DNA of 64,000 nucleotides from NCBI GenBank assembly GCA_963845755.1, contig CAWJTV010000029.1, positions 64,001 to 128,000 of the forward strand. The letters run 5' to 3'. The DNA is from an uncultured Planctomycetota bacterium. GTDB taxonomy: Bacteria; Planctomycetota; Planctomycetia; Isosphaerales; Isosphaeraceae. A program made the position numbers and the translations under genes. Positions 1-64,000 of the stretch are shown here, piece by piece. The notes under the pieces are model-generated. The model saw only the letters and a list, made by a program, of their open reading frames with translations. It was not told where the DNA came from and did no database searches. Position 1 is the first letter of the stretch; every line of letters begins with the position of its first letter.

Positions 1-1
1 C

Positions 2-502
2 GATCGCGGGACGCTCGAACGGATCTTCGCCGACACCCTGGGAATCCGGCATGTCATCTGGCTGGGCCGGGGGATCGCGGGCGACGATACCCACGGCCAT
101 GTCAACGACCTTACGCGGTTCGTCGATCCCACCACGGTCGTCACCGTCGTCGAGCCGAATCCCGACGACCCCAATCACGAGCCACTTCGCGCGAACCTCG
201 AACGCCTTCAGGACGGTCGCGACCAGGACAACGAGCCGCTCCGCGTGGTGGAGCTGCCGATGCCCCGCCCCGTGGTCTTCGACGGCCAGCGGCTGCCCGC
301 TAGTTATGCGAATTTCTACATCGCCAACGGATTGGTCCTGGTGCCGACGTTCAACGATCCGGCGGACCGGATCGCCCTCGACACCCTGGCCCAAGTCTTC
401 CCCGACCGCGAGGTCGTCGGCGTCCACTGCGTCAACCTGGTCCTCGGACTGGGGACCTTGCATTGCTTATCGCAGCAGCAGCCGGCCGGGACACCCCTTT
501 AG
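2..502 (+). CDS. aguA: Agmatine deiminase / peptidylarginine deiminase family protein (5'-partial)
   Basis: Frame open from base 2: WLGRGIAGDDTHGHV..., ASYANFYIANGLVLVPTF, and GLGTLHCLSQQQP carrying the catalytic Cys. Confidence 0.9.
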   Translation, partial: DRGTLERIFADTLGIRHVIWLGRGIAGDDTHGHVNDLTRFVDPTTVVTVVEPNPDDPNHEPLRANLERLQDGRDQDNEPLRVVELPMPRPVVFDGQRLPASYANFYIANGLVLVPTFNDPADRIALDTLAQVFPDREVVGVHCVNLVLGLGTLHCLSQQQPAGTPL

Positions 503-575
503 ATTGGAATCCTGAATCCCACGCTGTTTGTGGCCTAACCCCGCGTCGGGCGTTCGACCTCTCGCGAAGATCGCG

Positions 576-1928
576 TCATCCGCCGCCCCCGGACCGCGTG
601 GTGCCCGGCCGCGAGGGCCGACCTTTGGGCCGCGCCGGCTTTTGATTCCGACTCGGCTTCGCGGGTTGGCCCTTCTTCTTGAGGTAGTCGAGCCACTTCT
701 GATACTGCGGGGACTTCACGAAGTCGGAATAGGCCGGGATCTTGGTCAGGTCGTTGAACGTCATCTGGAACGTCTGATCGAGCGACTTGAGCTGCGCCAG
801 GGTCTCATCGTGGTCTTTCAGCGCCACGGCATAGCCCAGGACGCTCTGATGAGCGAGAAGCAGCGTGGGTTCTTGGTCAACGGCCTTCTGGGCGAGTCGC
901 TTCGCCTCCTGCAAGTTGCCTTGAGCTTCGCACATATTCGCGCGCATCACGTTCAGGTAGGGGTCTCCATCGAGGGATCGATCCACGCGGTCGATCGCCT
1001 TCATCGCCCCCGCGAAGTCCTTCTTCAGCACGTACGAGTCGATGGAGATGAGATCCAGGCACGCGTCGTGGGGAAAGAACTTCTCGAAGTCCTCGAGCAC
1101 TTCGCCGTATTCCTTCTCGTCGACCGCCTGCGCCGCGCGGAGGCGCATCAGGAGGACCAGTTTCTGTTGCTGAGTCTCGGGGCTCAGGGCCTTGAGGATC
1201 GTCAGGGCTTCCTTGAACTTGCCTTGATTGAGGAGCTGTGTGGCCTGTGTCCACTTGGGGAAATCCTTGACGTAGTCCTTCTCGCCGGTCAGAAGCTTGT
1301 CGAGGAATGTTCGCGAACCGCTGGAAATGATGGGCAGCAGGGCACGACGGAGTGTCGCACTCAGGAATTCCCCACTGAGGTAGACGTAGATGTCGGACAT
1401 GCGGACCTCGCCATCGGCCGAGCGTTGCGGGACGAGCTCCATGTAATTGAATCCACCCTCGCTGGACGGCTTGAGCATCCGGAACAGGATCACCTGGCGC
1501 CCGTGGTTCTGTCGGGTCCGCAGGAAGCTGAAGCTTCCCCCTTGCTTCGAGTTCTGGATCAGTTGGCCGGTGACTCCGGTCGGCTGTTGCATACCCTCTT
1601 TCAGCCCGGAAAGCGTGTCCTGGCTCGCCTTGGCGGGTATATCCCAGCCCATGGAGATCCTCTTGAAGAACGCGTCCCAATCGATCAGGCCATTCAACTT
1701 GGCCTGATCCCCGGTCGCAATAGCCTTGGCGACGGTGTCGGCGAACGCGCGGCATTCCGCCTCCGAGAGAGCCCCCTTTGCCTTCGCGGTGTTGCGAGCG
1801 GGCTGGCTGGGACGCGCCTTCGATCGGGGAGCGGGGCCTCGCCGGACCTGTCCCCAGGTCGGAGAGGTGGTCGCAATCAGGAGCGCGAGGACACAAACCA
1901 TGCGAGCGAACAACACCCAGAGCTTCAT
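576..1928 (-). CDS. Exported TPR-containing hypothetical protein
   Basis: ATG 1928 preceded by GGAGG; signal-peptide-like N-terminus; helical TPR-like C-terminal half. Confidence 0.7.
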   Translation of the reverse strand: MKLWVLFARMVCVLALLIATTSPTWGQVRRGPAPRSKARPSQPARNTAKAKGALSEAECRAFADTVAKAIATGDQAKLNGLIDWDAFFKRISMGWDIPAKASQDTLSGLKEGMQQPTGVTGQLIQNSKQGGSFSFLRTRQNHGRQVILFRMLKPSSEGGFNYMELVPQRSADGEVRMSDIYVYLSGEFLSATLRRALLPIISSGSRTFLDKLLTGEKDYVKDFPKWTQATQLLNQGKFKEALTILKALSPETQQQKLVLLMRLRAAQAVDEKEYGEVLEDFEKFFPHDACLDLISIDSYVLKKDFAGAMKAIDRVDRSLDGDPYLNVMRANMCEAQGNLQEAKRLAQKAVDQEPTLLLAHQSVLGYAVALKDHDETLAQLKSLDQTFQMTFNDLTKIPAYSDFVKSPQYQKWLDYLKKKGQPAKPSRNQKPARPKGRPSRPGTTRSGGGG

Positions 1929-2247
1929 CGGATGACCTCCGTTGGGAGACAACGATGTCACGAAACGCCGACCGATCGGGGAGGATTGCGGTTAAATCGC
2001 GTATCATCTTAAACAAGCAGCCTGCTTGATGCGAGAGTCAACGCGAGACACCCTGGAAATGAGGCTCCTTGGCAACGAATGACGATTCCCGAATCGCCGA
2101 GGGGGTTGATCAAATCCGGGTCTCCTGGGCGATAATGGGATCATCGCCGCCGGCCCGACCGTCGGATCCCGCGTTTGTTGCGTCCCCGCGCCGCGTCGAG
2201 AGCATCTAGATGGCTCGGTTTCCACCGGGCTGGAGTGGAACCGAGCC

Positions 2248-3819
2248 ATGGCCAATCATCGTCCAAACCACCGTAAAGGTCAGGGATCGAACCCATCGCG
2301 ACCGGGACAGCGCCCGCGCCCGGGGACCGGGCCGGGCCCTCGGCAGGGATCGTCGGGAAAATCCGGAGGACGACCCTCGGGCGCTCGGTCCAGGGCCGCC
2401 CCGGCCGGTCGCCAGCCGGCGGCATCCACCGGCTCCCGCTCGGAGTCGGGCAAGCCGGAACGGCTCCAGAAGGTCCTGGCGCAGGCCGGTCTGGGCTCGC
2501 GGCGCGGCTGCGAGGAACTGGTCCTCCAGGGCCGGGTCACCGTTGATGGGAAGGTGGTCCGTCTGCTGGGCACGAAGGTCGATGCCGCCCGGGCCCGCAT
2601 CGCGGTCAACGGCGAACCGATTCGTCGGGAACCGATCGTCTACTTCGCCGTCAACAAGCCCAAGGGTTACGTATCGACCAATTTCGACCCATCCGGACGC
2701 CCCCGCGTCGTCGACCTGCTCCCCGAGATCCCCGAACGGGTTTATACCGTCGGACGCCTGGACGAGGACAGCACCGGGCTGATGATCCTGACCAACGACG
2801 GCCATCTGGCCAACGGGCTGGCGCATCCCCGCTACGGCGTCGAGAAGATGTACCGGGCGCTGGTCGCCGGCCTGCCAGCCCCCGAGACGATCGGCAAGTT
2901 GACCGAAGGCATTTGGCTCTCCGACGGAAAGGTCCGCGCCAAGCGGGCCCGGGTCGTGGGCCGCCAGGGCCAGGCCACTCTCGTGGAGCTGGTCCTCGCC
3001 GAGGGGAAGAAGCGCGAGATCCGGCGGATGCTGTCCAAACTCGGACATAAGGTGATGGCGCTGAACCGTGTCGCCGTCGGGCCGATCACGCTCAAGGGGC
3101 TGCCCGTCGGCGAATGCCGGCCCTTGACGCGCCACGAGGTCGACCTGCTCCGCAAAGTCGCGTCCGGGATCGCGGTGTCGGTGCCGGACTTTGCCGATGC
3201 CAAATCGTCGACCCGATCGCGTCGCGACGGACCACCCCGAGACCGGCAACGACCTCACCCACACATCGCGGAACCATCCCGCTCGCCTCGTCGGGAGCGT
3301 GACCGGCCCGCGAGCGAGGAGGACGCCGGAGCGGCCCGGCCGCCGAGACGCCCCGCAGGCGCACGCGATCGCTCGTCCCACGGCGGGTCGCGACCGGTCC
3401 TCCCTCACGATCGGGGCCCCGCCGCATCGGGCACCCGCGGCAGTCCACCGAGCCGGGGCCCTCGCGGCCATGCGGTGGATTCCGGCGCACCACCCGACAC
3501 AGCGACCGGACCGGCGTCCAGGTCGAAGCGGGCTCCGATCGGCGCGAACCCACCTCCCGACAAACCGAAGCGTCCGGCGCGAACCCCCCAGCCCAAAACC
3601 GCTCGACCGGTCTCCGCTCCACCCGAGGAGGCACCACCCCGGCGCCGCATCATCGGACTGGAGGAACCCGCGCCCACCACGGGCCCCCGCCGGACCCTCG
3701 CGGGCCGTCCCGGTCGAAAACGACCGACGGCCCGGAAGCCCAGGCCACCCCGCGGCACGCCGGCACCCCGGCCCAGCCGTCCGGTTCCCGACGAGAAGAC
3801 GAACGACGATGGACCATAA
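2248..3819 (+). CDS. rluB: RsuA/RluB-family rRNA pseudouridine synthase with S4 domain and long Arg/Pro-rich tail
   Basis: ERLQKVLAQAGLGSRR (S4), NKPKGY, VGRLDEDSTGL (catalytic Asp), EGKKREIRRM. Confidence 0.9.
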   Translation: MANHRPNHRKGQGSNPSRPGQRPRPGTGPGPRQGSSGKSGGRPSGARSRAAPAGRQPAASTGSRSESGKPERLQKVLAQAGLGSRRGCEELVLQGRVTVDGKVVRLLGTKVDAARARIAVNGEPIRREPIVYFAVNKPKGYVSTNFDPSGRPRVVDLLPEIPERVYTVGRLDEDSTGLMILTNDGHLANGLAHPRYGVEKMYRALVAGLPAPETIGKLTEGIWLSDGKVRAKRARVVGRQGQATLVELVLAEGKKREIRRMLSKLGHKVMALNRVAVGPITLKGLPVGECRPLTRHEVDLLRKVASGIAVSVPDFADAKSSTRSRRDGPPRDRQRPHPHIAEPSRSPRRERDRPASEEDAGAARPPRRPAGARDRSSHGGSRPVLPHDRGPAASGTRGSPPSRGPRGHAVDSGAPPDTATGPASRSKRAPIGANPPPDKPKRPARTPQPKTARPVSAPPEEAPPRRRIIGLEEPAPTTGPRRTLAGRPGRKRPTARKPRPPRGTPAPRPSRPVPDEKTNDDGP

Positions 3820-4747
3820 TGAAAGTCGGTCAGGCTTTCGCACGGACCGAAGATCAATGTCCCGGCTTGTCCCGATCGTGGAGAACGTGCGGATCGCGAG
3901 GGACACCTACCGCATGAGGCTCGGTGATCCGGAGATGGCGGGGGCGATCCGGCCCGGTCAGTTCGTGATGATCCGGCCGGGACCGGAAGGGACGAGCGAC
4001 CCCTTGCTCGGCCGTCCGCTGGCCCTCTACGATGTGGTCCGCGACCCCGCCGGTGCGGCCGTCGCCTTCGAGATCGTCTATCTGGTCGTCGGGCGAGGGA
4101 CGGCTGCACTCACCCAGCGGCGATCGGGAGAGCGGATATCCGTCTGGGGCCCGCTCGGCAATGGCTTCGGACCACCCCCGGCAGGACCGGTCATCTTCGT
4201 GGCCGGCGGGATCGGACAAACTCCGTTCCTGGCCCTGGGCCGATGGTGGCTCGGGCGGGAATCAACCCAGGAGTTGCCGCGACCGTCCGGAACCACGACG
4301 GCTCTCACTCGCGTTCGAGACACCGAGGCGCGAAAGACTCCTCCGACGATCACGATGCTCTACGGAGTCCGGACCGCCGCGTTCCTGGCGGGCGTCAACG
4401 ACTTCCGCCGCGCCGGGATCGAGGTCGAACTCGCGACCGACGATGGCACAGCCGGCCACCATGGCTTCGTCACCGACCTCCTCGCCCGCCGCCTGGAACG
4501 CGGGGAGCATCCGGCCCGAGTCGTCGGCTGCGGACCGCCCCCGATGCTGGCCACCTTGTCGCGACTGGTCGAACGTCATGGAGTGGCTTGCGACGTCTCG
4601 CTGGAGAACCACATGGCCTGCGGCTTCGGCGCGTGTTTCAGTTGCGTCGCCCCGATTCGCCAGGCCGACGGTTCGACGGACCTGCGGCGCGTCTGCATCG
4701 AAGGGCCGGTGGTCGCCGCGGATCGCGTCGATTGGACGGCGTATTGA
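3809..4747 (+). CDS. pyrK: Dihydroorotate dehydrogenase electron transfer subunit
   Basis: PGQFVMI, GPLGNGF, AGGIGQTP, CGP and 2Fe-2S motif MACGFGACFSC...RVCIEGPV; start overlaps the upstream stop. Confidence 0.85.
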   Translation: MDHNESRSGFRTDRRSMSRLVPIVENVRIARDTYRMRLGDPEMAGAIRPGQFVMIRPGPEGTSDPLLGRPLALYDVVRDPAGAAVAFEIVYLVVGRGTAALTQRRSGERISVWGPLGNGFGPPPAGPVIFVAGGIGQTPFLALGRWWLGRESTQELPRPSGTTTALTRVRDTEARKTPPTITMLYGVRTAAFLAGVNDFRRAGIEVELATDDGTAGHHGFVTDLLARRLERGEHPARVVGCGPPPMLATLSRLVERHGVACDVSLENHMACGFGACFSCVAPIRQADGSTDLRRVCIEGPVVAADRVDWTAY

Positions 4748-4749
4748 GA

Positions 4750-5523
4750 TCAACGCCGAGCCCGGCTCTGGTCCCGGATCCGGTCGCGGAGCCGGGCGGC
4801 CTGCTCGTAATCCTCGCGGGCGACGGCTTCGTCGAGCTGCTCGCGCAGCGTTTTCTCCACCGAGAAGTTCTTGCGGATCTCCTGCTCGATTCCGCGGAGG
4901 GTCTCGATCAGGGCGGGGTTCGGGGATTCGGCCGCGTCGTGTTCGTCCCACCAGTTCCGTTGATGGGCCGAGAGGCGATCGACCCCCTCGCGCAAGGCGT
5001 CAACGGCCTCCTCGGGCCGTCGACGCTCCAGCGCCAGCGCGGTCGCGGCCTGGGTGCGATGGAACAGGACGGGCCCACGGAATTGCTCGTGGGAAGCGAT
5101 GTACTCGTCCTCGAGTCCATGCCGGTGGATGAAGTCCATGAGGGCGAGCGTATGATCCGCGTCCAGGATGGCCTTGTCGTAGCGACGAAGGGCCAGCCAC
5201 GCCACGCGCCGATGATAGAACTGGATGAATTCGCGATCGGCCTCCGAGCACTGGTGCGACGTCATCATCCACGGCGGGGCCTTACCCCCCGGCGCCTGGC
5301 CTCGTCCCGCCGCGTTATGCCGCAGGTAATCGAGATAGGTCGCGAAGCCGTGGGGCCGCAGGCCATCGGGTCGTCCCCCGACCTCGAGCTGGAGCACCCC
5401 CAGCTCGATCCGGACCTGCAAGACCGTGCGTCCGTCGCGCGCCCGGACTTCTCGCGCCAGGACTTCCCCAGGCTCGGGGTCGTACGGCCAACCCTGGATC
5501 ACGTCATCCAAGTCCCGTCGCAT
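4750..5523 (-). CDS. UvrB/UvrC (UVR) motif-containing protein
   Basis: C-terminal LREQLDEAVAREDYEQAARLRDRI; N-terminal LQVRIELGVLQLEVGGRPDG. Confidence 0.8.
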   Translation of the reverse strand: MRRDLDDVIQGWPYDPEPGEVLAREVRARDGRTVLQVRIELGVLQLEVGGRPDGLRPHGFATYLDYLRHNAAGRGQAPGGKAPPWMMTSHQCSEADREFIQFYHRRVAWLALRRYDKAILDADHTLALMDFIHRHGLEDEYIASHEQFRGPVLFHRTQAATALALERRRPEEAVDALREGVDRLSAHQRNWWDEHDAAESPNPALIETLRGIEQEIRKNFSVEKTLREQLDEAVAREDYEQAARLRDRIRDQSRARR

Positions 5524-5870
5524 CACGTTCCCCCGCCCCGTCCCGTTGTCTCGTGCCACGGCTCGCGCGAGCCGACTTCTCGCGGAACAGCCCCGCCTCC
5601 CACCGATTCTTCACAATTGGTCGAGGCGCGTCTCCCGAGTTCTTGATCCGATCCGATGCACCCGAAGCCCTCTGAGACTCCAGTTTGAATTATAGCACTC
5701 CCCTCCTCTCGAATCCTACTGGTTGTCGTAGGGAGGATCCACGGAATCCCCGACGTGTTTGACGCATGCAACATCACCACCGCGGACCGGGACCCGGCCC
5801 ACGAAAGCCGATCACCTCGATGCCAGCGTCTCGACCCGACGAGGTCACGACAGCGGGACTGCGAGACCCA

Positions 5871-6172
5871 ACGCGGCCTCAGGCCGTAACCCCAAAAGGG
5901 ATTCAAGATTCGAGATTCCGGATTCCAGAAGCGGAATGATCCGGGATTCCGGAATCTCGAATCCGGAATTCGGAATCCCCAGAGGCGCGCACGGCGAGGG
6001 ATCCTACGGAGGAAGACGCTGACGCGGCCTGCGGCCGCAACCCCATCGGGATTCCCGATTCGCGATCCCGGATTCCCGAAGGGGAATGATCCGGGAATCC
6101 GGAATCGCGAATCCGGAATTCGGAATCCCCAGAGGCGCGGCAGCGGCAAGGGATCCTACGGAGGACGACTCT
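5871..6172. repeat. Two tandem copies (5871-6020, 6022-6172) of a ~150-bp palindromic element
   Basis: ACGCGGCC..GGCCGYAACC left end, GGATTCC/GGAATCC heptamer hairpin core, GATCCTACGGAGGA(A/C)GAC right end; further copies at 11.8-12.3 kb. Confidence 0.9.
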
Positions 6173-6244
6173 AACACGCTGTTTCAAAACAGGGCCTGGC
6201 TCCGAGTCTTCGAGGTGCCTGTCCCCCTTTTGAATCCACCTCTA

Positions 6245-6502
6245 ACGCGGCCGGTCCGCAACCCCGTCGTCCCCAACAGGATTTCACGCGGAGGCGCGGT
6301 GGACGCGGAGAAATCCCTCATCAGTCCCGATCCGATTCTTAACCGTCAGCGTCCTCCTCCGCGCCTCCTCGTGAGAATCTTCCCTTCCGAAGATGCGCGG
6401 CACGGCGCAGAGATCCTACGGAGGAAGACGCTACGAGCCCGACGCGCCAGCAAGTGGATTCCGGAAGGGAAGATCCATTCGCGCGCTGGCGCTTTGGGCT
6501 CG
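6245..6502. repeat. Variant of the same element with a different internal hairpin (6245-6432), followed by a second REP-like hairpin (6434-6502)
   Basis: Same ends around arms TCACGCGGAGGCGCGG / CCGCGCCTCCTCGTGA; then CGAGCCCGACGCGCCAGC...GCTGGCGCTTTGGGCTCG. Confidence 0.75.
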
Positions 6503-6788
6503 CATCCGATCGCGGCAGCGGCCACCCATACTGGCCCAGGAGCCAAGCCTTCTACGCGCGATCGAATTCCCTGTGACCCGACGAGAATAAAGATCAGGGA
6601 ATGAAACATCATCGGACCACGAAGGTTCAAGGAAAGCAACGCACGCGATCGTCGCGTGGAAGGGCCGCATCATTAGTGTTCGAGAAACGATCAACTTATT
6701 CCAAAAGGACGATTATTGATTACCTTGTTTATGTTGAGTACCATCCGTCCGCTCGCAGGCGGGATGGGGCATCAACGATTCTTCACCC

Positions 6789-7541
6789 GTGGAGCGAATT
6801 CCTATGGAAGCGATGTGCGATCCAGCCTCGGTGAGCGGCCGTGTGGCGCCAAATCCCGTCTGTCGGATCGGCCGACCCGCGCTGGGATTGGCGATCTTGG
6901 TCCTCGCTGCGACGGCGTCCGCCGGAGGCCGAGCCGAGGCCGGTTCCCTGTACGTTGGAACTAACTACAGTCCCCCGTTTAACTTCACATTGAACGGTAT
7001 CTCGGAATCCTCGCCCGGAGGGAATATCACCCCTTCGACCCTCAATGGCGTCGCCTTACCGTATCTGTACTGCATCGCGGAAGACGTCAACATTTATGTG
7101 GGCAATACTTATAAGACCACCGTTTCTACCACCGGTTATTACAACGGCCATCTCATGAACAATGCCGGCCAGATCGCCTGGCTAATGACGAACCTCGCGC
7201 CGTCGGCAACGACGTTGGCCGAGCAAGAGGGCCTCCAGGGGGCGATCTGGCAGCAGGTCTACGGATCGAACTTCGTCTTCGATCAGACAAACAATGATCC
7301 GAATGTCATCGCCGCCTTCAACGCCGATATCGCCGCCCTGGATGGTCATACCGCGCCCGTGGACAGTCTGCTCTGGCTGACTCCGTTCAACAGTGATTGT
7401 TCGGTTGCCCAGGGCCTGGTCGCCCTCAACGCGGTCCCCGAGCCGGCTTCCTTCGTCCTCGCCGGATTCGGCAGCTTGGGCCTTGTGTTGTACTACCGAC
7501 TGCGTCGCCGCAAACCATGCGGTCTGACTCAGCCCGGCTGA
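6789..7541 (+). CDS. PEP-CTERM sorting domain protein
   Basis: Signal peptide ending AEA; C-terminal VPEPAS + TM helix + RLRRRK. Confidence 0.9.
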   Translation: MERIPMEAMCDPASVSGRVAPNPVCRIGRPALGLAILVLAATASAGGRAEAGSLYVGTNYSPPFNFTLNGISESSPGGNITPSTLNGVALPYLYCIAEDVNIYVGNTYKTTVSTTGYYNGHLMNNAGQIAWLMTNLAPSATTLAEQEGLQGAIWQQVYGSNFVFDQTNNDPNVIAAFNADIAALDGHTAPVDSLLWLTPFNSDCSVAQGLVALNAVPEPASFVLAGFGSLGLVLYYRLRRRKPCGLTQPG

Positions 7542-8201
7542 GGGAGGGTAAGGAGGGGGTGTCACCGACGCCCTCTTACGCCGATCACGACATGTGATCG
7601 TTCCCCTGATGGGTCTGGGCCTCTTCCGCCCCACCGGGAAAAGTGGCTCCGCTTGATTGAACGATCGAACAGATCTCATGGCCCGCTCTCAAGTCGATCC
7701 ACCGATCGCTCGAGTAGGCGCCGGCCCTGACTGAAACTGCAAATCGGCAGGGTCTTACCTGATTAAAAGTTCACTCTACCAGACCACCCAAACCCGGTCT
7801 TTCCATTTCACGGTGAACCAGCAAAGAACGGAATCAACAACTGGCCCGCCCACCAATACCGCTCCCCGCCCCGTAGGATGACTGCCGCCATGCGGGTGCC
7901 TCCTTCCATGGAGCCGATGACGGCGTGTCATAGCAAAAAAACCCAAACCAGGGAACAATGCTTTTCTGGTTCCCGGGAGGGGAAACGAACGGGTACGTAG
8001 CGAGTTTCCCAGTCTTCGGCGTTATCTTCGGATCAGCCCCGCCGGCAAGTCCACGAAGAAGGAGCTGAAAAGGGATTACGAGCTGAAAAGGGGGCGGCGC
8101 AGGCTCGAATGCGCCGATCCGAAGATCCCACAGGATGGAACAATTGGTCCTCGGCGCGACATTACTGCGTAGAGACCCGATTGGAGGAGGACGGATTCGC
8201 G

Positions 8202-10823
8202 ATGCCCGGCCTAGATAACAGGATTCTTCGACAGATCGATGACGTGTTCAATGCCGGGACGGTCGTCGGGCTGACAGACCGGCAGCTCGTGGAGCGATTC
8301 ACGGCGCGAGGTGACCCGAACGCCGAGGTCGCCTTCGCGGCCCTGGTCCGTCGGCACGGTGCGATGGTGTTGCGCGTCTGCCGGAACATCCTCCGCGACC
8401 ACCACGACGCCGAGGACGCGCTCCAGGCGACCTTCTTGATCCTGGCACGCAAGGCCGGGTCGCTCTGGGTGGAGGATTCGTTGGGACCCTGGCTCCACGG
8501 GGTGGCTTGTCGTGTCGCATCCACCGCCAGGGCGGCCGCCGCTCGACGTCGGGCTCACGAGAGCAAGGTCGCCCGGCTGACGACGACTCTCATCTCCGAG
8601 AAAGCCCCGGACGATTCCTCCGCGATCCTTCACGAAGAGCTCGCGAAGCTGCCCGATCGGTATCGTGCGACGGTCGTCCTCTGCGACCTGGAAGGACGCA
8701 CTTACGAAGAAGCGGCGCACGAACTCCGCCGACCGGTCGGAACGATCAAGAGCCGCCTGGCGCGGGGCCGCGAGCACCTGCGAAGTCGGATGATACGACG
8801 CGGCGTGGTTTCACCGGCGGTTGCGCTCGCCGGGGCGATCTCGGTCGAGTCGTCGCGATCCGCGGTCTCCGCGGCCACGGTTGATACAGTCTCTCGCCTC
8901 GCCACCCGAATCATCGCCGGGTCCACGGCGACGGATGGGATCCCCTCCGCCGCCCTCGTACTCACGGAAGGAGTGCTCAAGACCATGTTCCTTTCCAAGT
9001 TGAAGCTGGCTGCGGCGGTCGTGCTGGTCGTCTGCGGCATGTTATCCGCCTCGGTGCCCCACATCGGCTTGATCCCGAGTGAAGCCGGGCAAGTCGCCAA
9101 CCAGGGGGAACCATCGTCGAGCGACCTCGCCGAGCCGACGACGCCAACCCCAGTCCCGGCGAGTTCCCCCGCGTCGCCGCTACCCTCGCCGGACGACCCG
9201 GGTGCGCCCGCGGCCAAACCCTGGGAGACCGTGGTCCGGATCAAGATCCTCCACGATGCGAGTATCGGCCTCGGTTCCGGGACGATCATTCGTAGTTCGC
9301 CGGCTGAGTCGCTCATCCTGAGCTCGGCACATCAATTCAAGCTCGACAGGCCAGTGGCTCCCCGGGAGATCTCGTACCGAATGAAGGTTGACCTCTTCGA
9401 AGGGACTGGGCCGGCGCAAATCCAGTATCTCGAAACCGTCGATGGCGAGGTCGTCGATTGTGATTTCGAGCGCGACATCAGCCTGGTCCGGGTCAGACCG
9501 GGTCGTCTGTTGCCGACTTCGAAGGTTGTCCCACGGCGATGGGTGCCGCGTGCTCGGATGAAGATGCTCACGCTCGGCTGTTCGGAAGGCCGAGACCCGA
9601 CGGCCGGAAATACCCACATCACCAACCCTCGCTTCCGCGGATTGTTGGGCAACCCTGGGTATCAGGCGATCGAATGTCAGACCGCCCCCAAGCAAGGTCG
9701 AACGGGAGGTGGATTGTTCACCAAGGACGGGTACCTCGCGGGAGTCTGCAACTTCGCCGAGCCGAACGCGGATCACGGGCTGTACGCCGGCCCCGATTCG
9801 ATCTACCTCCTCCTGGATCGAAATCATCTGACCTTCCTCTACGACGCGTCCGTGGTCACCGAGAAGGAGATCGACGATCTGCTCCGGGCGGCCGAAGAAC
9901 AGCTCGAGAAGGATGACCGGGAGGGAGCTGGCCGGACGATCCACCAGGTGGATGCGCTCATCGAAGCGCGACGCAAGGGGTTGCAGGACGCGCTGCGATC
10001 GCTGGATGCCAACGACTCGCGACGTCGAAACGACCTGTTCCGACGGGCTTCCGAGAGCGGGTCCGACCCTCAAGGGAATGCGATTCCCAAGGAAGACATC
10101 CGCGAGCCTGGGAGCGAACTCACGCCGGACTCAACACTTCAACCCGGAGCCGACGCCCGGCTCGGCCGCATCCTCGACGAGTGGCGCCGCCGATCGGCCG
10201 CCTGCACGAGCCTGGACGTCCGGTTCACCGGGCGCGACCGCCGTCCTGACTGGAACGAGGACGAACCTCTGGCCGGTCGGATCGTCCTGACGTCCGGCGG
10301 ACGGGCGTTCGTTGAGGTCGTCAGAGGAGTCGGAAAAGGAAGCCAGAGGGAGCGCATCATCTGGACGGATGACGCCATGCACCAGTTCCTCGTCGAGCAG
10401 AAGACGCACATCGTCAGGCCCATTGGCGCACAAAATCGAGGACGCCTCCCGGCGTTCCTCGCCCTGCCGTTCTTCTGGAATCTGAACGCCGAGAACCTGA
10501 AATCCCGGTATAGCCTGGAACTCGTCAAGGAAGAGGCCGAGACCTGGTCCCTCCGCGTGACTCCGCTGTCCAAGGTCGGACGGGAAACCTTCTCCAAGGC
10601 TCTGATCGAGCTCGATCGGTTGACCTATCTTCTGAAGCGTTATCTCCTGATCAGCCCCGACGGCAAGTCCACGAAGGACTTCCGTGTCACCGAGGCGCGA
10701 CGCAACCAGCCGGTTCCCGAGGAGATCTGTGCACTTCCCGATGACAGTGGCTGGAAAGTGGATCGGATCGAGGATGCCGCAGCCCATCTTTTCCCGAAGG
10801 TCAATCTCGACCTGCTCCCGTGA
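8202..10823 (+). CDS. ECF sigma-70 factor fused via a TM helix to trypsin-like and TIGR03009/LolA-like domains
   Basis: AFAALVRRHG, DAEDALQATFL, GTIKSRLARGR; TM KLAAAVVLVV; SSAH / DISL / QGRTGGGLF; C-terminal ILDEWRRRS..SLDVRF; GGAGGAGG upstream. Confidence 0.85.
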   Translation: MPGLDNRILRQIDDVFNAGTVVGLTDRQLVERFTARGDPNAEVAFAALVRRHGAMVLRVCRNILRDHHDAEDALQATFLILARKAGSLWVEDSLGPWLHGVACRVASTARAAAARRRAHESKVARLTTTLISEKAPDDSSAILHEELAKLPDRYRATVVLCDLEGRTYEEAAHELRRPVGTIKSRLARGREHLRSRMIRRGVVSPAVALAGAISVESSRSAVSAATVDTVSRLATRIIAGSTATDGIPSAALVLTEGVLKTMFLSKLKLAAAVVLVVCGMLSASVPHIGLIPSEAGQVANQGEPSSSDLAEPTTPTPVPASSPASPLPSPDDPGAPAAKPWETVVRIKILHDASIGLGSGTIIRSSPAESLILSSAHQFKLDRPVAPREISYRMKVDLFEGTGPAQIQYLETVDGEVVDCDFERDISLVRVRPGRLLPTSKVVPRRWVPRARMKMLTLGCSEGRDPTAGNTHITNPRFRGLLGNPGYQAIECQTAPKQGRTGGGLFTKDGYLAGVCNFAEPNADHGLYAGPDSIYLLLDRNHLTFLYDASVVTEKEIDDLLRAAEEQLEKDDREGAGRTIHQVDALIEARRKGLQDALRSLDANDSRRRNDLFRRASESGSDPQGNAIPKEDIREPGSELTPDSTLQPGADARLGRILDEWRRRSAACTSLDVRFTGRDRRPDWNEDEPLAGRIVLTSGGRAFVEVVRGVGKGSQRERIIWTDDAMHQFLVEQKTHIVRPIGAQNRGRLPAFLALPFFWNLNAENLKSRYSLELVKEEAETWSLRVTPLSKVGRETFSKALIELDRLTYLLKRYLLISPDGKSTKDFRVTEARRNQPVPEEICALPDDSGWKVDRIEDAAAHLFPKVNLDLLP

Positions 10824-10859
10824 AACGCCGATTTCTGTGGTTCGTGTCTCCTGCACCAG

Positions 10860-11070
10860 ACGTCTCCGTTCGCGAGTGCGGATTCGACGCGCCTTGCAGA
10901 AAGACGGTATGGCTCTCTCGTATCGCGAGATCGCCGAAGTGTTCGGCGTGAGTGCGGATGTGGTGCGAGGAGCAGCGCGGCGGATCCGAGGGCGTTATCG
11001 CGAACTACTGCGCAAAGAGGTCGGCCGCACAATCGGCAACCCGAGGCGATCGACGAAGAATTCGACACTC
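10860..11070 (+). pseudogene. Remnant sigma-4 region of an ECF sigma factor
   Basis: LSYREIAEVFGVSADVVRGAARRIRGRYRELLRKEV, with no sigma-2 region upstream. Confidence 0.55.
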
Positions 11071-11105
11071 CTCGCTCATCACCACCTCGGTTCGACAGAG
11101 TTCTC

Positions 11106-11315
11106 TACGCCAACGGCGTTGCACAGCAAAGCCCAGGGTCGCCGCAGGCGCACCCTGGGAACGTCGAGTCGCCACCGAGTTCCGGTTTCCCTCTCCTCCG
11201 GCGCACCCCAACGGGGTTTCCCCAGCCCGACGCTCCGGTTCGCCTGGGGAGGAAGTTCCCGACCCAGGGTGCGCCTGCGGCGAACCTGGGCTTTGCTCTT
11301 AACGCCTTTGGCGTA
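11106..11315. repeat. REP-like long inverted repeat
   Basis: TACGCCAACGGCGTT..AGCAAAGCCCAGGGTCGCCGCAGGCGCACCCTGGG with a near reverse complement at 11263-11315. Confidence 0.85.
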
Positions 11316-11344
11316 AGGGTTGCCGCGGAATCCCGCTCGTCGGT

Positions 11345-11567
11345 TCATGAACCGAGTGGTGTTCGGCGAGAAGTGTCACAGCCGTGAAGGTCGCCGACGA
11401 CGACCTCGGCGCCGATGGCCCGGAGCGACTCGGCGCGTTCATCTTCGGTGCGGATGGGCGCGTGGACGGGCGCGCCGCGTTCGCGAAGGATCTCGACCAC
11501 CTCGCGACCCACTCCGCCGACGCGGCCGGCGAGCGCCCGTGACGAGAATCGGCGCGTCGATCGACAT
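11345..11567 (-). pseudogene. Truncated NmrA/SDR-type NAD(P)H-binding protein
   Basis: MSIDAPILVTGA/GRVGGVGREVVEILRERG...GAEVVVGDL, frameshifted and then truncated. Confidence 0.65.
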
Positions 11568-11786
11568 GAAGGTGGCTCCCTGGTGGACAATGGAAGATCC
11601 GCACCGTCGCCGGCGACGGGAGCGGCAACTCCCCGACCCCCGGACCATTGTAGGACGATCGTCATCGAAGTCGAAGGCCGACTGCTCCCCTCGCGTCGCG
11701 TCGCGGTTTTCCTGGCGCCTCGTTGACTTGCCAGATCACGCTCGTAATATGAGGATCGATCCCTGGCCAATTCACGCCCTGACCTA

Positions 11787-12294
11787 ACGCGGCCTTTGGC
11801 CGCAACCCAGGAGGGATTCCCGATTCGCGATCCCGGATTCCCGAAGGGGAATGATCCGGGAATCGGGAATCTCGAATCCGGAATCCGGAATCCCCAGAGG
11901 CGCGCAGGGCGCAGGGATCCTACGGAGGACGACTCTGACGCGGCCTTGGAATGCCGACGAAATAACTTCCCGGATTCCGGAGGTACTTAGTGACTATCTC
12001 GGAAGGTCTTTGTAGGGTGCTCTGTGAGCACCGATCCGGTGTACTTTGCCGAATTCGGTGCTCACAGAGCACCCTACGAGACGGCCATTGAGGCTTCCAG
12101 GACAGACTCGTACTTACCAGCGGGTTTTCGGGAAGTTGTTTCGTCAGCGGTCCTCGGCCGCAACCCAGGAGGGATTCCCGATTCGCGATCCCGGATTCCC
12201 GAAGGGGAATGATTCCGGAATCGGGAATCTCGAATCCGGAATCCGGAATCGCCAGATGGGCGCACGGCGATGGGACCCTACGGAGGAAGACTCT
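11787..12294. repeat. Copies 3 and 4 of the ~150-bp element; copy 4 is interrupted by a ~196-bp IR-bounded insert carrying a GTAG-type REP doublet
   Basis: Copy 3 11787-11936; insert IRs 11953-11978 / 12123-12148; GTAGGGTGCTCTGTGAGCACC...GGTGCTCACAGAGCACCCTAC 12012-12077; copy 4 resumes ~12155-12294. Confidence 0.85.
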
Positions 12295-12310
12295 AACGAC
12301 GGAGACTCCA

Positions 12311-13321
12311 GTGGCCAGAGAAACCGACCGATACAGCAGGCGGGAGATCCTTCGAGCCATCGGCGCCGCGACCGTGCTCGGTGGGATCGCCCGCGGGGAT
12401 GAGCCCGAGAAGTCCGTCCCCGAGCAGATCGTGGACACGATGAACGCGCTGTTCGGCAAGCATCCCGGGTTCCGGGCCGCCCATGCCAAGGGCATCGTGT
12501 GTGAGGGAGAGTTCACACCCGCCGCTTCGGCCGCCACGCTGTCCAAGGCCCCTCACCTCCAGGGCCGGCCGGTCAAGGTGTCGGTCCGCTTCTCCGACAG
12601 CACCGGCATCCCCGACATCCCGGACGGAGTGCCCGACGCCGGCCCACGCGGAATGGCCGTCCGCTTCCATCTCCCCGACGGCGCCATCACCGACATCGTG
12701 ACCAACGCTTTCAATGGCTTCCCGGTCTCCACCGGCGAGGATTTCCTGGCCTTCCTCAAGGCCGTCGCCGCGTCCGGCAAGGACGCGCCGAAGCCGACTC
12801 CGGTGGAGAAGTTCCTGGCGTCGCACCCCAAGGCGATGAAGGTCGTCACGGCGCCGAAGCCGGTCCCGGCCAGCTTCGCCACCGAGCCCTATTTCGGCAA
12901 CAACGCCTTCTCCTTTACCAACGCCGAGGGCAAATCCCGCTTCGGCCGCTACCAGCTCCGCCCGGAGGCCGGCTCGAAATTCCTGGGCGCCGAGGAGGCT
13001 GCCAAGAAACCGCCCAACTTCCTGATTGACGAGCTGGGCGAACGGCTGGCCGCGGGGCCGGCGAAGTTCCGCATCGTCGTGCAACTGGCGGGCGAGGGTG
13101 ACAAGGTGGACGACGCGACGGAGGTCTGGCCCGACAAGCGGCCCACCATCGAGCTCGGCGTCCTGTCGATCACCGGCAAGGTGGCCGACAATGACTCGGC
13201 CCAGCGCGCCCTGGCGTTCGACCCGCTAAACCTGGTCGACGGCATCGAGGCGTCCGACGACCCGTTGCTCGAGACGCGCTCGGCCGTATATGCGATCTCC
13301 AGGCGACGGAGGCGGACGTAG
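12311..13321 (+). CDS. Catalase-related peroxidase (SrpA-like), Tat-exported
   Basis: GTG 12311 after GGAG; SRREIL Tat motif; GFRAAHAKG, VRFS, PRGMAVRF, SDDPLLETRSAVYAIS. Confidence 0.9.
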   Translation: MARETDRYSRREILRAIGAATVLGGIARGDEPEKSVPEQIVDTMNALFGKHPGFRAAHAKGIVCEGEFTPAASAATLSKAPHLQGRPVKVSVRFSDSTGIPDIPDGVPDAGPRGMAVRFHLPDGAITDIVTNAFNGFPVSTGEDFLAFLKAVAASGKDAPKPTPVEKFLASHPKAMKVVTAPKPVPASFATEPYFGNNAFSFTNAEGKSRFGRYQLRPEAGSKFLGAEEAAKKPPNFLIDELGERLAAGPAKFRIVVQLAGEGDKVDDATEVWPDKRPTIELGVLSITGKVADNDSAQRALAFDPLNLVDGIEASDDPLLETRSAVYAISRRRRRT

Positions 13322-13746
13322 CCTCGAGATGATCTTCCATCCGCCCGCAGACGTGTTCCGCGGGGGCGTACGTACCGACCCAGACGCCGACCAAACGTCT
13401 CCCAACGATGGCCAGCCATACTGCGTCGTTTGAAAGTTCTGTCCAGTCTATCTTCCAGCGGTTTTGCTGACGAATTCTCGGCCTGTATCTCATCCTTCGA
13501 GAAACCCGATCCACGTCAATGACCGTCTCAGTTCCGGCGATAATCAGTCGGAACGTAGTCAGCGTCATCGCACGGGGCTGAATACCGCGCGTCGGCGTCA
13601 TCGGACCGAATCGCGTAAGAGGACTTCCCAAGCGAAGTGACCGGTGCGGACAATACCGAGGGAAGGCGACCGCACGCTCGCTTCAGCGACTTGGTTCGTC
13701 TCCTGTGCGCAATCCATTTGCGAGAAAGTGACGGTGCTCGGCCGGC

Positions 13747-16700
13747 TCAGCTCGTCACCGTTAACGTCAAGCTGCCGCTGCCCCACACCGGCTTCAAGGA
13801 CCGATGGTCGGGCAATCCCAGACCGATCTCCGTGGTGAAGCCACCCGTGTACTCCGCGAAGGTCAAGATCTGGAAGGTGGTGCCGACGGCGGGGACGTAG
13901 TTGTCCAGCAGCGACACCACGAGCGTGCCATCGAGCGTGGCACGACCGGCAATCACGAGCCGGCCATACTGGTTGCTGCCGGCGATCTGGATGACCAGCA
14001 CGCCGGTGGCCGTCTGCGTGTAGTTGCCCAGGATGGTCAGCGTGCCCAAGGGGTCGCCTGGGACGATCAGCGCGGCGTTGATCACGTTGACCACAGAGTT
14101 ACTCGTCCCGCAGATCATGCCGGTCCCGTTGAGCGAGCCGCCGACGAGATCGACCGCGACGGCCTGGAGGATGCCGTCGACCGTGGTGGTCCCGCCCGAT
14201 TGGATGTAGGCGACGGTCCCCGTGTTGAACGCCGCCCCGCGGCCGACCGTCACCCGGCCGGCGTTGCTGAAGGGGTCCGGCGACACCACCACCAGGACGC
14301 CCCGTGAGGCGTCCTCCGCGATCGTGCCCTGATTGACGATGGCGGCGTTGGGCGACTCAATGAAGCTGTTCCGTCCGCCCTGGATCGTGATGCCCGGCCC
14401 GAAGGTCATGGTGCCATAGCTCGTATTTTGCAGGGTGTCCGCGCTCGTTTGGCCGAACAGGATGGTACCCGTGCCGCCGATGGTCTCGGGAGTGGAGTCG
14501 TCATCGCCGAGGTCAAGGACAGCCCCTGACCCTGTTAATGCGATGGTGCCGTTGAGGGTCAGTCCATTCAGTATCGTCGCCGTGGCGGCGGGGATGGACT
14601 GCATGTCGAGCGTGCCGTCCAGCGTCACGCCGTTGAGCGTGCCGCCCCCAATGGTGTATGGGCCGGAGTCATCGTAGTTGTAACTGTCATCGGTGGCGAT
14701 CAGCTCCTGCCGGCCCGTGGTCGTGATGGTCCCCCCGTCGATGACACCGGCGGACAGGTACAGGGAGCCGGTCGCGCCGTCCAGGACCAGGTTGCCGCCG
14801 GTGAGCGGGTTGTCGGCCGGGCTGTTGTCGATGGTCCCGACCAGGTTGACTGTGTACTGGGACAGGTCGAGGTTGACGCCGAGCTGGCGGAAGTGGTCCG
14901 CGAACTCGTCGGTGGTGAAGTAATCGCCCAGGTTGACCGTGGCGCCCTTGGCGATCGCCAGGGTGCCGGAATTGGACCAGATCAAACCCGGCGTGGGAGA
15001 ATAGTTGCCCTCAGTGACCGGGCTGCCCAGGCTGACGGACGAGGAGGCATCGACGAGGATCCGGCCGTCGTTGATCCAGTTGTCGTACAAGGCCAGCGAG
15101 CCGCCGTCGCGTGCCGTGATCGTACCGTCGTCGGCGTTGATCCACGGTGACCCAAGTCCAAGGAGCGCGGTCTCGAGGCTGATGACGCCGCCGTGGCTGG
15201 CCGTGATGGTGCCGTCGTTGACCAAGCCGCCGAGCTGCAGATCGCCGGGGGTGTTCTGCTCGATCGTGCCCCGGTTGTCGATTTCCCCGATGGTCCCCGG
15301 CTCGAAGCCGAAAATGAAACCGCCGTATGGACTCCCGCCAGCGATGGTGATCCCGGGGTCGATGGTCAACGTCTGCGTACCTACATTCGCCAGGAAGGAG
15401 TCAAGGCCGCTCAGGTGGATAGTGGCACTGCTGACGGCCGACCCGATGCCCACCGCCTGGGGGTTGCTGCCTTCGAACTCCAGATTGGCGTTGTAAGCGG
15501 AGAGGTCCAGGTCGGTGTTGAGGGTCAGCCCGTCAACGACAGTAACGGTATTATTTCCGCTCGACATGTCCAGGGTGCCATCCAGCGTCACGCCGTCCAG
15601 GAGATTAAACGCGTAGTTGAACAAATCGAGGACGTCGGGTGCACTAGACCAGTTGACGAGGGCGGCCCCTCCCGTGGTGGCGATGGCGCCTCCGTCGATG
15701 CGACCGCCGGCGAACGCCCAGCTTCCGGTGCTGCTGGTGACGCCCGGTGCCAGTGCCAGGGTATGCCCGGCATTGTCCAGAGTGCCAATCAGGTTGACGG
15801 CGTCGGTGCCCAGGTTGAGCGAACCGAGGTTGGTGCCGGTGTCGGTGAGCCAGCCGCCCAGCTCGACGGTGGCCTGGTTGGTCGTGATGGTGCCGTTGTT
15901 GACCCAGGCAGCGCCGGCGGCGCTCGGGTCGTCGACGCCCGCCGACCAGTAATCCCCCAGGATGAGGGTCGAGCCGCTGCCGGCCGTGATGGTTCCGTTG
16001 TTGGTCCAGTTGCCTGCCAATTGCAGCGTCCCGGACCCCTGCACTTGCACCGCGCCGTCGAGCACGCCCCCGTTCACGAGACCGATCGCCGAGTTGGGAA
16101 CGGTGATGGTCGTATTGGAAGTCACGGTGGCGTTCTGAAGCACTCCTGCCGCCAGGTTGACGACATCGCCGGGCTGGTCGACCTGGAATGTGCCCAGGGT
16201 GCCGGCGCCCGAAAGATCGAGGGTGCCGGAGTCGAGGTTCAGCGTTACATTCTGGGCGGTGACGCTCAGGCTGCCGATCGTGTCGTAGCTGGCGGACAAA
16301 CGGTTGATCGTCACGCCGCTGGTGTCGATGACGACGTTGTTGTTGGGACCGGGCAAGACGTTGCCGGGCACATGATCGACAAGAGACCAGTTGCCGGGAT
16401 CATTCCAGCTGTCATCGCCGGCAGCGCCGGTCCAGTAGACCGTGGTCGGGGTTGGGGGCGTGCTGTAGGCGGCGACGAGGTCCGGAACCAGGTACTGGGC
16501 GTTGGGAGTGCCAAGTCCCGTGACGAGGTCGTAGCCAGGCCCGGCGGGATAGTAGTTGTTGCCGCTGGTGATGTCGTGGAAGGCGTTCGGGTCGGTCTGG
16601 GCGATCTGGTAGACTGCGGGCAAGAGCTGGTTGGGACCGTCGAGGGTGCCCTCGCTCTTTGCCGCCCGCGCCTGGTCGGCGATCGCAACCAATGCGGACC

Positions 16701-17835
16701 ACTGCGGGGCGGCCATGCTGGTGCCGCCGGCCTGCGACCAACCGGGCGCAATGCCGAGGGAGGTGTTGTCGAGAGTGTCGTAAATGGGGACGCCGGTGCC
16801 GGGATCGGCGTCGTAGGCGACGTCCGGTACGGTGCGGTAGCCGCCCGAGGGATAGCCCTCGGCGGTCAAATCCGCCTGGATGCCGTCCTGGTAGGCCGGT
16901 TGCGTCTCAACCGTACTGATGCCGCCCCCGCTGGCAAGATAGGTTGCATTGGGATCGCTACCCTGGCTCCAGCCGATCTCCTGGGACCGGTCTGGATTCC
17001 CGTCCTGATCCGGGGGCAACGCCGTGCCGCCGACAGTGAACACATTGGGAGACGCCTGGGGCAAGAACAAGCCGATCTCTCCGGGGGACTGGAAAGCGCC
17101 GTAGTCCCCGCTGGCGGCCACAAAGGCGACGCCCTGGTGCCCGACCGGCGTGGTGTAGAGGCCGTCCTGCAGGTATTCGTCTTCCGCCGAGCCTGTGTAG
17201 GAGGCCGGCGCTTCGGCACCGGTAGAAAAACTCATGGAGACAACGCAGACGTTGGGCTGGCGCGCCGCGTACTGGATCGCCGTGTCCAGGTTGGCCCAGA
17301 CGAAATCGTCCGCTTGGACCAGCAGGATGTTGGCCCCCGGTGCGATCGCGTGGGCCCATTGGACGTCCAGGCTTTCCTCGAGGTCCCAGCTCGAGCCGGG
17401 GGCAGCGGCGGGCAGGGTGTTACCGCCGTGTTCGTTGACGATCTGGAGGAAGTTGGTGTTGGTGGGGTCACCGGCCGCTCCGCCGATGTTGAAGGTCTCG
17501 TCGAACTGCTGCACGTCGCTGCGGAGGTTCGGGTCGCCGTAGGCATCGACGATGGCGATCGTCTGCCCCTGGCCCGCCAGGTTGTCGTTCGAGAGGCCAG
17601 GGATTTGGTCGAAGCCATAGGCCTGCCGGAGCTGAGCCGGCGTGTAGCCGGTGGGGCCTGACGCTTGTTGCGGCTGTGCCAGGACCAGGTTGACGACGGC
17701 CCCGGGGCCCAAGGCGGGAGGCGCGGTGAGCAACCGGCGTTCTTCGAGTGGCTCGACGACCAGCCGGCGACGAGCGGCCTTGCGTACGGGCCGGGGCTTG
17801 CGTGTTCGAGACCAGGTGCGGAATCGAGAGAACAT
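13747..17835 (-). CDS. Secreted S53 (sedolisin/kumamolisin) peptidase with LEPRxLL-type N-terminus and long beta-helical/adhesin-like C-terminus
   Basis: VEPLEERRLL; EESLDVQWAHAIAP, ASGDYG, GGTSMAAPQW, GYDLVTGLGTP; Gly/Thr/Asn-rich repeats. Confidence 0.88.
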   Translation of the reverse strand: MFSRFRTWSRTRKPRPVRKAARRRLVVEPLEERRLLTAPPALGPGAVVNLVLAQPQQASGPTGYTPAQLRQAYGFDQIPGLSNDNLAGQGQTIAIVDAYGDPNLRSDVQQFDETFNIGGAAGDPTNTNFLQIVNEHGGNTLPAAAPGSSWDLEESLDVQWAHAIAPGANILLVQADDFVWANLDTAIQYAARQPNVCVVSMSFSTGAEAPASYTGSAEDEYLQDGLYTTPVGHQGVAFVAASGDYGAFQSPGEIGLFLPQASPNVFTVGGTALPPDQDGNPDRSQEIGWSQGSDPNATYLASGGGISTVETQPAYQDGIQADLTAEGYPSGGYRTVPDVAYDADPGTGVPIYDTLDNTSLGIAPGWSQAGGTSMAAPQWSALVAIADQARAAKSEGTLDGPNQLLPAVYQIAQTDPNAFHDITSGNNYYPAGPGYDLVTGLGTPNAQYLVPDLVAAYSTPPTPTTVYWTGAAGDDSWNDPGNWSLVDHVPGNVLPGPNNNVVIDTSGVTINRLSASYDTIGSLSVTAQNVTLNLDSGTLDLSGAGTLGTFQVDQPGDVVNLAAGVLQNATVTSNTTITVPNSAIGLVNGGVLDGAVQVQGSGTLQLAGNWTNNGTITAGSGSTLILGDYWSAGVDDPSAAGAAWVNNGTITTNQATVELGGWLTDTGTNLGSLNLGTDAVNLIGTLDNAGHTLALAPGVTSSTGSWAFAGGRIDGGAIATTGGAALVNWSSAPDVLDLFNYAFNLLDGVTLDGTLDMSSGNNTVTVVDGLTLNTDLDLSAYNANLEFEGSNPQAVGIGSAVSSATIHLSGLDSFLANVGTQTLTIDPGITIAGGSPYGGFIFGFEPGTIGEIDNRGTIEQNTPGDLQLGGLVNDGTITASHGGVISLETALLGLGSPWINADDGTITARDGGSLALYDNWINDGRILVDASSSVSLGSPVTEGNYSPTPGLIWSNSGTLAIAKGATVNLGDYFTTDEFADHFRQLGVNLDLSQYTVNLVGTIDNSPADNPLTGGNLVLDGATGSLYLSAGVIDGGTITTTGRQELIATDDSYNYDDSGPYTIGGGTLNGVTLDGTLDMQSIPAATATILNGLTLNGTIALTGSGAVLDLGDDDSTPETIGGTGTILFGQTSADTLQNTSYGTMTFGPGITIQGGRNSFIESPNAAIVNQGTIAEDASRGVLVVVSPDPFSNAGRVTVGRGAAFNTGTVAYIQSGGTTTVDGILQAVAVDLVGGSLNGTGMICGTSNSVVNVINAALIVPGDPLGTLTILGNYTQTATGVLVIQIAGSNQYGRLVIAGRATLDGTLVVSLLDNYVPAVGTTFQILTFAEYTGGFTTEIGLGLPDHRSLKPVWGSGSLTLTVTS

Positions 17836-17921
17836 GGTCAATCCCCTTTGGGGCGTGAGGTCGCATTGGAACAGAAAACCGGAATAAGCCCGTGGTAGGC
17901 TGAGTCCGTTGCGGCGCGAGG

Positions 17922-18436
17922 TTAGGAGGATTCCCACGGGCGGCGCGCAGCCGGTCCTCGCGGGCCGGTCCGGCGACCAACCGCATCACCCCGTGGCCCA
18001 CGAGCACGAGGACGACGTAGCTCGCGGAGATCGCCAGGACCGGAGCGATCCCCGGCCCGTAGCTGCCCCATTCCGGGAACTGCCTCATGTACCAGTAGTT
18101 TCGCAGCGGTCCGATGACTGCCACGACAACCAGGTCCACGGCCAGCCCCCGCCAGCCGAACCGGCGGGCGATCCGCCAGGTGACGAGGAAAATGAACGCC
18201 CAGAGCGTCGCGCCAATCAGCATCAGTGTCAGGAAGTACGGCCTCCATGGGATCGTAAAGTGCCACCACCCCACGCGCTCACCAAAGCCGACGATGCCCA
18301 GCATCACGACACCCGTCGCGGCCCCGCCGGCCAGGGCACCCGCGATGCGCCGTGGCGTCGCGCGAGTGAGGATGGCGACCACAACTGAGAGGACCAGGTA
18401 GAGGAAGTTAAACAGGTGGAGCTGCGTCGTGGTCAT
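17922..18436 (-). CDS. Multi-pass membrane hypothetical protein (frameshift near 3' end)
   Basis: ATG 18436 after GGAGG; about 5 hydrophobic segments; ends RRPWESS* in the shifted frame. Confidence 0.6.
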
Positions 18437-18731
18437 GCCCCCTCCACTTCGCCTAAATCCTGCTTGTTCGGACATTTTGTGCATAAGATTACTTATACGT
18501 TCAGTTCAAGGTGAAATCAGCGTAAAATACGCTGATTCCGGCCCGTTAGCCTCGAAAAACCTCGTCGTATAATGAGCTTATGCTGGGTTTCTATTCCAAT
18601 GCTACTCACGTTCCTTTCACGAGTGAGCCTGCGATCGAATGCTGGAGCAGATCTCTGGGCGTGCCGATCAACCGCCAGGACCGGCTGCTTCGGTTCCCGC
18701 GGTTTCCGTGGCTGGCGACGCGCATCAACGA

Positions 18732-20106
18732 TCACGTCTCGATGTACGTCCCGAAGATATTGGGGTTGCTGGTGGAGGCGGTGTTGGAGATGACGTGGGC
18801 CAGCGTGAAGGCGTCAATGTAAACGGTCGTCCCCGTTGCAATGTACAGGCCGCCGCCCTCCCCCAGGGGGTCAGCGGGCCAGGGGTCGCCCGGGGCGTTC
18901 GAGCCCCCATAGGCATGATTGGTTGTTACGGTGACGCTGGTCAGAGTGACCGTACCGGCGGCAACCTCCAGCCCGCCCCCGAAACCGTTGCCGCCGGCCC
19001 CGCCGTTGGTGCTGCCGGGCCCACCCCCGCCGGGGGGGCTGCCGGTCCCACCGTTTCCGCCCTGAGTGGTATTGGAGGACAGTGCGGAGTTTGACACGCT
19101 GACCGTGCCGCCGCTCACCTGCAGCGCGCCCCCGAAACCGTTGCCGCCGTGGCCGCCATAGCCCGCCGATCCTGCGCCGCCTTGGCCCCCCTGGGCGACA
19201 TTGGAAGAAAGGGTGTTGGTGCTGAGTGTGACCGTGCCGCCAGCGACCTCGAGCGCGCCCCCGAACCCGTTGCCGCCGGTGCCGCCTGTACCCCCACTCG
19301 AGTATGTGCCGACGCCTTGGCCGCCCTGAGCCGTATTGGAGGACAGGGTCACGCTGGTCAGGGTGGCCGTTCCGCCGGCAACGTAGAGCCCGCCTCCGGA
19401 CCCGTTGCCGCCGCTCGGTGCCCGACCTTGCACCGCCATCAATCCGGCGCTACTACCACCGAGTGCCTGGTTGTTCTGAACCGTGGTGCTGCCTTCCAAC
19501 GTCAGCGAGGCGCTCGAGTAGATGCCGCCGCCGGCTGCGTTCTGACCGGCAGATGACCGGGTCGGTGGGGTGCCCTGCGCGATGTTGTTCTGCACGGTCA
19601 CGCCGTTGAGGGTCAGGGCACCCTGGTTATCAATCGCCCCGCCGTCGGCCGAGATCCCCGAGCCCGATGCCAACCCGCCTTGCAGCGTCATGTTCCCCAG
19701 CGTCAGCGATGCCCCGGCCGCCACGTCCAACAGCCGAAAGCTTGGCGTTCCCGAGGCCGTGCTCCGCTCAATGGTGTCGCCGCTGCCGACGATCGTCAGG
19801 GTGTCATTGGCGGCAATCACCGGCAGCGCCGTTGGCGCCGTCGGTGGAGTTGTTCACAGCCGTCAGGACATAGGGCGAAGTTGTCGGGGCCGTCAGGGTG
19901 ATGGTGTTGGACCCGCCGGCCGTGTTGGAGGCGGTGATGTCGGCGATCAGGACCGCCACGTTGGCGGCGGAGTAATTCGACAGCACCACGCGGTCGTCGA
20001 GGTGCTCCAGGAACAGGCGCGTGCCCCGGCGTGTCGTCCGCGGCTCCTGGCGCCGCCTCCAGGAGGGCACCGATTTCCACGACGCCAGTTAAGAATTGAA
20101 CCACAT
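18732..20106 (-). pseudogene. Gly-rich secreted LEPRxLL-type protein (in-frame TAA at codon 6 and a frameshift near 19830)
   Basis: AAAGGAG RBS, MWFNS*LASW...LFLEHLDDRVVLS, then repeated GGNGFGGAL/T-L-S-S-N units. Confidence 0.7.
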
Positions 20107-20277
20107 CGTCAGTCTCCTTTCCCGAGCCAGTCTGCGATCGAATGCCGGAAGTCGCCTGGCGCGCAGACTCGAGCGCCAGGGGCCGGCCGGGTCGGTGAAC
20201 TTTCTGCCTGACGGCCAGGGACTCACCGGCCGCATTGTTCCTGTTCCGCGCGTCCGCTCATCGTTTTCTGAGCGGGT

Positions 20278-22947
20278 TTACGGCCTGGCCGCCGGCTTCA
20301 CCGCGGCCTTCGCTTCTGCCAACTTCTGCTGCCACTCTTTCGCCTTGTCTGGCTGCCTCGTCGCTTCGTAGAGCTGTACGAGCCGTTCCAGAGCCTGGAT
20401 CAGGACTCTCTGGCTCGGCGCGGGAATCTTCGCCTCGCGCTGCTTCAATCCCTGGTAGCCGGCCAGCAGCAGCGGTTCGGCGCCGGCATCGTTTTTCTGG
20501 TCCAGCAGCGCGGCGCCCAACAGGGATTTCGTGGCAAACGTGGTCCAGGCGTTGGGCTCCTTTTTCTCTCGAATCGCCAGGCACTCGCGAAGGAGCGGCT
20601 CGGCCTTGACAGGTTGGCCGGCCCGGATGTAGCCCCTGCCAAGGTTGGTCATAACCACGAGGGTGTGATCGTGGTCGGGGCCGAACTTGGTCTTGATCGG
20701 TTTGAGGATCTCCTCGAACAAGGGCAGGGCCAGGTCGAGCTTGCCGGAGTCCTGGTAGCTCAGGGCGAGACTGTTCATACTTCCAAGCGTGTCGGGGTGG
20801 TCGGGGCCGAACTTCGCCTTCCTCCGCTTGAGCGTCTCCTCGAAGAGCGGCAGGGCCAGGTCGAGCTTGCCGGAGTCCCGGTAGGTCAAGGCGAGATTGT
20901 TCATGGTGGTGAGAGTGTGGGCCCGGTCAGGGCCGAGCTTCGCCTTGGTCAGCCTGACCGTCTCCTCGAACAAGGGCAGGGCCAGGTCGAGCTTGCCGGC
21001 GGCCCGGTAACCCAGGGCGAGATTGTTCATGCTCTGGAGCGTCTCCTCGTGGTCGGGACCGAGCGTCGCCTTCCTCCGCTCGAGTGTCTCCTCGTGGAGC
21101 GGCAGGGCCAGGTCGAGCTTGCCGGCCTCCTGGTAGTCCAGGGCGAGATTGTTCATGCTCTGGAGCGTGTCCTTGTGGTCGGGGCCGAGCGTCGCCTTCC
21201 TTCGCTCGAGCGTCTCCTTGAAGAGCGGCAGGGCCAGGTCGAGCTTGCCGGCGTCCTGGTAGCCCCAGGCGAGCTGGTTCATGCTTTGGAGCGTGTCGGA
21301 GTGATCGGGGCCGAGTTGATCCGTGAAGGTCGTTCGGGCTTTGCTCAACAGCCGAATGGCCTTGTCCGCGTAGCCCAGGCCGAGTTGAGATACACCGAGT
21401 GTTAATTGCATTCGTGCGACGGCCAGGGAGTCGCCGATGACCTCGCCTTCCAGTTCGGTGGTGGCCTGGTCGAGACGTTCGCCCAGCAGGGCCTGAAGCG
21501 GCTTGCCTTCTTGTTCCGCGGCTTCCGGATTCAGGTCCTTGAAGATCGACCCCAGAATCTCATTGGCCTTCTCGATCTGCGTCAGCCGACGCTGGGCCGT
21601 CTCTTTCGCCTGGCGCTCGGCTCGGGCGGTGCGCTCGGCCCGAAGCAACCCCAACGAAGTGCCGATCACTCCGCCCACCAGCGCCAGCAGCACCAGGCTC
21701 GCGGCCAGTACCGGCCCCCGGTTCCGCCGCACGAACTTCCTCACCCGATAGCTGGCGCCCGGCGGCCCCGCCAATACTGGCTGGTCGTCCAGATAGTGCC
21801 GCACATCCGCCGCGAAGGCGCTGGCCGTCTCGTAGCGCCGCGCCCGGTCCTTCTCCAGCGCTTTCATCATGATCCAGTCCAGCTCGCCGCGCATCAGGCC
21901 GCTCAGCTTCTTCGGCTCCGTCCCGCGGTTGGCCGCGATCGACGGCAGCGCCTCCGTCGTACCCAGCCGGGTGCTGGGCCTGGTCGCTTCTTCCTCGCGG
22001 ACGAGCCGCAACAACTCCAGGATCGCGACTTGCTTGATCCGCTTCTGCTCCAGCGGCGTGGTCCCGGTCAGCAGCTCATACAGGAGCACGCCCAGGGAAT
22101 AGATGTCGCTGCGCGTGTCCACATCCAGTTGATCGAGCACGGCCTGCTCGGGGCTCATGTACTCGAACGTACCGACGATGGCCCCGAACTCGGTGTAGAG
22201 TGTCCGCTCCGTCAGCTTGGAACCGGTCGCTTTGGCCACGCCGAAGTCGATCAGCTTGGGCGTCGGCTTGCCGTCGTAAATGCAAACCATGACGTTGGAC
22301 GGCTTCAGGTCGCGGTGAATGATCCCCTTTTGATGGGCGTGCTGGACAGCCTGACAGACCGGAACGAACAGCTCCAGCCGCTCTCGGGGCGTCAAGTGGT
22401 GTTCGTCACAGTACCGGGTGATGGGCACCCCCTTGACGAGCTCCATGACGAAGTAGGGGCGGCCGCTGCCGGTGGTGCCCGCGTCGAGCACCTTGGCGAT
22501 GTTAGGATGGTCCATCAGCGCCAGCGCCTGCCGCTCGACTTCGAAGCGCGCGATGATCTGCCGGCTATCCATGCCGGCCTTGATGAGCTTCAGCGCGACC
22601 TTGCGCTGCACGGGATGGGCTTGTTCGGCCATATAGACGGTGCCCATGCCGCCTTCGCCGATCTCCTGCAACAGCTTGTACGGTCCAATGACGGTGCCGG
22701 CATGCTCCGCCGCCGGAGCGGGCGGCGATTGGGTTGCGTCACCGCTGAGCGGAGGGGCCTGGGTCCTGCCCCCCAGTGGGCCAGCGGGCTCTTCCAGAAA
22801 GCCAGGGTCGGTGGCGTGGGCCTTCAGCAAGGCCTCCACCTGGGCCTTGAGGTCGTCATTCCCGGCGCAGACCGCGTCAAGGTAGGCGGCTTGCTCACCC
22901 GGCGTAGCGAGCTTCAGGGCGTTGCCGAAGATCTGGCTCTCGTTCAC
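20278..22947 (-). CDS. Hanks-type Ser/Thr protein kinase with TM segment and 42-aa TPR repeats
   Basis: IGEGGMGTVY, VALKLIK, HRDLKPSN, DFGVAK, YMSPEQ; repeats LGPDHxxTLxSMNNLA..GKLDLALPLFEE. Confidence 0.95.
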   Translation of the reverse strand: MNESQIFGNALKLATPGEQAAYLDAVCAGNDDLKAQVEALLKAHATDPGFLEEPAGPLGGRTQAPPLSGDATQSPPAPAAEHAGTVIGPYKLLQEIGEGGMGTVYMAEQAHPVQRKVALKLIKAGMDSRQIIARFEVERQALALMDHPNIAKVLDAGTTGSGRPYFVMELVKGVPITRYCDEHHLTPRERLELFVPVCQAVQHAHQKGIIHRDLKPSNVMVCIYDGKPTPKLIDFGVAKATGSKLTERTLYTEFGAIVGTFEYMSPEQAVLDQLDVDTRSDIYSLGVLLYELLTGTTPLEQKRIKQVAILELLRLVREEEATRPSTRLGTTEALPSIAANRGTEPKKLSGLMRGELDWIMMKALEKDRARRYETASAFAADVRHYLDDQPVLAGPPGASYRVRKFVRRNRGPVLAASLVLLALVGGVIGTSLGLLRAERTARAERQAKETAQRRLTQIEKANEILGSIFKDLNPEAAEQEGKPLQALLGERLDQATTELEGEVIGDSLAVARMQLTLGVSQLGLGYADKAIRLLSKARTTFTDQLGPDHSDTLQSMNQLAWGYQDAGKLDLALPLFKETLERRKATLGPDHKDTLQSMNNLALDYQEAGKLDLALPLHEETLERRKATLGPDHEETLQSMNNLALGYRAAGKLDLALPLFEETVRLTKAKLGPDRAHTLTTMNNLALTYRDSGKLDLALPLFEETLKRRKAKFGPDHPDTLGSMNSLALSYQDSGKLDLALPLFEEILKPIKTKFGPDHDHTLVVMTNLGRGYIRAGQPVKAEPLLRECLAIREKKEPNAWTTFATKSLLGAALLDQKNDAGAEPLLLAGYQGLKQREAKIPAPSQRVLIQALERLVQLYEATRQPDKAKEWQQKLAEAKAAVKPAARP

Positions 22948-23005
22948 GGGATGTCTCCTCCCGACACCAATGCGCCGTCCGGAGAGGAAACCCCCGACGG
23001 TTTTT

Positions 23006-23587
23006 TCAAGTTTTTTCCATTTCGCGTTTCAGCCAGGCCTTGGCATAGGTCCAGTCGGCCTCGGCGGTCAACTGCGAGATGCCGAGGATCTCGGCCACCT
23101 CCGGCAGAGTGAGGCCGGCGAAGTAGCGGAGCTTCACCAACCGGGCCCGGCGGGGTGACGCCGCTTCAAGCCGCGCGAGGGCTTCGTCGAGCGTCAGCAG
23201 ATCGACCGCATCCACCGGCGCCGAAATGGCCGGCTCGTTCCCTTCAAGGGGCGCTTTCCGCAGTTGGCCCGCGTGACGCAGCCGCCGCTTGCGGCGGGCC
23301 GTGTTGACCAGGATCCGCCGCATGGCTTCGGCGGCGGCGGCGAAGAAGTGCCCCCGACTGTCCCAGCGGGGCTCCGCGCCCTCGGACTCACGGTTGGGCT
23401 CCACCATCAGCCTGAGGTAAGCCTCGTGCACCAGGGCCGTGGCCTGCAGGGTCTGGCCGGGCTTTTCCTGAGCCAGTCTCTGGGTGGCAAGCTTGCGAAG
23501 CTCGTCATAGACCAGGGGCAGAAGTTGCTCGGCGGCTTTCGAGTCGCCCTGCTCGATCGCAGAGAGGATCTGGGTAACGACGTTCAT
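23006..23587 (-). CDS. ECF sigma factor, TIGR02999 type (kinase-associated)
   Basis: LLPLVYDELRKLA, PGQTLQATALVHEAYLRL, FFAAAAEAMRRILV, VKLRYFAGL. Confidence 0.92.
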   Translation of the reverse strand: MNVVTQILSAIEQGDSKAAEQLLPLVYDELRKLATQRLAQEKPGQTLQATALVHEAYLRLMVEPNRESEGAEPRWDSRGHFFAAAAEAMRRILVNTARRKRRLRHAGQLRKAPLEGNEPAISAPVDAVDLLTLDEALARLEAASPRRARLVKLRYFAGLTLPEVAEILGISQLTAEADWTYAKAWLKREMEKT

Positions 23588-23932
23588 GGGCGGCGTACCG
23601 AGGACCACCCTTCCGACGACCCGACCGACCCTCGAGCCTCGTTGCTCGGGAGTGATTGAGAAGGGTGAGCGCGGATGGGATCATTGGCCAAGAATGAGCT
23701 TAACCCGCCGCGATTCCGCAACTCGGGGGGTCTTGAGCAACCGAGACGGTCCCCCGTGCTCAGTTTCGTAGGTTTTCCGGTTTTCCGGCTTGCAGAGGAT
23801 GGGAGGGAAGCACTTTCGCGACGTGCTGGGGCGCGGACTTGGAGTCGGGGACAGAGTCTCCTCGGGACCGCCGCCACGGGCATCGTGGCGGGGTCAGGTC
23901 GCGGGGCATGCCGGTCCGATCTTCAGCGTAGC

Positions 23933-25168
23933 TCAGGGAGCCCGGACCAACCGACCCGACCAGGGCGCTCGGCAGCCCACCAAGCCTCGATCCAAGGCCC
24001 GCGCCAACGCGATCAGTGTCAAGGTCGCGCACAGTGCCGGCTTGAGGTCCCTGAGCCAGAAGCTTTGCATCAAGGCATATACCACGAACGACGTCAGCAG
24101 GAAATTGACGATCGCCTGAGCCGCGTGCTTGAAGCAGTGGTTCAAACCCCAATGCGTTGCCAGCGTGTTGAAGCCATCGTTCTCGATGTCCCAGCGGGCA
24201 TGGCCAAACCGCCACAGCCCGCGCGTCGAGAGTGGGACTTCGTCAGCGTCGTGGCCCACGACCAAGTCGTCGTCTCGTCCGTCTCCTGCCACTGGCCGGC
24301 GATCCGCTCTCGCTTTCGCACGGTCTCCTCGGTGCGCGAGAACCGCAGCGGTTGCTGGACGCCTTCGCACGAGGTGAACCCGTCCTCGTCCCAAACTGGA
24401 CGGTGCGCTGCGCTTTCTCATCGACCCAACCACCGGGCTGCTGATGGGCAAACAACCCCGCCGCGTCCTGCACCAGCAGTCGATTCTCTCCCTTGGCCGT
24501 GACGATGACATGCTTCTGATGATCCCGGCAGAAGTTGATGAAGGGCGTGTCGAAGTAGAAGGCGTCGCCGGCCACCACATCGAAGAAGCGAGGATATTGG
24601 GTGAACACCCGTTCGAGGAGTCGCTTGGCGGCGGTCTCTTCCCCCTCGCCGGGCCGGAGCAATTCGACATCCAAGACCAGCGCCAGATCTTGACCGATCA
24701 GATGGCAGACCGCCCCCTGATGATAGAATTCCGTCACCTTCTCCCCATCGACGGTGAGGGTCCGGGTCTGGCAGTCCGGGCAACACCGCTTCCGGCTCGA
24801 GAAGAACTCATGGCCGTCCACCGCCGCGACGTACCAGCCCTCGTGGCTGGTCAACGCCTTGTTCCGCTTGAGTCGGTGGGCGATGTCGCCGACCATGTCC
24901 CTCAGGGGTTGGCTGTCCATCAGCGCATCGATGCGGCCGAGGGAGTTGACGCTGGGGACCTTCGCCCCCACGATGCCTGCAGCCGGGCGGGGATGCGCAG
25001 GTCCGGCTCGAGGTCATTGAGACTGCGGCGGCGGGTGGCGAAGAGCGTAAAGGCACTGGCGAAGGCCGCGGCGGTGGGGATGCGAGGCCGGAGCCGAGAG
25101 TCGGTCAGGGTGAAGAATCGCTCTCCCAACCCGAAGACCTTCTCGACATAGGCACAGAATCGTGCCAT
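23933..25168 (-). pseudogene. DDE_Tnp_1-like transposase, several frameshifts
   Basis: DSRLRPRIP, AAVDGHEF..CCPDC, VAGDAFY, ARWDIENDGFNTL spread over three frames. Confidence 0.85.
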
Positions 25169-25537
25169 CACGGTGAAGCGGCCTCCGATCCCGAGGGCGC
25201 CTGGCGTTGCGCGAGGGACTGTTTCTGCTGCACGAGGTCCTGGAGGTTGTGCTGAGACATCTCAAGCAGTCGCTTGACCCGGCGCCCGGCCTGGACCGCT
25301 TGGCGGACCGGGTCGTGGAGGGCCTTGGGGATATAGGTGCCGATCTGCTTGCCCTCCGAGCGGGTGTAGAGATAGAGAGCCGGATGCTTTTGGCTACGCT
25401 GGCACCGGCAATACGGCTTACCACAAGAGCGATACCGAAGCCGAGCGAGCCGCGGAGAAACGGTTCGTTGGCGAGGATTTGAGCGGCGGGGAGCGTGCCT
25501 GGCGTTCCGGGCTGGAACGTTGAGTCCGTGAAGTCAT
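25168..25537 (-). CDS. DUF6788-like small Cys/His protein (frameshifted; absent from the ORF track)
   Basis: AGGAG RBS, MTSRTQ.../FLRGSL/RYRSCGKPYCRCQRSQKHPALYL...; TGATG stop/start overlap with the transposase. Confidence 0.65.
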
Positions 25538-26658
25538 CGAGGTCTCCTGTTCTGGGCGAGGAATTATACGCCAGTACAGGTGGCCCAGGTCGAGGCGCGA
25601 GCGAGTGCGAATTTGCTCAGTTGTGCGGAGAGCGATAACCGGAAGACGGATCGGAGGTTATCCCTCCGCAAAAAACTCAATTGTGAGCTTAACCCTCCGG
25701 CGCTCCGAAAGACAGCCACACGAGGTCCGACGAACATCGTCATGAATCGGATTCGACCGTCACTTTTCCCCTGATGACACGAATGTTGAGACTGGTGGCG
25801 AATTCGTCTGCTGGCGGGTTTCCCCTTCACCGTGGTCCCCATCTCTCCCAGGCTCCGGCCGATCGGCCACCGACGGGAATTCGCCACCAGTGTCGCAAGG
25901 TTGGGCGGCTGAGAAGGTCCCAACACGACGCGCGATGGCGGCGAGTTGCCCCGTCTCGGCGCTCATAGATGATCGAGGACCCGGCCCGCCAGTGCATGGC
26001 GACACCGCCCTGCCGGGCGAGCAACTGCCCGACGAGGCGAGCGAGTTCTTGCCGCTGGCTCTGTGTGAGTTGGTCCCAAAGGGGCGGTCCACTGAGGTGC
26101 GGACTCGTCCGCTTCAGGGTTGGGGGGGACCGGTCCGGACCCGTGCCTGCGCAGGGTGAAGCTCCTGGTTGTTGAGAGTGGTGCCGCCACCACCGGGTCA
26201 GTCCCAGCAATGCCGCAACGGCGATTGTAGGCGGCGCGGCTGAGGCGGGACAGCCGCTCGCATGGGTTGCAGTCTGAAGTTGCTTTGAAGACGCGCCACT
26301 GACGATCCGAGACTACCGACGAGCTTTCGTCTTATCACCATCCACGCACGCATAATTACATGAATGATATCGACCTCGAGAGTGAGACCCGGTCCCACCT
26401 GACCCGGGTTCACTCCGAGGGGTCCGCTTCCGATCGACCACTTACGGCGATCAGGGCTGATCGTCGTCACGACCATCACCGCCCATTCCAGGAATTTCCT
26501 GAATTCAGGCGCTGAGTCCGAACAAAGTGCGTATAATTAGGAATAATGGGACTTCACAGGGGCGTTCGGGGTGCGCAAAGAGACAAAGAAAGCAGAAACG
26601 AGAATGCAGAACAATGAGTGCATGGATCGTGAACGTGCTCGAAACGCCCAGGGCGAAA

Positions 26659-26758
26659 CGACGAAACGAAGCCACAATGGTGTCCAAGATTGCACGATCT
26701 CGACGAAACGAAGCCACTACCGTATCCGACAAGCAGGAAATCGAGGATACGAAGCCAC
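26659..26758. repeat. Three copies of a 17-bp direct repeat with 41-42 bp period
   Basis: CGACGAAACGAAGCCAC at 26659 and 26701; CGAGGATACGAAGCCAC at 26742. Confidence 0.7.
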
Positions 26759-27084
26759 GATTGTATGGTCTGAGCGGAAAATAACGAATACATCAAGAAT
26801 GGTGACAACAGAAAATCAGATAAAATACGCAAAGAAAGACGACTAGGAAAAATGCACCGATTTTCTGGAATATCGCGGGTTGATGTTGAGTGACGGGAGG
26901 TATCCGGCGTTTCGTGATCACGAGAATGAACTCCTTCTCGCGTTGCTCGTAAATGGGGAGTGAGATGGCGTTCTCCGAGAAAGCCCACCCCGGCCCGATT
27001 CGCCAAACTTCTGGACCCGTTCAGCCGATCAGTAAAAGAAGGTAATTGAGGGGGTTCATGATCACCGAATCGAGATTGCCTGCG

Positions 27085-27113
27085 TTGACGACTCTACGGG
27101 GATGGGCTATGGT
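27085..27113 (+). promoter_or_regulatory. Possible sigma70 promoter of the kds operon
   Basis: TTGACG-17bp-TATGGT. Confidence 0.4.
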
Positions 27114-27174
27114 GCGGCCGCCGGTGGGCAGGGCCGGTAGGGGGATGTTGTCGACTGGGGCAGGGAGGCCCACG

Positions 27175-28196
27175 ATGGCGATGATCACGGATTGGTCGCT
27201 GGCCTCGGATACCGAGGCCGAGGGCCTGGCCTTTGCGCGCGAGGTGCTCCGGATCGAGGCGGAGGCGATCGAGCGCGTCCGCGAGCGGCTGGGTGAGGTG
27301 ATCGCGCGGCCGCCGAATTGATCCATCGGGCGACGGGGAACGTGATCGTCACGGGGATAGGCAAGACGGGCGTCGTGGGTCAGAAGCTTGCCGGGACCCT
27401 GTCGTCGACCGGTACCCGGGCCTTTACCCTTCACCCCGCCGAGGCCGTGCACGGCGACCTCGGCCGGATCCGTGCCGACGATGTGGTGATCGCGCTCTCG
27501 CAGAGTGGTGAGACCGAAGAAGTCCTGCGTCTCGTGCCGGCCTTACGCCGGCTGGGGGCCTGCCTGATCGCGATCACCGAGCGGGCCGGCAGCTCGCTGG
27601 GCCGCGCCGCCGATCTGTGCATCGCACTCGGATCGGTCGAGGAGGCGTGTCCGCTGGGGCTGGCACCCACCGCCAGCACGACCGTGCTCATGGCCGTCGG
27701 CGACGCCCTGGCGCTTCTGGTCAGCCGGCTTCGCGACTTCACCGCCAACGACTTCGCCCTGAACCACCCCGCGGGGAGCCTCGGCCGGAAGCTCATGCGC
27801 GTCGAAGAGTTGATGCGTACCAATCGGAAGCTCCGTACGGCCCACGTCGAGGAGTCCGTTCGATCGGTCTTCGTCCGGTTGGCCGGTCCCCGTCGACGCT
27901 CCGGCGCGGTCCTGATCGTCAACGCCCACTCGGTGCTGCTGGGCATCTTCACCGATAGCGACCTGGCCCGGCTCTTCGAGATGCGCCGCGAGGCCGATCT
28001 CGATGGTCCCATCGGGGCCGTCATGACCCCCGACCCTTACTGCATCCGCGTCGGCGCCACGCTGGCCGAGGCGGTCGAGGTGATGAAGTTGCACAAGATC
28101 AGCGAGCTGCCGGTCGTCGACCGCGGCAGCGGGCTGGTCGGCCTCGTCGACGTCACCGACCTGATCGGGCTCCTGCCCGCGGATTTCGAGGAGTAA
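27175..28196 (+). CDS. kdsD: Arabinose-5-phosphate isomerase KpsF/GutQ (frameshift near 27310)
   Basis: AREVLRIEAEAI; VTGIGKTG, HPAEAVHGDLG, EACPLGLAPTAST, NHPAGSLG; CBS pair. Confidence 0.9.
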
Positions 28197-28203
28197 GCGG
28201 CCC

Positions 28204-28725
28204 ATGAGTACGAATGTGCTCGACCGGGCCGAGCTGGCCGAGCGTTGTCAGCCGATCGAGCTGCTGATCGTCGATGTTGACGGCGTCCTGACCGACGGCG
28301 TCATCGCGGTCGATGATCGCGGGCACGAGACCAAGCATTTCCACGTGCGCGACGGGCTGGCGTTCGCCCTCTGGCATCAGGCGGGCAAGCGGTCGGCGAT
28401 CCTCTCGGGTCGACGGACGGCGGCCGTCGATCGTCGAGCGGCCGAGCTGAAGATCCCTCATGTCATCCAGGGGGCGGCCGAGAAGGCCAGCCCCTTTCGC
28501 GCCTTGCTCGAAGAGCTCGGCCTGGGACCCCGGCAGGCCTGCTTCATCGGCGACGACCTCCCCGACTTGCCGGTCCTCCGCGCCGTCGGGCTGGCCGCGT
28601 GTCCCGCGGACGCCGCCGAGGAGGTCCGTCAGGCCGCCCATCTCGTCGCCCACGCGCCGGGCGGCCGCGGCACCGTCCGGGAGGTTGTCGAGGTCATCCT
28701 GAAGTCTCAAGGGAAATGGGTCTGA
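28204..28725 (+). CDS. kdsC: KDO-8-phosphate phosphatase
   Basis: DVDGVLTDG, FHVRDG, GDDLPD, GGRGTVREVVE; follows kdsD. Confidence 0.93.
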   Translation: MSTNVLDRAELAERCQPIELLIVDVDGVLTDGVIAVDDRGHETKHFHVRDGLAFALWHQAGKRSAILSGRRTAAVDRRAAELKIPHVIQGAAEKASPFRALLEELGLGPRQACFIGDDLPDLPVLRAVGLAACPADAAEEVRQAAHLVAHAPGGRGTVREVVEVILKSQGKWV

Positions 28726-28851
28726 GGGTTCGTCCCTGGTCCTCAGACCACCTCATAAGCCGACTCACTGCCTCGAGCTGACACGGGACGCGTGACGTCA
28801 TTCGGATGATCCTCCTGGCGGGGCTAACCCAGGACAAAGGGCTCAGGACGA

Positions 28852-31800
28852 ATGTTCAAGAACCTCCTCAAGGCCGGGATGACATTCTTCCTGCTCCTGG
28901 GGGGCTACTACGCCTACGGTCGGGCCTTCGAGTTCGTGGTCCAGCGGTTGCGCACTCACCATTCCACGTATACTTCCGTATTCCCGACGCGCCAGTCGAA
29001 GTCGAAGCAGCAGGCCACCGCGCTGGCCCGCGAATCCTTCGGCTCGGATCACTGGAGCGTCACGTCGGATCATCTCTACGCCTATTACAACGCCGAGCGC
29101 GGCTTCTGGATGTTCGCCCTCGACGTCGAGGAGATCCAGGAAGAGAACGGCGTCCGATACGACGGCAAGCGGCTGAAGATGAAGCCGTTTGCCATGATCT
29201 GGAATTCGAGCGACCGCAAGAGCCACCAGATGCTCACCGCCGAGAAGGCAACCCTGGACATGAACCAGCCCATCGGCCTGAGCAAGAAGGAGAGCACCGA
29301 GGCGATCAAGGTCGAGCATGCCTTGATCGAACAGAACGTGCGGATCCGCGATGAGCGCGGGACGCCGGGAAAGCTGTCCGACGACATGGTCGGCACCATG
29401 GACTGGGTCCGATATGACGAGGAGACCCAGAAGATCACGACGGCTTCTCACGTCGTCTTCCAGGATCCCGACCAGACGACCATCGGCGACGGCATGCTGA
29501 TCCAACTGACCAAGCAGGACCCGAATGCCCAGCGCGGCCAATCGTCTTCGGGCTTCGGGGGGGCGAAATTCGCGATCCTCGACAAGAACGTGCATGTCCG
29601 GTTGCGGGACATGGGAGACTCGGGCGTATTCCCCGGCGCGGCCCCGAAACCGAAGTCCCCCGCGAAAGGTGCCGCCGTCAACCTCCAGGTTGCCGGCAGC
29701 CCATCATCCGGGAAGTCGGCACCCACGGCCCCGGCCGGTCCGTCGCCGATGGACATCCTGTCCGACGGACCAATGCACGTCGATTTCGCCAAGAACTCAC
29801 CCCCCGTCGAGGTCGGACCTCCGGAGCCGCCGGCCCCCACCTTCGTCCGATTCGAGCGGAACGTCGTCGCCCTCTTCGGCCATCCCGGCCTGTTGCCGGA
29901 TCAGCTCAACTGCGACACCTTGCGGCTGACCCTCGTCCCGCCCACGAAGCCGACGCAACCGAAGCCCTCCCAGTCCGACCAGGGCGGGCCGAGCGATGCG
30001 GTCGCGGCGGTCCCGGGCGACCCCAACGCAACGGCACCTGCCAGCCGGTCGGCCGTGGGCGTGGATCGATCGGAATCCCGGAGTGGTGCCAGTCCTGGCG
30101 GAACCGCGTCTCCGGCCGAGCTCGTGGCCCAGTCCGGCGCCGCGGCGGACGTGAACGCCGTCAAGCCGGGCGCCGGGAAAGACGACGGCGATGGCTCGGC
30201 CCCGGCGGCCGGGCCCAGTCAGGGCCCGTTTGGCAACCTGACCCTCCAGAGGGCCCATGCGACGGGCCATGCCGTCTGGCTCCAACTCCGCGAGCAGGGC
30301 GCCAAGGTGCGCTGCAATGAGCTGATCCACGAGCGCCGAGCACCATACGAGCCCGACATGACCTATTTCCGCGGCGACGTGACCCGTCCGATGTGGCTCG
30401 AGAAGATCGACCGCGAACCGGTCGAGCCCGACGACAAGTCGACGCAGATCGCCGACGGAAGCACGCCGGCCACCAGCCCTGAGGCGCGCGCCCAGGCAGC
30501 CAGGCCGAAGCAAGGAAAGATCACCGGGGTCACCCACGTCGTGACGCTCGACGCGACCCTCCTCGGCCAGGGAAACAACGTGGACCTCGCGGATATCATC
30601 GCACGTGGCCCCGGCAAGCTCGAATCCCGGCCCGACCTCCAGGAACCGGTCGAACGGATCGCGGTCTGGCAGGATGAGCTGAGGATCACGAACATCCTCG
30701 GGCCGGACTCCCAGCTCCTCCAGAAACAGGTCGTCTTGACGGGCACGCGGCCCTACTTCGTCGACGTGGCCCAGAAGACCTCGCTCGACTCGGGCGAGAG
30801 TATCTACGTATGGCTCGAGCCCTCGAAAGTCGCAAAGGGGAACACGACGGGCTCCGCCGGGCGCCGAACTCGCCAACGGTCGACTCCGCCCGCGGAGTCT
30901 CCGGCGATGGCGGGCCGTCGGCCGACCCGGGGACGACCGGCGGCGGGCTCGGAGGCGGCGGACTCGAGGTCAAACGCATCCTGGCCTATCGCGATGTCCA
31001 CGCCCTGGCCCCCGACAGGAAGATGGTAGGACGCGAGGATCTGGAGCTCCGCTTCGTCGAGGCCGACCCCGCCCCGGTCGTAGCCTCGACGACATCGGCA
31101 CCTTCGGAGGTCCCGGCCGACGCCCCGCCACCGGAGGCGGCCCAGGAGAGCCAGCCGACGGCACCCGCCGAAGGTCAGGTCGCGGCCGCCCAGGACGCCG
31201 AAGCCCAGAAGCCGCCGGCCGAGCCCACCATGACCGGCGTGGCCAACCACATCTGGGCCACGGTCGCACGCAAGCCCGGCGCGGGCCTCGATCCCACCTC
31301 GAGCCGGCGGCGAACGCGGCACCGGTCGCCAAGCCGAAGGGCACGACCGGCACCATCGCGGCGGCTGACACAGCGGGAACTGCCGGTGGCCAGGCCGCGG
31401 GATCCGAGGACTCCGACACCGAAGTCCGCGAGGCCTGGCTCCGAGGCAACGTCGCGCTGCACCAGGATTCGCCTCCCGAGAAGCCGGAGAACCCCGACGG
31501 GACCAAGGCCGAGCCCAAGCGGCAGGACATCACCGGCGAAGCGGTCTACCTGGACAACCACAAGGGCAAGGGGAAGATGCTCGCCTGGGTCTTCTACCGC
31601 GACCCGCATCAGCCGCCTCGGCCGGGCCCCCTACCTTGGGCTCGGGTCACCAACGGCGACAGGACGATCCGTAGTGAGACCATTCGGCTCGACCAGGAAC
31701 ACGACAAGGTCTGGGGCGATGGACCGGGCGTGATGACCCAGTGGACCGACCGAGCCCTTCTGGCGGACAAGGCGGAGGAGCCGGCGGGCGAATCCGACGG

Positions 31801-33377
31801 GGCAACCAGCGGAGGCGCAGCCGCGCCGGCCGTGGACCCCGCCGCTTCTTCCGCATCGGCACCGGGCCGCGGTACTCGGATCCGGACGTCCTCCAGCAGC
31901 CCGCCGGCAGCGGATCCTTCCACCGGCACCGAGCCGTCGGCGAAACCCAAGCCTCGCACCCGCGCCGGCCGACCCATTCCCGACAAGGAGCTGCTCACCA
32001 TCTTCTGGAAGAAGCGGATGGAGTTCACCGGTCGGACCACCGACCCCACCCCCAACCGCCGGCCTGCGGGTCGGGCGGACTTCTTCGGATCCCCGAACGC
32101 GATCACCGATGATGCTCAGCTCAAGTGCAAAGACCGCATGATCGTCTTCACCGACCGGGAAGTCCCGCTCGGTGAGCTCGGCTCGCTGTCCAAGGGCTCT
32201 GAAAAGACCGGGGGGGCCGATGCGGCTGCCTCGGACGGCGACGGCAAGGCCAAGGACGAGCCCCGGGTCAACCTGGCGCATCATCTACTGCTATGGAGAA
32301 ACCGTGGCCGTCAGCCGAAAGATCGATCCCGACTTTCCCCTCGTGCTCGAGCAGCAGACCATCCTTGCGGAGCGCGAGCTCCACTACAACCGCCTGACCG
32401 GTGATTTCCGGGTGATCGGCCCGGGGCAAGTTTACAAGTGGGATCGGAGCGACGACTCGAAGGAGACGAAGGACGGCCCGGTCGCGGAGGAGGCGAAGGC
32501 CCAGGATGCGGACCGTGTCGGTCGCCAACCCCAGCGCGACGGCCGGGCGACCGTCCCCGCGCGATCCGTCACGCCCACCTCGGGTCGCGCCGTGACCGGC
32601 GCTAACGGATCGGCGGGCGCCGGACGACGGACATCGGCAGGCAGCCAGCGCCCGACCCGCGCCGGCGCACCCGCCTCCCGCAACGCCTCGCGCGTGTCCC
32701 AGCCGACGACGCCCCCGCAATCTCGCAAGATCCCGCCGTTGGTCCTGACGCAGATCTTCTTCGAAAGGGAGATGCAAGGTCGATTCTTGACCGGCCAGGA
32801 AACCGATCAGTCCCGGGAGCGAAGGGCACTCTTCTTCGGCGACATCCAGTGCCGGCGCGCCCAGGTCAACGGCGTGGACGAGTCCTTCGACTTCGACCAG
32901 CATTTGCCCGAAGATGGCTTCTACATGACCAGCCAGATCCTGCGGCTCATCCAGGAACCGCCGCCCGCGGGCTCACCGGAGTCGACACCCGCCCGGACCT
33001 TCATCAAGGCCTGGGATGACGTCATCGTGAACAAGGGCGAATCGGCGGTCGTCCAGTCCGACATCGCCACGTATGACTCCGATAGCGACAAACTCTATGC
33101 CTACGGAGAAGGCGACCGAGGTGTCGCCCTGGCGCAGCAGTACGGCGTCGGCCAGCCGGCCTCGCCGGCGTACGGCAAGGCCGTGCAGTTCAACGTCAAG
33201 ACGGGTACCTTCCGCTTCATCAACAGCGATGCCGTTCAGTTCTTCGACAAGAAGACCGGCTCGCGGCCCGGGAAGGTCCCACCGCCCGATCCCAACACTC
33301 CGAAGAAGAAAAAGAATAAGCAACTCTTCAAGGTCCCGAACCAGAACGTGGAGCGCAGGGGCTTCACGGGACAGTAA
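28852..33377 (+). CDS. Very large membrane-anchored LptC/OstA-like protein, split over several frames
   Basis: N-terminal TM helix; beta-jellyroll-like motifs (FERNVV, LNCDTLRLTL, ATGHAV, LRGNVALH, GPGQVY, ATYDSDSDKL); position after kdsD-kdsC. Confidence 0.55.
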
Positions 33378-33500
33378 CGCACTGATGGAAAGAGACGACA
33401 GGCTATCCAGTCCGGCTATCGGGCTCCCCGCGCTGGAACGCCGGTCCCGCGCCGGGCGCGGGACCGGCGTCCGGGCCGGGAACCCGTCCCTATTCAGCCG

Positions 33501-35415
33501 CTATGCTAAATGCTCAGCGATGGCCGGCTCCTCGATTCTCTTGTCGATCCGATCGTCGGACTTTGATGGATCAGGCCCCGTTCCCCGAGACCTTCGCGCG
33601 CGTCCCGCAACGATCTCGAAGCGCCGCATAGTATCCCAGGTGAACAATGCCGCGACTATCATGTAAATCAACAGGCTCATGATACTGAATATGGTCAACC
33701 AGCCGAGGCCCTCGTCGAGGTCCCAGATCCGCCAGAACCGCGGCCAGTCGGTGCGCGAGAGCCGTTCCAGGATGTCGGGGCCCACGATCAATTTGCTGAC
33801 TTCGTACGGCGTGAACCCCGGCCACAACTGCGGAGCAAACCCGTGAGGCGAGAGCATGTTGAGAATCCCCTGGCCCACGACGTTGACCAGCAGGAGGCCG
33901 GCAATTGTCAGGAACTGCGCGCGCCAGGTGGAACGGAGCTGGATCGAGATCCAGGCTCCCAGCGCCGCCGCGAACCAGCCGTAAACGAGCAGTGCCAGCA
34001 GGGCCGCCGGGAGGCGCGAGCGGATGGAGCGACCCCAGTCCAACGCCGGTGAGCACCAGCAGGCCCAGTGCGGCACCCAGCCGGCGCGACCGCCACAACG
34101 AGCCCAGGATCTTGGAGAAGACGATCTCACGGCCGGTCAGGTCGGTCGCCGTCAGGCTGAGCCAGGTGTCCTCCTCATGCTCCGAAGTGATCCCCGCGGC
34201 AGCCGATCCGGCAATCGCAATGATCCCGAACAGATAGAGGAAGGGCACGACGAGCGTCAGGAACCCGTAGAATTGCCAGCGTTCCCGGGCCGCACCCGGA
34301 TTCGGCGGCCTGCCATAGCCGTATTGCCACAACTCGAAGTAAGCCATCAGGCCAAGCCATACGGTGTAATACGCCAGGAAGCCACCGACGATGAGCGTCA
34401 GCAGGCCCCCGACCAACCGGGCGAAACCCCGCGCGCCACCGGTATGCAGCTCCTTCCAGAGCATGGGGCGGTCGCGCATCGGCCGCGGCGATCCCCGTTG
34501 AACGCGACGCCAGGATCGCCCTCAGCCCGCGCGGCCGGCTCTCCGCGCCATCCTGCGCCGGAAGACCGGACGCAGTTGCACCGCCGCCAGCACCGCAAGG
34601 ACGATGCCCGCGGCCATCTGCCATCCCATCATCCGATTGATCATCTCCGCGTAGCTCGCACCCCTCCCGGAGATCACCAACGTCGCCCCGAACCGCCCGG
34701 CGGGTCCGCCGCTCAAGAGTACGTTGGAGACCTCCCAGAAGACGTCCACCGGGCTGCTACTCGCCAGCCAGGTGACGATGCGCTCGGTCGGGATATCGAC
34801 GATGGGATAGCCCGTCGGCAGCAGGCTCGCCAGGAGCGACGGCACGACCAGCCAGAGGCCCTCCAGTCCGTAGACGATGAACAACGCCTCGCGCGGTCAG
34901 CGCGCGATCGTCGAGACCCAGATCGACAGCGCCGCCAGCCACCACGCCGTGCTCAACGTCGCGCCGCAACTCAGCAAGACCAGCCACGGGTTGATGCCAC
35001 CCAGGAGTACCAGCAAGCTCGAAACCGGCACACTGACGCCGAGCAGCACGCCCACGTACAGCATCCGCACGAGCAGCTTGCCCACCACGATCTCGGCGCT
35101 GGTCAACCGGCTGGCCATCACGTAGTGCAAGGTCTTGCGCTTCTTCTCGTCGGCGATGACGCCGGCCACCAGGGCCGGCGTCAAGACCAGCACCAGGATC
35201 TCCTGACCGATCGCGATCCCCCCGAAGGCCGAGAACGCGAACCAGTTCACCATCTTCGCCGGCAGCTCGGCATTCTCGAAGCTGGACGACCACGCCGAGT
35301 AGATCGCCCACAGGACGATCAACAGGACCGCCCCGTAGAGTGCGCGGATCATGAAGAACCGGCCGTGCCGCGCGGTGGTGAGGAGCTCGAAGTGGAATAT
35401 CGGTCCGGGGAGCAT
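33501..35415 (-). CDS. ABC-2-type transporter permease with duplicated domain (frameshifted)
   Basis: MLPGPIFHFELLTTAR, AGVIADEKKRKTL..LTSAEIVVGKL, and a second AGITSEHEEDTW..LTGREIVFSKIL. Confidence 0.8.
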
Positions 35416-35640
35416 CGAGGAACCCTCAGCGGCCGAGGCGGCTTCGGTCCGACGGTGAGACACACCAGTCTCTGACGAACGTCCAAGATACAGGCCCGAC
35501 CGGCCCCGTGCAAAGACGAAGGATTTCGGTTTCTTGACCTGTTGCTCGAATCCGGCTCGGCGAAGATCCTGGAGAGGGCTCGAACGTCGCGGAAGGACCG
35601 ATCATTCCTGGCTCTCGACACTGGCCACCAGCCAAGACCC

Positions 35641-37372
35641 ATGACCGACTACTACAACCGAGTCAACCCGGACTTGTTGCGATTGATGCCCGTCGAGGCA
35701 CGGGTCGTGCTGGAGATAGGCTGCGGCGCCGGAGCCCTGGCCGAGGCGTACCGGAGGATCAATCCGGACGTGCGCTACTTCGGGATCGAGAAGGAAGCGG
35801 AGGCGGCCCGCATCGCGGAGGCAGCCGGCCGACTCGATCGTCTGGTTGTGGGCGACGTCGAGTCGATCGAGCTGTCGGCGCTGGGGCTACCCGATCCGGC
35901 AGAAGGCGCGGAGCCGGTCGTGGACTGCCTGGTCTTCGGAGACGTACTGGAACACTTGATCGACCCCTGGGAGGTGCTGGCGCGGCTGTCGCTGTCGGTG
36001 CGCGATGGGGGACAGGTCCTGGCGTGCATCCCCAACGTCCAGCATTACTCCGTGTTGGTCAACCTGCTGCGCGGCCGATGGGAATACCAGCAGGAAGGTC
36101 TGCTCGACCGCACCCATCTGCGATTCTTCACGCTCGCGGGAATCCAGGACCTGTTTGCCCGCGCCGGCCTTCACGTGTTCGAGATCGTGCCGCGGTGGTG
36201 GCCCAGCGCCGAGTTCGACCAGTTCCAGCAGTTAATGGCTCCGATCGTCCGCGCCCTGGGGATCGAGGCGTCAACGTTCGGGCACCAGACCCGAGCGGTC
36301 CAGTATATCGTCCGGTCGATCCGCGCGGGGCATGAGCCCCGGCGAATGCTGATCTGGTCGCTCCTGGGTTCCGCGATCGCCAGCGAGGTGCGCGTCGGTG
36401 AGCCGGGGGCCTTCCTTGGCACGATGCCGGGCATCCGCATCCTGACCGGCACGGGTCTCCAGTTCGATGACCTGGGCCGGACGTTCCCGGGTGAGGAGAA
36501 GGTCTTTGTCCAGCAACGGGTCATCATCTCTTACGCAGATCACCTACTTTTGCAGAGAGCACTCCTGAAAAATGAGTATCTCATCGTCGGCGAGTTTGAC
36601 GACGACCCCGCGCATTTCGCGGAGCTAGGCCGCACCGATTTCCTGGCCTTGCGCGGCTGCCACTGCATCCAGACATCAACCGACGTCATGGCCGAGTCGC
36701 TCCGCCCCCATAACCCCCACGTCCAGGTCTTCCCCAACCAGATCGCATCTCTGCCGCCGATACGGACCGCGGACCAGGCCGACTCCGGCCCGGTGACCAT
36801 CTTCTTCGGGGCCCTGAACCGCGAAGCCGACTGGTCGCCCATCTTGCCGACGCTCAACGGGATCCTCGCGACTCATGGTGCCCGCGCTCGCGTCCAGGTC
36901 GTCTACGATCGCCTGTTCTTCGACTCCCTCACGACCGACAACAAGGCGTTCGAGCCACTCTGCTCATATGAGCGGTACAAGGCCCTCCTGAGTCAGGCGG
37001 ATATTGCGCTGTTACCGCTGGAGCCGACGCCGTTCAACCGGCACAAGTCGGACCTCAAGTTCATCGAATCCGCCGCGCATGGCGCCGCCGTCCTCGCCAG
37101 TCCTACCGTCTACGCGGCACACGATCCGCCATGGCGAGACGGGCCTGATCTATTCTTCCCTCGAGGAGTTCGCCGCGCTCCTGGACCGGCTCATCCGCGA
37201 CGGGCCGTTCCGACGTTCGCTCGCCATCGCCGCCCACCGCCACGTCAAGGAGAACCGCCTGCTGGCGCGCCACGTCCGATCCAGACACGACTGGTACCGC
37301 GCGATGCTCGACCGTTGGGACCAACTCGACGCCGAGCTTCGCCGGCGCGTACCCGAGCTGAGCAGGCCGTGA
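35641..37372 (+). CDS. SAM methyltransferase fused to a GT4-like glycosyltransferase domain (frameshift near 37115)
   Basis: VLEIGCGAG, GDVLEHLIDP, GLLDRTHLRFFT; DIALLPLEPTPFNRHKSDLKFIE, HGETGL. Confidence 0.85.
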
Positions 37373-37417
37373 TCGAGCTGGCCCTCTGCGAGCCGATGAC
37401 CGCCCGAATCGACCGAA

Positions 37418-38350
37418 CTAGGAAGTGCCGATCATGGTCGACTCGCGATTCTTGCCAGAACGCCTACCCAGCGGCGAGGCGTCTTTGATGACGTGATTCA
37501 ACACGGCCGCAGCCAGCAACACGACGCTGCACAGCCAGAACCAACTCATCAGGACGACGATTCCGCCCAGCGATCCATAAGTCGCGGTGTAGTTGCCCCA
37601 GTTCTGCACGTAAACTCGGAACAGGTAGCTGACGAGCAGGACCACGGGCGTACCTAGCAAGCTGCCGGGCGTGATCCACTCCCAACGTTGATCGGCGTCA
37701 GGACCGAAGTACAGCGCGACGGCGAAACTGAGCAGGATCAGGAGAAAGACCGCAAGCCCATGGAGCACGGTGGCGAGGATGGCCGTCGAATGACTCAGGC
37801 CCAGCCAGTCGATGATCTGGGGCCAGATGAGGATCGTCGCCAGGGCGACGATCAAGATCGCAGCCTGGCTCAAGGTCATGAGCAGCGCAACGAGGCGCTG
37901 CTTCCAGATCGGACGCGTCTCTTCGACACCCATGATCCGATTCATGGCATCCATGATGGCGACGAACAAACTCGTCGAGAACCAGAGGATCGCGACTAAA
38001 CCGACGGAAATCACTCCACTGGAGGGTTGGTCCTGAAGCCGCCTCAGTTCCCGCGCGACGATCGAGACGGCATCGTCGGGGATGAGATTGCGAAGCGGCT
38101 CAAGTGGGCCGACGGACGCCGACCGGTCATCCCCCGCGACGCGCGGAATCCAGGGGAGGCAATATGCCGTCAACGTGATTACCAAGGCCAGAAACGGGAC
38201 CAGGTCCGCGATCGCGTAGAACGTAATGGCCGCCGCCCGGGTGAGGATTTCGTGTTCGATGATCTGCTGCCAGGTCCGGCGTGCGGCCTCTCGGATCGTC
38301 AGTCCGCCGAGGGTGATCGCCGACCAGAAGCGCGCAGTGAGGATGGCCAT
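37418..38350 (-). CDS. YihY / virulence factor BrkB family membrane protein
   Basis: AAAITFY, AMNRIMGVEETR, ALYFGPD, WITPGSL, YTATYGSLGG. Confidence 0.9.
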   Translation of the reverse strand: MAILTARFWSAITLGGLTIREAARRTWQQIIEHEILTRAAAITFYAIADLVPFLALVITLTAYCLPWIPRVAGDDRSASVGPLEPLRNLIPDDAVSIVARELRRLQDQPSSGVISVGLVAILWFSTSLFVAIMDAMNRIMGVEETRPIWKQRLVALLMTLSQAAILIVALATILIWPQIIDWLGLSHSTAILATVLHGLAVFLLILLSFAVALYFGPDADQRWEWITPGSLLGTPVVLLVSYLFRVYVQNWGNYTATYGSLGGIVVLMSWFWLCSVVLLAAAVLNHVIKDASPLGRRSGKNRESTMIGTS

Positions 38351-38419
38351 CTTCGTCGGTAGTCCTTGGTACGTTGGCGTCTCTCTCCGCGATCCTGGGG
38401 CATGCCCGCGCCTGGTAGC

Positions 38420-38630
38420 TCACCAGGGCTTCAGTTTCCAGCCCAGGAAAAACCCGATCCCGAACGCCCAGGCCGCAAAATGCACGGGTTTCGTCCGCCG
38501 CGCACTCCTCGAGGGATTCCACCACAGAACGGACGGTCTGTTCCGCCCAGTTATCCTCCGGGCCATTCCCCATTCGGCTGGCTCGGACCATGTCGTCGGG
38601 GTAATGAGTCAGGTTGGAAGCTGTTGACAT
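38420..38630 (-). CDS. Small C-terminally anchored (ElaB/YqjD-like) protein, one frameshift
   Basis: MSTASNL...ESLEECA/RTKPVHFAAWAFGIGFFLGWKLKPW*. Confidence 0.55.
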
Positions 38631-38998
38631 GTCAGGGATCCTCCAGGAGTTGCCCAAAGATCTGGCCGATTTCCGCAGGCCATGCCTCGGATGTTCACCA
38701 CCACCGAATTCGATCGTTGGTTCCGTGAGACCAGGCTTGGTCGAATCATCGATCACCGGGATAAGGAGCAAATGTGATGCCGCTCTTTCGAACGCCGCCT
38801 CGCCGGCGCGGAGCGGATCCGGAATCCGTCGCCCTCGTTGCCTCGAGCGGCAATCGCGGCCGGTTGGGTGTTGAACTGGACCGCTGATTGCGATGGAATG
38901 ATCGACAAGGTCAACAACCCACAAGGATAACGACGATCCGTACCGTCGGAGATCCCGGCTCGAGCCCGCCACCCACCCCACCGCAAGGATGCCCTGAC

Positions 38999-40399
38999 AT
39001 GGCGATTACCTCCATGAATCGACCTCGATGCAATGCTCCGCGTCGTACTCGCCGCGCTTTCCTGCGAACAAGCGTCCGGGCCTCCGCGGCCGGCTTCGCA
39101 TTCCCCGCGATCGTCCCGGGCTCGGCGTTGGGCCTTTCTGGGGCCGTCGCGCCGAGCAACCAGGTCACGGTGGGGATCATCGGGACGGGCAATCAGGGCT
39201 TCAACGATATCAAATCGTTCCTTGGCGACCCCCGCGTGCGAATCGTCGCGGTCTGCGACGTCAATCGCGAGGGCCCCGGCTACTGGGAAGGGAAGGTCGG
39301 CGGTCGAGAACCGGCCCGGCGGCTGGTCGAGGAGCGTTATGCGGAGCTGCGCCACGCCGGGACCTACCGCGGCTGTGAGGCCTACGTGGACTACCGGGAG
39401 ATCCTGGGTCGGGATGACATCGACGCAGTCGAGGTCTGCACGCCGGACCACTGGCACGCGATCCCGGTGATCGCGGCCTGCAAGACCGGGAAGGACATCT
39501 ACTGCCAGAAGCCGTTGTCGTTGACCATCGCGGAAGGCCGCGCGATGAGCTACGCGGTGAACGCGTCCCACGTCGTCTTCCAGACCGGGAGCCAGCAGCG
39601 ATCCGACCATCGATTCCGCCGGGCCTGCGAGCTCGTCCGCAACGGCCGGATCGGGGACCTCCGCCGGGTGCGCGTCGGCATGCCCAAGGGACGGACCGAT
39701 TATGCCAAGACCGGAGACCACAAGAAGCCCGAGCCGGTCCCCAAGGGCTTCGAGTACGACCTCTGGCTCGGCCCGGCCCCCGACGCCCCTTATGCACCGG
39801 CGCGATGCCACGTCAATTTCCGATGGATTTATGACTACTCCGGCGGCCAGGTGACCGACTGGGGCGGCCACCATCCCGACTGTGCCCAGTGGGGCATGGG
39901 CACCGAGATGACCGGCCCGATCGCGATCCGAAACGCCAAGGGCGCCTTCCCTCCGGATGTCCTCTGGAATACCGCCACCGAGTATTCCTTCGAGGCCGTC
40001 TACGAGAACGGCGTGACGATGCTCGTCTCCAACAAGGAGAAGATGGGTGTCACCTTCGAGGGGAGCAAGGGGACGATCTATGTCGACCGCGGCAAGCTGG
40101 AAGCCGACCCCAAATCGCTCCTGGACTCCCAGATTGGTCCCTCGGAAATCCACCTGTACAAGAGCGACGATCACTTCAAGAACTTCATCGACTGCGTCAT
40201 CTCCCGGCAGCCAACGGCCGCGCCGGTGGAGGTCGCCCATCGTTCGATCACGATCTGCCATCTCGGCAACATCGCCATGCGCTTGGGCCGCGAGACGCTG
40301 CGATGGGATCCTCGGACCGAACAGATCATCGGCGACGACGAGGCGGCGAAGATGCTCGGCCGTCCCTATCGCGCGCCGTGGTACCTGCCGCAAGTGTGA
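38999..40399 (+). CDS. Gfo/Idh/MocA oxidoreductase with Tat signal
   Basis: TRRAFL, GIIGTGNQG, CTPDHWH, DIYCQKPL, QTGSQQRS, DWGGHH. Confidence 0.92.
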   Translation: MAITSMNRPRCNAPRRTRRAFLRTSVRASAAGFAFPAIVPGSALGLSGAVAPSNQVTVGIIGTGNQGFNDIKSFLGDPRVRIVAVCDVNREGPGYWEGKVGGREPARRLVEERYAELRHAGTYRGCEAYVDYREILGRDDIDAVEVCTPDHWHAIPVIAACKTGKDIYCQKPLSLTIAEGRAMSYAVNASHVVFQTGSQQRSDHRFRRACELVRNGRIGDLRRVRVGMPKGRTDYAKTGDHKKPEPVPKGFEYDLWLGPAPDAPYAPARCHVNFRWIYDYSGGQVTDWGGHHPDCAQWGMGTEMTGPIAIRNAKGAFPPDVLWNTATEYSFEAVYENGVTMLVSNKEKMGVTFEGSKGTIYVDRGKLEADPKSLLDSQIGPSEIHLYKSDDHFKNFIDCVISRQPTAAPVEVAHRSITICHLGNIAMRLGRETLRWDPRTEQIIGDDEAAKMLGRPYRAPWYLPQV

Positions 40400-40438
40400 C
40401 CCCGACTGCGTCCTCCTCGATCTCAAGGAAGGGAACCC

Positions 40439-41032
40439 ATGGAGCGCCCGCAATTCACGATCGCTCGTCTGATGCTCGCGATACTGATCATTGCCATCAA
40501 TGCCGGGTTGATCCGCGCCTTCTCCCAGGGGATGTTTTCGGGCGTCCTTCTGTTCTTCTTCGCAATGCAGGGCGGGCTCTTCCTCGTGTTACGAACCAAG
40601 GGGCGAGCCCGACGTTTCTGGATCGGATTCGAAGTGGGCGGGGTCGCCGTGTTACTCGCGCTATTCTGGCTCGAGTTCTTCCCCGATTCCGCCTTGAGCG
40701 AGTGCGTGTCCGACTCAATCAGCTTGGCCATGGACAGCGTGGTCGAATCGCCTCACATCCCTGTACCTGTTTCCAGCTTTTTCCTGTACCAGCCGGATGT
40801 ACTCTACGCGGCGTTGCTTTTCCCCCCGGAATTCGTTTTGGCCTTGCTCGGCGGGTTGTTGGCCATGATAGTAGGTCCCGGTCTGCGACGCCCCCTGTTG
40901 AGCCCGGATCCTCGCAGTTCTCGTTGTCCACAACCTTCCGACGTGTTACCTTCGAACGGCTGCGATCACGATCGACGTGTCATTCGTGATGCTCGCAGTC
41001 GTATGTACAGAAGGCCTGACCACGTTAACTAA
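40439..41032 (+). CDS. Hypothetical membrane protein
   Basis: PQFTIARLM N-terminus, four hydrophobic segments, GGAAGG RBS. Confidence 0.6.
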   Translation: MERPQFTIARLMLAILIIAINAGLIRAFSQGMFSGVLLFFFAMQGGLFLVLRTKGRARRFWIGFEVGGVAVLLALFWLEFFPDSALSECVSDSISLAMDSVVESPHIPVPVSSFFLYQPDVLYAALLFPPEFVLALLGGLLAMIVGPGLRRPLLSPDPRSSRCPQPSDVLPSNGCDHDRRVIRDARSRMYRRPDHVN

Positions 41033-41051
41033 GAGACTGTCCGAGAACCCG

Positions 41052-41113
41052 GTAGGGTGGGTGAAACCCACCAGGAATCGGCCCCCGATCCTGGTGGGTT
41101 TCACCCACCCTAC
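41052..41113. repeat. GTAG-type REP doublet (a half copy also at 60179-60200)
   Basis: GTAGGGTGGGTGAAACCCACC...GGTGGGTTTCACCCACCCTAC. Confidence 0.9.
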
Positions 41114-41134
41114 AACGGCCGGATTTTTCGTTTC

Positions 41135-41997
41135 ATGACGAGCACGATGAGCAATCAAAGAACCGTGAGCGGGACTCCATCGTTTGTGAACGTCGAGCTG
41201 CCCCAGCCACTGGAGCCGCGCCCCGAGATCAGCCATGTCCTGTTCGACTTCGACGGGACGCTGTCGCTGATCCGCCAGGGCTGGCCCGAGGTGATGGTCC
41301 CCATGTTCGTCGAGGTCCTGCCCCGTCAACCGGGCGAGACCGAGGACGCCCTCCGCGAGATGGTCCTCGACGACATCATGCGGCTCAACGGTAAGCAGAC
41401 GATCTACCAGATGATCCAGCTTACCGAGCGGATCCGCGAGCGCGGCGGCGAGCCGAACGAGCCGCTCTGGTACAAGCACGAGTATCTGCGACGGCTGGAC
41501 CAGCACACCGGTGCCCGCACCGACGGGCTTGTGGGCGCACCATCGCGCCCGACGAGCTGCTCGTCCACGCGGCCCGGCCACTGCTGGAACACCTGCGAGA
41601 GCTCGGGTTGCCGATCTACCTCGCCAGCGGCACCGACGAGTTTGCCGTCAAGCGCGAAGCCGATCTTCTCGAAATTACACGATATTTCGATGGCCACATC
41701 TATGGGGCCCTCGACGACTACAAGCAGTTCTCGAAGAAGATGGTGATCGACCGCATCCTCCGGCAGCATGGGATCACCGGCCGGCAACTGCTCTCCTTCG
41801 GCGACGGCTACGTGGAAATCGAGAACACCAAGCAGGTCGGCGGCCTGGCTGTGGCCGTCGCCAGCGACGAAGCGCATAATGGATCGGGCCGAGTGGACCA
41901 GTGGAAGCGACAACGCCTCCTGGGCGTCGGTGCCGACGCCGTCATGCCGGACTTCCGGGACGCGATCCCGTTCGTCGATTACCTGCTCGGCCGTTGA
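41135..41997 (+). CDS. HAD-family hydrolase (frameshift near 41535)
   Basis: FDFDGTLSLIRQGW, LASGTDE, FSK, FGDGYVEI. Confidence 0.85.
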
Positions 41998-42008
41998 AGG
42001 AAGACCCC

Positions 42009-43115
42009 GTGACCGTCCAGCCGCTCGACCTGACCAAGCTGAAGATTTTCCCCCTGGCATCGCGTCGGAGCCTGACGCGGGCGGACGAGATCCTGATCGA
42101 TCCCGACGCATCGCCGCCGCCATGTCCGGAGCGAGTCGACGCGCTCGTCGAGGGCGCCGCGCGAGCGATCCACGCGGCCCGCCAGCAACACGCGGCCGTG
42201 GTCCTGATCTACGGCGCCCACTTGCTCCGCAACGGCGCCGCTCGGCTGCTCGAACGGATGATGTCCCGCGGCTGGCTGACCCACCTCGCCACCAACGGAG
42301 CCGGCACGATTCACGACTGGGAATACGCCTGGCTCGGGGCCTCGACCGAGTCGGTCGAGCAGAACGTGGCGACGGGCACATTCGGCATCTGGCAGGAGAC
42401 GGCGACGAACATCCACCTTGCGCTGCTGGCCGGTGCGCTCGACGGCCTCGGCTACGGCCGGTCGATGGGCCGCTTCATTCTGGAAGACGGCGCGATGCTC
42501 CCCGACCCCGACGCGCTGGCCGTCGCGATCGCCGCGGAGCCGCGTCATCCGCTCACGGCCGCCCGGGCCGAGCTGCTGCGGGTGATGGAGGATCAGCATT
42601 GGCCCGCCGGACGGATCGCGGTCGAGCATCGCTGGAAACACGCATCGATCCTCGCCCAGGCGTTCGGTCACGGAATTCCGATGACCGTACACCCCGGCAT
42701 CGGCTACGACATCATCTCCAATCACCCGGTATTCAACGGCGCGGCGATCGGTCGCGCGGCGGAGTGGGATTTCAAGCTCTTCGCCGGCTCGATCCGAAGC
42801 CTCGAGGGAGGCGTGGTGCTGTCGATCGGCTCGGCCATCATGGGCCCACAGGTCTTCGAGAAGGCCCTGAGCTGCGTCAATAACCTACGATTGCAGGAGG
42901 GGCTCGACGTCGTCCGCGGCCACAGTTTCTACGTGGTCGACCTCCAGGACGGCGGCGGCTGGGACTGGACGCGTGGTGAGCCGCCCAAGACGAATCCGGC
43001 CTATTACCTGCGGTTCTGCAAGAGTTTCTCCCGGATGGGCGGAGCGTTGAACTACGTGCAGTGCGATAACGTCACGTTCCTCCACCATCTCTACCGACGA
43101 CTGGCCAGCCGATGA
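42009..43115 (+). CDS. Conserved hypothetical protein, deoxyhypusine-synthase-like fold (inferred)
   Basis: YGAHL, LATNGAGTIHD, PMTVHPGIGYDII, VLSIGSAIMGPQVFEKALS. Confidence 0.6.
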   Translation: MTVQPLDLTKLKIFPLASRRSLTRADEILIDPDASPPPCPERVDALVEGAARAIHAARQQHAAVVLIYGAHLLRNGAARLLERMMSRGWLTHLATNGAGTIHDWEYAWLGASTESVEQNVATGTFGIWQETATNIHLALLAGALDGLGYGRSMGRFILEDGAMLPDPDALAVAIAAEPRHPLTAARAELLRVMEDQHWPAGRIAVEHRWKHASILAQAFGHGIPMTVHPGIGYDIISNHPVFNGAAIGRAAEWDFKLFAGSIRSLEGGVVLSIGSAIMGPQVFEKALSCVNNLRLQEGLDVVRGHSFYVVDLQDGGGWDWTRGEPPKTNPAYYLRFCKSFSRMGGALNYVQCDNVTFLHHLYRRLASR

Positions 43116-44131
43116 ACGTCGATCGCTTTCATGTCACCACGGGGCGGTATCCGGGCCTGCGCATCGCGGTCGTGGGCGACTTCTTCCTCGACCGATACCT
43201 GGACATCGACCCGACCAAGGACGAAACGTCGATCGAGACGGGCCTGACGGTTCACAACGTGGTGGCGGTCCGCAGCCAGCCGGGCGCCGCCGGGACGATC
43301 CTGAACAACCTGGTTACCCTGGGGGTCGGCGAGGTGCACGCCGTCGGCTTCTGCGGCGACGACGGCGAAGGCTACGAGGTGCGCCGGGCGCTCGCCACCC
43401 GGCCTGGCGTGATCGTGTCGGATTTCCTCACCACGTCGTCGCGCCGGACGCCGGTCTACTGCAAACCCATGGTGATCGAGCCGAACCGGCCGCCGAGGGA
43501 ATTGAACCGGTTCGACTCCAAGAACTGGACCCCAACGCCCGACGACCTCCAGCACGACCTCGCAGACCGGGTTCTCGCCCTCTCCCACAAGGTCAACGCC
43601 CTCGTGTTGCTGGACCAGGTCGATCGGCCCGGGACCGGGGTCGTGACCCATCGGGTAAAGCAAGCAGTCCGTGCGGCCCTGGAAAAGAACCGCGCGCTCC
43701 TCGTCCTGGCCGATAGCCGGCAGGGCTTGCACGACTTCCCGCCGATGGGCTTCAAGATGAACGCCGCCGAGCTCGCCCGGATGACCGATTCGGCACCATC
43801 GGGACTCGACGCCGTCAACCATCAAGCCTCCGAGCTGACCCGACGGACCGGTCAGCCGGTCTTCGTCACGATGGCCGAACACGGCATCGTGGGCGCCTCG
43901 TCGGGCCAGGGTCCCGAGCATGTCCCCGCGTTCCCCATTCGCGGCCCGATCGATATCGTCGGCGCCGGCGACGCCGTCGCCGCCAACCTCGCAGCCGCCC
44001 TGGCTTCCGGAGCGGGGCTCCGCGAAGCCATGGAGCTGGCCATGGCCGCCGCGTCCGTCGTCATCCATCAACTCGGGACCACGGGGACGGCCTCGGTCGC
44101 CCAGATCGCCGAGTTGCTCGATATGGTATAG
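43112..44131 (+). CDS. PfkB/HldE-kinase-like carbohydrate kinase
   Basis: VVGDFFLDRY, PGAAGT, VTMAEHG, DIVGAGD. Confidence 0.88.
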   Translation: MNVDRFHVTTGRYPGLRIAVVGDFFLDRYLDIDPTKDETSIETGLTVHNVVAVRSQPGAAGTILNNLVTLGVGEVHAVGFCGDDGEGYEVRRALATRPGVIVSDFLTTSSRRTPVYCKPMVIEPNRPPRELNRFDSKNWTPTPDDLQHDLADRVLALSHKVNALVLLDQVDRPGTGVVTHRVKQAVRAALEKNRALLVLADSRQGLHDFPPMGFKMNAAELARMTDSAPSGLDAVNHQASELTRRTGQPVFVTMAEHGIVGASSGQGPEHVPAFPIRGPIDIVGAGDAVAANLAAALASGAGLREAMELAMAAASVVIHQLGTTGTASVAQIAELLDMV

Positions 44132-44218
44132 AATCAGGCATCAGCGCCTCATGTGCCTCGTTTCAACGATGCCGGAGATCGACGCGAACGAACCTGTGAT
44201 TGGATGAGGAGCACAGCC

Positions 44219-44524
44219 ATGAACGCGATCAGGGCGACGATCCGGTCGAGAAAACTGGAACTGCAGGCACCAGCCGACTGGCCGCACGGGACGGAGGTGC
44301 TGATCGAGCCGCTGAAAGACCTGTCGGAAAAAATCGGCATCGATGAATCCGAATGGCGGGATGATGTTGCCAGCCTCGCCGACTGGGAGGCGTGGATCAA
44401 GACAATTGAGCCGCTGGAGTTCACACCCGAAGAAGCTCGGAGGATGGCCGAGTTCGACGAGCGGATGCGCGCGTACAATCTCGAAGCGGTGAATCGCCAG
44501 ATACGGGAAGGGACTGGCGGATGA
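44219..44524 (+). CDS. Putative antitoxin
   Basis: GAGGAG RBS; acidic C-terminus; ATGA overlap with a PIN toxin start. Confidence 0.55.
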   Translation: MNAIRATIRSRKLELQAPADWPHGTEVLIEPLKDLSEKIGIDESEWRDDVASLADWEAWIKTIEPLEFTPEEARRMAEFDERMRAYNLEAVNRQIREGTGG

Positions 44525-44679
44525 CGCGGTACCTGCTTGACACCGGCATCGCCCAGGACTTCATCAACCACCGCAACGGGGTCCGAGACCGAGCCGATCT
44601 GGTGCGGCACCATTGGGCCTGCCGCCGGAATTGGTGCTCACAGAGCACCCTACAAACCCACGCGCAACCCAAAACGTGA
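44521..44679 (+). pseudogene. vapC: Truncated VapC/PIN toxin
   Basis: MTRYLLDTGIAQDFINHRNGV, then runs into a REP half (44633-44653). Confidence 0.65.
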
Positions 44680-44774
44680 GCCGCGTGTTGTCGATGTTGG
44701 GCGAGGGTCTCGTCACCCCAGCCGTTGCTGGACGGAAGGTCTCCCGATTTTGGTCCGCCCCGCATGGGCTCCTT

Positions 44775-44892
44775 TTTTCGACACTCCTCGCCGAACACCA
44801 CCACGGGAAGAAGGCGGCCCACTCTCGTTCCCACGCGGGGCGTGGGAACGAGGAGGCAACCGGCGGTGGTGTTGAGCGAGGAGTGTCAAAAA
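44775..44892. repeat. IR-bounded element with inner REP hairpin
   Basis: GACACTCCTCGCCGAACACCACC / GGTGGTGTTGAGCGAGGAGTGTC around CTCGTTCCCACGC-GGG-GCGTGGGAACGAG. Confidence 0.8.
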
Positions 44893-45127
44893 TCTCACGC
44901 GCCAGACTTCACCCTTCTTCATCCGTGAATTCCTTTTCCGCGATTCGTTCCACGAGGACCAGAGCCTCCGCACTACCTAACGACCAGGCATCGAACTCCG
45001 CTTGGAGCTCCGGCGGAACAACGAACGTCTCCTCCGGCAGAGCGATGTCCACCTCCAAACCCTCGGGGAGTCGGGTTTGAGGGATAATCTTGCCTTCTTT
45101 GACGATGCCGCGGATCAAGGTTGCCAC
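44890..45127 (-). pseudogene. Putative antitoxin (44909-45127) plus first codons of a MazF/PemK toxin (start 44922)
   Basis: MATLIRGIVKEGKIIP..LPEGLEV; overlapping MKKGEVWRVRF, cut by the IR element. Confidence 0.55.
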
Positions 45128-45377
45128 GTGCCAGCCTCCATGACTTGATTTCGCTCCAACGACAATACTACTTTGTCGGATAGGAGGCTGTCTATCCGAA
45201 GCCCGTGCTTCAACGACCACGGTGTCGCCCGAGGCTCTTTCACACCCTTGCCCACGTCAGTATCATCCAGATATGGACGGGGCACTCGATGAGCCGACTC
45301 CCACCTCTCGTCAGACTTGAGTGAGCACGACAGACGGAGCCAGCCCCGGCCGCCACCAGGGAAAGGACAACGTCCGG

Positions 45378-47612
45378 ATGCCGCTCAAGCACCTCTGTGT
45401 CTCTACGTTCCTGCGATGGCTCAGGCGCTCATCACCTTCGATCTCGGGCCCGAGCCGGCGACGGATGCGGCCCCTCCGGAAATCCTCGAACCGCGACTGG
45501 CTCTGGTCGGCGGCATCACGACTTACACCTGGACCGCCCTGGGCGACGGAATGAGCTGGAGTGACCCGAACAATTGGAGTCACCTCGGGTTCATCCCCGG
45601 GTTCGGCGTGACGGGCGTCCCGACCGCCGGATCCAACATCGTCTTCCCACCTTTCTACAATTTACCCGCGAATAGCCCGACGACGATCAACTTCAACTCC
45701 CCTTACGGCAGCTTCCCGATCGGCCTGTTCACCATCGAGGGTTCCTACACATTCGACGGCAATCCGATCACGATCAACAACGCGATCATCGTCGTGAATC
45801 CTCTGGGCGGCCTGACCGACTCGACGCTCCTGCTCAGCGGCTTGACCATGGGGCCGCAGTCCACGATCTACACGTACTCGGGGAGCACGCTCAACATCGC
45901 CGACGCCGACGATCCCACCGGCCTCAAGCTCATCCTGCCAAACGGGGTCACCAAGGGGGGAAGCGGTCAGCTCCTCATCGACACACAGAACGTCCTGGCC
46001 CCATACGTCGGATTCAGCCTCCAGCCGTTCGAGATTGCCGGCGGGTCGGTCACGATCGGCGCCACCTCGACCTACACCGGCTCGCGTTTCGTGGTCGATC
46101 CCGGCGGCGGCCTGGACGTGTCCGACGACGCGGCACTGAGCATCGGCGCACTCTCCGGATCGGGGACGGTCGATCTCGGCGGCACCAGTGCCGCTGGCGA
46201 TACGACGAGCCTGACGGTCTCGGAGCCCGCCGCGCAGGCCGACGTGTTCAGCGGCTTGATCGACGGCCTGGGTCAGTTCATCCTGAAGGGGAACGGCACG
46301 CTGACGACCGGGGCCATCGACTTCGGCGACGCGGGCGGCATCCAGGTGCTATTGGGCTCGCTAAACGCCGATGGGGCGGTGAGTGTCGGGACCCTCTCGG
46401 TCCAGAATGGCGCATCGTTCGGCGGTGTCGGAGCCTGGTACTTCGCCGGGCCGGTCGTCTTCCAGTCCAACACGAACTTCAACGTCACGCTCGACGGCCT
46501 CACAGCCGGCACCCAGTACACCCAGCTCGTCGACGCCGACACGACGACCGGGGTCAACCTCGGTGGCAGCGCGGTGAGCGGCTCCGTCAACTACGAGTAC
46601 CAGGCGGGCGACACCTTCACGATCGTCACCGGCCCGCTCCTCCAGGGGTTCTTCCGGAACGTCGTGAACGGCTCGGTGTTCCTGGGAAACAACGTACCGT
46701 TCGCCGTGGGCTATTCGAGCACCTCGGTGACGCTCACGGCGCTTCAATCCGTGTCGACGACCCGATTGATGAGCTCGGTTAATCCGAGCAATCCCGGCCT
46801 GCCGGTCACGTTCACCGCATCGGTGAGCACCCGGACGGAATCGGTCACCGCCGGGTCCGTCAGCTTCCAGCAGGGGAGCACGGTCCTGGCGACCGTCCCT
46901 CTGGACGGCACGGGGACGGCGTCGTACACCACGTCATCGCTGCCGCTGGGGGGCACGACGATCACCGCGGTGTACAATGGGGTCTCCGGCATCGTCGGCT
47001 CGAGCAGCCCGGCCTTGTCGGAGTCCGTGGTCCCGTACACCACCGCGACGTCCCTCGCCAGCTCGGCAAACCCCAGCCGCACGGGGCAACCCGTGACGTT
47101 CACCGCGACGGTCATCGCCGGCGGGATGCCGGTCACGTCCGGAGCCGTCAAGTTCACGCGGGGCAAGCAGCTCCTGGGGACCGCCGCGCTCGGACGCCAA
47201 CGGCACCGCTAGGCTCACCGTTTCCTCCTTGCCGAAGGGCAGCGTGAACATCCAGGCCCTCTTCGAAGGCACGATCGACGACTTCCCATCGACGAGCCCC
47301 GCAGTACCCCAGCGAATCGACAAGTTCACCACGGCGACGGGCCTCACCTTCGCGACCCAGCTCCAGCCCAACGGCCAGATGCGCGACATCCTGGAGGCCG
47401 ACGTCATCGCGATCGGAGGCGCCGGCATTTCACCCGTCGGACAGGTCGTCTTCCGACGGAATGGCAGGACCATTGGCCGGGCTCGCCTCAACAACGGCAG
47501 CGCCTTGCTGATCCTCGGCCGACGTATCCCGGCGCGAGGGAAATTCGTCGCGGCGCTTCAGGGCGGCTCCGAGTTCAACACCAGCCGCTCCGCGCCACTG
47601 AGAATCCCGTGA
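45378..47612 (+). CDS. Secreted LEPRxLL-type adhesin-like protein with Big_3 Ig-like domains (two frameshifts)
   Basis: GAAAGGA RBS; EILEPRLAL; WSDPNNW; TKGGSGQL; SSVNPSNPGLPVTFTASV and SSANPSRTGQPVTFTATV. Confidence 0.8.
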
Positions 47613-47859
47613 TGAAGGGTCTTCGCCCTTCGCAATAGACTCGCCTCCAGGCGAATCCCGCTCCTTCAAGATCCGATGTGACCAGGACTCCGACTCGGGC
47701 AGAGCCCGAAGTTCAGGCCGACCCCCTGTCCAATGCATCCCTTATCTGGTTAGGATGACAAACTCTTGCCGCCTTGATCGGGGCGGCGCGATCCGACGCC
47801 GGTAATCATGCGGGAGTTCCGCATCCGGCGCGGTCCTCTTTTCCCTCGAGGCCAACTTC

Positions 47860-48614
47860 ATGAGACGCATTTTCGTCGCGCTCTTCACAACAATCCTCCT
47901 GACGAGCCCAGTTCACTCGACCCGGGCGGATGACAAGGATCCGCAGGCCGTCATCGACAAGGCGATCAAGGCCCTGGGGGGCGAGGAGAAGCTCAAGAAG
48001 GCCGACATCTCGACCTGGAAGACCAAGGCGACGCTTACCTTGGGTGGCAATGAGAATGACATCACGATCCATTCAACCATCCAGGGCCTCGATCATTATC
48101 GCGCGGAGGTGGAGGGCAAGTTCGGTGAGAATGAGTTCAAGGGAACCGTCATCCTGAACGGAAACAAGGGCTGGCGAGTGTTCGGTGAGAAGATGGAGAT
48201 GGATGACGACTCCGTCTCGAACGAGAAGCGCCACGATCTACCTCCAGGTCATCCCCAACAGGATCCTCCCCTTGAAGCAGAAGGAGTTCAAGGTCGAGGT
48301 GGTCGGCGAGGAGAAGGTGGGAGACAAGCCGGCCGTCACCCTCAAAGTGACCCCTCAGGATGGCAAGGACTTCACGCTCACTTTCGATAAGGAGAGCGGC
48401 CTGCCCGTCAAGATGGTGGCCAAGGTGGTCGACTTTCAAGGTGACGAGTTCACCCAGGAGACCTCCTACAAGGACGTACAAGGAGTTCGACGGGATCAAG
48501 AAGGCCACCAAGACCGAGAGCAAGCGCGATGGCGAGGACTTCATCAAGTCCGAGATCAGCGAGTTCAAGGTCCTGGACAAGGCGGACCCCAAGACTTTTG
48601 CCGAGCCCGAGTGA
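47860..48614 (+). CDS. Exported hypothetical protein, paralog 1 (two frameshifts)
   Basis: Signal peptide; DDKDPQAVIDKAIKALGGEEKL...FDKESGLPVK...YKEFDGIKKATK. Confidence 0.75.
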
Positions 48615-48853
48615 GGATCGGGCATCAGGCCGGGGCCTGGGGCATCGCAAGCCCGAGCGGGATTCCCCATTGGGACTTCACCGCGGCCTCGGCCCGCGAT
48701 CGGAGCGAGAAGAGCCCGACGCCCCCTGTCGCTCACGCCTCGCGCCGCGTAGGATGAGGAACTCATGCCGGCGCGACCGCGGCGGCGCGATCCCACGCCG
48801 GGACGTGACACAACCGCGTCCGGCGACTTCCTCTCACTCGTGAGGCCATCTCG

Positions 48854-49614
48854 ATGAAACGGTTCCTCGGTGCGACCCTCGCAACTTTTCTCTTGGCGAT
48901 CCTGGGCAGCCCCGTCCAGGCCGATGACAAGGATCCGCAGGCCGTCCTCGACAAGGCGATCAAGGCCCTCGGGGGCGAAGAGAAGCTCAAGAAGGCCGAG
49001 TCGATCACCTTGAAGACCAAGGGGACGATCACCTTCGGTGGTAATGACAGCGAATTCAAGTCGAACGTAACCCTCCAGGGGCTCGACCACCTCCGGTCGG
49101 AAATCGAAACGGAATTCAACGGCGAACCCCGTAAGTTCGTCAGAGTGCTGAGCGGCGACAAGGGCTGGATGAAGTTCGGGGAAGAACCGATGGAGAACTG
49201 GAAGAGGACGCCCTCGCCAACGAGAAGCGACGCGCCTATCTCGAGGTCATCCCGATGACGCTGGTCGCACTGAAGGGGAAGGCGTTCAAGGTTGAGACGG
49301 CCGATGAGGTGAAGGTCGACGACAAGCCGGCCGCCGGCATCAAGGTCACCGGACCGGACAAGAAGGATTTCACGCTGTACTTCGACAAGGAGAGCGGGCT
49401 ACCGGTCAAGCTGGTCGCCACGGTCGCCGGCTTCGGAAACGGCGAGGATTTCTCGCAGGAGACGACCTACAAAGATTACAAGGACTTCGACGGGATCAAG
49501 AAGGCCACCAAGGTCGAATCCAAGCGCAACGGCGAAGCCTTCATCAAGTCGGAGATCACCGAGTTCAAGCTCGTGGATAAGGTCGATCCCAAGACCTTCT
49601 CCGCGCCGGAGTGA
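48854..49614 (+). CDS. Exported hypothetical protein, paralog 2 (one frameshift)
   Basis: Same motifs as 47860-48614. Confidence 0.75.
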
Positions 49615-49640
49615 TCGGTCTGGAAGGATGAAACGTGAAG

Positions 49641-49681
49641 GCGGAAGGCGGAATCAATCCAGATCCGATTCCGCCTTCCGC
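49641..49681. terminator. Hairpin between convergent genes (terminator or REP-like)
   Basis: GCGGAAGGCGGAATC...GATTCCGCCTTCCGC, perfect 15-bp stem. Confidence 0.55.
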
Positions 49682-49697
49682 GATCCGAAGAAGCTCG

Positions 49698-50147
49698 TTA
49701 CGCCTTGCGACCGCCAACCTTGATCTGCCGCGGCTTGGCCGATTCGGACTTGGGCAGCGTCAGAGTCAAGACGCCGTGTTCGAATTGCGCCTGGGCCTTG
49801 TCCGAGTCGACGGGCGTGCCCAGAGTGATCGATCGCTGGAACGAGCCGAACCGGCGCTTGCGCAGGTGCCATCGCTCACCCTTCTTTTCCTCCTCCGCCT
49901 TGCTCTCGCCCTGGATCGTCAGGGTGTCGCTATGAACGGTGATCTGGACGTCCTCGGGCTTCACGCCCGGCAGCGATCCTTTGACCACGAACTCGTTCTC
50001 ATTCTCCGAGATATCGAGTGGAAGCGTGGCGAAACCGCCCGATCCCCCTCCATTCGAAGGTCGGACAAAGCTGTCCTGGAACAAGGTGTTCATTGCATCA
50101 CGGAGGCTGACGGCCTCACGGAACGGGTCCCAACGTTCGATCGTCAT
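49698..50147 (-). CDS. Hsp20/alpha-crystallin small heat shock protein
   Basis: ERWDPFRE, LDISENE, LPGVKPED, FGSFQRSITL, AQFEHGVLTLTLPK; GAGGAG RBS. Confidence 0.95.
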   Translation of the reverse strand: MTIERWDPFREAVSLRDAMNTLFQDSFVRPSNGGGSGGFATLPLDISENENEFVVKGSLPGVKPEDVQITVHSDTLTIQGESKAEEEKKGERWHLRKRRFGSFQRSITLGTPVDSDKAQAQFEHGVLTLTLPKSESAKPRQIKVGGRKA

Positions 50148-50246
50148 GGAATAGGTCTCCTCATCGCCCGCAGTCGGAAGAGCCCGGCCCGATCGCCCCT
50201 GCGTCGCCTGCCGCTCCTCCTGGACTTCAGTCTCTTCAAGGAGATG

Positions 50247-50415
50247 GCAAGCCTTGTGCCAACGCGTTGAGAGAAAACATAAGTAGTTACACAATAAGGC
50301 ATTGCAACAGAAGGAATCTGCGACTGCCAATTCGGGTACTGCCAATTTGGCATAGAAAACCTGAGCGAGTCGCATAGATGCCGATTTGGCAGTCGAGATA
50401 AGTGCCGATGTGGCT
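50247..50415 (-). promoter_or_regulatory. Sigma54 promoter of hsp20 with upstream palindromic enhancer-like sites
   Basis: TGGCAC-AAGGC-TTGC (50261-50247); TGCCAATTTGGCA 50340, TGCCGATTTGGCA 50379, TGCCGATGTGGCT 50403. Confidence 0.8.
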
Positions 50416-50546
50416 TTGCACTTTTTTGGGCCCCTTCACTTTTTTCGGGGGGCTTGCATCTTAATTCAGTCACCCCGATCCCCATCAGAGGCGTACGTAG
50501 AGTATGACCTGCCGCCTATTATGGCGAATTTTGCGCCGCATGGCGC

Positions 50547-50587
50547 AAAAAATAACCCCGCGATGCCCGTTAGGGTCAAAGCGGGGT
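50547..50587 (-). terminator. Rho-independent terminator formed by the second RNA repeat
   Basis: ACCCCGC...GCGGGGT stem followed by TATTTTTT. Confidence 0.75.
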
Positions 50588-50717
50588 GAGTAAACGCTAC
50601 GCACCACCCATGAAGAATAATGCGAGGCGAGCAGACAGCCAACGCAAACCTGATAGCTATAGCCATCAGGTCGCATCGGGCCTCACGATGTCCTGGGGGA
50701 TCAAGGTGAGGTGAGTA
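50547..50717 (-). ncRNA. Putative ~170-nt structured RNA with two 37-nt hairpin repeats, downstream of the NYN gene
   Basis: Repeats at 50681-50717 and 50556-50592 (26/37 identical, 3 compensatory pairs); central hairpin 50639-50679; own promoter and terminator. Confidence 0.7.
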
Positions 50718-50721
50718 CCCA

Positions 50722-50750
50722 ATAGTATCGGCTGGTCGCCTCTCAATCAA
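50722..50750 (-). promoter_or_regulatory. Sigma70-like promoter for the putative ncRNA
   Basis: TTGATT-17bp-TACTAT, starting just after the NYN stop codon. Confidence 0.65.
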
Positions 50751-50754
50751 TAGC

Positions 50755-51372
50755 TCACCATCGCTTTTCTGTCCGGTCGCTAAATGGTTTTTCGAGCCAC
50801 ATACCATCCATGAATGATTCATCAATGACCAGGTGATCGTTGGCGGCTTCACGCATGAGTCGGATGGTGCGATGATCCGAAGGGTTCGCGACCACATACG
50901 CCAGCATGACATACGCATCGACCTCCCTGGCGAGTTGGATTGCTGGGAGATAGTCGTTGTCATTGGCGACCAAGACGAGCAGGTCTGCTCGCCTCAAACA
51001 AGCGGCAGAGACCAAAAGAGTTGCCGCGCGGACATCCGTCCCCTTCTCGACATGGGTATTGAGCGGACGGTGGCAATGGCGGCATGAATCATTATGAGTA
51101 CGATGTTGGCCCTTGGAAACGGTCACATTCTCCATCCGAGCGAGCCGATTGAACGTGCGTTGCTGACGCTGTCTCATCCCACTCCGGTGTGGGTCTTGCG
51201 ACTGGACGTAATCGGCGGTGCAGAAATAGGTATGGAGGAGCTGGGTTCCACGTGACAGCGCCGCGAAGAGCTTCGTGTAATCGACATCACGAGTGTCGAT
51301 CCCTTCGGAGAGTCGATGGTCCAAATTGGTCCCGTCGATAAAGAGGAGCGAAGTCGGTAGATCTATCGGCAC
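50755..51372 (-). CDS. NYN-domain (LabA/DUF88, PIN-like) nuclease
   Basis: FIDGTNL, EKGTDV, ANDNDYLP acidic motifs; CxxC insert; GGAG RBS; intact frame. Confidence 0.9.
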   Translation of the reverse strand: MPIDLPTSLLFIDGTNLDHRLSEGIDTRDVDYTKLFAALSRGTQLLHTYFCTADYVQSQDPHRSGMRQRQQRTFNRLARMENVTVSKGQHRTHNDSCRHCHRPLNTHVEKGTDVRAATLLVSAACLRRADLLVLVANDNDYLPAIQLAREVDAYVMLAYVVANPSDHRTIRLMREAANDHLVIDESFMDGMWLEKPFSDRTEKRW

Positions 51373-51422
51373 GTATTAGCTCCGTTGGTCAAGGGGACGC
51401 TGTATCAGTCGCGGCCCTTTCG

Positions 51423-53169
51423 CTACGTCACTTGAGGTTGCGAGGCCATCGCTTGACCGCCAAGTCGGCCAGGCGCCTCTGGCGTTCCTCGATTAGTCCG
51501 ATCGTCCACTTGTCCGGGTCCCTTCTTCGTGCGCTCGATTACATCGGCGGTTAACAAGATGTTGCTGGACCTCGAGATGACGGGCCGCTTCTCCGAGAAT
51601 GGCTTATCGTTGATTCCGCCGTTGTCCTTGGCTTTTAGCAGCACCATGTTCCCCAGCCGATTGCAATAAAGCTTCCGCTGTTCGTCTGTGAAGTGCCCCC
51701 ATCCTCTTATGACCGCCGGATTCTTGGGGAGGATATGTTCCAAGCTGAGCATGGTGGTATCTGCAACAGGCCTTAACAGTTCATCTGGGCTGCCTCCATG
51801 CGCCTCCTCCTCCAGCCTTGCGCAGGAAGAATCTCGCCTGTCTGCTGGATGTCAAGGTCTTCCTGCAAAATGCCGCATAGAACTTGGGATCGCTCGGTAT
51901 AACCTTATCGACACTGTGCTGGCGAGTTGTTTCGCCGTTTTGATCTCGTCCATCCTGATAGCGTGCGCTGCATTGCCTGAGAGCTGATTCGGCCGCGCCG
52001 CTCCGGCTCCCACCCGCGATCAGGAAGCGGACGACCCATGAGACGAGCAGGCGGAATGCCTTCTGTGCCTCCGAAGGAGTGAAACGTGCGGCGATAGACA
52101 GCGTGAGTGGCCGAATGAAGCTCATCTTTAGCTCTTGGGAAATTTGATCAACGCAAATGCTAACCTGCTGTTGATATTGTCCCCACTTCGCATGTCGGCC
52201 GGATTCAGGATCGCGGCGTAGTCGCTCGCATAGTTCGCCAAGGCTTCCAGGAACTGAAGCGATGGCGCCCTGCCGACGATCTTGTCTTCCATGTAATCAA
52301 ATATATTGTCTAATTTAATCGGCCCGAAGAACACGATGCTGACGTGGTGCAGATATGCTAGCAAAGGGTCTCCGTCGAAGGGCCGAATGACCCCCTCAAT
52401 CGAACTCCGCATGGTTGACCATTTTGCTTGAGCCTCATCGACGCGATTCGTCGGCATGTTCAAATAGATGATTCTTAATCATATCTGCCTGAGTAGTCCT
52501 CTGCACTCGGTCGTTCTGCGTCTTGAACATCTGATATGCACGAGACGCATTCTTGGCGGTGAGCCTCGCCACCACGGCCTTGTTATCGATGAAGTCAACC
52601 CAGGCGTTTAACGCATCCACTTTGCCGGAGTCGCTGTCGGCGTTGGCCATGATCGTGCGGACCCTGTCGGCGGCGATCTCTGTCGCCCCATCGATGAGAC
52701 GATGCGAATAGAACCGCTTCGTCGGTTCGTCCTTCCTGTCCCCCTCGCGGACCAGTACGCGAGCCATCATGTACTCGCGGTCATCGGTGTTGAGGGTAAG
52801 CCTTGGGACGTTCTCTCGAATTCTCCGGTCGCGCTTGAATAGAAAATCGTCTTCGATCGACTTGGCTTCTTCGACTTGGCCGAGACGAAGAAATGCGTCT
52901 CGTACGGCCGCGAGAAAGATGCTGGTCGTCGCGAGTCGTTGCTGACCGTCAACGACGCTTGGCGGGGACCCCTGCGTCAACACGATGGTCCCGAGAAAAT
53001 AAGGGACGCTCTTCGAGACAGCCTGATTCAGATCGTCAAACAACTTCTTTACACGTACATCTTTCCATGAATATTCGCGCTGGTGATTCGGAACGCGCAG
53101 AGGCCCATTCCGGAGGGCGCCTCCTAGGGTCTCCCGAACCACATCGATGAATTGTTCGGCCTCAGTCAT
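51423..53169 (-). CDS. GmrSD-family DUF262 + DUF1524 (HNH) protein, several frameshifts
   Basis: VPNHQREYSW, YFLGTIV, VVDGQQRLAT, FKTQNDR, DMIKNHLF; C-terminal LEHILP...NRLGNMVLL..N. Confidence 0.85.
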
Positions 53170-53220
53170 CGGAACCCCCCTCGCTGGGCTTCATGAATGC
53201 TACCGGCTCCCCGACATTGT

Positions 53221-53403
53221 CTAACTCTCGAAATGCCGCACAGCGCAAAGACGCTCCCGAACCCATACAGATAACGGGACTCCTGCGATTTCTGCCGCTC
53301 GCGCGAAAGCCACCTTTTCCGTCGCGGCAATGCGCAGGTTGAACGGCACGTCCTTTTTGTCGCGCGAACGACCCTTGCCCGATTTGTGTCTTGAGGTATC
53401 CAT
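53221..53403 (-). CDS. Small ribbon-helix-helix-type DNA-binding protein
   Basis: FNLRIAATEKVAFARAAEIAGVPLSVWVRERL, beta-alpha-alpha pattern. Confidence 0.7.
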   Translation of the reverse strand: MDTSRHKSGKGRSRDKKDVPFNLRIAATEKVAFARAAEIAGVPLSVWVRERLCAVRHFES

Positions 53404-53408
53404 AGCCC

Positions 53409-53475
53409 GATTGTAACGCAATTCAATTTACAAGTCAAGCAAAAAATCTGATTGTAACGCAATTTGCGTTACAAT
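53409..53475 (-). promoter_or_regulatory. Sigma70 promoter overlapped by a repeated operator
   Basis: TTGACT(53438-33)-17bp-TACAAT(53415-10); ATTGTAACGCAA at 53410, at 53451, and inverted at 53464-53475. Confidence 0.8.
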
Positions 53476-53565
53476 TGGTGTGGGTAAAGAAAAACTCCGG
53501 CCGGCTGTTAGAAGCAACCAACCGGGGGTCAGACACATCCGGGTGGGAATCCGAATGGCTGTCTA

Positions 53566-55012
53566 GATGTCCGTTTCGTAAATCGCCCGCCAGTTTTCGG
53601 GGATCTGGACAAGCCACGTAGTTTTTGAGATCAAAGGGATATCGTTTCGGAGATTTCCTCAAGGCTCCTCCATCACGGATGTCACCGATGCCTTTTCCCT
53701 TCGCAGAGACGGTCTCACCGACGGACGCCCAGCGCGCTCAACTGGAGGGGCTGGTTCGTGCCAGGTCCACGCCCCAAGCCTTGGCCTTCCGCTGTCGCTT
53801 GATCCTTCGAGCTGCTGAGGAAGACCAGCCGACCAACCTCCAGATCGCCGCCGAGTTCCACTGCGATCGCCACACTGTGGGCGACCTGGCGGAGCCGCTA
53901 TCTGGTTCACGGTTTGGCCGGGGCTTCAAGATGCTCCGCGGTCGGGCCGACCGCGGAGCTTTTCCCCCCTCGGAACGGCTCGATGTGATCTCCTTGGCTA
54001 GCAGCACCCCGGGCCCACCGGATACCCCGGCCACGCGGTGGGCTCTCGATGACTTGGCGGCCGCCCTCATCAACCGGGCCGCCCATGACCGTGCCATGAG
54101 TCGCTCGACGATCTGGAGGACCCTGGACCAAGCCGATCTCAAGCCACACCGCAGCGTCTACTGGCTCAACAGCCACGATCCCGACTTCGACGCCAAGGCC
54201 CTGGCGATTTGCAAGCTCTACCTGGAAGCACCCGTGATGTACCAACGAGGACGGCTGCTGATCTGCTGTGACGAGAAGACGGGGATGCAGGCGTTGGGAC
54301 GGACTCATCCCACCCAACCGGCTCGGCCGGGCAAGCCCGCCCAGGCGCGAGCAAGACTACATCCGCTATGGGACACGGGCCTTGATCACCTCGTTCATCG
54401 TGGCGACCGGTGAAGTGATCGGCGATTTGGGACCGACCCGAACCAGTGTCGATTTCGCGGCGCATTTGGGACACGTCGCGGGCCAGTTCCCCGAAATCTT
54501 CGGGTGTGACTGGGTCGTGGACAACCTCAACACGCATTGGAGCCGGGACGTCTGCCGGCTGATGGCGGAACTCTGCGGTGTCCCGTTCGTGGCGGCGGAA
54601 TTGCGCACGGGCCGGCAACGGCGCACCTTCCTGACGGACCCGACTCACAAGCATGTATTTCATTTCACCCCGACGCATGGCTCCTGGCTCAATCAAGTGG
54701 AGTTGTGGTTCAGCGTGCTGACGCGACGGTTCCTCAGACACGGCGATTTCGCGTTCGATGGCGGATTTCGAGGCCCGGCTGCTCGGCTTCCTCGAGGACT
54801 ACAACCGGTCTCATGCCCATCCCTACCAGTGGACCTACAACGGGAACGCCGTTGGTTCGCGGGATTCCGTTCAGTCAGACACGTCGCCAACAACAGCAGG
54901 GACATGCCTGGTTCAGCCCACGGCCGCAACGGTTTCAACGGGACCTTTACCCTCCAAGGCCCTACAATCGACGACTCAAGAAAACTGGCTAAGAACTTAC
55001 GAAACGGACATC
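53566..55012 (+). mobile_element. IS630-family insertion sequence (transposase frameshifted)
   Basis: Perfect 16-bp TIR GATGTCCGTTTCGTAA, flanking TA in CTAG context; HTH, DEKTGMQAL, YIRYGT, DNLNTH, HFTPTHGSWLNQVELWF. Confidence 0.95.
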
Positions 55013-55177
55013 TAGTAGTACTCCGTTAGATTTCCAGGCCAAAGGACGCGAGTCGGCTTTCACACAAGACTCATGGCATCGAGGCAATTTGATGCATCAA
55101 GTCTGCTTGATGTCATAAGTCATTATCCACAAATAGGTAACGTCAAAATGTCCTCTCGATCTAACGGAGTAGTACTA
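55013..55177. mobile_element. MITE-like 165-bp element
   Basis: TAGTAGTACTCCGTTAGAT / ATCTAACGGAGTAGTACTA, 18/19 IR; AT-rich non-coding interior. Confidence 0.65.
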
Positions 55178-55326
55178 ACCCCGTCCCTCTCGGCGGGGTT
55201 TTCCTTAGACCCGTCGAATCCGGATAAAAGTGCAGAATCGCCTTCTGGACATTTATTCAGTAGTTTTCCGGGACAAAAGTGCAATGCCTCGAAAAGAGGG
55301 GGATTGGCAGTTGGAATCACGTGCAT

Positions 55327-55962
55327 TCAGCGTCGCGATGATGGGGAGCCCGCCCGGCGAGTGAGTACCAGTTCCATGATCAGCCGTTCCTTGCCGTCGG
55401 CGGTGGAGTTGTACTGACGATGAACGATACGTTCGGCCGATGTCCTCGATCCGGCTGACGGTCCGCGAGGGTGGCGGACCTGGCCCCTGGCCGTTGGCGG
55501 TGGCACGATCATCCAACGACTGGCTGAACAGGACGATCTGCTTTCCGTCGAATGGCTCGCGGCTCTGCCGGAACGACATCCGGGTCTGGCGAGAATCGGT
55601 CCAGACGGTGGTGAAGCGGCCCGTCTGAGGATCGAAGCCGGTGAGACCCAGCCCCGATGTCTTGCGGCCGTCCTGCTCGAAGACGAACTCCGACTGAAGG
55701 AACCGGCCGTCGTGGATCATCGTCTGGCGGCAGGTCCCCGGCGCCGGGACGGCGCGCCGCCGGATCGCGGATAGAACGTCTTGACGACGTCCCATTCCCC
55801 GACGAATGCCTCGAGGTACTTCTGGCCCGCCCCCGGACCGGACCGAAGCTCGTAAGCTGGACTGAGCATCTTTGCTCGCCTTGGGCTGCTGCACCGAACG
55901 GCACCGGCAGAACACGTCAACGTAGCGACCAAAATTACCGCCATCCGGTCACGGTATCTCAT
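55327..55962 (-). CDS. DUF1579-like exported protein (frameshifted)
   Basis: FVGEWDV, IHDGRFLQSEF, GLGLTGFDPQTGRFTTVWTDS. Confidence 0.7.
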
Positions 55963-56159
55963 GATCCAGGCCCTCCTTCTGGGCTCTCATTCTATCCTCA
56001 AACCCCGCTAAGCTCGATCGTTTCGCGTCGGTGCGATGAAGAACTCGGTCGGTCACCTTGGTCGGCTTGGGGTTTTCCACCCAAGGCCGAGATGGTAGAT
56101 TTTGATGGACTTTTGTTGAATACCGCTGTGGGCTCCTGATCGCGGAGGCGGGAATACGC

Positions 56160-58514
56160 ATGATGACCCGCTGGACGGCCTTCACCCTGATCCTCTTGAT
56201 CCCGCCCTGTTCGAATGCGTGGGCCGGCGGTGCCGGGTCAGACGACGACCCCGAGGACTTCTTCGAGCGCAAAGTCCGCCCGATCCTCGCGGGTACGTGC
56301 GTGAAATGCCACGGGCCCGTGAAGGCCAGCGGCGGGCTGCGAGTCGACTCGCGCGAGGCGATACTCAAGGGCGGTGAGACGGGGCCGGCGGTCGTGCCCG
56401 GCGACGCCGAAGAGGAGCCTCTTGATCCAGGCAGTCCAGCACGAAGACGAATCACTGGAGATGCCGCCGGGCAAGTGGCTGCCGGGTTCGGTGCGGGCCG
56501 ACCTCGCCGCCTGGGTCGCCGACGGCGCAAGGTGGCCGAAGCCGGTCCCGTCGACTCGGTCGATCTCCGGACAGAAACATTGGGCCTTCGAGCCACTGGG
56601 CGGCGTCGTTCCACCCGACGATCCGACCGGATGGGCCGAGCGACCGCTCGATCGGTTCATCGCATCTGGCCATCGTCATTACGCACTGCGACCCGCTCGC
56701 CCAGCCAGCCGCCAGGCGCTGATCCGCCGCGCCTTCCTTCGACCTGATCGGCCTGCCGCCGACTCCGGAGCGGGTCGAGGCGTTCCTCGCCGACAACCGC
56801 CCCGACGCCTACGAACGCCTGGTCGACGAATTGCTCGCCTCGCCCCATTACGGCGAGCGCTGGGGTCGTTACTGGCTCGACCTCGCCCGCTACGCCGACA
56901 CCGCCGGGGATAACTCCGATTACCCCATCCCCCAGGCGTACCTCTATCGCGATTACGTCATCGACGCGTTCAACGCCGACGTCCCTTATAACCGCTTCCT
57001 CCACGAGCAGCTCGCCGGAGATATCCTTGCCGCCGACGGCCCGCCCGGGGATTACGCCCGACAGGTCATCGCGACCGGTTTCATCGCCCAGGCCAAGCGG
57101 TTCGGAACGAACAAGCTGGAAGACATCCACCAGATCATCGAGGACACGCTGAACACGACCGGCCAGGTCGTTCTCGGCCTCTCGTTCCGATGCGCACGAT
57201 GCCACGACCACAAGTACGATCCGGTCACGTCGCGCGACTATTACGCCCTCTACGGCTTCTTCGCCAGCACGAAGTATCCGTTCGCAGGGGCCGAGGAATT
57301 GAAGAGCCCGAGCGACTTCGTGCCGCTGGTCCCCCCCGCCGAGGCGAAGATCCGCCAGTCGAAGCACGCCGAGGCGATCTCACAATTGAAGGCCAAGATC
57401 GAGCGGACCGATAACCCGACGAGCCTCAAGGCGCTGCGCGCGGAGCTGGCCCGCAAGGAGAAGGAGACGCCGATTGCCGGCGCACTCGTGGCCTATGCCG
57501 TCCGCGAAGGCCCAGCCGACCGATGCGAAGCTCCAGAAAGGCGGCGATCCGCACAACCTCGGCGCGGTCATCCCTCGCGGAGTGCCGAAGTGCCTCGACC
57601 CGAATCCTTCCCTGGCGATCCCCGAGGAGGCGAGCGGACGGCTCCAGCTCGCCCGCTGGCTGACCGAGGGTCCACCGCGCGCCCTGACCGCGCGGGTGAT
57701 GGTCAACCGGATCTGGCAGCACCACTTCGGCAAACCGATCGTGGCGACGCCGTCCGATTTCGGACTCCGCGGTACGCCACCGACCCACCCCGACCTACTC
57801 GACTGGCTGGCCCGTGCGTTCATCGACTCCGGCTGGTCGGTCAAGGCGATGCATCGGACGATCATGCTCTCGCGGACGTACCAGCTCGCCGCGGAAGGCG
57901 AGACGTCCAACGCCGAGACCGACACGGGCAACGCCTGGTACTGGCGATTCGACCGTCGTCCGCTCGATGCCGAGGCGCTTCGCGACACCCTCCTCGATCT
58001 CGCCGGCCGCCTCGACCGATCCCGACCTGGCCCCCACCCCTTCCCGGCCGCGACCTCCTGGGGATTCACGGCCCATCACCAGTTCAAGGCGGTGTATGAC
58101 TCGGATCACCGCAGCGTCTACCTGATGGTCCAGCGCCTCCACCCTCACCCGTACCTCGCGCTCTTCAACGGCCCCGACACGAGCCTGTCCACCGCCGTGC
58201 GCGACGACGCGTTCTTGCCACTCCAGGCCCTCTTCCTCTTGAATAGCCCATTCGTCCACGAACAAGCCGCACGGTTCGGGCGGTCGTTGATCGAACGGGA
58301 ACCCGACGCCAAGGAGCGAGTCCGCCTGGCTTACCTGCGCGCCTACTCGCGACCGCCATCGGGACAGGAAGCGGGCCGAGCATCCGACTACCTGCAGCGC
58401 TACGAGAAACTCCTCGCCGAGGAGGGCATCCCCGCCGACCGTCGAAGCCTGGAATCCTGGTCGAGCCTGGTCCGAACGCTGTTGGCCTCGAACGAATTCC
58501 TCTATGTTGATTAG
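56160..58514 (+). CDS. Planctomycete cytochrome c PSCyt1-DUF1549-DUF1553 protein (frameshifted)
   Basis: FFERKVRPIL..CVKCH, HWAF, SPHYGERWGRYWLDLARYAD, CARCHDHK, RVMVNRIWQHHFG, PTHPDLLDWLA, SNEFLYVD. Confidence 0.92.
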
Positions 58515-58570
58515 ACGCAATCTCTCACCACGGTGACCGCGAACTGATGGAGAGAAGGATCGAACTCATT

Positions 58571-58719
58571 CACCACAGAGTCACAGAGCACACAGAGAAC
58601 ACCAAGCTGCGTCGTAGTCCCCGAGCGCACGAGGAATCGTTTCCTCCCGCAACTTTGGACCGAAATGCAGTATTCATAGGATTTTCTGTATTCTCGGTGT
58701 TCTCTGTGACTCTGTGGTG
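58571..58719. repeat. REP-like inverted repeat
   Basis: CACCACAGAGTCACAGAG...CTCTGTGACTCTGTGGTG. Confidence 0.85.
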
Positions 58720-58757
58720 AGTAATCCGAGTTAGACCGGTGACTGAGGACCTGCACC

Positions 58758-60134
<1,377 letters not shown>

Positions 60135-60243
60135 ACCGCGTACCGTAAGAAACGATCCGACAACAACATCCGGCCTTTGTAGGGTGGGTGAAACCCACCA
60201 GGTATTCGCCCGATCTTGAACTCGGCAACCATGAGCGCCGAGG

Positions 60244-60608
60244 TCACGGTTGATAGAGCGGAACGCCCACGGCTTGGGCGGAGGCCTTGAGCGGGGCGTC
60301 GAGTGTGGCAATCGGCAGACCTTGCTGTAGCGCCAGCTCGAGATACGAAGCGCCGCATGAGGTCAGCCCGAGCGGGCGGTCAAGGCTGATGGTGTCGGAC
60401 CAAGCCCGTGCTTCGGTCTGACTGTCCAACACGACCGGCATCGGGGAGAGGTACGACAGCCACTTCCCGCTTCTCGACGGTCTCGGGCGGGACCAGCATC
60501 GCCACGGGATCGCCCCGATTGGTGATGAGAATCCGCTCCCCTTGGCCACCCGCTCGAGGAGCCCGCTGAGATGGGTCTTCGCTTCGAAAATGTGCCAGCG
60601 CTGGTCAT
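60244..60608 (-). pseudogene. Phd/YefM antitoxin joined by internal deletion to a PIN toxin C-terminus
   Basis: FEAKTHLSGLLERVAKGERILITNRGDPVAMLVP, then ASYLELALQQGLPIATLDAPL in another frame. Confidence 0.7.
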
Positions 60609-60671
60609 GGGGCCTCCAGAGAGCGAGTTTACCAAAACTAGTTTATACTGCGCGTGGCCTCTGGGGACACT

Positions 60672-60725
60672 AACCCGAAGCGTGAGCGAGGGCGTCAAAC
60701 CGTTGCCTCGTTGACACTTCGGGTT
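60672..60725. repeat. REP-like hairpin
   Basis: AACCCGAAGCGTGAGCGAGG...CCTCGTTGACACTTCGGGTT. Confidence 0.7.
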
Positions 60726-61355
60726 GGTATGGAATGTCTCATTTCTGACCGCGTGCGGTATATCATGGTCATCGGCCAATTCCGTTCCTCGTTCAGGAAT
60801 CCGTGGTCGGGATAGCCCCGAGGAACATCAGCGCCGGGTGTTTTGGATCCCCATTGCACCGGGCGGTTCGGGCCATGCGGCGTTCCACAGTCCCCCGCTC
60901 TTTTTTTTCTTGCAATTTTTTTATCTCCTGCCCAGATCGAGAGTTCGGAAGCGCAGATACCCCAGTTCGGCACTAGGTGCATTAACATTTTTTGAAAGTT
61001 GAGGCATCCTGATAGATAGGAAGACTTACCATGCCTTCAACCCATCAAGAAACCGGACCGGACCGTCCCGGGACTCGCTTGTCCCGAACTCGTTTCAGCC
61101 CAAAGAGATCGGCCACGGCGGCCCGTCGAAATGTTGTCACATTTATGCCAGCGCGTGCCGCGATCCGCGGTGGGCGATGTCCCTCTTCCGGCCGATGGCG
61201 AAGCGTTGATCTCCAAGGACTCCCGACTCCGATCCCTTTGCAACCCGGATCCTTCGCGATCGGAGGGTCAGGATGTTGCCCGCCGGCGACTTGCGTGGCA
61301 GACTGTGGGCTCTGCGGCGGTTCAGCGTGATCGGGCCTCAGGGAGAAGATGAGCC

Positions 61356-63476
61356 ATGAGACGAAGCACAGGCATCGCGATCGTTCTGACGGCGTTCGGG
61401 GCGGCTTCGGCCACACCCCTATCGAGGGCACAATCGCCCGCGGAGTTCGTGCAGACGGCGGCGTTCGCGGCCGCTCAACAGAACCAGGACGGCGGCTTCG
61501 CCGCCAAGGCCGGAGGGCCATCGAGCCTGGGTTCGACCAATGCCGGGCTGAGGGTCCTCCGCCACGTGGGGGGCTCGGTGCCGGACGTCCTGGCCTGCGT
61601 GAGGTATGTCAACTCATGCCGGACCGCCGACGGCGGATTCTCCGCCACGCCCGGCGGGAAGTCCGAGTTCATCACCACGGCCCTCGGCCTGCTGGCCGCC
61701 TCCGAGCTGAAGATCACCGACCCGAAGATGATCCGTGGGGCCGTCGCCTATCTGGGCCGGCACGCGCGGAGCTTCGAGGAGGTCCGGATGGCCGCGGCCG
61801 GGCTGGAGGCCATCGGCGTCGCCTCGCCCGATATCCCCAGGTGGTTCACCCAGATCCAGGACATGCGGAACCCGGACGGGACCTTTGGGGCGGGGCCGAA
61901 CCAGGCGTTCCTCACGGGCGGGGCGACCGCCGCGATCCTCCGGTTCGGCATGAGGGTCGACCGGCGCGAGGCGATCGTCGCGGCGATCAAGGCCGGACAG
62001 CGGCCCGAGGGCGGCTGGTCCAAGGATGACGGCCCGCCGGACCTGTCGAGCAGTTATCGCGTCATGAGGGCGATGTACATGCTTCGCGAGAGGCCCGACA
62101 TCGACCGGCTCATGGCGTTCGTCGCGAGCTGCCGGAAGCCGGATGGGAGCTACACGAGCACACCGGGGGGCGCCGGCGACCTCGGCGGCGCCTACCTGGG
62201 GACGATCCTCATCCACTGGACCCGACAGCTCCTCGGCCTGCCCGCGGTCGTCGAGACGGCCGGCTTTGCCCCGCTCGTCAACGGCGACCTGGCCGGTTGG
62301 GAAGGGGACACCCAGCTCTGGTCAACCCGGGACGGCGTGCTCATCGGCCGATCCCCGGGGCTGGATCATAACGAGTTCCTGGCCACCAACCGCGCCTACG
62401 GCGACTTCATCCTCTCGGTCAACTTCCGGATGCGCGACGGCAAGGGGAACAGCGGCGTCCAGTTCCGCAGCGTCCGGATCCCCGGGCACGAGATGAAAGG
62501 CTACCAGGCCGACCTCGGCGAGGGCTTCTCGGGCGCCCTGTACGATGAATCGCGCCGGAACATGGTCCTGGTCTACCCCAGGTCCGATGCGATCCGGACG
62601 CTGAACCGTTCCGACTGGAACCGATACGTCATCCGCGCCATGGGCGACCGGATCACGCTGACGCTCAACGGCCAGGACTCGGTCCGGGATTACCATGAGG
62701 CCGATTCGGGGATCGATCGATCCGGCCTCCTGGCCGTGCAGATCCATGCCGGCGGGCCGATGGAAATCCAGTTCCGAGACCTGATGATCCAGGCCCTGCC
62801 CACCCCCACGGCGGAGAATCCCAACCAACCCGGTTTCCACCTGCGGACGGTCAAGACCGACCAGGGCGATCGGAAATACACAGTCTACGTGCCCGAAGGC
62901 TACGACGGCTCGAAGTCCTTTCCCGTGATCCTGTTCCTCCACGGCGCCGGGGAACGCGGCGACGACGGGATCACCCCGGCCCAGGTGGGGCTCGGTCCGG
63001 CCATCCTCAATCGTCCGGGCGGCATTCCGGCGATCGTCGTGTTCCCGCAGGCGCGCCGCACCTGGTCGGCCGGCTCGCCCGATAGCATCGCCGCCCTCAA
63101 GGCCCTCGATGATGTCCTCGGCGAGTACAAGACCGAACGGAACCGTGTCATCTTGACCGGCCTGTCGATGGGCGGACATGGGAGCTGGGACCTCGCCACC
63201 GCGCAGGCCGACCGATTCGCCGCCGCCGTCCCGATCTGCGGGCCCGGCGAACCCGAGGCGGTCAACCGGCTCAAGGCGCTGCCGATCTGGACGTTCTGCG
63301 GTGACGCCGATCGCGATGAGACTGTGCTCAACCTTCGCTCCATGGTCGAATCTCTCCGGCGCGAGGGCGCCTCGGCTCGCCTTACCGAGTATCGCGGCGT
63401 CGGTCACAATAGCTGGGACCGTGCCTATAATAATCCTGAGCTGATCGAGTGGATGCTCGCCCAGCGACGGCCCTGA
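61356..63476 (+). CDS. Exported fusion: prenyltransferase/squalene-cyclase-like repeats + DUF1080 + alpha/beta hydrolase
   Basis: QNQDGGF, RNPDGTF, QRPEGGW; NSGVQFRS, GYQADLG, QIHAG; LFLHGAGERG, GLSMGG, GHNSW. Confidence 0.85.
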   Translation: MRRSTGIAIVLTAFGAASATPLSRAQSPAEFVQTAAFAAAQQNQDGGFAAKAGGPSSLGSTNAGLRVLRHVGGSVPDVLACVRYVNSCRTADGGFSATPGGKSEFITTALGLLAASELKITDPKMIRGAVAYLGRHARSFEEVRMAAAGLEAIGVASPDIPRWFTQIQDMRNPDGTFGAGPNQAFLTGGATAAILRFGMRVDRREAIVAAIKAGQRPEGGWSKDDGPPDLSSSYRVMRAMYMLRERPDIDRLMAFVASCRKPDGSYTSTPGGAGDLGGAYLGTILIHWTRQLLGLPAVVETAGFAPLVNGDLAGWEGDTQLWSTRDGVLIGRSPGLDHNEFLATNRAYGDFILSVNFRMRDGKGNSGVQFRSVRIPGHEMKGYQADLGEGFSGALYDESRRNMVLVYPRSDAIRTLNRSDWNRYVIRAMGDRITLTLNGQDSVRDYHEADSGIDRSGLLAVQIHAGGPMEIQFRDLMIQALPTPTAENPNQPGFHLRTVKTDQGDRKYTVYVPEGYDGSKSFPVILFLHGAGERGDDGITPAQVGLGPAILNRPGGIPAIVVFPQARRTWSAGSPDSIAALKALDDVLGEYKTERNRVILTGLSMGGHGSWDLATAQADRFAAAVPICGPGEPEAVNRLKALPIWTFCGDADRDETVLNLRSMVESLRREGASARLTEYRGVGHNSWDRAYNNPELIEWMLAQRRP

Positions 63477-63522
63477 CCGGCATTCGTGGTCGGCGGTCGG
63501 TTTGAGGAGGGGGGAGGCAACG

Positions 63523-64000
63523 ATGTATCGGCAAACGGAGAACCTGGGGCGAGGAATCCTGGCTCGGGCCACGATCCTCGCCCTGACCATCGCAATCATC
63601 CCACCGGCGATGGTCGGCTCGGTCGTATGGGGGCAAGAAGCGGCCCCCGCGTTCCTGGGGGCTTCCTCGGATATCCGGGACAAGGCCGGCCTGTTCGGCG
63701 CCGACGCGATCGCGTCGGCACGGAAAGACTTGTCGGCGATTGAGCGTGCCACCGGCGCGGCGACTATCATCGAGACGATCGACACGCTCGGGAACGAGTC
63801 CGCGGACAAGCTCGCGCTCAAAGAGGCCGAACGCTCGGGGATTCATGGGCTGTTCATTCTGATCGCCAAGAAGGAGAGGAAACTGGAGGTACTGGCCTCC
63901 CGCCACTATCGCGAGATCATGTCAGAAGACCACCGAGTGGCGATTCGCAAGGCGTTCTTCGAAGGCTTCCAGCACAAGGACTTCAATGAGGGACTGAAGC
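63523..64000 (+). CDS. TPM-domain protein (3'-partial)
   Basis: GGAGG RBS, signal-like N-terminus, IRDKAGLF...IIETI...GLFILIAKKERKLEV...FNEGL. Confidence 0.7.
   Translation, partial: MYRQTENLGRGILARATILALTIAIIPPAMVGSVVWGQEAAPAFLGASSDIRDKAGLFGADAIASARKDLSAIERATGAATIIETIDTLGNESADKLALKEAERSGIHGLFILIAKKERKLEVLASRHYREIMSEDHRVAIRKAFFEGFQHKDFNEGLK

Follow-up and report, generated by a model that had tools for sequence, protein, structure and literature searches.

A gene for a NYN nuclease, followed on the same strand by a small RNA with its own promoter and terminator, constitutes a real and undescribed nuclease-plus-RNA module. It lies in the window, by which we mean the whole 64,000-nt stretch of planctomycete DNA that was analysed, and no NYN-RNA pair was found in the literature searched on NYN proteins with RNA antitoxins, toxin-antitoxin (TA) modules of type III, abortive infection, structured RNAs of Planctomycetes, anti-phage function and LabA. 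The feature is more than chance, because the RNA folds with an extreme z-score, its hairpin has only two copies in the genome and the same element recurs downstream of orthologues. By analogy, the module may follow the logic of an RNA-antitoxin system (type III-like, AbiF-RCd22-like) acting in abortive infection or addiction, an interpretation that we prefer to its rivals and regard as evenly poised between right and wrong. The features of the locus are as follows.

51423-53169, minus strand: GmrSD-type (HEC-06-like) restriction gene, decayed into four ORF pieces and lying directly upstream of the NYN gene
50755-51372, minus strand: NYN (LabA/DUF88-type, HEC-09-like) nuclease gene (ORF, Pfam, PADLOC)
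50722-50750, minus strand: predicted small-RNA promoter (sequence and seven-locus alignment)
50547-50717, minus strand: predicted non-coding RNA of ~170 nt (hairpin r1, two window-specific hairpins, hairpin r2/terminator)
50681-50717, minus strand: repeat/hairpin r1 (sequence, fold, 53.7 bits with covariance model R1, pair counts)
50593-50680, minus strand: spacer of 88 nt between the repeats (sequence)
50639-50679, minus strand: window-specific hairpin H2 (MFE structure, palindrome)
50624-50636, minus strand: 13-nt stretch (H2-H3 linker and start of H3) with perfect complementarity to NYN mRNA 50983-50995
50595-50629, minus strand: window-specific hairpin H3 (MFE structure)
50547-50592, minus strand: repeat/hairpin r2, also the intrinsic terminator (sequence, fold, 59.7 bits with model R1)

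The NYN protein looks like an active nuclease

NYN domains are RNases. The gene in the window encodes a protein of 205 amino acids with a CxxC beta-hairpin insert and ends with the stop codon TGA at 50757-50755. It matched the Pfam NYN family PF01936 with 38.1 bits (E 2.8e-9), above the curated cut-off of 24.2, and since the Pfam scan of the protein returned no family besides NYN, it does not belong with the ToxN, CptN or TenpN toxins. The earlier note had described the ORF as intact with its acidic motifs, and this holds: D13, K110, D113, D138 and D140 were invariant in an alignment of 36 sequences. The AF2 model of the protein (pLDDT 94.6) has a PIN-like alpha/beta fold, and its top PDB structure match was 2qip (E 1.3e-7, TMt 0.78), the LabA-like NYN protein VPA0982; a sequence search of the PDB with the family profile gave chance-level matches only. 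Because the catalytic aspartates are invariant and the NYN fold is confidently predicted, the enzyme looks active. Homodimer prediction gave a score of 0.69, to be read beside the 0.82 obtained with one unrelated control. The fold and catalytic residues are thus held in common with LabA/DUF88 NYN proteins (PF01936; 2qip, VPA0982), from which the module differs in that the more distant NYN loci examined had no associated RNA.

The protein also matched the PADLOC HEC-09 model PDLC04163 (E 6.8e-19, profile positions 6-179 of 203), as did the relatives from L003, L006, L007 and L016. In the parts of the preprint consulted (bioRxiv 10.1101/2024.01.29.577857), HEC-09 is described as a single gene, a candidate defence gene embedded in Hma, a helicase-methylase-ATPase system. 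Those parts name no RNA partner for it, and in the one published trial it gave no protection against the phages tested in E. coli. According to the same parts, it shares with our protein the NYN domain, three conserved Asp and a zinc-ribbon-like piece, and differs in lying within an Hma system, whereas the window gene adjoins a GmrSD remnant.

A structured small RNA follows the NYN gene

The predicted promoter is close to the consensus and consists of TTGATT (50750-50745), a 17-nt spacer and TACTAT (50727-50722), with CGA directly before the TACTAT box. A simple consensus scanner did not flag it (8/12 matches at a threshold of 9/12), nor did the same scanner flag the window terminator, the stem of which is interrupted by an internal loop. 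The 5' end of the predicted RNA was placed from the -10 box and its 3' end from the terminator. At -82.3 kcal/mol (z = -7.06), the fold of the 174-nt RNA was equalled by none of 200 shuffles. Hairpin r1 has a 5' UACUCA flank, a 6-bp outer stem, a 2x2 pyrimidine loop, UG/CA, a bulged A, UCC/GGA and a 4-nt loop, and it is followed by no T-run. In r2 the repeat proper occupies 50556-50592 and the terminator stem 50587-50555, followed by UUAUUUUUU, the T-run being TTATTTTTT at 50555-50547. A terminal hairpin homologous to r2, with its T-run, is also present in L003, L006 and L007. H2 is absent from the orthologue L003, and in the alignment it is extra sequence inserted in the window against the remaining loci.

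The two repeats are identical at 26 of 37 positions by hand count, and a repeat search gave the same pair at 70% identity. Their 11 differences comprise three compensatory pairs (positions 9/35, 11/33 and 18/27), four changes in the terminal loop and one in the internal loop, so that the identity and the three compensatory pairs claimed earlier were reproduced; the positions given for the NYN ORF, TTGATT-17-TACTAT, the 37-nt repeats and the T-run likewise proved correct to the base.

In the window no terminator separates the NYN stop from the RNA, and NYN mRNA should therefore carry the hairpins in cis. Furthermore, the 13-nt stretch listed above is complementary to a segment of NYN mRNA within the codons, a length that 0 of 200 shuffles reached. 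Both observations would fit an RNA that controls NYN expression, either in a type I-like way, by base-pairing with the mRNA, or as an element of the 3' UTR at which NYN would cleave its own read-through mRNA (Regnase-1-like). Regnase-1 (ZC3H12A) is a NYN/PIN-like RNase that recognises stem-loops, one of them in its own transcript's 3' UTR; it differs from the NYN module in being eukaryotic, in belonging to a different NYN family and, to our knowledge, in having no separately promoted RNA. We consider control of NYN expression to be improbable. The five other loci tested showed no complementarity beyond chance, the longest match to NYN mRNA being 7-9 nt and reached by 50-199 of 200 shuffles, the duplex energies between the RNA and NYN mRNA were no better than those of shuffles in 6/6 loci, and a purely cis-acting element needs no conserved independent promoter.

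Antisense pairing with NYN mRNA was rejected as a general mechanism, the long perfect complement being present, among the six loci tested, in the window only. A coding role of the RNA was also rejected, as the RNAs of the window and six related loci have no start-to-stop ORF in common; the RNA region of the window holds a 63-aa ORF that runs through the terminator.

The promoter, hairpins and terminator are conserved across NYN loci

Seven distinct loci of the subfamily have at least 150 nt downstream of the NYN gene, namely the window, L003, L004, L005, L006, L007 and L016 (the same as L015 and L122). They come from Isosphaeraceae, Phycisphaerales, Tepidisphaeraceae, Phycisphaeraceae and other MAGs, and represent two classes of Planctomycetota in a small sample of mostly MAGs. 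In all seven, the NYN gene is followed by a same-strand promoter, a non-coding RNA of 95-170 nt with bulged-A hairpins and an intrinsic terminator (GC stem plus T-run), so the motif does occur beside NYN orthologues in other genomes, a point on which the earlier note had made its idea depend. The -35 elements are of the TTGAC(T/A) type and the -10 elements of the CGATA type, with a spacing that varies over 15-19 nt by hand count, and TTGA and ATA stand as invariant columns in a seven-locus alignment of otherwise diverged intergenic DNA. The promoter motif is also present in an eighth locus (L008, the same as L017), where the sequence ends 61 nt past the NYN stop. Protein identity among the loci is 38-47%, and the flanking genes differ at every locus. 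Taken with the fold, these results support the prediction that a separately promoted, structured, non-coding RNA is tied to the NYN gene.

The RNAs carry one to three copies of the hairpin in the relatives, and two in the window. The family hairpin combines a GC-rich outer stem with a small mismatch loop of pyrimidines, a short helix that terminates in G-C, a bulged A (or GAA/A) and an inner stem of the form YCC/GGR; a single-stranded UAC stands a few bases 5' of it. The claim that the 5' TACTCA and the TTGA/CATC internal loop are invariant is correct within the window; across loci it gives way to UAC-YCR and to YUWGA / YWUM or GAAU/AA variants.

The loci L004 and L005 allowed the parts of the module to be compared. 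Their DNA is similar over 845 bp (75.5% identical), beginning ~50 nt upstream of the NYN gene and stopping where the RNA terminator ends. Codon positions 1, 2 and 3 are 84.8, 90.4 and 53.8% identical, the two 3' hairpins of the RNA 90.9% and 92.5%, and the spacer ~53-57%. The -35 and -10 hexamers are conserved within a promoter stretch that is only 52.8% identical as a whole. L006 and L007 can be aligned as DNA over the 54-nt terminal hairpin only (90.7% identical). The fold of the hairpins is under constraint. On another view the NYN gene and the RNA would have no functional link: the hairpins would be no more than terminators in tandem or part of an unrelated small RNA, and boxes resembling a promoter would have arisen by chance. 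In favour of this view, r2 is a plausible intrinsic terminator and the consensus scanner did not flag the promoter. Terminators and chance boxes, however, are not expected to be 91-92% identical where codon position 3 stands at 54%, nor to recur in 7/7 loci of two classes with different neighbours, and r1 lacks the T-run of a terminator. Furthermore, significant matches to the RNA are confined to this NYN subfamily in the six genomes searched whole, and 89 loci of distant homologues gave none. The absence of a functional link is disfavoured, and we rate its probability as slight in the extreme.

The 5' 39 nt of the RNA are 48.7% identical between L004 and L005, against 91-92% in the 3' hairpins, which is the pattern of a conserved scaffold with a variable segment, and the window RNA carries an extra 88-nt variable insert. 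This pattern would suit an RNA that is a required partner of NYN and not its inhibitor, be it a scaffold or cofactor, a dedicated substrate processed by NYN, or a guide that binds NYN through its conserved hairpins and selects targets with its variable 5' part. The lack of a phenotype for HEC-09 in E. coli, as reported in the consulted parts of the preprint, would also fit a missing partner, if the clone was without a downstream RNA. On the other side, in every locus the variable 5' parts form stable hairpins of their own, unlike guides, and in blastn searches the window RNA had a lone chance match of 21 nt in phages (E 0.7), none in plasmids and no significant match elsewhere in its own genome. 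The NYN gene is frameshifted in 2/8 loci, with the RNA intact in the one where it is visible, and a frameshifted NYN with a retained RNA fits a toxic gene better than an RNA-dependent enzyme, although the frameshifts may be assembly errors. A required partner is on balance an unlikely role for the RNA. A bolder form of the same idea takes the hairpins as a protein-binding scaffold and the fast-changing 5' or central part as a specificity segment, which would make the module a small RNA-programmed ribonucleoprotein nuclease and not a TA pair; it is suggested because the L004/L005 scaffold (91-92%) and 5' segment (49%) differ so in identity and because the window insert contains the 13-nt mRNA match, and we think it very improbable.

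The RNA is specific to the NYN subfamily

A covariance model, R1, was seeded with four hairpins of the window and L003. In a search of 467 kb it found the non-seed hairpins of two loci, L007 at 27.7 bits (E 1.5e-4) and L006 at 24.7 bits (E 1e-3). In the resulting alignment of six hairpins, 66/66 cells pair and 4/11 pairs show a compensatory change, which 0/500 shuffles reached, and slid registers of the same alignment pair at 37-56% only. The G-U pairs in the hairpins fit the sense strand only. The hairpins of L004, L005 and L016 (group B) match R1 weakly, at 7-9 bits, and because of this weak match their homology to r1 and r2 rests on our own reading of them together with a second model, R2, built from group B.

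The 14.27-Mb genome of the window holds the hairpin motif just twice, whether it was sought by a strict pattern, with up to 8 substitutions or with the covariance model. The REP or repeat-family reading was rejected on the strength of these two copies, and the motif is not scattered as REP elements are. Every match at E < 1e-3 in the five genomes of L003-L007 sits at the NYN locus, and the RNA and the NYN gene are exclusively linked; one orphan match (34.9 bits), in genome G060, is a long way from NYN genes. Among 89 loci of more distant NYN homologues no model match was obtained at E <= 0.1 (best L035, E 0.33), and the distant NYN genes on 4-5 kb plasmids of E. coli/Klebsiella, a Carboxydocella plasmid and a Streptomyces plasmid were without an RNA of this family. 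Viral contigs contained no match to three hairpin patterns, and copies or mimics of the RNA borne by phages or plasmids were rejected on this result and that of blastn. When Rfam 15 was searched with the window region at E <= 10, the only match overlapping the RNA was mir-374 (17.8 bits against a gathering threshold of 54, E 4.2), and for L003-L007 and L016 nothing matched at the RNA at E <= 1. No Rfam family, then, matches the RNA in the window or the six related loci, and the RNA is a new structured family absent from Rfam.

Comparison with known RNA-antitoxin systems

In the consulted parts of the study on AbiF (PMC12373285), RCd22 is presented as an RNA of ~100-130 nt with its own sigma-70-type promoter, a Rho-independent terminator and two copies of a hairpin motif, which neutralises AbiF through direct binding, in cis and in trans. 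The NYN module is alike in that an RNA of ~100-170 nt with its own promoter, terminator and a duplicated hairpin lies beside a predicted RNase. It differs in that AbiF is an Abi_2/HEPN-like protein and ours NYN/PIN-like, in that RCd22 is upstream of its gene and our RNA downstream, and in that the abiF motif RF03085 does not match the RNA of the window or the six related loci.

Type III TA systems, as portrayed in the sections consulted of PMC5086642, rely on a single promoter, carry short tandem repeats upstream and place a terminator between RNA and toxin, and the toxin cuts the RNA array into units. In these systems toxin and processed RNA form a closed complex in which the toxin is inhibited. 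ToxIN, CptIN and TenpIN resemble the NYN module in pairing an endoribonuclease gene with an adjacent repeat-containing non-coding RNA, and the expected logic would be the same, with a labile RNA in excess over a stable nuclease. In the NYN module, by contrast, the RNA is downstream with its own promoter, the nuclease fold is unrelated, and the 2-3 hairpins are diverged and separated by other structure or, in L006, adjacent; in the window the 70%-identical hairpins are 88 nt apart. The module does not belong to the type III families. Of the type III likeness proposed earlier, the logic is likely to stand and the membership does not, as toxin fold, gene order and repeat organisation all differ.

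If the RNA does act as an antitoxin, NYN protomers would bind the RNA hairpins and possibly cut at their single-stranded flank, and an abundant, short-lived RNA would keep the nuclease inactive, acting in trans when free and in cis as the 3' end of the read-through NYN mRNA. Should transcription collapse, for example when a phage infects or the element is lost, the RNA would decay and the freed nuclease would degrade cellular or phage RNA. Neutralisation of NYN by the RNA would bring a nuclease fold and a gene layout not yet represented into the short list of protein-toxin/RNA-antitoxin systems (ToxIN, CptIN, TenpIN, AbiF-RCd22), the layout being a downstream RNA with its own promoter and a terminator that doubles as binding hairpin. 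It would also offer a hypothesis for HEC-09, phenotype-less as a single gene, for which a partner RNA might be sought and included.

Genomic context and distribution

The NYN subfamily is rare: of 1.84 billion cluster representatives, only 16 matched at E <= 1e-30. This limits the reach of these results, and so far the subfamily is found only in Planctomycetota and metagenome contigs. Homologues occurred in 6/401 genomes of the phylum when distant ones were counted, and a 401-genome search within the class of the L004 genome gave one further genome of the subfamily, that of L016. The closest protein relatives, including P0001 (74% identical), are singleton clusters from metagenomes, and a scan of viral contigs gave one distant NYN homologue. 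This sporadic distribution, together with unrelated contexts and sharp boundaries, would be expected of a selfish mobile cassette in which NYN is a homing-type nuclease and the RNA restrains NYN or serves mobility. Such a cassette is quite improbable in our estimate, as neither target-site duplications, terminal repeats nor a common insertion target were seen (no repeat or duplication around the module was convincing), the module is single-copy in the window genome, the RNA is sense and downstream and not antisense, as judged from its G-U pairs, and NYN domains are known as RNases.

The immediate neighbours of the NYN gene in the window are the GmrSD remnant and Hsp20. The remnant consists of ORFs in alternating frames with matches to GmrSD_N (E 6.5e-26) and GmrSD_C (E 3.1e-14) in Pfam and to PADLOC HEC-06 (E 4.5e-59), and the PADLOC scan of the six loci outside the window found 0 with a recognised defence neighbour. 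We counted as conflict-system signals for an antitoxin the HEC-09 match, the sporadic distribution, the low-GC island, the GmrSD remnant, the transposase and the frameshifted NYN. The antitoxin reading further draws on the linkage of gene and RNA across seven loci with varied flanks, the selection on the RNA, its compensatory changes, its specificity, the active look of the enzyme and the AbiF-RCd22 precedent. Counted against it were HEC-09 without a defence phenotype, the lack of PADLOC defence neighbours outside the window, the weak match of group B to R1, the varying promoter spacing, the unflagged promoter of the window, the orphan match in G060, the small sample, and a layout unlike every proven RNA-antitoxin system (downstream RNA, own promoter, diverged non-tandem hairpins). 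The GmrSD remnant lies within a low-GC island (52-58% against 64% in the genome), which is also beside an IS630-type transposase.

Layout and predicted fold of the NYN-RNA locus

The earlier note had described a NYN gene on the minus strand of the window followed by promoter boxes, two hairpin repeats and a T-run, and this layout agrees exactly with the window sequence:

50755-51372, minus strand: NYN ORF, 205 aa, NYN domain (Pfam PF01936)
50750-50722, minus strand: promoter-like boxes TTGATT, 17 nt, TACTAT, four bases past the NYN stop
50717-50681, minus strand: repeat 1, then an 88-nt spacer
50592-50556, minus strand: repeat 2, then TTATTTTTT

Its figures for the repeats were reproduced by hand count: 26 of 37 positions are identical, and six of the 11 differences compensate one another as three base pairs of the predicted stems; a repeat search also returned the two repeats, with 70% identity. 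The 174-nt RNA stretch was predicted to fold into four hairpins at -82.3 kcal/mol (z -7.06), and none of 200 shuffles folded as well. A simple consensus scanner made no call for the promoter (8/12 matches) or for the terminator with its interrupted stem.

At 51363-51392 (minus strand), a motif similar to the small-RNA promoter (TTGATT ... CCGATACTAT) extends over the annotated GTG start of the NYN gene: TTGACC, then GCCGATAGAT. Two related loci, L004 and L005, have a conserved TCGAC(T/G)-17-TAC(C/G)AT 6-7 nt ahead of the start codon, a position that suggests a leaderless NYN mRNA in these loci. Past the RNA terminator the same strand carries an Hsp20 gene (49698-50375, minus strand), the long ORF of which probably has its true start further in, at MTIERWDPF.

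Recurrence of the RNA beside related NYN genes

Close relatives of the NYN protein were few, with 5 matches in a word-indexed search; among 1.84 billion representatives, matching protein clusters numbered 16 at E <= 1e-30, rising to 782 at E <= 1e-10 and to 4221 at E <= 1e-3. Of the 401 genomes sampled from the phylum, 6 had a match at E <= 1e-10, five of the six matches being distant. Genome and metagenome contig scans gave sets of 12 and 80 NYN loci, respectively, and the loci with at least 35% identity to the window NYN protein were:

L003: Isosphaeraceae MAG, 47% identity
L004: Phycisphaerales, at least 35%
L005, L006: Tepidisphaeraceae, at least 35%
L007: Phycisphaeraceae, at least 35%
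L008 (same NYN locus as L017): at least 35%
L015 (same as L016, also found as L122): at least 35%

In all seven distinct loci with enough downstream DNA (7/7: the window, L003-L007 and L016), the NYN stop was followed on the same strand by promoter boxes (TTGAC(T/A) or TTGATT, then a -10 region containing CGATA) and by an RNA of 95-170 nt of hairpins, closing with a terminator of GC stem plus T-run; the anticipated presence of the motif beside NYN homologues was thereby borne out. The only invariant intergenic columns in the seven-locus alignment were TTGA, ATA and the terminator stem. The sequence of L008/L017 ends 61 nt past the NYN stop with promoter-like boxes visible, and both assemblies of this locus break where the RNA would begin.

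Hairpin structure and strand

R1, a covariance model seeded with two window and two L003 hairpins, was searched against 99 sources (467 kb in all) and found, outside its seed, the terminal hairpin of L007 at 27.7 bits (E 1.5e-4) and that of L006 at 24.7 bits (E 1e-3). In six aligned hairpins all 66 of 66 cells were standard pairs and compensatory changes occurred in 4 of 11 pairs, values reached by none of 500 shuffles. The sample is small, six sequences from four lineages, and relatedness among sequences can outperform shuffles. With the partner shifted by 1-3 columns, pairing fell to 37-56%. The hairpin has a GC-rich outer stem of 6-7 bp, a pyrimidine mismatch (1x1 or 2x2), a short helix of 2-3 bp that ends in G-C, a bulged A, which in L006 and L007 is GAA/A, and an inner stem YCC/GGR; a UAC in single-stranded form precedes it by about 3 nt.

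L003 carries two window-type hairpins (CCCCGC-YUUGAUCC...GGACAUMGCGGGG), and one internal-loop position is C in the 5' copy and U in the 3' copy in both L003 and the window. This shared pattern implies that the hairpin had duplicated before the two lineages diverged and that each has kept both copies. L004, L005 and L016 share a hairpin (CCCGYG-CUAGACC...GGCUAUC-RCGGG) that seems to be a register variant of the window type, and L003 has one of these alongside its other two. Because R1 scores them at just 7-9 bits, their family membership rests on a second model, R2, built from these hairpins themselves, and on our reading. The stem G-U pairs would be C-A on the opposite strand; therefore the RNA is sense to NYN, which agrees with the orientation of promoter and T-run. 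No ORF common to the RNAs was found.

Specificity of the linkage

With R2 at E < 1e-3, every match in the five genomes holding L003-L007 lay at the NYN locus. No match was obtained at E <= 0.1 in 89 loci of more distant NYN homologues, and no hairpin match in nine weaker NYN loci of the class of the L004 genome. Among 150 other genomes of the phylum there were two matches away from NYN, in G060 (34.9 bits) and G026 (25.5 bits), both of about 78% GC and with no NYN nearby by tblastn. The G060 match to R2 (L119 1501-1543, that is G060:C136:11775-11817) is flanked by ilvE and a methyltransferase start; it shares the architecture of the NYN-linked hairpins and has no promoter box or T-run. Both are regarded as compositional, though the G060 hairpin does have the right shape.

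Within the 14.27-Mb genome of the window, the strict hairpin pattern occurred at two sites (reversed control, none), no further copies appeared when up to 8 substitutions were tolerated, the covariance model at E < 1 gave the same two sites only, and blastn of the whole element gave only the self-match. The element is thus not a dispersed, REP-like repeat, in keeping with the earlier note's reading. The Rfam check which that note had called for (Rfam 15) showed that the RNA matches no known family: the window region had no relevant match at E <= 10, the only one overlapping the RNA being mir-374 (17.8 bits, where the gathering score is 54), and the RNA of six related loci had none at E <= 1.

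In Dehalococcoidales and metagenome contigs, distant NYN homologues (25-30% identity) precede a conserved ORF beginning MGWDEIK...DWGG...YPN.YY.GMSNLG, a different gene pair without the RNA (L009, L021, L023, L026-L032, L034-L036, L038 and L039). Another distant NYN gene, on 4-5 kb ColE1-type plasmids of E. coli/Klebsiella (L106, NZ_CP033397.1, 357-1193), has its end some 55 nt away from RNAI, the RNA that controls replication (Rfam RF00106, 68.2 bits).

Self-containment and selection on the RNA

The neighbouring genes differed in every locus compared (among others, glucose dehydrogenase, GH9, EF-Tu-like GTPase, IlvD, AcrB, AraC, fucosidase, GT2 and Mg-chelatase-like ATPase), and no PADLOC defence protein was found among them in the loci outside the window. 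DNA similarity between L004 and L005 runs from about 50 nt upstream of NYN to the RNA terminator (845 bp, 75.5%), with no alignment in the flanks beyond. That NYN and RNA form a selfish cassette is a rival reading of this self-contained block.

Identity between L004 and L005 by region
Codon position 1: 84.8%
Codon position 2: 90.4%
Codon position 3: 53.8%
NYN stop to -35: 56.7%
Promoter stretch (3616-3651): 52.8%; TTGACT and GGCGATAGTAT intact
RNA 5' 39 nt: 48.7%
First 3' hairpin: 90.9%
Second 3' hairpin: 92.5%

The 3' hairpins are thus under a constraint equal to that of second codon positions. The sole blastn alignment between L006 (GC-rich) and L007 (AT-rich) was the 54-nt terminal hairpin, at 90.7%. 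The nuclease gene and its constrained RNA, which has a promoter of its own, move as a pair and are not found apart, and our confidence that the module is real is high; the rival that the two have no functional link has to be weighed against this co-occurrence.

The NYN protein

The protein matches Pfam PF01936 (E 2.8e-9, above the curated cut-off), and its AF2 model is confident (pLDDT 94.6), with the LabA-like NYN protein 2qip as best PDB match. D13, K110, D113, D138 and D140 are invariant in 36 sequences, and a beta-hairpin insert bears a conserved H-x6-C-x2-C. The protein also matches the PADLOC HEC-09 model (E 6.8e-19); HEC-09, as described in bioRxiv 10.1101/2024.01.29.577857, is a NYN protein with MARF1-like aspartates, embedded in Hma systems, which gave no protection against any phage tested. 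NYN is frameshifted in L007 and L008, by either decay or MAG error, and the RNA of L007 is intact.

Proposed mechanism and related systems

We propose that the hairpins are putative NYN binding sites and that the RNA would keep the nuclease inactive, a mechanism to which we give roughly even chances. The RNA could instead be a cofactor or guide of NYN, or control expression. As there is no terminator between NYN and the RNA, the NYN mRNA should carry the hairpins at its 3' end. The window RNA has a 13-nt perfect complement (50636-50624, in the linker between the window-specific hairpins H2 and H3) to NYN codons at 50995-50983, a length reached by none of 200 shuffles, and five other loci tested had nothing comparable; chance or an additional layer confined to this lineage may account for it.

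Among tested systems, AbiF-RCd22 is the closest analogue. As described in PMC12373285, RCd22 is an RNA of about 100-130 nt that has a promoter of the SigA type and a terminator, carries a hairpin motif twice, and neutralises the AbiF toxin through direct binding, in cis and in trans. The earlier note had likened the locus to type III toxin-antitoxin systems, which PMC5086642 defines by one promoter, tandem repeats lying upstream, a terminator between the genes and toxins of the ToxN type; by that definition the NYN-RNA system falls outside the type. The literature searches turned up no report of a NYN protein with a partner RNA. We rate the system as belonging with the known kind of RNase plus cognate inhibitory RNA, its RNA being new to Rfam and the pairing new to the literature searched.

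Surroundings in the window

The NYN gene lies within a low-GC island (52-58% against 64% for the genome), which also holds a GmrSD/HEC-06-type restriction gene split into four ORFs in alternating frames (51423-53169, minus strand), two unannotated pieces separating its Pfam domains:

52435-53169, minus strand: GmrSD_N
51423-51752, minus strand: GmrSD_C

Either the defence gene has decayed or assembly frameshifts have split it. At the edge of the island an IS630-type transposase (HTH_32 plus DDE_3; 53625-55029, plus strand) is present as two overlapping ORFs. Tandem paralogous ORFs at 47860-49614 (plus strand), which had no Pfam match, encode small proteins with signal-peptide-like starts that share DDKDPQAV(I/L)DKAIKALGGEEKLKK.
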